From NCBI GenBank assembly GCA_030606485.1, contig JAUWGH010000005.1, positions 60,001-92,000 on the forward strand: a stretch of DNA of 32,000 nucleotides. The letters run 5' to 3'. Under the pieces are notes generated by a model. It had not been told where the DNA came from. It ran no database searches and saw only the letters and a program-made list of their open reading frames with translations. Source of the DNA: Promethearchaeota archaeon (GTDB lineage: Archaea; Asgardarchaeota; Lokiarchaeia; Sigyniarchaeales; SOKP01). This document shows, one piece after another, positions 1 to 32,000 of this stretch (positions are counted from its first letter, which is position 1; each line of letters starts with the position of its first letter). Both the position numbers and the translations under genes were made by a program.

Positions 1-193
1 CGTTAATTGCATTAACAATTGCATATATTATTTGACCAACGATAAAATATATGGGTAACAGTTGTAAATCATCAAAGAAAAATTCAACATAATATAATGT
101 GAAAACAAACCCAAGTAATGCCATAGGAATGCCACCAAATGAATATCCTAGCATTTGTTTATTGGTGAGTTTCTCGGATTTGTTATTTTCCAT
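1..193 (-). CDS. MFS transporter, GPH/MelB-like (5' part only, runs off window)
   Basis: Manual translation from ATG at 193: MENNKSEKLTNKQMLGYSFGGIPMALLGFVFTLYYVEFFFDDLQLLPIYFIVGQIIYAIVNAIN(D); matches the GPH-family N-terminus (L.YS.G ... NA.NDP). Not in the ORF track. Confidence 0.8.
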   Translation of the reverse strand, partial: MENNKSEKLTNKQMLGYSFGGIPMALLGFVFTLYYVEFFFDDLQLLPIYFIVGQIIYAIVNAIN

Positions 194-285
194 TAATTAT
201 CATTTATTTATTTTTTAAATTAATATTTCTTATTCCATTTTGAACTATTTAATAATTATCAAGGAAAAAAATTTTAAAAAAAATT

Positions 286-2250
286 CTAAATATTAGTTTC
301 CATTAAAATTTTTTTGCGTTTTCGAATAATTTTAAAAATTATCAACAACCCCACTGGTACACTGCAAGCAATAATTATTACAATTATAATAAATACAATA
401 ACAGGGTTTTCAACATTTGCTTTTAATGATTCAATATCAACAGAACTTAATTGAACTAATACATTTTCATTGTATATTAAACTCACTTCAGTTGGATTAA
501 TTGTCATTGGTATGGAAAAAGTCGTAGTACTATTTATCCAAACATTTTCATTGAATAAAATTTGTCCATTTGCGTCATATACCTGAAGTGGAATTTGTTG
601 AGAATAAGGATAATTATTATTTGCTTCATTGAGGTCTTCAACAGTAATATATAGTATGCTCTGATACAAATCGTAAATAACACTCGTAAAAACATAGTTG
701 GGGAGATATGGATTATCAAACCAAGGCAAAAAGAACCAATCCAATGATGTCCCAACGATATCCTCAAAACACTGCTGTAAATCTGATAATAAAGCAATTT
801 TATATTGATATCGCTCAAAGTAGAGCTTTAATCCTATGAAAAAATTAACATCACCGATACTATTACGAAGTTTTTCTAAAATCAAGGGAGCTTTTTTATA
901 TGCAATATACCAATAATCAGTATATTTTGTATAACACTCATATATCGATTGATTTATTCTATTTGGTAGTTCCTCTTCTGCGTAATAAGTCCTTACTTTA
1001 TCGATATATAATTCATCTTGAAAATATTTCCAATCAGAATGATATATCTCAGCATAATAGTCTGTCGACCAACAAGCGAGCATCTCATCTAAAAAACCCC
1101 AGTCTACTTCATCATTTCCCACAAGATTAAACCACCACTGATGACTAGTCTCATGTACGATAAACATCTCGAGAAACCATTGTGGATAATTCCAATAATC
1201 TATAGATTCTGTTATATAAACTTGATTTGGGTATTCCATGCCACCAAAAAATGAATACTCCTCAACAATGTTAAATGTAGAATAAGGATATATACCAAAG
1301 ATTTCATTATATAAGGTAAAAGCATTAATACCATAATCTAAGGCATAGTTCTTCCAAATAGATTGGGATTTTGGCAAGTAATAAGTGGAAATATTAACAC
1401 CATTTACTATCTTGGAATCAATCATAAAATATTTTGAAGCTGAAAATGTAACCTCTCGAACAGGATAAATCGTATCAAAATGATAGAGAGCATTTAATCC
1501 ATTAACCTTTTTTTCAACTAATTTACCTGTTGCAGCTACTACAAATCCAATAGGCACTTCAACAAACAAGTTATAATAAGCCATATCAAAATAGAATGGA
1601 TCTCCTACATCCAAATATGGATCTATATTCCAACCATCAAACTTATCATATACGCATGGCATAGGATAAAAACCTGAAAATTTATAAATTCGAGATTGGT
1701 TGGAATCTTCTCCGTGTGAATTTGCTCTATCAATACCCCCATCTGGTAGTGTAGCAATAAATCTAATAATAAATGAAACCCGCTGAAATGATTCTAAAGT
1801 GGTGTCTAAAGTCACCCACATAATTTGATCCCCTGAATCTACTTCAAATGTGAGAGCGATGTCGGAGTTATCTGCTTTTGTTACATTTAGAATTTCAATA
1901 TTACCTATTCTACTTTCAAACTCCATACCGGATAAATAGAGATGAAATGGAAGTTTTTCAAAACTTTCGGCATCATTATTATAAAAATCAACACTCAAAT
2001 TTCCTTGAACACTTGAAGTGGTTTCATCTAATTTTACGGATAGAATATAACTTGAGAAATTTCCCTCAATTAAAGCCAAATTTGGAGACTCTTTAATCTC
2101 TATAAGATCCCCATCAGAAACGAAAATTTTCTCTTGTGATGAGTTGGAAAAACTTGGAAGAAAAATCAGATAAGAAATTCCGCATAAATTGAAATAAGTA
2201 AGCAGAATTATAAGAAGAAATCGATAAATATTTTTCATTTTAAATATCAA
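286..2250 (-). CDS. Membrane-anchored M1-family zinc aminopeptidase
   Basis: GGMEY exopeptidase motif, HETSH-x18-E zinc motif, AYKKA catalytic-Tyr region, hydrophobic N-terminus, C-terminal TM helix with RKRKK tail. Start could be ATG at 2238. Confidence 0.9.
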   Translation of the reverse strand: MIFKMKNIYRFLLIILLTYFNLCGISYLIFLPSFSNSSQEKIFVSDGDLIEIKESPNLALIEGNFSSYILSVKLDETTSSVQGNLSVDFYNNDAESFEKLPFHLYLSGMEFESRIGNIEILNVTKADNSDIALTFEVDSGDQIMWVTLDTTLESFQRVSFIIRFIATLPDGGIDRANSHGEDSNQSRIYKFSGFYPMPCVYDKFDGWNIDPYLDVGDPFYFDMAYYNLFVEVPIGFVVAATGKLVEKKVNGLNALYHFDTIYPVREVTFSASKYFMIDSKIVNGVNISTYYLPKSQSIWKNYALDYGINAFTLYNEIFGIYPYSTFNIVEEYSFFGGMEYPNQVYITESIDYWNYPQWFLEMFIVHETSHQWWFNLVGNDEVDWGFLDEMLACWSTDYYAEIYHSDWKYFQDELYIDKVRTYYAEEELPNRINQSIYECYTKYTDYWYIAYKKAPLILEKLRNSIGDVNFFIGLKLYFERYQYKIALLSDLQQCFEDIVGTSLDWFFLPWFDNPYLPNYVFTSVIYDLYQSILYITVEDLNEANNNYPYSQQIPLQVYDANGQILFNENVWINSTTTFSIPMTINPTEVSLIYNENVLVQLSSVDIESLKANVENPVIVFIIIVIIIACSVPVGLLIIFKIIRKRKKILMETNI

Positions 2251-2308
2251 AACTATAAAATAAACAAGTTTTATTAACTTTATTTTATCTTTTTTAATTA
2301 TCCTTGAT

Positions 2309-3148
2309 TTAAACTCTTTTCTTATATTCTTCTAATAACCGTTCTGGAGAAATATATCCTCGAATATTTTTTGGACCTTTAAAATATACTGCTTTAGGAA
2401 ATAATTTAAAATAAAGAGCATTTGTAGGGCAATTTCGGGTACATTTAAAACAGATCATGCATCTATTGTGATCGATTATTAGTTTTTCATTAAAAGATAT
2501 TGCTCCTGTGGGGCATCCTTTCTCACAAGTTTTGCATTGGATGCATTTTTCTGAGTTAAATCCAAACAAACGACTTAAAATGTTATAAGATGGTCTTTCT
2601 AATACTTTAAAGTAAGCATAAATTACTCTACTAAATGGCATAGGTATTGATGACCAATCTAAAGTGCCTTTTCCCAATCTTATTATTTTACCAAGTTTAA
2701 TTCCAAATTGAAAAGATCTTTCAATACTTCTTCTTGACCACATAACATATTTAAATAAATTCGTTTCAAATAGTGAATCCCTTGTAGGAACTATTATTTC
2801 AATTGCCCCGATAAACTCACAATTTTTTAGTTCCAATGTTTTTCTTATGTTTCTAATTGATGGTCCAGGAAGTCCAGCACTCGTATCGAATAAAAAAAAT
2901 TTTATTTTTCGATTAACCCTTGGAATTTTTTTAACCCAATCTCTAATATTGGGAGTGAAAGACATGGCATAAACTGGGGCTCCAATTCCAAATACATTAA
3001 TTCTATTAAAATCTAAATTCTTTTCCTTTAAAGAATTAAATGGAATCAATTCAGTTTCAAAATTAGCGAATTTTAACCCTTCACTAATTAATTGAGCTAT
3101 GTATTCTGTATTACCAGAAGATGAAAAATATATAATTGGAATTTTCAT
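2309..3148 (-). CDS. EFR1-family flavodoxin-ferredoxin fusion
   Basis: N-terminal YFSSSGNT flavodoxin loop; C-terminal CIQCKTCEKGCP and CMICFKCTRNCP [4Fe-4S] motifs. Confidence 0.9.
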   Translation of the reverse strand: MKIPIIYFSSSGNTEYIAQLISEGLKFANFETELIPFNSLKEKNLDFNRINVFGIGAPVYAMSFTPNIRDWVKKIPRVNRKIKFFLFDTSAGLPGPSIRNIRKTLELKNCEFIGAIEIIVPTRDSLFETNLFKYVMWSRRSIERSFQFGIKLGKIIRLGKGTLDWSSIPMPFSRVIYAYFKVLERPSYNILSRLFGFNSEKCIQCKTCEKGCPTGAISFNEKLIIDHNRCMICFKCTRNCPTNALYFKLFPKAVYFKGPKNIRGYISPERLLEEYKKRV

Positions 3149-3173
3149 TATCTAATTATTTTATAGTTTTTAG

Positions 3174-3207
3174 CAAAAAAAAATTTGGCGATTAATCAAT
3201 ATTCGCC
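3174..3207 (-). terminator. Possible terminator (GGCGA/TCGCC stem followed by a U-tract)
   Basis: 5-bp GC-rich inverted repeat (3187-3191 / 3203-3207) followed on the minus strand by a T run, about 30 nt after the 3237 stop. Confidence 0.25.
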
Positions 3208-3236
3208 TATTTGAATTTTAATTTATTTAGAATCTT

Positions 3237-3908
3237 TTAATAGACCCAACCAAGAATTCCCAAGCAAACTATATTGGCTATTATGGCAAATCCATAAATA
3301 ATTCCCAAAACTTTAAGTTTATTCTTATTGTCTCTCATGTCATGTACCCAAAATGTAACAACATAGAAGTGAAAGTATCCGAGAAAAAAAATCAACCAAA
3401 TCCCAGCGATAGAAGCGTTCCAAAAGGGATATTCCCAAACTAAAAGACCTCCAATATTCAAAAGAACCTCCACGAAAACACAAAAAACTGAAAATCCTAT
3501 AGATAAGGCCCAGCGATTCGGAATTCCCAAAATTTTTGCATTCTTATCTTCTGGAAGTGCATTTGCGAAAACGATGCCCGATATTAAGAACATGAAAACA
3601 ATTTCAACGTTCCAACCCATCATTATCCGCAATGCTGTTTCCCCTGGGGTAGTCCAAAACGCTGAATGTTGTGTAAGATGATATACCCAACCATTCCAAG
3701 TTTCATTGATAAAATCCATGCCAAAAAGAGCCAGACCAGAATAAACAACATTCCAATTACCAGATTCACGGGCTTTCTTGATCTCGATAGTATAGATATA
3801 TAAAACAATCGCAAGGAGGGGGATTACATACCATTTAAGCGTTGAAAGATCTCTAAGCCCCTCCAGCGCCTGTAGTGAAGCTTCTGTACTCATATTTATC
3901 AAAACCAT
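3237..3908 (-). CDS. Conserved hypothetical polytopic membrane protein
   Basis: About 6 hydrophobic segments with polar motifs (DFINETWN, GWNVEIVFMF, FVEVLLN..G.LVW). Start probably at MSTEAS (3893). Confidence 0.75.
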   Translation of the reverse strand: MVLINMSTEASLQALEGLRDLSTLKWYVIPLLAIVLYIYTIEIKKARESGNWNVVYSGLALFGMDFINETWNGWVYHLTQHSAFWTTPGETALRIMMGWNVEIVFMFLISGIVFANALPEDKNAKILGIPNRWALSIGFSVFCVFVEVLLNIGGLLVWEYPFWNASIAGIWLIFFLGYFHFYVVTFWVHDMRDNKNKLKVLGIIYGFAIIANIVCLGILGWVY

Positions 3909-4023
3909 TAATTTTTATTTAATAAGTAATTTGCCTTAACGATTTATAAAATTATATGATAAGCTTTTTACAATGAATATTAATTAAAAAATTAGCGAAT
4001 TCTACCTAAGTATAGATTTATAT

Positions 4024-4350
4024 TTATTTTTCAATTAATTTGCATAATTTATTTTTTAATTCTTTTTTTTCAGTTAATGAAAGATTTTTTGAATCTTTTC
4101 CCATTGTATCGTAGTAATCGAGAGGAATATTCTCTGAAAGTGAAAGAATTAGAATTATTGCATTTTGAATTAAATTCTTAATCTCAATTAAATTACTTGA
4201 TTTTTCTTTCTTCTTAAATAATTTCATAAGTTCAATTATCATTGATTCCTTCCATCTCTCTGTTTCTTCTGCGTTTCTATTTTTCGAAGAAAAAAATTGA
4301 AGGATTTTATCATAATAATCAATTTCCGAGAAATTATCAAAATCTTTCAT
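4024..4350 (-). CDS. Hypothetical helical protein (~108 aa)
   Basis: Part of the 166-aa ORF; start moved to ATG 4350 (MKDFDNF) because GAGGT lies about 12 nt upstream and the longer N-terminus looks like intergenic AT sequence. Confidence 0.6.
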   Translation of the reverse strand: MKDFDNFSEIDYYDKILQFFSSKNRNAEETERWKESMIIELMKLFKKKEKSSNLIEIKNLIQNAIILILSLSENIPLDYYDTMGKDSKNLSLTEKKELKNKLCKLIEK

Positions 4351-4560
4351 TTTTAATTGCATACCTCTTAACCCTATCATAATTCTCCCATTTAAATTTC
4401 GATAAAAAAATAAGATTTTTTTAATAAAATTGGTACTATAATTTTCTATTAAAATTAATGTATTCCAATTTTTGTCCTCATTTTTAATATATTTATAAAG
4501 TAGGAAGAAATATAGGACATCCAATTTATTAAATGAGAAAAAAGAAAAGAACTTAGATAA

Positions 4561-4815
4561 TTACCAAGATATCTTTATTGCCTTTTCAGGGCATGCTTTA
4601 ACACAATAGAAACAGCGCGTACAAACAGAGGGCCATACTGGTGTGATTCGCCAATATTGTGGATTATATGGATCCTCTTCTTTATAACCTAACGCTTCAT
4701 GCATCAAAAAGACACATGGATCACATACTTCAAGACATTTATGGCAATCTCTGGGGTCGACCTTCCCATTCTCTCCACATTTTGAATAATCAATTCTTAT
4801 TTTTGTTTTACTCAT
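4561..4815 (-). CDS. 2x[4Fe-4S] ferredoxin
   Basis: C-x9-CHKC-x3-C and CTRCFYCVKACP motifs; 8 nt downstream of the previous gene. Confidence 0.85.
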   Translation of the reverse strand: MSKTKIRIDYSKCGENGKVDPRDCHKCLEVCDPCVFLMHEALGYKEEDPYNPQYWRITPVWPSVCTRCFYCVKACPEKAIKISW

Positions 4816-4823
4816 ATAATCAC

Positions 4824-5696
4824 CTAGTATTTTCCATCAAATCCTGGATATTCTTCTCGTGGAATAAGGCGAAGTGCATCATTTTTGCATGCATGCCGGC
4901 ATATACCGCATCCAAAACATTTATCATAATCTATTATAACTCTATCTATTGAGGGAATATAGCGTATAGCACTGAATTGACACATGGATACGCATGCTTT
5001 ACATCCCTCGCATTTATCTTGGTCTAATTGGATAATATATTCTGCTTTATAGACTACATTCAAATCGAAATTATTTCTAAGACGAAGTCCGCCACATTCA
5101 GGGCTTTCACACGAGCATATAGCACATATATAGGGGACCGGCTGAAACCATACGGAAGCAATATATCCCTTTTTGTTATGCTCTTCCAATCTTTGCATAG
5201 CTTCTTCGCGATCAATTCGTACTACTCTATTTTTTGGAATAAAACGAGGAAGTTTCTCAATAATCTCAGATAAAATACCAAAATTGATACAAACTGCTTC
5301 TTTTTTTCCCCGCTGCATCCAACGGCACATACAATAATTTTCGATAATCGGTTCTGCAGCTAATTCAGAGAGAATAATTTTGCCATCTTCTAAAGGAATA
5401 ACTTGTCCAAAATGACCATCAGCTCTCAAAGGATTTCTTTTTTTGGTCTCTTCCTTATGAATCATCCCCTCAACCACCCGACGTATCACTCTCCCTATAA
5501 TAGGCATTTTAAGTTTATATCCCAGACCTATAGAAGAAAGTCCCATTATCTTTCTAATAAAAACCGTCTCAAAATTCATCCATTGCTCTGTTAAATAATC
5601 TTCTAAATTTAAATCCTTGGCAAGTTGATCGGAATAATTTTTGGCGTTCATATACCATTTCTTACCCGCTCCATGTTTCATACACCAATCACACAT
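4824..5696 (-). CDS. Cys-rich 4Fe-4S dicluster protein
   Basis: N-terminal CDWCMKH, internal CMCR..C and CAICSC..PEC, C-terminal CEGCKACVSMC and CFGCGICRHAC. Confidence 0.85.
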   Translation of the reverse strand: MCDWCMKHGAGKKWYMNAKNYSDQLAKDLNLEDYLTEQWMNFETVFIRKIMGLSSIGLGYKLKMPIIGRVIRRVVEGMIHKEETKKRNPLRADGHFGQVIPLEDGKIILSELAAEPIIENYCMCRWMQRGKKEAVCINFGILSEIIEKLPRFIPKNRVVRIDREEAMQRLEEHNKKGYIASVWFQPVPYICAICSCESPECGGLRLRNNFDLNVVYKAEYIIQLDQDKCEGCKACVSMCQFSAIRYIPSIDRVIIDYDKCFGCGICRHACKNDALRLIPREEYPGFDGKY

Positions 5697-5710
5697 ATTA
5701 AAAAAGCCTC

Positions 5711-5730
5711 ATTTATTTATTTATTTATTT
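5711..5730. repeat. (ATTT)5 microsatellite
   Basis: atttatttatttatttattt, immediately upstream of the GAGGC SD-like site of the 5696 gene. Confidence 0.7.
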
Positions 5731-5932
5731 GTTAATTTTTTTTTTAATTATTAATTAATTTGTAATAACATCAACTTCAATTTATATAAAGATTTCTGGA
5801 ACTTGAATCAATTAGAATAAATTACGTTATTAATATCTTCAAATCTCCTATAAATAATAAGGTGTTGCATAGGAAAAGATTTTTTCTATGCTAGATTTCA
5901 TGGCAATCAATAAATATGGAAGGGAAAAAAAA

Positions 5933-6853
5933 TTAATCGAATTTAACAGTGCGTAAATACTCTGCCATGCCCGTTCCAATTTCACCTGTGTCAATAGATT
6001 CCATAATAACCATCTGTTCAAATAATTCAGTATAACCTCCTGGAAACTCTCTTGCAAATCGTATGTGACTGTTTTGTTCCATTCGTTTTGATTTGATTGA
6101 ATATGATTTTCCTTCGACATCTGTGATAACATACATTGACGTAAGAGGACTTTGAAATTGATCAGCATCATTAATAGTTTTAATTTCCAGCTGAGCTAGT
6201 GGAATATTACCTTTATCATTTGCAATATACCCTGAAAGGTTAACTTTTTTCTTTTCATAATCTTTTCGGAATGCGCATGACCATTTTTTGAATTGGAAAT
6301 GACCGGCGAACCATTTATCAAATTGATGCCAATCTCTATACCCCCAACTTTTATCTCGTTCACCAAAACCGCGAATTGTTCTGATACTATTATCTTTATA
6401 CTTTATTTCACCTGTAACTATTCCTGACGCTTCGAAATGCTGATGCCAAGATTCAGAGGAATCTTTTCCAAAAACATAAGGTGAAAATCTCGTTTCAAAA
6501 GTCAAGTTAAATTCGAATTTTCTGCATTTATAATCTATCTCCCATGTTTGGAAGGGTTTAATCATTTTATAGGTGAGTTTATTATCTCTTAACATGATAG
6601 TAATATCATTCACGTAATTTTCTAAAGAGGGTTCCTTATAATAAACTTCCATTTTGTTGTCCAAGAAAAGAACAAAAACAAGTTCTCTTTTTTTATCATT
6701 AGGTAATATTCCAATTGTAGAAAAACCTGAAATTTTGTTTTTAAGGTCCGCCCAATTGAAATAATAAGATTCTCTCCATTTTAAATCGTTATTAGGTTTG
6801 TGGAGTAGTTCAAAATCTTCTGATAATAGACGATTATTATCTTTTAGTACCAT
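5933..6853 (-). CDS. Beta-rich lipocalin/CrtC/tocopherol-cyclase-like protein (DUF7064/DUF7065 type)
   Basis: WRESYYFNW, HQHFE..G...G and GFGERDKSWG.RDW motifs recalled for this double-barrel family; not verified by search. Confidence 0.6.
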   Translation of the reverse strand: MVLKDNNRLLSEDFELLHKPNNDLKWRESYYFNWADLKNKISGFSTIGILPNDKKRELVFVLFLDNKMEVYYKEPSLENYVNDITIMLRDNKLTYKMIKPFQTWEIDYKCRKFEFNLTFETRFSPYVFGKDSSESWHQHFEASGIVTGEIKYKDNSIRTIRGFGERDKSWGYRDWHQFDKWFAGHFQFKKWSCAFRKDYEKKKVNLSGYIANDKGNIPLAQLEIKTINDADQFQSPLTSMYVITDVEGKSYSIKSKRMEQNSHIRFAREFPGGYTELFEQMVIMESIDTGEIGTGMAEYLRTVKFD

Positions 6854-6858
6854 TAAAA

Positions 6859-8016
6859 TTAATCCTCAGCTAGTAAATATAATGAGGGTCCTTCTTTAGC
6901 TACCTGTCGTTTACTTCTGAATAGTCTAGGTATGCCAGGATCAAAATCGCTTTCCATGAAGATTGGAACGTATTTATTCATCGTTCGTTCTGTGAGTTCC
7001 CAGTTTATTTGGTCTGTGATACCTACAAAATTAGTATACCTCGCATATCCATAACAATAGGCAAATGCTCCCGCAATTAAACATTGTTTCCTATCCCATT
7101 TTGAGAATTTAAGAAATAATTCTTTATTAGCTTTCACCGCATAATCACTAAATGCATCTAGGACATCAAACTCAATAGGTTTCACCTTGGTTCCATCTCG
7201 TGTAAATAAGGCAACACCTGTTATATTTTCTGAATAATTAAGTGGTGTAGTAGTCATTGTTGCGAAATCATCAAATTTTGCATCTACATCTTTTAATCTA
7301 AATGCAAAAGCGATATTACTAAAAGGTGCCTTTGCTTCAGTAGCCGACCATGGAAAGTGTGGTTTTTTACCGTCATATAGATGCATAATTTCTCTGAAGA
7401 TCATAATTTCATTCTCACTGATTCTATAGGGTCCGTGGTCACATATTTTTGCTCTTGCTTCACATTCATCAAGAAATGAGACAACTTCAAGATTCGCCAT
7501 TATTTTCTTAATCTCTACAGCCTTTTTACTAGTTACATCTATGATTTGATTTATCGACCATTCTATATCAGGTTGATTTAAAACAATATTTATCTTATTT
7601 GAATCATAAACAGTCGGTTTTTCATCAAGGAAATATGAAGAAGCTAAACATTTCCAGAAATCAAGAATAAACATAGTTTGTTCCCTCTTCTCTCTAGTTT
7701 CACTTTTTGGATCTCCATTATCTCTCTGGATTTCTCCCATCCTGCCAACCATATAATATAACGGAATATAGAACAGAGATAATGCATGGAGTTCTGAGAG
7801 AATCTTTCTACTCTCTTTCCCCATACGCTCCGGTGTGGTTTTTTCCGATACTTTTTTTAAAATATCATAAAGCATATCATAGGAGTTATAAAAAGAAACA
7901 CAAACATAAGCAGTTACTGGAAACAGTTGTGATTCCAAAAGACCTCTTTTCTTAACTTGGTAATCTATAATTTCAGAAATATGAGAAATAAGATCATTTA
8001 CTTCTTTGATATTCAT
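6859..8016 (-). CDS. Conserved hypothetical protein (385 aa)
   Basis: Long ORF with normal composition, 5 nt from the next gene; contains FLDECEAR..ICDHGPY; no recognised family. Confidence 0.8.
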   Translation of the reverse strand: MNIKEVNDLISHISEIIDYQVKKRGLLESQLFPVTAYVCVSFYNSYDMLYDILKKVSEKTTPERMGKESRKILSELHALSLFYIPLYYMVGRMGEIQRDNGDPKSETREKREQTMFILDFWKCLASSYFLDEKPTVYDSNKINIVLNQPDIEWSINQIIDVTSKKAVEIKKIMANLEVVSFLDECEARAKICDHGPYRISENEIMIFREIMHLYDGKKPHFPWSATEAKAPFSNIAFAFRLKDVDAKFDDFATMTTTPLNYSENITGVALFTRDGTKVKPIEFDVLDAFSDYAVKANKELFLKFSKWDRKQCLIAGAFAYCYGYARYTNFVGITDQINWELTERTMNKYVPIFMESDFDPGIPRLFRSKRQVAKEGPSLYLLAED

Positions 8017-8354
8017 ATTAACACAAATCTAAAGTTTTAAAAATATATTATAATTTTAAACTTATTATTATTTAACTATTTATTTAACTAAATCTCGGAA
8101 TTAAATGATTGAGATTATCAAAAAAAACCCCAAGTTTTTAATTGTATTTTTTTTAACACAAATTCATTATTTTTTATGAAATGGTTGTAATATTATATAG
8201 AAAATATTATATAGTTAAAGAATATTAAATTTCTTTGAATAATTAATTCCCTTTTAAAAAAGATGTAGTTGCAAGGGAATACATTATTATTAAAAAAAAA
8301 ATTTAAAATTGAGTGAATTTTAAATAGAAATATTCCATATAGGTGTAAATTTTT

Positions 8355-9242
8355 ATGGGATCAGAAAAAAGAGACTATATTGAAAAAATAAAAAAATCTG
8401 AAGAAAAATACCGCACACTTATTAATAGTATAGTAGATGTTATTATAGAATTAGATTCAAGTGGAACATTTACTTTTGTAAATCCGCGAGTTTTTGATTT
8501 GTTTGGGTATCAACCGGAAGAAATGATTGGAATAAATGCATTTAATTTCGTCCATCCAGAAGATATACCAGAAATTGCAAAAAAAATGAACGATGCAATA
8601 TATTCAAGAGAAATTATAGAAGTTATCTATAGAACACGCCATAAAGATGGACATTATATTGTAGTTCAAGCGAGAGGAGGGATGTATAATGATAATGAAA
8701 AAATCAAATTTATTGGAGTTATTAGAGATTATAGCGAACTAAAAGAAGCAGAACAAAAAATAAAAGAATCCCAAGAAAATTATAAAGAATTATATAAAAA
8801 GTTAGAACAAAAAGTCTCAGAAACAACCATAGATTTTAAGGAATCAGAAAAAAAATTTCGTCATTTATTTGAAACATCTCCATTTGCGATATTTCTACTA
8901 AAATTTATAGGTATAATTATAGACTGCAATTCTGTTGCTGAAAGATTATTTAACCTAAAAAAAGATGAAATAATTGGCAGAAATTTTCTAGAACTGGCAG
9001 CATTTCCTTCAAAAGCATATACTAAGATTGAGAATGCTTATAAAAAGTTGTGTAGAGGAGAAAAGTTAAATCCTATTGAGATTCAAATTCATACCGAAGA
9101 TGATGAATTAATTTGGGTGAATGTTATAAATACTTTAGTTAAATTACACAATGAAATCCAAATTCAAGTTATCGTTCAAGATATTTCTGAGCAAAAACTA
9201 ACTGAAAAGGCTTTGCAACCTTCAGAGCAAGAAAGTCCTTAA
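8355..9242 (+). CDS. PAS-PAS sensor protein with no output domain
   Basis: Two PAS S-box units (EEKYRTL..VHPED..RDYSE; EKKFRHLFE..VQDISEQK) joined by a coiled coil; no H-box or HATPase. Confidence 0.85.
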   Translation: MGSEKRDYIEKIKKSEEKYRTLINSIVDVIIELDSSGTFTFVNPRVFDLFGYQPEEMIGINAFNFVHPEDIPEIAKKMNDAIYSREIIEVIYRTRHKDGHYIVVQARGGMYNDNEKIKFIGVIRDYSELKEAEQKIKESQENYKELYKKLEQKVSETTIDFKESEKKFRHLFETSPFAIFLLKFIGIIIDCNSVAERLFNLKKDEIIGRNFLELAAFPSKAYTKIENAYKKLCRGEKLNPIEIQIHTEDDELIWVNVINTLVKLHNEIQIQVIVQDISEQKLTEKALQPSEQESP

Positions 9243-9270
9243 TTTAAAATAGTTTTATTTTCATTTCAAC

Positions 9271-9284
9271 TTCAATTGTGAAAT
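9271..9284. repeat. 14-bp direct repeat, copy 1 (TTCAATTGTGAAAT)
   Basis: Exact match to 10681-10694. Confidence 0.6.
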
Positions 9285-9362
9285 ATTTAATTAGATTCTT
9301 TATACTATAATTTAATTTCCTCAATTGTTCTTAAATATTTTAGTAAAGATTAATCTTTCTAT

Positions 9363-10184
9363 TTATTTCGGTTTTATGGCTTGAATTTTTATACTTTGAA
9401 TGGTATGGTTAAGATCTTTAATTACCCCTTTTTCTGAATGTTGATTAACCAATAAATCAATTGTGAAGGAAGATTCCCCTAAAATATCAATATCTTGAAA
9501 GCCAGCTTCTCTTATAAACTCTAGATACTGCTCTTTTAGAACTGCACCAGCGACACAACTAACATATGCCGCAGAATTATTTTTGATGAACTCCGGTAAT
9601 TCCTTTAAAAGTACGATATCTGAAACCATCATCCTTCCTCCTGGCTTTAACACCCTAAAGGCTTCCTGAAATACCCTTTCTTTTTCTGGTGAAAGATTAA
9701 TCACACAATTCGAAATAATAACATCTACTGAATTATCTGCAACCGGTAAATTTTCAATCTCACCGAGCCTAAATTCTACATTTTCATAATTCCCCTTCTC
9801 TGCATTTTCTCTAGCTTTATCGATCATATCTGGTGTCATATCTACTCCTATAATTTTTCCACTTTTGCCTACCCTATTCGCTGCAAGAAAACAATCAAAT
9901 CCTGCTCCTGAACCCAAATCAAGAATATGATCTCCTTCCTTTAATGAAGCAAGAGCTACTGGATTCCCACAACCAAGACCTAGATTTGCCCCTTCAGGAA
10001 CATTTCTAAGATCTTCATCTGTGTATCCAATCTTCTTACTTATATTTTCGGTAGAAGTATCACAACCACAATACGAGTTTGTAGTAGGAAAACTTGAATT
10101 TATAGGAGTACAACATAATATTGATTGTTTTGCTATTCTTCCATAATTTTTTCTTACAATTTTTTTAACATCTTTTTCATCCAT
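9363..10184 (-). CDS. arsM: Arsenite S-adenosylmethionine methyltransferase
   Basis: LGLGCGNP, LDLGSGAGFDC, DVIISNCVINL and SCVAGA motifs carrying the ArsM cysteines; Cys-rich N-terminus (CC, CGC). Confidence 0.93.
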   Translation of the reverse strand: MDEKDVKKIVRKNYGRIAKQSILCCTPINSSFPTTNSYCGCDTSTENISKKIGYTDEDLRNVPEGANLGLGCGNPVALASLKEGDHILDLGSGAGFDCFLAANRVGKSGKIIGVDMTPDMIDKARENAEKGNYENVEFRLGEIENLPVADNSVDVIISNCVINLSPEKERVFQEAFRVLKPGGRMMVSDIVLLKELPEFIKNNSAAYVSCVAGAVLKEQYLEFIREAGFQDIDILGESSFTIDLLVNQHSEKGVIKDLNHTIQSIKIQAIKPK

Positions 10185-10214
10185 TTTTTTCTCACTTTAA
10201 AAAATCTTAATATA

Positions 10215-10502
10215 TTATTTATTATTGATATCCTGCACCATCGGACCGAGAAAATTCCTTACCATTCCTCCCAAATACTCAACCTTAATTAAAGATAAGC
10301 AACAGACTTCCCCATTTTTTTTCATACTTACAACTGCAAATTTCTCACCCTCATTAATATTTGCTTTCTCCCTTAAATCTTTAGAAAAATATATTTGCCC
10401 CTTACTATCTAGGGTTACCACTGATTCAACTCTACAACAAGTAGAATTCATTTTCTCAGGTTCGCAACAAATCTCTTCTTTTTCTTTTTTTTGTGAACTC
10501 AT
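10215..10502 (-). CDS. hgcC: HgcAB-associated protein HgcC-like (AbrB/MazE fold, Cys-rich)
   Basis: CCRVESVVTLDSKGQ..SKDLREKANI..GEK and EVCCLSLIK....GMVRNFLGPM match the HgcC family signature as I recall it; 30 nt upstream of arsM. Confidence 0.8.
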   Translation of the reverse strand: MSSQKKEKEEICCEPEKMNSTCCRVESVVTLDSKGQIYFSKDLREKANINEGEKFAVVSMKKNGEVCCLSLIKVEYLGGMVRNFLGPMVQDINNK

Positions 10503-10528
10503 ATTTACATATAATAATTCTTTGGGGA

Positions 10529-10560
10529 TATTTAAACTCTACGGATTCTCCGGAATATCC
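10529..10560 (-). promoter_or_regulatory. TATA box plus upstream 18-bp operator-like palindrome of the hgcC-arsM operon
   Basis: TTTAAATA (10536-10529) is 26 nt from the ATG; GGATTCTCCGGAATATCC at 10543-10560 has 14 of 18 positions dyad-symmetric. Confidence 0.55.
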
Positions 10561-10680
10561 AGAAATTAAAAATTATGATAGATTTAATTTTACTACTATT
10601 CTATGAAAAATCATTAGAGTAAAAATAAGAATCATAAATAAATTCCGTTAGCTTCTCAATAAAGACGTAAATATAGATTT

Positions 10681-10694
10681 TTCAATTGTGAAAT
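10681..10694. repeat. 14-bp direct repeat, copy 2 (TTCAATTGTGAAAT)
   Basis: Exact match to 9271-9284, 1410 bp apart. Confidence 0.6.
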
Positions 10695-10820
10695 TTATTT
10701 TAGAAATAATTGCTTTTTTAAAAATCTCATATAAAAATTATGAATAAAAAACTGAAATTAAGAAGAAAAAATTAAGTAAATAAAATCATCAAGATAATTA
10801 ACTTAGATTTAAATTTATTG

Positions 10821-11348
10821 TTATTTTATATGTGCGTTATTGTGAGTCCTACAAATTCTAGGAAACCATCTAGCCACTCTCTCGGTATAACTTACCCAAT
10901 CTTGTCCAAATCGTCTTTTTAAATTAGGTTCCTCAATATAAACGATAAATCCATGTATTGCAAGAATCAAAATTGGTAGTATAATAAACATTGCTACAAG
11001 ATCCAGAAGAAATCCAAGACCTGCAAAAAAAAAAAATTGACCCTCCATCATAGGGTTCCTTACATGTCCATATGGTCCATAAGTGACCAACCTCTTGGTA
11101 GGCTCAGAAAACCCAGTAGTTCCCTGGCCTATCTTAAATTGAAGCAAACAACTCCAGAAGATAAGAAACAACCCAAAAGCAGACAATATAAGACCAAATA
11201 TCCTGAACAAAAAGTTGAATAAATTTGGTAATTTCAAAACATTATTAAGCCATATTGCAAAAAAGATTACAAAGAAATACTCACAAATTACTCCAATGTA
11301 ATGTGCAATAGTTCCTAATCTTTTTGCATTGATTTTTATTCTCTTCAC
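10821..11348 (-). CDS. Isoprenylcysteine carboxyl methyltransferase/PEMT-family membrane methyltransferase
   Basis: GQGT....P..RLVTYGPYGHVRNPM, IEEPNL.RRFG..W..Y..RV.RW motifs; GTG start. Confidence 0.88.
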   Translation of the reverse strand: MKRIKINAKRLGTIAHYIGVICEYFFVIFFAIWLNNVLKLPNLFNFLFRIFGLILSAFGLFLIFWSCLLQFKIGQGTTGFSEPTKRLVTYGPYGHVRNPMMEGQFFFFAGLGFLLDLVAMFIILPILILAIHGFIVYIEEPNLKRRFGQDWVSYTERVARWFPRICRTHNNAHIK

Positions 11349-11606
11349 AATTTTAACCTTACCTATACTTCAGCGGGAGTCACTGAATGGTCCTCCTTTT
11401 TATAATGCTAAGGATAATTTTATATAACTCGTTTATATACTAATTCCATATAATATTTAATAAAACTAATATTTTGTATTTTTTTAAATGTCTATATCAT
11501 ATTCCCTATCCATTTTACTCTTAATTCAATTAAAATAATTGGTAATTGTAAGACTGGGAATTTATGTGAGTGTAGTGAATTATATACACCATATTATAGC
11601 TACATT

Positions 11607-12221
11607 TTAGCTTTTCTGAAACACTATAGTATGATTTTTTAATATTACTCCTTTAGGCTGCTCTTTATATATAATTTCAAAGTTATTTTCCTTTAAAAAA
11701 TGGATTATATCATTAATTGTATACACACCATAGTTCTTCACGATAGGATTAAAAATTCTAATAGAATTTACCAGGTTACCAACTATTACAAATATATTTG
11801 AATATGCGAGGTCAGAGAAAATAAGAAAACCTTTTGGCTTTAAAACTCGATTAATTTCTTTCAATGCCCTATCCCAATCATTTATATGGTGCATAACCCA
11901 TAATAATAAGATAATCTCAAATTTATTATTCTCAAATGGAAGTTTTAAAGCATCTGCTTCAATAAATTTTAAATTTTCATTCATTTTAGTATATATTTTT
12001 GCTATTTTAATCTGCTCTTGATCTAAATCAGTTCCGACAACATCCATCTTATATTTCATATTCAAATGTGCGGAAACTACTCCGACTCCACATCCGATTT
12101 CCAATACTTTATTAACATTACTTAAATCAACTTTACTAAACAATTGATCAATAAGTTCTATATTCTTTTGAGCATGCCGTTTACTATTAACAAACTTCTT
12201 TTCTATTTTAATCATTTTCAT
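11607..12221 (-). CDS. Class I SAM-dependent methyltransferase (Methyltransf_11/UbiE-like)
   Basis: VLEIGCGVG, GTDLD, ADA..LPF, HHI.D...L.EI.RVLKP.G. Confidence 0.9.
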   Translation of the reverse strand: MKMIKIEKKFVNSKRHAQKNIELIDQLFSKVDLSNVNKVLEIGCGVGVVSAHLNMKYKMDVVGTDLDQEQIKIAKIYTKMNENLKFIEADALKLPFENNKFEIILLLWVMHHINDWDRALKEINRVLKPKGFLIFSDLAYSNIFVIVGNLVNSIRIFNPIVKNYGVYTINDIIHFLKENNFEIIYKEQPKGVILKNHTIVFQKS

Positions 12222-12683
12222 TTATTAACCACCAATTGCATTTCAATTAACGTTAAAGATACCAGTTAATCACATCTTGCAATTCCTTTTATCTAGATAG
12301 TAATATTACTAAAAAATAATATCTTCAAAATTATGAGAGTATCTATTCATTATAAATTTCGATAAAAATATGAAATATTTTATAAAAAAATTAAAATTTA
12401 CTTTATTAATAGTATTTTTGTAGTCCAATTTTTTCAATTTTTTATAATTTCTATTCATTAAAATTAACTAAGTCTAATTAAAAATAGAATTCGAAGTTCT
12501 ATTCGTAATATTGCCCCTAATGATACTGATAATGTATATAATTGTTTAAATGCTATTGGCTATTTGCCTACTAGTTATTTCATTGATTAAAAATAATTAA
12601 AAATTAAGGAAAACCTAATAAAAAATATTTTATAAAGAAAAAAAAAAGAAAAAGTTAAAAAATTTGAATTTTTTTAATTAAAT

Positions 12684-12896
12684 TTATAATGTGCTGATTG
12701 AAAGTTCCATGTCAGACAGTGTTAATTTCTTTCTATGGGCGTGTCGGCAAAATTCTAGAGCTTTACAAGTGACAGCTTTTGCTAAGTTTTCAAGATATCC
12801 AATTAATGCGTCTACTGCATCTTTTGCAACCATTTCAGCGCCATTATTCTTCATAAGTGAGCGAATTGGGCTCCATGCAAATACTTTTTTGGCCAT
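12684..12896 (-). CDS. Archaeal histone (HMf-type single histone fold, no tail)
   Basis: Aligns gap-free to HMfB (P.I..LMK..GAE.V..DA...L...LE....HA.RK.....D.EL); R55-D62 clamp present. Confidence 0.92.
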   Translation of the reverse strand: MAKKVFAWSPIRSLMKNNGAEMVAKDAVDALIGYLENLAKAVTCKALEFCRHAHRKKLTLSDMELSISTL

Positions 12897-13459
12897 AATT
12901 TATTTCCTCCAATTTTTTAATTTTAAGATTTTTTAATATTAAATTTTAAGGTGTTCTATTTATCATTTCTTCTTTCTCATTAATAAATGTTGCGATAAAT
13001 AGTAGTTTGGTTAAAATTTTTGATGCCTCGACAAAAATATTGATTTTCTATAAGTATGATGCTGGAAACATCTCTGAGCCATTAAATCAGAGATCTCAAA
13101 CTAAAATTAGAAAATTGAGAATATGAAAGGCGACTAAAAAAAATAATGCCATAAACCCAAACTAATCGTTAAAGAAATTTAAAAATTCACAAATTATTAT
13201 AACAAATCTTCACGAAAATAGCCTAAGAAAAAAGATTTTAAATCTCTAAAATTATTAATGTTCTGATAATCCATGTTTAAAATTATTTGCGAATATTCTA
13301 ATTAAAATTAGTTTTTAGATTATTTATTGTAGATAAATTAATTTGTTAAATCTTGAGATTAATAGTTAATTAATTCAAGTATGTCAGTAGCCATATGCTT
13401 CTTTTTTTTAAGTTTTAATTTTCCTTAAAATTTGAAAAAAAAAAGAGATATAAAAAAAA

Positions 13460-13927
13460 TTATAATTGAGTGCCGCAACGGAAGCAGAATTTTGCATTGG
13501 GGTTAACTTCAATGCCACATTCCGGACAGAATTTACCTTTTTCCATTTTTGTGGGTGCATTCGGTGTAATCACATCTCCTAATTTTTGCCCGCATTGTTC
13601 ACAGAATTTGGCTTCTCCCATAACTTTCACACCACAAGAAGGACATCTAGATAGAATTTTCATTCCACAATTATTACAAAATTGAGATGTACCTTCAAGC
13701 CTTTTCCCACACTTTGGGCAAATTTTTATACTTCCCTCAGTAAAATATTGAATCGTGGTAACAAGAACAGCAATTAAAACTCCAAAAACAGGAAACCACA
13801 TCCAAAACTGCCACACTCCGAAAATAGTCACTGTAAGCATGATCATAACAATTATTACAATAATTAATGCTGTAAATGAACCAATGACTGCTTCTCTATA
13901 TTCTAGTTTAGATTTAATATTTACCAT
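13460..13927 (-). CDS. Membrane protein with three zinc-ribbon repeats
   Basis: Two N-terminal TM helices, then three CP.CG-x8-FC..CG units. Confidence 0.88.
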   Translation of the reverse strand: MVNIKSKLEYREAVIGSFTALIIVIIVMIMLTVTIFGVWQFWMWFPVFGVLIAVLVTTIQYFTEGSIKICPKCGKRLEGTSQFCNNCGMKILSRCPSCGVKVMGEAKFCEQCGQKLGDVITPNAPTKMEKGKFCPECGIEVNPNAKFCFRCGTQL

Positions 13928-14095
13928 AACATTTTCTCCTTTAATTTTAAATAGTAATTTATTTAATTATTTTTAAATCTTCTATGAACCAATTTTTATC
14001 AATAAAAATTTGAGTTATTTGCATTTTTAATTGTTCTGATATACTTATTTTTTAAATAATGTTCTAAAATATTATTATTAGGTGTGTGAATTAAT

Positions 14096-15166
14096 ATGGA
14101 AAAAAAAAAGATTGCTATTATTAAGGGGGATGGTGTTGGTCCTGAAGTTGTGAATGAAGGATTAAAAATTCTCAAGATTATTAATGAGTATTCAGATTTA
14201 AAAATGGAATTTTGTGAAGCTCCAGCTGGTGGGTCCGTCTATAAAACTTATGGGGAAAGCCTCCCTGAAAAATCATTAAACATTATAGAAAAGTCGGATG
14301 CAATTCTTTTTGGTGCGATAGGATTACCTGATTTACCAACAGGTGTTGCTGAGCTTGCAATCTTAAAAATAAGGCAAGAATTTGATTTATACGTGAATCT
14401 CCGACCCATTAAATTATATGAAACTGCAATTGATTGCTGTCCGTTGAAAGATGAATATATAGGAGATGGAATTGATATGACTATCGTTCGAGAGAATACT
14501 GAGGGCTTATATGCAAAAATTGGGGGTATCTTAAGGGATGAAATTGCTTCAAATATTATGCTTTATACCCGTAAAGGATGCGAGAGAGTTATCAAATATG
14601 CTTTTGAATATGCAAAAAAAAGGAATCATAAAAAAATCACTTCAGTTGATAAAGCTAATGTCTTGGCATGCAGTCAGTTGTGGAGAAAGATATTTGAAGA
14701 AATTGGTATGAAATATCCCAATATTGATAAAGAGAACTTCTTAATTGATGCATTTTGTCAATGGATAATTCGCAAACCATATACATGTCAAACTGTAGTT
14801 ACTGGTAATTTATTTGGAGATATTATTAGTGACGAGGCTGCTTATCTTTTAGGAAGTCTTGGTATGGCACCAAGCGGTAATATTAATCCTGGAAAACTAT
14901 CAATGTATGAACCAATTCATGGTGCTGCGCCTGATATTGCGGGTCAAGGAATTGCAAACCCTGTGGGAACAATATTAAGTGTAAAGTTAATGGTTGAAGA
15001 ATCTTTTCAACGGAAAGATTTAGGTAAAGATATTGAGAATTGTGTAGAACAGGCCTTAGGTGAAGGTAGAACCATGGACATTAAATCAGATAAATTAAAA
15101 ATTCTATCAACAATTGACATGGGTAATTTAATTGCTGGAAAATTAAAAGAACAGTTGAAAAAATAA
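14096..15166 (+). CDS. leuB: 3-isopropylmalate dehydrogenase
   Basis: GDGVGPEV, E..IL.IRQEFDLYVNLRP (IPMDH-type specificity residues), VRENTEGLY, VDKANVL, NLFGDIISD, EPIHGAAPDIAG. Confidence 0.9.
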   Translation: MEKKKIAIIKGDGVGPEVVNEGLKILKIINEYSDLKMEFCEAPAGGSVYKTYGESLPEKSLNIIEKSDAILFGAIGLPDLPTGVAELAILKIRQEFDLYVNLRPIKLYETAIDCCPLKDEYIGDGIDMTIVRENTEGLYAKIGGILRDEIASNIMLYTRKGCERVIKYAFEYAKKRNHKKITSVDKANVLACSQLWRKIFEEIGMKYPNIDKENFLIDAFCQWIIRKPYTCQTVVTGNLFGDIISDEAAYLLGSLGMAPSGNINPGKLSMYEPIHGAAPDIAGQGIANPVGTILSVKLMVEESFQRKDLGKDIENCVEQALGEGRTMDIKSDKLKILSTIDMGNLIAGKLKEQLKK

Positions 15167-15189
15167 GTATTTAATAGAAATTGCTATAT

Positions 15190-16764
15190 TTATAAAAAAG
15201 AGCTTATTGTACTAATCCAAGTATTGAATTGATCCAAAAGTTCCAATCGGTATTCAGTAGTTATTTTAAAGAACAACAAAGGAATCATCTTTTTCTCGAG
15301 ATATTCATTCAAGTTAAATTCTTCGATGAGTCGAGACCAGACTGCCGTTTGAGTATGGTCTTCGGAAGTTCTTAAGCCTATTAACACACTTGTATTTTCA
15401 TTTATCTTATCTAAACCATTAATTACTAAATTTCGCCATTCTAAATCAATAGATCTTTTATTTCTTGCATCAAATATAAATAAAACTCCATCTGAGTCTA
15501 CAATTTCTCCAATATGATTGATATAATTTTTAATAATAACTTTATCATTAAATAAATAGATTTTTTCTAATTCTTCATTTTTAACTATACTAATTTCGCC
15601 CAAATCTCGAAATTCAGTAAACAATTGTAAAGCAGGATTCCAGTATTTATTTAAACCAATAAATGATAAAATTAATTTTCCTTTTACATTAATTATTTTA
15701 TTAATTTCTGAAATTAGATTTGCTTTTACAATATTCTCCTCGTCGAGTTGTGATTTTACTATATAGTGATAGGAGATTAAAGAGAACGCATCTTCGACAT
15801 TTTCCCCTGTTTTTGCACTAGTTTCTATATAAGAAGCTTTTAACTTATTTGCTAGTGAAACACCTTCTTGATAAGATATTTTTCTTTCCTTACTTAAATC
15901 GGTTTTATTCCCCACAACAACAACCGGAATATCTTTACTAATAAAACCTTTTAATTCATCGTACCAATTTTCAAGATTCTCAAAAGAAGATACATTTGTT
16001 AAATCGAATACTAAAAATGCTGAATGAGCTCCTTGATAATAAGTCTTTCTAACTCTTCGAAAGAATTTTTGGGCTCCAATATCCCAGATCATTAAATTTA
16101 TTGCTGTATTTAGAAATTTATAGTTATGTGTCAAAATATTTAAACCAATTGTCGCACGGTAATCGGTTGAAAATCTGTTTTCAACAAATCTCATTACGAT
16201 TGATGTCTTACCAACCGCGTGGTCACCAACAATAATAAATTTAAATTTATATTCTCCCCTGGCGAGTCTCATTTGATAAATTTGATTTTTCAACCTATCA
16301 AACTCTTGTCTTTCATCATATTCAAAATTAGGAATATATGTTTGAATTCGATTAATATCATCTTCTGTTAATATTTGGGCACATTTTTCAGCTAAGAAAT
16401 AGGCATATGGAGCAGTTTTATCAATTGAAGCGAGTGTATTTAATATAATGCTTACAGTAGCATTATCTTTCACAGATACAAATAGAATTCTGGAATCCTC
16501 TGTTTCAAAGCTCGCAGTTCCCCATTTTTTAAAGGAAAATTCATACCTAATTCTTTCTAGAATGGGGTTTACAAGAGAAGAAAGTACCGATATTGAATCT
16601 GTTTTTACTTCAAGAGAATCATCTAATGTTTTCTCTTTAAGAATGTTATCTAATTTCGCAGCAATTATCAACCCTTCATCGTCAGAAACAATTACCGCTT
16701 CAACATCAGGTACAACATCCATAAAATTTTTTAGCAAACTATTAAATAATTCTGATTTTGACAT
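15190..16764 (-). CDS. Roadblock/LC7 + Rab-like small GTPase + degenerate G-domain fusion protein
   Basis: N-terminal V.AVIVSD.EGLIIA (Roadblock); GDHAVGKT, TIG, WDIGAQ, NKTD, ETSAK; extra ~165-aa alpha/beta C-domain. ATG 16764 with GAGGA upstream is preferred over TTG 16788. Confidence 0.9.
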   Translation of the reverse strand: MSKSELFNSLLKNFMDVVPDVEAVIVSDDEGLIIAAKLDNILKEKTLDDSLEVKTDSISVLSSLVNPILERIRYEFSFKKWGTASFETEDSRILFVSVKDNATVSIILNTLASIDKTAPYAYFLAEKCAQILTEDDINRIQTYIPNFEYDERQEFDRLKNQIYQMRLARGEYKFKFIIVGDHAVGKTSIVMRFVENRFSTDYRATIGLNILTHNYKFLNTAINLMIWDIGAQKFFRRVRKTYYQGAHSAFLVFDLTNVSSFENLENWYDELKGFISKDIPVVVVGNKTDLSKERKISYQEGVSLANKLKASYIETSAKTGENVEDAFSLISYHYIVKSQLDEENIVKANLISEINKIINVKGKLILSFIGLNKYWNPALQLFTEFRDLGEISIVKNEELEKIYLFNDKVIIKNYINHIGEIVDSDGVLFIFDARNKRSIDLEWRNLVINGLDKINENTSVLIGLRTSEDHTQTAVWSRLIEEFNLNEYLEKKMIPLLFFKITTEYRLELLDQFNTWISTISSFL

Positions 16765-16901
16765 AAGATCCTCAAAATGAAAATACAAAAAAATATTAAT
16801 ATATCTTTTGTATATTTTAATGAAAATAATTAAGAAAAAAATAAATTTTTTAATATCTAATCACTCTTATAGCGTAGAAACTTTATTGAATTTGATACAA
16901 A

Positions 16902-17495
16902 ATGCCTACTTGTATAATTTGTCATGAAAATATTGAAATAGAAGAGAGTTCTAGCATAAAAAGCTATACTTGTCCAAACGGACATCAAGTTCATAGAAAA
17001 TGTTTAGAAGATTGGTTAGTTCATTCCCAAGTATGCCCATTATGTGCTGAAAAATATGACTCAAATACAATTTCAGAATTTACAGAATATTTTGATAAAA
17101 TAAAGGAACAAAAAGAGCAAGAAAAACAGATAAAAGCTGATATGGAACTTGAAAAAGTTATTAGTAATATTGCAGATGATATTATTCTTTTAGAAAAATT
17201 GGAACTTCCACGAAAATTAATCAAACAAAAGGAGTTTAAAAAGGCATTAGAAAAGTTATTTGCTTTGATAGATGATAACAGTCAAAATATGGATGTTTTA
17301 TTTCTAATAGGAAAAACGTTTTATTTAGATAAACAATATGCATTGGCTGTTAATCATTTAATGAAACTAATAAAAAAAGATTTTAAATATCCTCAAGGTT
17401 TTTATTATTTAGGAAAAACATATCAAGCCTTGGGTCTTAATGACAAAGCAAAATGGGCATTTGATCGAGTTCCATCTGAAGATTCAAAGTCCTAA
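16902..17495 (+). CDS. RING-H2 finger + TPR protein (putative E3 ubiquitin ligase)
   Basis: C4-x2-C7-x16-C24-x3-H28-x2-H31-x2-C34-x3-W38-x6-C45-P-x-C48, charged helical linker, 2-3 TPRs (LFLIGKTFY, FYYLGKTYQALG). Confidence 0.88.
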   Translation: MPTCIICHENIEIEESSSIKSYTCPNGHQVHRKCLEDWLVHSQVCPLCAEKYDSNTISEFTEYFDKIKEQKEQEKQIKADMELEKVISNIADDIILLEKLELPRKLIKQKEFKKALEKLFALIDDNSQNMDVLFLIGKTFYLDKQYALAVNHLMKLIKKDFKYPQGFYYLGKTYQALGLNDKAKWAFDRVPSEDSKS

Positions 17496-17519
17496 TTTTA
17501 AAGCAAAAGTAGTATTTTC

Positions 17520-18932
17520 ATGGAAAAAATATTTTGTTTAACAATTGCAGGAACCGACCCAAGCTGTGGTGCCGGAATTCAGGCTGATATTAGAACTTTT
17601 GAAAAATTTGAAGTCTATCCTTTTTCCGTTATTACTGCTGTTACATATCAAACGGCAGATTCATTTTCAGGGTATTTTCCGATTCCAATTGAGTCTTTAG
17701 AGGAACAATTAAAAATATTATTTGAAAAATATCCCATAAAATATGCAAAAACTGGTATGATTCCAACAAAAGAATCTGTAAAAATTATCGCAGAATATTT
17801 AGATAAATATCAAGTACATTACGTTGTTGATCCAGTAACTGTTTCTAGCGTTGGAGTGAGACTAGCAGAAGAAGGTACTGAATCAGAGCTTAAAAAAACT
17901 CTCTTCCCAAATGCACAAATTATTACTCCTAATCTTAAAGAAGCAGAGTATTTCTCAGGTATTAATATTAAAACACAAGAATTTGATGATATTGAATTAA
18001 TGAGAAAAGCAGCCTTAGAAATTTTATCTCTTATGACTAATGAGAAAATTGAGCATAAATCAAAGGCAGTTATTATTAAAGGGGGTCATCCTGAAAAAAA
18101 CAAAATAGCTGACATAGCATTAATATCTGATTTTGAAAACAAGAAAAAAAAACAATATTTCTTAAAATTCTTAAAAGATCTAAAACCAATTGTACAAAAT
18201 GTTCATGGCACTGGATGTGTTTTTTCAGCTGCTTTAACAGCTGCATTAGCCATTAAAAAGGATTTATATTTTGCAATCCAAAATGCAGAAGAATTTTTTG
18301 ATGAGAATTTTGAAAATATCACGAAAATTAACGATAGAACATATATTCTTACATTGAATTATTCACCAGAAAAAAAAGCAGTTTTAAATCAAGTAAAAGA
18401 AATTTATAATTTTATTTCAAGTTCAAAAAAATTCTCAAGATTAATTCCAGAAGTTAGAACAAATATCTCTGTATCTTTACCTAATGCACAATCGAAAATT
18501 GACGTTGCTGCGATTGAAGGGCGAATTAGTATCATTAATGGGTATCCTAAAGCCATAGGAAAAATAAAATTTGGTGTATCTGATCATACAGCAAGATTGA
18601 TATTAACCGCTAAAAAATTTGACAATTCACTAAACATTGTAATTAATATGAAATATGTTCCGGATTTAATACAAAAATTAGAAAACGACTCATTCTTTAA
18701 GATTGCGGAAATAGACAGAAGTAAACAACCTAAAAATATAAGCTTAAAAGAGGAATCAACAATGCAGTGGATAATAAAAAAAGTTTTTGAACAACATGGA
18801 ACAATTCCAGATATTATATGGGATAAAGGTGCAACTGGTAAAGAGCCAATCATGAGAGTTTTTGCAAAAGACCCAGATGAAATGATTATGAAAATTGAAA
18901 AAATGTTAAATTATTTAGAAAAATCTAATTGA
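17520..18932 (+). CDS. thiDN: Bifunctional HMP/HMP-P kinase / thiamine-phosphate synthase ThiD-ThiN
   Basis: TIAGTDPSCGAGIQADI, KGGH and HGTGC.FS (ThiD); LIPEVRTN, FGVSDH.AR and GKEP (ThiN). Confidence 0.92.
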   Translation: MEKIFCLTIAGTDPSCGAGIQADIRTFEKFEVYPFSVITAVTYQTADSFSGYFPIPIESLEEQLKILFEKYPIKYAKTGMIPTKESVKIIAEYLDKYQVHYVVDPVTVSSVGVRLAEEGTESELKKTLFPNAQIITPNLKEAEYFSGINIKTQEFDDIELMRKAALEILSLMTNEKIEHKSKAVIIKGGHPEKNKIADIALISDFENKKKKQYFLKFLKDLKPIVQNVHGTGCVFSAALTAALAIKKDLYFAIQNAEEFFDENFENITKINDRTYILTLNYSPEKKAVLNQVKEIYNFISSSKKFSRLIPEVRTNISVSLPNAQSKIDVAAIEGRISIINGYPKAIGKIKFGVSDHTARLILTAKKFDNSLNIVINMKYVPDLIQKLENDSFFKIAEIDRSKQPKNISLKEESTMQWIIKKVFEQHGTIPDIIWDKGATGKEPIMRVFAKDPDEMIMKIEKMLNYLEKSN

Positions 18933-19069
18933 ACATGTTCGTTAATCGTTTTAAATTGTATTTTCTTATAAAAAATAATCAAAATTTTGAAATTTGCGGT
19001 TCAATCTTAATAATATGAACAATATAGATTTATTTTAAGAATTAAATTAATAATTGCTAGGGATAATCT

Positions 19070-19942
19070 TTGGTATATAAACTGGGAATATTCTATGGAA
19101 CCGATTCAGACACAGAGATGTTAACTCAAAAATTTGTAGGTAATTTGATTAACGATGACAAATTTTGTGAATCTTGCGAGGAAATGGAAGTAAAAATAAA
19201 ATGTGATCACTGTCGAGAACATTTGAAAAGCTATGCTGATTCAATTTACTTTTATGAACAAATCGGCGAAAATCTTCCTGAATTTGTTGAAGAACCACTG
19301 GATTTTTTTCCTAAAAATCTTCCTGAAGTGGATTTCCTTTTAGTTGTGGGAATTCATCCAGACCTATTAACTGGACTTCCGGAATATTTAAAAGATCAAA
19401 ATATAAAGGCAGTTATTATTCCAATCGAAGATCCAAAATGGGTGTCTCCAGGACTTCAAAAACAAGTTTTAGAAGAATTTGAAAAATTCGGAATTCAAGC
19501 AGCATTTCCAAAACCATTTTGTTCCTTGAGTAAAGAAGTAAATGAACTAAATAGACCCGGTTTTAATGTAACCCAAGAAAGTTCTAATATTGATGAATTT
19601 ATTGATTATTTTAAGATTGGAGAGCCGATTGTATTTTTTTTAATAAGTAAAGATGGAAAAACAATTGAAGATGCACACGTAATACAATCCGCTCCATGCG
19701 GTTCTACTTATTATATTGTCCAACAATTAAAATCAAAAGAAATTAATGATAAAGAGCTTTCCCTAAATGAACGTATTAGTAAAGCCCATCACTCATATCC
19801 TTGTAATGCCTCTATGGATCAAGATAATATATTAAAGGATACAATCCTTCATATAGGTGGTATATTAGTTAGAAATGCCGTTAGAAGAGTATTAAATCTT
19901 AAGGAAGATGAGGGATTTAAACTTTCTTACGTTATCGTTTAA
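19070..19942 (+). CDS. DUF166 family protein
   Basis: C..C...C..CR, HPDL, PKPFCSL, SAPCGST, HHSYPC.ASM motifs; TTG start. Confidence 0.85.
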   Translation: MVYKLGIFYGTDSDTEMLTQKFVGNLINDDKFCESCEEMEVKIKCDHCREHLKSYADSIYFYEQIGENLPEFVEEPLDFFPKNLPEVDFLLVVGIHPDLLTGLPEYLKDQNIKAVIIPIEDPKWVSPGLQKQVLEEFEKFGIQAAFPKPFCSLSKEVNELNRPGFNVTQESSNIDEFIDYFKIGEPIVFFLISKDGKTIEDAHVIQSAPCGSTYYIVQQLKSKEINDKELSLNERISKAHHSYPCNASMDQDNILKDTILHIGGILVRNAVRRVLNLKEDEGFKLSYVIV

Positions 19943-20071
19943 ATGATCTTTTATTTTAGTTTATGCTACCAATAATTAACTTCTAATACTTAGTCAAATT
20001 TTTCTATTCAATCATAATCGTTTTTTTTATTTTAAATTTAAATTGATAACTTATAAAATATAGAATTAATT

Positions 20072-21595
20072 ATGAGTCGAACTGCTAAAGTAAATCAAGT
20101 AATTTTAATTGTTATTGATGATGTTAGGGCTTCGCATCTTTATGGATGGATTAACCAAGGAAAACTTCCAAACATGGCTCAACTTGCTAAAAATGGAATC
20201 TCGTGTCAGAATTCTATTACAACTTTTCCGAGCATTACTTATCCTTGCTATTCTAATATCATGACTGGTGCCTATTCTGGTTATTACCCTAAAGAAGGAA
20301 GTGGTATTCCGACTTATAATTGGATCAGTCGGACAGACCCTCCTTCAGAAGGGAAAAAGTTGCCTTTTATTCGCAATTACGGAGATAGACGTCAAACATG
20401 GAAAATTAGTAAAGACTTGGGACCTAATGTTCAAACAATTTTTGAACAAGCTGGTGAAGGAAACTTTCTAAGCGTAATAAACACAGTATATCGTGGATCG
20501 CACTTCCAAATTCCTCAAAAATATGAAACAGAAATAACATTAAAAACTATTGAGGAGGTTTTCCAAAAACCAGAAAAATTCTTTTCTGTTAAGGAAGTTC
20601 CAAAAATTACTGTAGGATATATACCAAAAACAGATGATCTTATGCACCATGCAGGTTTTGACCATCCAGATTATATTAATGAAGTCTTAAGTTGCGACGA
20701 GTATATTGGGTCTTTACTTAGCACACTTAAAAATATTGGATATTACGAGGATACAGCAATCTGTATTGTCTCAGATCATGGCAATTATAAAGCGCAAAAT
20801 ATGTATGACCTCGAACCTTTTTTCCAAAAAAAAGGATTAATACCTTATGTTCCTAAAAAAGAAGTTGGTGATTTTGACGCAGCATTCGGTTCTATCGGAT
20901 TTTTCAATTTCCGAGGAGATACTTGGCATCATCATCCTACTATTAAACAAATGCGAAATTTTGAACCAAGTGGAATAGGGAGTAAAAAATTGGATTTATT
21001 CGAAACCTTATGGGAAATTCCAGGTGTAAAATTAATGTATTATCGTGACGATAATAATACGCCAGATCGAGGAATAATTCATCTTGAGCGACGGGATAAA
21101 AAGACTGGAAAAATTATGAAAGGTAGAATTGAATACGATGGACATGGAAAAAATCAAAAGACAAAATACACTTTTGATAACGAAGATTTATTTGGATACG
21201 AGAATCACAAGGATATGAAAGAACTTTTAGATAATAAAGCACATACAATTGACGAATGGTTAGCAGCAACCAACCAAATAGATTATCCAATCTTCATTGA
21301 CCAACTTCCACGGTATTTTAAAAATCCACGGGCATGTGATATTATGATCTCTACAATTGGTGAATACGGTTTTGGATATGAGCATGGTAAGACAGTTGCC
21401 ACTTATCCATATTCTCACGACATTGCTATTAAAAAATCAATGACTGTCCCGTTGATTATAGGAGGCTCTCTTGAAATTCCATCCTTCGAGGTCCCTTATT
21501 GCAAAACAACGGATGTTGTTCCAACTTTATTAGATTTGTTGGGAATTAAACCACATTGGAGTGTTGTAGGAAAATCCCTGTTGAATTATAAGTGA
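20072..21595 (+). CDS. Alkaline phosphatase / nucleotide pyrophosphatase-phosphodiesterase family protein
   Basis: IVIDD, FPSIT (Thr nucleophile), D.LMH, SDHG and C-terminal H metal ligands; no signal peptide. Confidence 0.88.
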   Translation: MSRTAKVNQVILIVIDDVRASHLYGWINQGKLPNMAQLAKNGISCQNSITTFPSITYPCYSNIMTGAYSGYYPKEGSGIPTYNWISRTDPPSEGKKLPFIRNYGDRRQTWKISKDLGPNVQTIFEQAGEGNFLSVINTVYRGSHFQIPQKYETEITLKTIEEVFQKPEKFFSVKEVPKITVGYIPKTDDLMHHAGFDHPDYINEVLSCDEYIGSLLSTLKNIGYYEDTAICIVSDHGNYKAQNMYDLEPFFQKKGLIPYVPKKEVGDFDAAFGSIGFFNFRGDTWHHHPTIKQMRNFEPSGIGSKKLDLFETLWEIPGVKLMYYRDDNNTPDRGIIHLERRDKKTGKIMKGRIEYDGHGKNQKTKYTFDNEDLFGYENHKDMKELLDNKAHTIDEWLAATNQIDYPIFIDQLPRYFKNPRACDIMISTIGEYGFGYEHGKTVATYPYSHDIAIKKSMTVPLIIGGSLEIPSFEVPYCKTTDVVPTLLDLLGIKPHWSVVGKSLLNYK

Positions 21596-21619
21596 GAATT
21601 TGCTTTTTAAGATTTTTTT

Positions 21620-22006
21620 CTAATCTAAAAGCCTTTTTTCTCCCTTTAAATTTTGTATTTCGGTAATTTCTTGAGATACTTCTAAAGTTCCTAAATAATT
21701 TCCCTCTTTATCACGCACCGCAAAATATCGAATATATACAAATAGATCTCCCAAATGGATCCAAAATTCTGCAACATCTCTTTTATTCTGTTTAAAATCG
21801 TTTAATATAGCAACTACTTTATCAACACTTTTAGGTGGATGACATTTTTGAACTTTTCTTCCAATTACAGCAGGACTTCGTTTGAAGATTCTTTTATCCC
21901 CCTTACTATAATACCTAACCGTATCTTCAGCATCAATAAAAGATATTTCAACGGGTAAGGTATCTATAATTTTCTCTATCAAATCTATAGGTAAATTTTC
22001 TAACAT
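21620..22006 (-). CDS. PAS_10 / DUF438-type stand-alone PAS protein
   Basis: P.EISFID..D.VRYYS, IF.R....IGR.VQ.CHPPKS, YFAVRD..G.YLG.LEV.Q. Confidence 0.88.
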   Translation of the reverse strand: MLENLPIDLIEKIIDTLPVEISFIDAEDTVRYYSKGDKRIFKRSPAVIGRKVQKCHPPKSVDKVVAILNDFKQNKRDVAEFWIHLGDLFVYIRYFAVRDKEGNYLGTLEVSQEITEIQNLKGEKRLLD

Positions 22007-22131
22007 TATTATAACACTATTTCTGATAATTCTAAAATGTTTTAGATATAAATTTTTATTTTAGAGTTCTATATTATCTAAATGTTTTTTACAATATAAT
22101 TGGTTAACAATTAGAAAAAAAATACAAAAAA

Positions 22132-22470
22132 TTATAGAATTTTTGTTTCACTTTTAGCTGTGGGTGTTTTTATTACTAAAAAACGAAAATTATTTTTAGA
22201 TTCGTTTAATAAACGATGTGGAATTTTAGCAGGGCTAAAAATTAATTCATCTTTCTTTACTTTTTTAGTTTCATTACCAATTTCGACAACCCCTTCACCA
22301 TCAAGAATATAAAAACAAACATCCACTGGAGTTATATGCTTTTTAAGAGCTTCTCCTGGCTTTAATTCAATATTTACAATAGTAGCGTGATCGAATGAAA
22401 ATAATTTTTTAACTGCTACCTTATGGGGTGTATCAGATATTGGTACATTATTAGTATTTATTATTTTTAT
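22132..22470 (-). CDS. Cupin domain protein (112 aa), apparent ATA start
   Basis: The frame is open 48 codons upstream of the track's GTG (TPHKV..KKL...H......LKPGE.LKKH.TPVDV.FY.L.G.G); the only start-like position after the GAGGTGA SD is ATA at 22470. Confidence 0.8.
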   Translation of the reverse strand: MKIINTNNVPISDTPHKVAVKKLFSFDHATIVNIELKPGEALKKHITPVDVCFYILDGEGVVEIGNETKKVKKDELIFSPAKIPHRLLNESKNNFRFLVIKTPTAKSETKIL

Positions 22471-22494
22471 CGGTTTTCACCTCTTATCTTAATT

Positions 22495-23511
22495 TTATTT
22501 TTGTTTATCTAATATGATCTCTCTATAATTAGAATTGTTTAAATTTTTCTTGATAATAATGTAAACACAGATGCCCAAAAAGAATATATCGAATGTAAAT
22601 CCAATAAAAACCATTAAAGGACTTGTTAAAAATGCTACTATTAACACATCCGCCCAAAAAATTAGCATAATAATTGAGGGTAGAATTTTCCAGATTACAT
22701 TTGAAGGTTTTTGTTTTGGAAATTTATTTGGAGCTTTTGATGAAATCATTATTAAGCCTATTAAAATAATTGTTAATAGGAGAGTTATAAGTAATCCAAT
22801 TGTTCTTTCTGGTGTAATCTGCATATCAAGATAAACAGTTCCTCCATTTCTTATCATTGGACTGCTTAAAATTTCGCTAAAAATCCCAAGGATGAAACCA
22901 GTTAATTGTGTAGAAGCAAGTGTAGCCAACACCCAAAACCCGGAAATAATTATTTTTTTCGAATCTTTAAAATGAGTAATTACAAGATCATAAAAAAAAA
23001 GAAACCAGAAGACAAGAAAAAACCATCCAAAATAATTTATAAGAGGCACTCCTAAGATATAAAAACTATATGTTTCCCATATCCACCATCCATTTTCAAC
23101 CGCTACTGGATCCATAAAAAAGTCAAAATTTACTGCAATATATGCAGCAAAAGCACTTCTAAAAAATGTTATTTTGAAAAATTTTTTATCTATTCCTCTC
23201 TCTAAATTACTCCCTATTCCCCATGCCGGAAAAGAACCTTGTCCATTACCAATAAGAATATGTGAAAAATATCCACAACAATACGTAATAATAAACCAAC
23301 CCAAACAAACATCGAAGGGACATTTATAATAAAATAATATGAGTTCTGTAGCTGGATAATAATAACCTCCAAAAATTGATGCAAAATTTTCTACAAAACC
23401 ACTTACAACTATGGCTCCAAATAAAAAAATTAAAGTTTTATAAACACCTCGAAATTTATAAGAATGGATTAACACCAAAATGGTTAAAGCATAGATGATA
23501 ATTGTATTCAA
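22495..23511 (-). CDS. CruF-like (carotenoid biosynthesis/hydratase family) membrane protein with C-terminal extension
   Basis: VENF....G.Y.Y, P..V.LGW, D..MDPVAV..GWW.W and GVPL.NYFGW motifs; about 160 extra hydrophobic residues. Confidence 0.78.
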   Translation of the reverse strand: MNTIIIYALTILVLIHSYKFRGVYKTLIFLFGAIVVSGFVENFASIFGGYYYPATELILFYYKCPFDVCLGWFIITYCCGYFSHILIGNGQGSFPAWGIGSNLERGIDKKFFKITFFRSAFAAYIAVNFDFFMDPVAVENGWWIWETYSFYILGVPLINYFGWFFLVFWFLFFYDLVITHFKDSKKIIISGFWVLATLASTQLTGFILGIFSEILSSPMIRNGGTVYLDMQITPERTIGLLITLLLTIILIGLIMISSKAPNKFPKQKPSNVIWKILPSIIMLIFWADVLIVAFLTSPLMVFIGFTFDIFFLGICVYIIIKKNLNNSNYREIILDKQK

Positions 23512-23726
23512 AATAACTGTGCTTGAAATAGAATTCCCACCTTTTTTCTAATTAATTAAATTTCTATAATTTATTTTTTCTCATTTACTATTTATAAGTT
23601 TATAAAATATAGATGTGCCTTTTTTATATTTGCAATAAAGTTCATTTATAGCTAAAAAAAATCATTAGGATTTCAATTTAAATCAAATTAAAATTATTTA
23701 ATGTGAAAGAATTATTTTAAATTATT

Positions 23727-24080
23727 ATGTTAAAAAAAAATTACAAAGACGTAGATAATATTCCCGTAGCTTTAGAGAATACTAAAGATGCTTATGTAAG
23801 GTGGCTGATTGATGAAAGTGATGGAGCTAAATATTATGCTATGAGGCGATTTGAAGTAAAACTAAAAGGTAGTATTCCGCTTCATGAACACCCCGAAGAT
23901 CATGAAATTTATATTTTAAAAGGTAATGCAAGCTTTTATAATGACGCTGGACAAGAGGAATTAGTAAATGAAGGAGATGTGTTGTACATACCTCCCAATG
24001 AAAAACATGGAATAAAAAACTTAGGACAAGATGATTTAATTTTTATTTGTATTGTACCAATTTTTAAAAATAAAGACTAA
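23727..24080 (+). CDS. Cupin domain protein (TM1459-like)
   Basis: MRRFE....G.IPLHEHPEDHEIYIL.G and IPPNEKH metal-binding motifs. Confidence 0.88.
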   Translation: MLKKNYKDVDNIPVALENTKDAYVRWLIDESDGAKYYAMRRFEVKLKGSIPLHEHPEDHEIYILKGNASFYNDAGQEELVNEGDVLYIPPNEKHGIKNLGQDDLIFICIVPIFKNKD

Positions 24081-25390
24081 TCCTTTTTCTTTTTAGATTT
24101 GCTTAAAGCTTCCTCTAATATTTTTATAGAACAAAATTCTCCACACATTGAACAAGGTTCATTATCAATTTCAGTTCCTGCTCTATAATGAATTTTTTTA
24201 GCAGTTTCTGGATCAATTGCTAATTTTATCATTTCTTTCCAATTTAAATCTTTCCGGGCTTTATCCATTTTTTCATCCCACCAGCTAGCTCGTTTTCCAT
24301 ATCTCGCAATATTTACGGCATGTGCTGCAATTTTTGATGAAATAACACCTCGTTTAACCTCATCAATATTTGGAAGGCCCAAATGTTCTGATGGAGTAAC
24401 ATAACATAAATAATCAGCTCCAGCTAATCCAGCAATGGTTCCACCAATTGCACTTACAATATCATCATATCCCGGAGCAATATCGGTAACTAAAGGTCCC
24501 AAAACATAAAAGGGGGCTTCATTACATATCGATTTTTGGAGTTTTACATTCCGTTCAATCTCATGAGCCGGAATATGACCAGGACCTTCAACCATAACTT
24601 GCACATTATTATCCCAGCATCTTTTAACCAATTTTGAAATAATTAATAATTCTTGTATTTGGGAATAGTCAGTCGAATCAAAAATACTTCCAGGTCTGCA
24701 ACCATCTCCTAAAGATAATGAAAAATCAAATTCTTTTGCCATCTCAAGCAAATAATCGAAATTTTTATAATATGGGTTTTCTAAATTATGATGAATTATC
24801 CAAGCAGCTAAAAAGGTGCCTCCTCTTGAAACAATGCCCATCATTCTCGGATGATCTTTTAGATACTCCACAATTTCTTTAGTTACGCCAGCATGAATTG
24901 TAAAGAAATCTACACCTTCTTTTGCTTGTTCTTCCACTACATTAAACATATCATCTTCTGTCATATCTATAATTGCTCCATCTCTTTCCAAACTTCTTAA
25001 CGCTACTTGGTATATTGGGACTGTTCCGATGGGGACTTTTATTATCCTTAAAATGTTTCTTCTAATGGTTTTTAAATCTTGCTCAGTAACACCTGTACTC
25101 AAATCCATCACAGTATCTGCCCCATATTTTACAGCTATTTTCGCTTTATCTAATTCATTATCGATATTACAAATAGTTTTACTTGAACCAATATTTGCAT
25201 TAATTTTAACTAATAAACCCTTTCCAATCCCAATTGGCTCAATCTCTCGCACATTAGACTTTGGTATGATAATCCGACCGGTTTCTAATCCTTTTCTGAC
25301 AAATTCAACATCTACTCCTTCTTTCTGAGCGACTATTTTCATTTCTTCGGAAATCTTTCCTTGCTTTGCTATATCTACTTGTGTTGTCAT
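24077..25390 (-). CDS. thiC: Phosphomethylpyrimidine synthase
   Basis: KINANIGSS, ADTVMDLSTG, VSRGG, SLGDG.RPG, EGPGH, GLP..DEV..G, CSMCGEFC; thiDN is nearby. Confidence 0.92.
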   Translation of the reverse strand: MTTQVDIAKQGKISEEMKIVAQKEGVDVEFVRKGLETGRIIIPKSNVREIEPIGIGKGLLVKINANIGSSKTICNIDNELDKAKIAVKYGADTVMDLSTGVTEQDLKTIRRNILRIIKVPIGTVPIYQVALRSLERDGAIIDMTEDDMFNVVEEQAKEGVDFFTIHAGVTKEIVEYLKDHPRMMGIVSRGGTFLAAWIIHHNLENPYYKNFDYLLEMAKEFDFSLSLGDGCRPGSIFDSTDYSQIQELLIISKLVKRCWDNNVQVMVEGPGHIPAHEIERNVKLQKSICNEAPFYVLGPLVTDIAPGYDDIVSAIGGTIAGLAGADYLCYVTPSEHLGLPNIDEVKRGVISSKIAAHAVNIARYGKRASWWDEKMDKARKDLNWKEMIKLAIDPETAKKIHYRAGTEIDNEPCSMCGEFCSIKILEEALSKSKKKKD

Positions 25391-25741
25391 AAAAAATCTT
25401 TAAAGAGTGCTATTATAATGTAATAAATTAAACAATTCTTAAGAATATAAATATAAATAAGGATATTTGATTATTATTCTTATTTTTTATTAAAATGCAA
25501 TTCCTTTTTTAATTTTCATAAAAAAAAATAATCTCTATTTGAGAATATTTAAAATTTTTAATAATTGGAATTTTATTTTCAAAATAATACAATAAGTTGC
25601 AGTTAAAGCAGAAATTCAACTCATCCATCTATAAAGTTCTTAATCTTCTTTTGAAGAATTGCATAAGAATAGTTGCAAAAAAAATCAAATTAAACCAGAC
25701 AAAAAAAAAAAAGAATTTGAAAGATTTTTGTTGTTTTTTAA

Positions 25742-26062
25742 CTACTCGGGTATTTCTAATCCTGCTATTCCTACGGCTTCTTCGAATGTACTCCAAACTT
25801 CAAATGAAAATTCAAATCCCTCTATGTCCATGTACTGAAGGTTATCCTTTTGTCGATTTTTTAAAACTTCTTCAAGTTTCCCCTCTTTTACAATTATAAT
25901 GTTTAAAACTCTTATTCCATCTGTAGTTACTTTTACAGGCGATGCAACGTTTTCTCCGAGAGATTCATCCACGGGATATTTTTTTCTTACTTGAAGAAAT
26001 CTTTTCGTAATTTCATTTTGTTTGTGACTCGGATATGCAAAAGTTGTAATAACAATTGGCAT
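25742..26062 (-). CDS. Hypothetical protein (~106 aa)
   Basis: Clean ORF; start moved to MPIVIT because GAGGT lies 9 nt upstream; alternating beta/alpha pattern; no recognised function. Confidence 0.7.
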   Translation of the reverse strand: MPIVITTFAYPSHKQNEITKRFLQVRKKYPVDESLGENVASPVKVTTDGIRVLNIIIVKEGKLEEVLKNRQKDNLQYMDIEGFEFSFEVWSTFEEAVGIAGLEIPE

Positions 26063-26262
26063 TTTATTTAACCTCATTTAATAATTTTTTTTAATAATTT
26101 AGATTCTACCAGATCGATAATTCGATATTTTCGTATTTAAATTTTTACATATTTATAAAAAAAATTATAGCTTTCAAATAAAAATCAGAAGAAATTTTCC
26201 AAAAAAGAAGTATTCTCTATTTCAAAAATAGTATACTTAATCTTTTTTTTCCACATACTTAC

Positions 26263-26745
26263 TTAGTCGAACCCAATTTTTAACTGTTTTAAAAGTTCGA
26301 TTAAAGAATCAGTCAATTGATATTTATTCAATTCCTCAAATGGAACAAATTTAGCTTCTAAAGCGTCAGAAGATGCTTTTGGAGGTTGAGAAAAATCTCC
26401 CTCAACTTGTTCGACAAAATAATTGATTAGTACATAATGATATTCTATTCTGTTATTCTCATCATACATTATTTTATCTATTATACCTGCTAATTTTGCT
26501 ACTTTTACTTTATAACCTGTTTCTTCGAAGCCTTCTCTTTCAGCCGCTTGTCGAGTTCTTTCTCCTAACTCTAAATGACCTCCGGGAATGCTCCAATATC
26601 CTGCATCAGGATCAAACTTTCTATTAACTAATAATAAATTATCATCCCTAACTAAGAGAATTCCTACGCCAATATGAGGCCTAACCGGATATTTCCGTGT
26701 ATCATATGCTGTTAATTTTTTTCTCTTTCTCACAGTATTTTTCAC
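26263..26745 (-). CDS. Nudix hydrolase (ADP-ribose pyrophosphatase-like)
   Basis: Nudix box GGHLELGERTRQAAEREGFEETG; YP.RP..GVG; HYVLI. Confidence 0.92.
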   Translation of the reverse strand: MKNTVRKRKKLTAYDTRKYPVRPHIGVGILLVRDDNLLLVNRKFDPDAGYWSIPGGHLELGERTRQAAEREGFEETGYKVKVAKLAGIIDKIMYDENNRIEYHYVLINYFVEQVEGDFSQPPKASSDALEAKFVPFEELNKYQLTDSLIELLKQLKIGFD

Positions 26746-26856
26746 TTTTGTGATTCTTTTATATTTGAAGAATTTATAAATGGGAATTGAGTAGTGAAAA
26801 TTTTAATTTTAAAAACAAATTACTATTGTAACTAAACCAATCGTAAATTAATTTTT

Positions 26857-28017
26857 TTGTTTAATATGGAAAAATCCGATTATATTTATATGATAAAAGA
26901 TAATGTATTGGTTCTAGGTATTCAATTACCAGATCACCTACAAGGGGAGAATCTTGAAAAATATTTAACCACACTTCCCCTTGATACATTAGAACATATT
27001 GCAGGTTTTGATAAAAAATTTTTGGAATTCTTTTTTCATAAATTAAAAGGGATATCTAACCAAGATTTTACTAATTTTTTAAATAAATTAAACAAAATTT
27101 CTTATCTTGTAGGTCCATTAGGTGAATTATCATATTTAACCGAAGAACAAATCAAATACATTCTTGAAAAAATTGAAGATTTAAATATGGAAGATATTGT
27201 TTCCGAAAAAATAAATCAAATTGCAGATGAATTCTTGGAGAAAGAATTTGGAGGTTCTCTTAATCAGCAACAGATTTCTTTTGATAATACATTACAAAAT
27301 ATTAGATTTTATCTTAGAGAAATGGGATACACACATGAAGAAATAGAACAAAGAATTAAAGAAGCAGGAGAAGATACAAAAAAATTGGATACATTATTTT
27401 CATTACCAGAAAAAACCATTTATACTCATCCTCAACAACCTCAAAGAACACCTCAAGGTGAAACAATAGGACAAGGTTTATCTGAAACTGTAGAGAATGG
27501 AGACGCATCAGAATTTTCCCCTCAAGATCTACGAAGGCAAGTTCCCGAAATTTCTGCAGAGCGAGCAAGAAAAGTAGAGGAAATAATGAAATTAATTAAA
27601 GAAAAGACTAAAGATTCACTTACCGAAGATCAAGAAGCTATATTTCTCGAAATACACCCCGATAGATTAAATCGTATTAATAATATTTTAAAAAATTTTA
27701 ATCGAAAGAGTAAAAAATTCAATTTATTATTAGAATGGTTTAAATTATCCCATTATTTAGAGAGCATTGAATGTAAAGTTGAGCATTGGCAAGTCTCAAG
27801 TAGGGCTACCAGATCCCAAGTTGGTGTATATACTGCAGGAATTCCATTTGCTCGTTATGATCGTATTGTAGTAGATTTTTCAGAAAGAAAGCTAGAAAAG
27901 GTTATTAATATTGCAAAAAGAATTCTCGCTAATCCAACTAAGGAGAGAATTCAAAAACTTGGTCAAGACCTTACGTCTGAAACAGGATTCGATGAACACT
28001 TATATTTTACAGATTAA
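26857..28017 (+). CDS. Hypothetical protein (386 aa), helical with P/Q-rich linker
   Basis: Long ORF; start possibly ATG 26866; no family recognised. Confidence 0.78.
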   Translation: MFNMEKSDYIYMIKDNVLVLGIQLPDHLQGENLEKYLTTLPLDTLEHIAGFDKKFLEFFFHKLKGISNQDFTNFLNKLNKISYLVGPLGELSYLTEEQIKYILEKIEDLNMEDIVSEKINQIADEFLEKEFGGSLNQQQISFDNTLQNIRFYLREMGYTHEEIEQRIKEAGEDTKKLDTLFSLPEKTIYTHPQQPQRTPQGETIGQGLSETVENGDASEFSPQDLRRQVPEISAERARKVEEIMKLIKEKTKDSLTEDQEAIFLEIHPDRLNRINNILKNFNRKSKKFNLLLEWFKLSHYLESIECKVEHWQVSSRATRSQVGVYTAGIPFARYDRIVVDFSERKLEKVINIAKRILANPTKERIQKLGQDLTSETGFDEHLYFTD

Positions 28018-28246
28018 TTGATTAAATTTTTCAATAAAAACCTTTTTTTTTATCTTTGTTAATTAAATTTTATTTTATTAGTAGCGAGGAAAAAAATATA
28101 ATTTTTAAAAAATCAAAAAATTCAATTAGCAGAGCAAAAATTTCCTTAAACTTTCCCTAAAATTGAATTTGCAAGAGTTTAATAATTATGAAATATTTGT
28201 TTCTTTAACAAATGATGAAAAAAGCAAACTTAGTAAGTGAATTTCA

Positions 28247-29395
28247 GTGAATTTCGAAGAATTAGACATTAGCGTAGGACGCATTAATGCTTTAAAAAAC
28301 AATATGAATATTACATCACCAACACCAGTTCAAGAAAAAGCTATTCCTTTAATTCTAAAGAATCATAATATCATGGCTCAAGCCAAGACTGGAACGGGAA
28401 AGACCTTAGCATATATTATTCCAATTGTGGAAAAATTAAAGTTTCACAATATTGAATGTCTTGTTTTAGTTCCTACACGCGAACTTGCAAAACAAGTTTA
28501 TGAAGTAATAAATGATTTGAGAGATAATAGAATAAAATCTTTACCAATATATGGTGGAGTTTCAATAAATAATCAGATTAGAAAGTTGGAGCAGGGTATT
28601 CATATAATCATTGCAACACCCGGAAGACTCATTGATCTCTACAAAAGAGGTAAACTTAATTTTAACTATATTAGATTTGTGGTTTTAGATGAAGGAGACA
28701 GGCTTTGGGATATGGGGTTTGCCCCAGACATAAAATACATCTTAAGCTTAATTAAAACTAAATATCAATTTATGTTATTCTCAGCCACATTAGATTATGA
28801 TATAAGAGAATTAGTTAAAAAATATACAAGAAATAAATTTACATTTCTTAATTTAAGTAGAGATGACCTAACTGTAAGAAGTACCAGACAATATTTTTAT
28901 TTGATTGATTTATTTGAACAAAAATTTGGCACTTTTCTTCAAATTTTAAAAAAAGAAAACCCCCAAAATGTTCTTTTATTTGTCAATACAAAAAAAACAG
29001 CATCTTGGCTGTTTAATAAATTAACTAGAAAGAAAACATGGTATAGAATTGGATTATTATCCGGTGATTTATCCCAATTTCAGCGAGAAAAAATCTTAAA
29101 AGAATTTAAAACTCATAAGATTAATATGCTCATCGCTACTGATGTGGCTGCAAGGGGTTTAGATATTGAAAATATTTCTCATGTTATTAATTATGATCTT
29201 CCCAAATTCTCAGAAAATTATGTACATCGAATAGGTAGAACATCTCGAATGAGTAAAAAAGGAACAGCAATTACCCTCTGTTTAAAGGACGAATATGAGT
29301 ATTTATGTAGAATAGAAGGACTTATTAATAAAGAAATTAAACGAAGATATCTAAAAGAGCAGGCACAAGCAAGAAATCGATTTCCTTTTTATTAA
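28247..29395 (+). CDS. DEAD-box RNA helicase (core only)
   Basis: Q motif, AKTGTGKT, PTRELA, TPGRL, DEGD, SAT, TDVAARGLD, HRIGRTSR. Confidence 0.93.
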   Translation: MNFEELDISVGRINALKNNMNITSPTPVQEKAIPLILKNHNIMAQAKTGTGKTLAYIIPIVEKLKFHNIECLVLVPTRELAKQVYEVINDLRDNRIKSLPIYGGVSINNQIRKLEQGIHIIIATPGRLIDLYKRGKLNFNYIRFVVLDEGDRLWDMGFAPDIKYILSLIKTKYQFMLFSATLDYDIRELVKKYTRNKFTFLNLSRDDLTVRSTRQYFYLIDLFEQKFGTFLQILKKENPQNVLLFVNTKKTASWLFNKLTRKKTWYRIGLLSGDLSQFQREKILKEFKTHKINMLIATDVAARGLDIENISHVINYDLPKFSENYVHRIGRTSRMSKKGTAITLCLKDEYEYLCRIEGLINKEIKRRYLKEQAQARNRFPFY

Positions 29396-29439
29396 ATTCA
29401 ATCCAATATGTTTTTAAATTAAATTACTACTTTCTCCCC

Positions 29440-30204
29440 TTATAATAGTGATAAACTCAATGCCATTATAAACATTCCTATAATAAGCCCTAGAATTGAA
29501 AGATGTTCTTTACCAAACGAACGAGATACGGGTAATAATTCATCCAATGAAATAAACACCATAAATCCTCCCACAATAGATAACATTATTCCCAATACAA
29601 AATCATTCAAAAAAGGCAAGAGTATTAATCCCGCAATTAGAGCACCTATAGGTTCACTAACTCCTGATAAAAAGGACCATAAAAAAGCTTTTTTACTGCT
29701 TTTTGTTGATTGATAAACAGGAACCGCCACTGCTATCCCCTCTGGTATATTATGAAGCGCAATAGCTACCATCAATAAAAACCCTAATTCGACATCTTTT
29801 AATGTACCTGCAAATGTAGCCATACCTTCCGGAAAATTATGAATAAATACCCCTAATGCAATTAATAATGAAGTTTTTTCTAATTTAGGTTCTTTTTTTT
29901 CATTTTGCTCTTTTTTACGAGAATCTTCAAATTCGTATTTATGTGAAATCCCCAAATCAACTGCAAACATAATTATCATTCCAATAAAAAACCATAGATG
30001 TCCATTAAAAAATCCTAAGGATTCTATACCTTGCTGTAATAATTCAACAAAAGATATAAGAATCATAACTCCAGCAGAAAAGCCCATGGAGATTGAAATA
30101 TATTTTGGACCGGGTTCCTTAAAAAATAATGCGATTACACTACCAATTGTGGTTGATAAGCCAGCAACAGTTGTTAATATTAGAGCAAATATGAAATTTT
30201 CCAC
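29440..30204 (-). CDS. zupT: ZIP-family metal transporter
   Basis: FSAGVM..ISF.EL, HNFPEG, HNIPEG.AVA.P, SG.SEP.GA, ISLDELLP. Confidence 0.92.
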   Translation of the reverse strand: MENFIFALILTTVAGLSTTIGSVIALFFKEPGPKYISISMGFSAGVMILISFVELLQQGIESLGFFNGHLWFFIGMIIMFAVDLGISHKYEFEDSRKKEQNEKKEPKLEKTSLLIALGVFIHNFPEGMATFAGTLKDVELGFLLMVAIALHNIPEGIAVAVPVYQSTKSSKKAFLWSFLSGVSEPIGALIAGLILLPFLNDFVLGIMLSIVGGFMVFISLDELLPVSRSFGKEHLSILGLIIGMFIMALSLSLL

Positions 30205-30276
30205 TTTACAAAAAAACTCGCTTTGATTATTTCAAATTAAAACCAATTAATTTTTAAAAATGAAAATATGAATTAA

Positions 30277-30294
30277 AACTAATTTAAATTAGTT
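30277..30294. promoter_or_regulatory. Perfect 18-bp palindrome upstream of zupT
   Basis: AACTAATTTAAATTAGTT is its own reverse complement; 73-90 nt upstream of the zupT start. Confidence 0.45.
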
Positions 30295-30352
30295 AAATTT
30301 TTTTGAGATGTAGATTTATTCCTAAACACATTCGTGCTATTATGTGCTGTTT

Positions 30353-30646
30353 TTATTTTAGGTCCTCAGCTAAATCAAGAAATTCTGTGTATGGAATGGC
30401 TGTCCAGCTTTCTGCGAAGGTAGCTCCCGCAGAACGGGAAAGTAACGAAACTTTTGCAGCTTCTTTTTCATTTTTCACTTCAAAAATATCAAGAAAGTCA
30501 TAAGGACCTAATATGGCATAGTGTGCAATCCATTTAATATCTGGAACTTTTTCTCTAACTAGCTTTAACCACTTTTCACCCTGTTCTTTCCTTTTCTTAA
30601 CTAGGTCAGGATGTTGAAGTTTGGTTGCAAGTATGTATATAGGCAT
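30353..30646 (-). CDS. GYD domain protein
   Basis: YAILGPYDFLDIFE ... AA..S....S.G....E.W.AIP. Confidence 0.85.
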   Translation of the reverse strand: MPIYILATKLQHPDLVKKRKEQGEKWLKLVREKVPDIKWIAHYAILGPYDFLDIFEVKNEKEAAKVSLLSRSAGATFAESWTAIPYTEFLDLAEDLK

Positions 30647-30663
30647 AATATATTTATGGGCAA

Positions 30664-30702
30664 GATTACACTTTAAATCTTATGATTACATTTTAAACCT
30701 TA
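30664..30702. repeat. Tandem 19-bp direct repeat (20-bp period) in the GYD promoter
   Basis: GATTACACTTTAAATCTTA (30664-30682) and GATTACATTTTAAACCTTA (30684-30702), 17 of 19 identical. Confidence 0.7.
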
Positions 30703-30910
30703 CAAATAATTATCGTTATTCCTTTGATAAAGGTATTAAAATTATTGAATATGAGTTAAAAAATTAGGAAAATAGTTATCTAAAATATATCGCCTTAAAT
30801 ATATTAAAAAAATTCACTTAAAAGAATTAATTTTTATTAAAATTAATTTTAAATAAAATTGATAATTAAAGTAAATAATTGCAAGAAAAATAAACTTCAG
30901 AGAATAAGAA

Positions 30911-31309
30911 ATGGATAAAGAATTAGATGATATTCGTAAAAAGAAGGAAGAACTATTAAAAAAAATGCTTGAAATGCCAAATGACGTTTTACATCTTAAA
31001 AATTATCAAGAATTATCCAATGTGATAAACCAATATCCTAACAAAATTGTTATTATTGATTGTTCTGCTGTCTGGTGTGGTCCATGCAAATGGTTTTCCC
31101 CAATATTTGAACAACTTCAAAAAGAACTTAAAATGGATTTCATTTTTACGAAAGTTGATGTCGATGAGGCTCGAGATATTGCGATAAATTTTGGAATTCG
31201 AGCAGTTCCCACGACATTATTCATAAAGGCCGGAAATATAATTAAAAAAATTGAAGGTGCAATGAAGTACGAACAAATGAAACCTATTCTTTTACAATTA
31301 AAAGCATAA
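30911..31309 (+). CDS. trxA: Thioredoxin
   Basis: WCGPC active site, KVDVDE, cis-Pro VPT; archaeal-type N-terminal helix. Confidence 0.9.
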   Translation: MDKELDDIRKKKEELLKKMLEMPNDVLHLKNYQELSNVINQYPNKIVIIDCSAVWCGPCKWFSPIFEQLQKELKMDFIFTKVDVDEARDIAINFGIRAVPTTLFIKAGNIIKKIEGAMKYEQMKPILLQLKA

Positions 31310-31380
31310 ATCATTTTATATTGCTTTTCTTTTTCTTTCATTCTCAAATTTTTTAAAATTGATTTCTCTATTATTATCTA

Positions 31381-32000
31381 ATGAAAAATATCAATTCAAA
31401 GATGGATTTTGAAGATATTTTAGCCCTTGATAAAGTTATTGATTTAATTAAAGATTTTTCCGATAAAAATCCAATTAAGAAGTATAAAATTAATTTTAAG
31501 AAGATTAAAGAAAAGGTAAATGAATTAAAAAGTATAAAAGATAAAGATATTAAATCGAAATACAATTTATTTAAGACTATTTTAAGAAAATTAAAGTTAA
31601 TTATCAAGCGAGAATTCCATCCGGAGATATTTTTCATTATTGGAGGGCATGGGGGTGTAATAATCAATGATATTGGTTTTTGTGAATTTGACTCTCCTAA
31701 ATTTGCAATAAATCGCTTATTAGAAAAAATGGAACTTGCAATTAAAACCAATATGCCTTATCATATTGAAATTGCAATAAGTTGTTTGGAATGGTTGTAT
31801 AAAAAATATCCTGAAAAAATCTCGGAATTTTTAAGATTATTTAAACTTGGTAGGTTTGAAATAATTAATCCTACTTTTTCACAACCATACAGTTTAATCA
31901 TTGGTGCTGAATCGAATATTAAGCAATTCGAATACGGACTAAATTATTTAAAACAATTGGGATTAGATTGCACAATTTATTATTGTTCAGAAAGTTCGAT
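31381..32000 (+). CDS. GH38/GH57-type glycoside hydrolase N-terminal domain protein (partial, runs off window)
   Basis: Manual translation is open from ATG 31381 to the window end: ...LEWL...YPE.......GRFEIINPTFSQPYSLIIGAESNIKQFEYG...; not in the ORF track. Confidence 0.7.
   Translation, partial: MKNINSKMDFEDILALDKVIDLIKDFSDKNPIKKYKINFKKIKEKVNELKSIKDKDIKSKYNLFKTILRKLKLIIKREFHPEIFFIIGGHGGVIINDIGFCEFDSPKFAINRLLEKMELAIKTNMPYHIEIAISCLEWLYKKYPEKISEFLRLFKLGRFEIINPTFSQPYSLIIGAESNIKQFEYGLNYLKQLGLDCTIYYCSESS

Follow-up and report, generated by a model that had tools for sequence, protein, structure and literature searches.

A RING-H2/TPR protein of Lokiarchaeia, divergently encoded from a Roadblock-GTPase, as a candidate ubiquitin ligase

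The RING-TPR gene and its divergent neighbour

The window analysed here is a stretch of 32,000 nucleotides, positions 60001-92000 of contig C5, from the genome of a Promethearchaeota archaeon (3.75 Mb in 13 contigs). An ORF at 16902-17495 (+), stop codon included and set in AT-rich DNA (G+C content approx. 29%), encodes a protein of 197 aa in which Pfam, an alignment of 41 orthologs and an AF2 model place a RING-H2 finger, a long helix and three TPRs; it is referred to as RING-TPR below. A gene coding for a Roadblock-GTPase of 524 aa (15190-16764 (-)) lies head-to-head with it. The ATG of this gene is at 16764 (-) and the AT-rich divergent spacer, which judging from its sequence contains both promoters, is 137 nt long (16765-16901), in agreement with the distance of the two starts given in an earlier note on this DNA. 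On the other side follows a thiamine biosynthesis gene, ThiD-ThiN (ThiDN, 17520-18932 (+)), identified by the Pfam families Phos_pyr_kin and ThiN and by the NCBIfam entry for the bifunctional HMP/HMP-P kinase. ThiDN is followed by a gene (19070-19942 (+)) whose DUF166 product carries a cluster of Cys at its N-terminal end and weakly matches the NCBIfam entry for the DUF166 (seleno)protein DfsP; it is conserved in the genus only. Neither a TPP riboswitch nor any other Rfam family was found in the window.

The RING-H2 finger extends from C4 to C48 (16911-17045 (+)), as delimited by the alignment and by profile matches to PDB entries. Pfam recognised zf-RING_2 (PF13639) at residues 3-48 with an E value of 2.9e-8 and 34.3 bits, above the cut-off of 27.3, and the score of the protein was 37.2 bits when the whole genome was searched. 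In the translation the ligands follow the canonical RING-H2 spacing, C4-x2-C7-x16-C24-x3-H28-x2-H31-x2-C34-x10-C45-x2-C48, and the full C3H2C3 set together with I6, W38 and P46 was found at the positions claimed earlier. The orthologs in the alignment share 31-96% identity; all eight zinc ligands as well as N26, W38 and P46 were invariant among the 41 sequences, and I6 was conserved in at least 90% of them. The profile of the family matched the RINGs of HRD1, ARK2C/RNF165, Arkadia, RNF24, EL5, AMFR and RNF38 in the PDB, with E values from 5e-8 to 1e-4.

The residue following the last Cys is A49 and not the Arg or Lys of a linchpin. The earlier note had located this Ala properly; however, it could not be taken as a trait of the family, since A, N, R, S, D, H and F all occur in this column among the 41 orthologs. 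Many active RINGs are without a linchpin Arg or Lys, thus its absence from RING-TPR would lower the expected potency and would not remove the protein from the RING E3 group.

The AF2 model (mean pLDDT 88.3) consists of the RING at residues 1-52, a single helix at 61-108 and TPR helices at 112-187. The long helix, rich in Glu and Lys (17082-17225 (+), delimited by DSSP in the model), is weakly conserved in sequence and differs in length among the families of the alignment. It probably keeps the RING and the TPRs apart, while its last part likely doubles as the first TPR helix. The TPR module comprises residues from about 112 to 191 (17235-17474 (+)) according to Foldseek and the Pfam families TPR_11, TPR_6 and TPR_2, which place the repeats at 131-178; TPR_11, at 137-178, scored 29.9 bits against a cut-off of 26.8. 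In the model this module and the end of the long helix together form a three-repeat TPR; Foldseek superposed the module on CTPR3 and CTPR390 over 92 columns with an rmsd of 0.9-1.3 Å, and on Sgt2, RPAP3, STUB1 and Hsp90-peptide-binding TPRs over 92 columns as well, with about 1 Å. Apart from the structural positions typical of TPRs, K155, K158, K182, W185, A186 and R189 of this part of the protein were invariant or nearly so in the 41 orthologs. The charged helical linker and the C-terminal TPRs that had been noticed in the translation were thus borne out by the AF2 model and by TPR_11, and the architecture of the protein is far beyond chance.

The divergent neighbour has three domains, a Roadblock, a Rab-like G domain and a C-terminal domain of approx. 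190 aa, assigned on the basis of Pfam Ras, PDB profile matches and fold. Pfam Ras covers residues 175-330 (E = 1e-49), and the best PDB profile matches of the G domain are Rab14, the Thorarchaeota Rab 7ezb, Ypt1 and Rab1. The N-terminal 160 aa were folded from an alignment of 18 sequences and gave the alpha-beta-beta-alpha-beta-beta-beta-alpha Roadblock fold, matching MglB, the Thor Roadblock 7f8m and the MK-D1 Roadblock3 9jue. No Pfam match was obtained for the C-terminal domain, which appears to be a degenerate G-like domain. The analogy with Rag GTPases drawn earlier is a loose one, since the G domain is Rab-like (Rab14, Ypt1, Thor-Rab) and the Roadblock is N-terminal; in a Rag/Ragulator-like GTPase the G domain would be of the Rag family and the Roadblock would be C-terminal. 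The GTPase adjacent to the RING-TPR gene is single in the source genus and forms a tandem pair in most other genera. Elsewhere in the source genome two tandem paralogs of the three-domain GTPase (547 and 545 aa; L152:526-2169 and 2399-4036 (+), contig C4, 134.5-138.0 kb) were found, 58-60% identical over residues 2-310, and at least 21 related GTPase matches in this genome have E values below 1e-30.

Distribution of the family and the ubiquitin machinery

Orthologs of RING-TPR were present in 35 of the 36 genomes of the source family (f1), in all 14 of the family of MK-D1 (f2) and in the single genome of a third family (f3), while the remaining families of the class had them patchily or as weak matches. 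When 5.8 billion proteins were searched by means of a word index, 48 matched at 184 bits or more, after which the scores fell to 46 bits; where these 48 were named, the labels were 'RING finger domain-containing protein' or 'hypothetical protein' from Promethearchaeota or Lokiarchaeota. When 1.84 billion representatives were searched exhaustively with a profile, approx. 30 full-length clusters came up before generic TPR proteins took over, and no full-length eukaryote-like relative surfaced in this library, which carries no taxonomy. The ESM Atlas contained one cluster, 100% archaeal and belonging to Promethearchaeota. Named carriers were MAGs of Promethearchaeota/Promethearchaeia (Lokiarchaeia) and Promethearchaeum syntrophicum MK-D1. 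By these sequence searches the family is confined to Promethearchaeota (Lokiarchaeia).

Some genera carry extended forms. In one of them, of 699 aa (L067:6911-9007 (-), genome G044), the RING-TPR unit is preceded by a second RING-like finger at the N-terminus, a coiled coil and a long linker of low complexity, rich in Ser, Lys and Pro, and another, of 561 aa (L070:5993-7678 (+), genome G040), has a disordered N-terminal extension. Fusion partners did not serve as a clue to the function, the long forms adding just a second RING, a coiled coil and extensions that are disordered or, at the C-terminus of some forms, undetected. A literature search found no paper on the RING-helix-TPR family, which has been annotated to date as 'RING finger domain-containing protein'.

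The earlier note had called for ubiquitin, E1 and E2 to be looked for in the genome, and all three were found. The ubiquitin is of 83-84 aa and ends in GG-I, the only UBC-type E2 has the HPN motif and the catalytic Cys, and an E1-like ThiF protein of 529 aa is encoded next to the E2. Since the E1-like enzyme and the E2 are there, the refutation of the ligase idea through a genome devoid of E1/E2 fails, and a ligase role for RING-TPR becomes plausible. The genes of the machinery are on contig C10 (E2 and E1 at 380.6-383.3 kb, with the E2 at 380617-381024 and the E1-like gene in the region of 382109-383323; ubiquitin at 752.6 kb) and the RING-TPR gene is on C5, outside any Ub/E1/E2/Rpn11 cluster, which sets it apart from the srfp of ubiquitin operons. 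The region at C10:379-385 kb (L030/L001) contains the E2 gene, that of a HAD hydrolase and, in convergent orientation, the E1-like gene, with an IS605 OrfB/TnpB-like gene and a subtilase gene alongside. Ubiquitin (L004, C10:751-754 kb) is encoded by a gene that is solitary and adjoins PUA and SepF genes. An E2 was found in 61 of 61 related genomes.

When the proteins of the source genome were scored whole, RING-TPR was the only one to pass the cut-off of zf-RING_2. The other RING-like proteins remained below it: a 662-aa protein, a 176-aa Prok-RING_1 protein and a VWA protein with zinc fingers. The first of these (L154:2737-4728 (-), contig C4, about 37.2-39.9 kb together with its neighbour) has a C-terminal RING-like finger, and its gene is 40 nt downstream of a co-directional gene of a proteasome subunit (4768-5385 (-)). 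The VWA protein, of 390 aa, with C-terminal Prok-RING_1/PHD-like fingers (L156:1308-2480 (+), contig C1, about 89.8-91.0 kb), has a weak Ssl1-like match and recalls the architecture of TFIIH p44/Ssl1.

On these grounds we regard RING-TPR as a candidate soluble, substrate-recruiting RING-type E3 of the Lokiarchaeial ubiquitin system, with a probability of roughly 60%. This reading is based on a RING-H2 finger above the cut-off with canonical spacing, on E2-contact residues kept down to 31% identity, on PDB matches which are active RING-H2 E3s, and on a confident AF2 model in which the TPR is within approx. 1 Å of peptide-binding three-repeat TPRs. It is also favoured by the presence of ubiquitin, E1-like enzyme and E2 in the same genome and of an E2 in all 61 relatives, by the sole zf-RING_2 pass, by the retention of the family in 35/36 and 14/14 genomes, and by the fact that archaeal E1/E2/RING cascades work in vitro. 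The position of the gene outside a ubiquitin operon and the unconserved linchpin weaken it. E2 binding, ligase activity and the receptor role of the TPR module are what we infer from the sequences, and the protein might operate in the following way. The RING-H2 finger would bind two zinc ions, and the conserved surface of I6, W38 and P46 would dock the UBC-type E2 of the genome charged with ubiquitin. The stiff, charged helix of approx. 48 residues would keep the TPR module at a distance from the RING, and the module would recruit a substrate or an adaptor, probably through the family-specific patch of K155, K158, K182, W185 and R189 and not through a carboxylate clamp of the CHIP/Hop type.

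RING-like fingers may also serve as plain interaction modules, which counts against an E3. RING-TPR could accordingly be a non-catalytic zinc-finger/TPR scaffold, in which the RING is an interaction or structural module without ubiquitin transfer; the lack of linkage between its gene and those of ubiquitin, E1 and E2, as well as the variation of the linchpin residue across the orthologs, would suit such a protein. However, the residues through which eukaryotic RINGs contact the E2 (I6, W38, P46) are strictly conserved, the lineage has an E2 in every genome searched, and among PDB entries it is active RING-H2 E3s that come closest in sequence. We therefore consider the scaffold unlikely and prefer the candidate E3. 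Nearly all genomes of the order encode the candidate E3, among them those of MK-D1, which is in culture, and of G055, a 6.0-Mb genome in a single contig; it therefore offers a tractable test case for substrate-directed ubiquitylation in archaea.

Gene order around RING-TPR in the Lokiarchaeial families

In order to compare the gene order, approx. 14 kb around 40 orthologs and 80 further loci from named contigs were used. The head-to-head arrangement of GTPase and RING-TPR was observed in every locus of the f1 type, 29/29 in the first set and 78/78 in the second, with spacers of mostly 109-280 nt. In these loci an IDH-family gene is followed by a Roadblock-GTPase gene, or two in tandem, encoded on the opposite strand; then come RING-TPR, ThiDN/ThiN, in most cases a ThiD-like gene, and ThiC. 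ThiDN/ThiN is downstream of RING-TPR in nearly all f1-type loci which have a downstream flank, at a distance of 24-112 nt; in the source genome the gap is 24 nt and the genes are on the same strand, so that a common transcript of RING-TPR and ThiDN is possible. The block of IDH, GTPase, RING-TPR and ThiDN was also seen in contigs labelled 'Nanopelagicaceae bacterium', Hermod-, Hod-, Thor- or Odinarchaeota (L135 (DATKTW010000108.1), L088, L099, L102, L119, L125, L131, L133 and L137); these foreign labels are probably due to mis-binning or mislabelling.

In families f2 and f3 (11 loci plus MK-D1 and a close relative; the 6.0-Mb genome G055 is in these sister families) no Roadblock-GTPase of the three-domain type was adjacent to RING-TPR. 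Its gene was either convergent with a ThiBPQ-like ABC transporter or beside ThiDN, ThiC and Thi4, and in two f2 loci an ordinary small Ras-like GTPase was upstream of it. The binding protein of the transporter scored 174.6 bits with TIGR01254 (cut-off 93.4) and the best match of the permease was ThiP. Thus the conservation of the divergent pair, which the earlier note had proposed to check, was verified for every f1 locus and not for the sister families, MK-D1 among them. Since the f2 genes adjoin the thiamine transporter or ThiDN, ThiC and Thi4, the comparison of sequences points to a thiamine neighbourhood that is older and wider than the pairing with the GTPase.

A cis-element with the core CTTAAAARTDDT, followed by TTTATTA-type boxes, was common to many f1 genera. 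It is oriented towards RING-TPR and lies 23-120 nt upstream of its start. It was present in 33 of 78 upstream regions of RING genes (loci L072-L149; e.g. L116, L124, L084) and practically absent elsewhere: 1/342 of other genes, 0/81 of ThiDN, 2/56 of ThiC and 0/30 of IDH. A few copies stood upstream of second GTPase copies. The source genus has a degenerate form only, within 16765-16901. Since the element is located in the shared spacer and some copies precede second GTPase copies, its sequence would allow the common regulation of RING-TPR and GTPase.

It had been proposed that the two genes are a dedicated, co-regulated pair, in which RING-TPR ubiquitylates the adjacent Roadblock-Rab-like GTPase or is recruited by it, the TPR being the receptor of the GTPase. 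The head-to-head order kept in 29/29 and 78/78 loci at a protein identity of only 38-50% and with short spacers speaks for such a pair, and so does the distribution of the cis-element, which favours RING upstream regions over other genes and occurs at a few second GTPase copies. Furthermore, relative G027 encodes paralogous Roadblock + Rab-like GTPases that continue at the C-terminus into long arrays of TPRs (proteins of 822 and 896 aa; L153:687-3155 (+) and 8526-11216 (+), contig C3). They flank a 1651-aa Laminin_G_3/DUF2341 protein, and the fusions hint weakly at a cooperation of TPRs with this family of GTPases.

However, the same loci retain the housekeeping IDH-family gene and ThiDN as faithfully, and the pair is missing from f2 and f3, including MK-D1. 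The phyletic patterns are uncoupled. GTPase orthologs complete with all three domains were found in f1, in family f4 and, on a different contig, in f3; the best GTPase matches of f2 span only the Roadblock and G part and are without the third domain, while f2 keeps RING-TPR, and the reverse holds for genus g16 of f4, where the three-domain GTPase is present and RING-TPR was unmatched. Mirror-tree partial distance correlations given ThiC were 0.58 for RING-GTPase, 0.42 for RING-IDH and 0.62 for GTPase-IDH; co-evolution was rejected as evidence, the residual correlation of RING and GTPase being matched by the housekeeping IDH control, so that no covariation stronger than that of the IDH controls was left. 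A conserved tail of the GTPase as ligand of the TPR clamp was likewise rejected, no conserved terminal motif having been found at its C-terminus. Adjacency of the RING gene to one GTPase is not rare in itself, because the genome has at least 21 related GTPase matches. The joint loss in G027 (92% complete), which has neither RING-TPR nor the GTPase, was discarded as a sign of coupling: ThiDN and a close IDH ortholog are gone as well, so that the whole block is absent or unassembled and the loss is uninformative.

The proposed pair thus stands as far as f1-level synteny goes, and falls short in its absence from f2 and f3, its uncoupled phyletic patterns and the lack of specific co-evolution. The pairing is explained by an inherited gene order shared with housekeeping neighbours equally well as by function, and the link to the GTPase is supported no better than ordinary inherited gene order. 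With the GTPase neighbour conserved within one family and the thiamine neighbours more ancient, we treat this link as a hypothesis and not as a finding, and hold a dedicated pair to be improbable. The fuller proposal, that in f1 RING-TPR is a dedicated E3 which ubiquitylates, or is switched by, the divergent GTPase while the cis-element of the spacer co-regulates both, appears somewhat more doubtful still. If it were true, the pair would represent an early, prokaryotic form of the control that ubiquitin exerts over small-GTPase signalling, for which RNF152 and Rag are a eukaryotic parallel, and with the GTPase as substrate two eukaryotic signature systems would be linked in a prokaryote.

The thiamine neighbours themselves raise the idea that RING-TPR is co-transcribed with ThiDN/ThiN and has enzymes or transporters of thiamine, or the regulation of these, as its target. 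The close, co-directional ThiDN/ThiN of most f1-type loci with the adjoining ThiD-like and ThiC genes, the ThiBPQ-like transporter (TIGR01254) or ThiDN, ThiC and Thi4 in f2, and the lack of an own copy of the RING promoter element before ThiDN (0/81) are in line with it. We know of no mechanism that links RING or TPR proteins to thiamine, which counts against the idea, and the transporter is convergent with RING-TPR and not co-transcribed. A shared operator of a thiamine regulon was rejected, the cis-element being absent from ThiDN and nearly so from ThiC (2/56), with no TPP riboswitch in the window. The turnover of a suicide Thi4 was also rejected: the Thi4 beside RING-TPR in L069 has TGHD instead of the Cys, and no Thi4 was found in the source genome with this protein as query. 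With a residual covariation of 0.02 between RING and ThiN in addition, a function in thiamine metabolism is the least probable of the explanations considered, and the candidate E3 remains our preferred reading.

Comparison with known systems

The GTPase neighbour has the RB-GTPase architecture known from Asgard archaea, where Roadblock/longin-GTPase fusions were catalogued by Tran et al. 2024 (PMC10933270), and its Roadblock is similar to those solved from Thor and MK-D1. What sets this family apart from the fusions of that catalogue is the third, degenerate G-like domain together with the RING gene next to it; in a term search neither 'ubiquitin' nor 'RING' occurred in Tran et al. 2024 (PMC10933270). 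RING-type E3 ligases are listed among the Asgard-eukaryote alpha-solenoid structural clusters in a 2026 preprint (PMC13734099).

The likeness to CHIP/STUB1 noticed earlier holds for the general plan, in which a helix connects a receptor of three TPRs with a finger for E2 binding, and the STUB1 TPR is one of the Foldseek matches. It does not hold for the details: RING-TPR has a zinc RING and not a zinc-free U-box, the order is reversed to RING-helix-TPR, and there is a single helix and no dimerising helical hairpin. The residues at the carboxylate-clamp positions, which we take to be those given by the TPR register, are not the K/N/N/K/R of the Hop/CHIP register.

With the RING-H2s of the eukaryotic HRD1, Arkadia-ARK2C, RNF24, EL5 and RNF38 the protein shares the C3H2C3 spacing and the Ile, Trp and Pro of the E2 contact. 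It differs from these E3s by having no transmembrane or other eukaryotic accessory domains and no conserved linchpin Arg.

The E1/E2/RING cascades of Caldiarchaeum and of the Helarchaeial ESCRT-ubiquitin operon have been reconstituted in vitro (PMC5654768; bioRxiv 10.1101/2023.07.25.550441). Their RINGs (srfp and the Helarchaeial RING E3) are, like RING-TPR, archaeal fingers in genomes with eukaryote-like ubiquitin, E1 and E2; they are small and encoded inside Ub/E1/E2 clusters with Rpn11 or ESCRT genes (PMC5654768; bioRxiv 10.1101/2023.07.25.550441). Unlike these operon RINGs, RING-TPR brings its own helix and TPR module, and its gene is far from the ubiquitin genes, between a GTPase and thiamine genes. 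Most likely, RING-TPR is thus a candidate RING E3 of archaea whose receptor, the TPR module, is part of the same protein and whose gene stands apart from ubiquitin operons.
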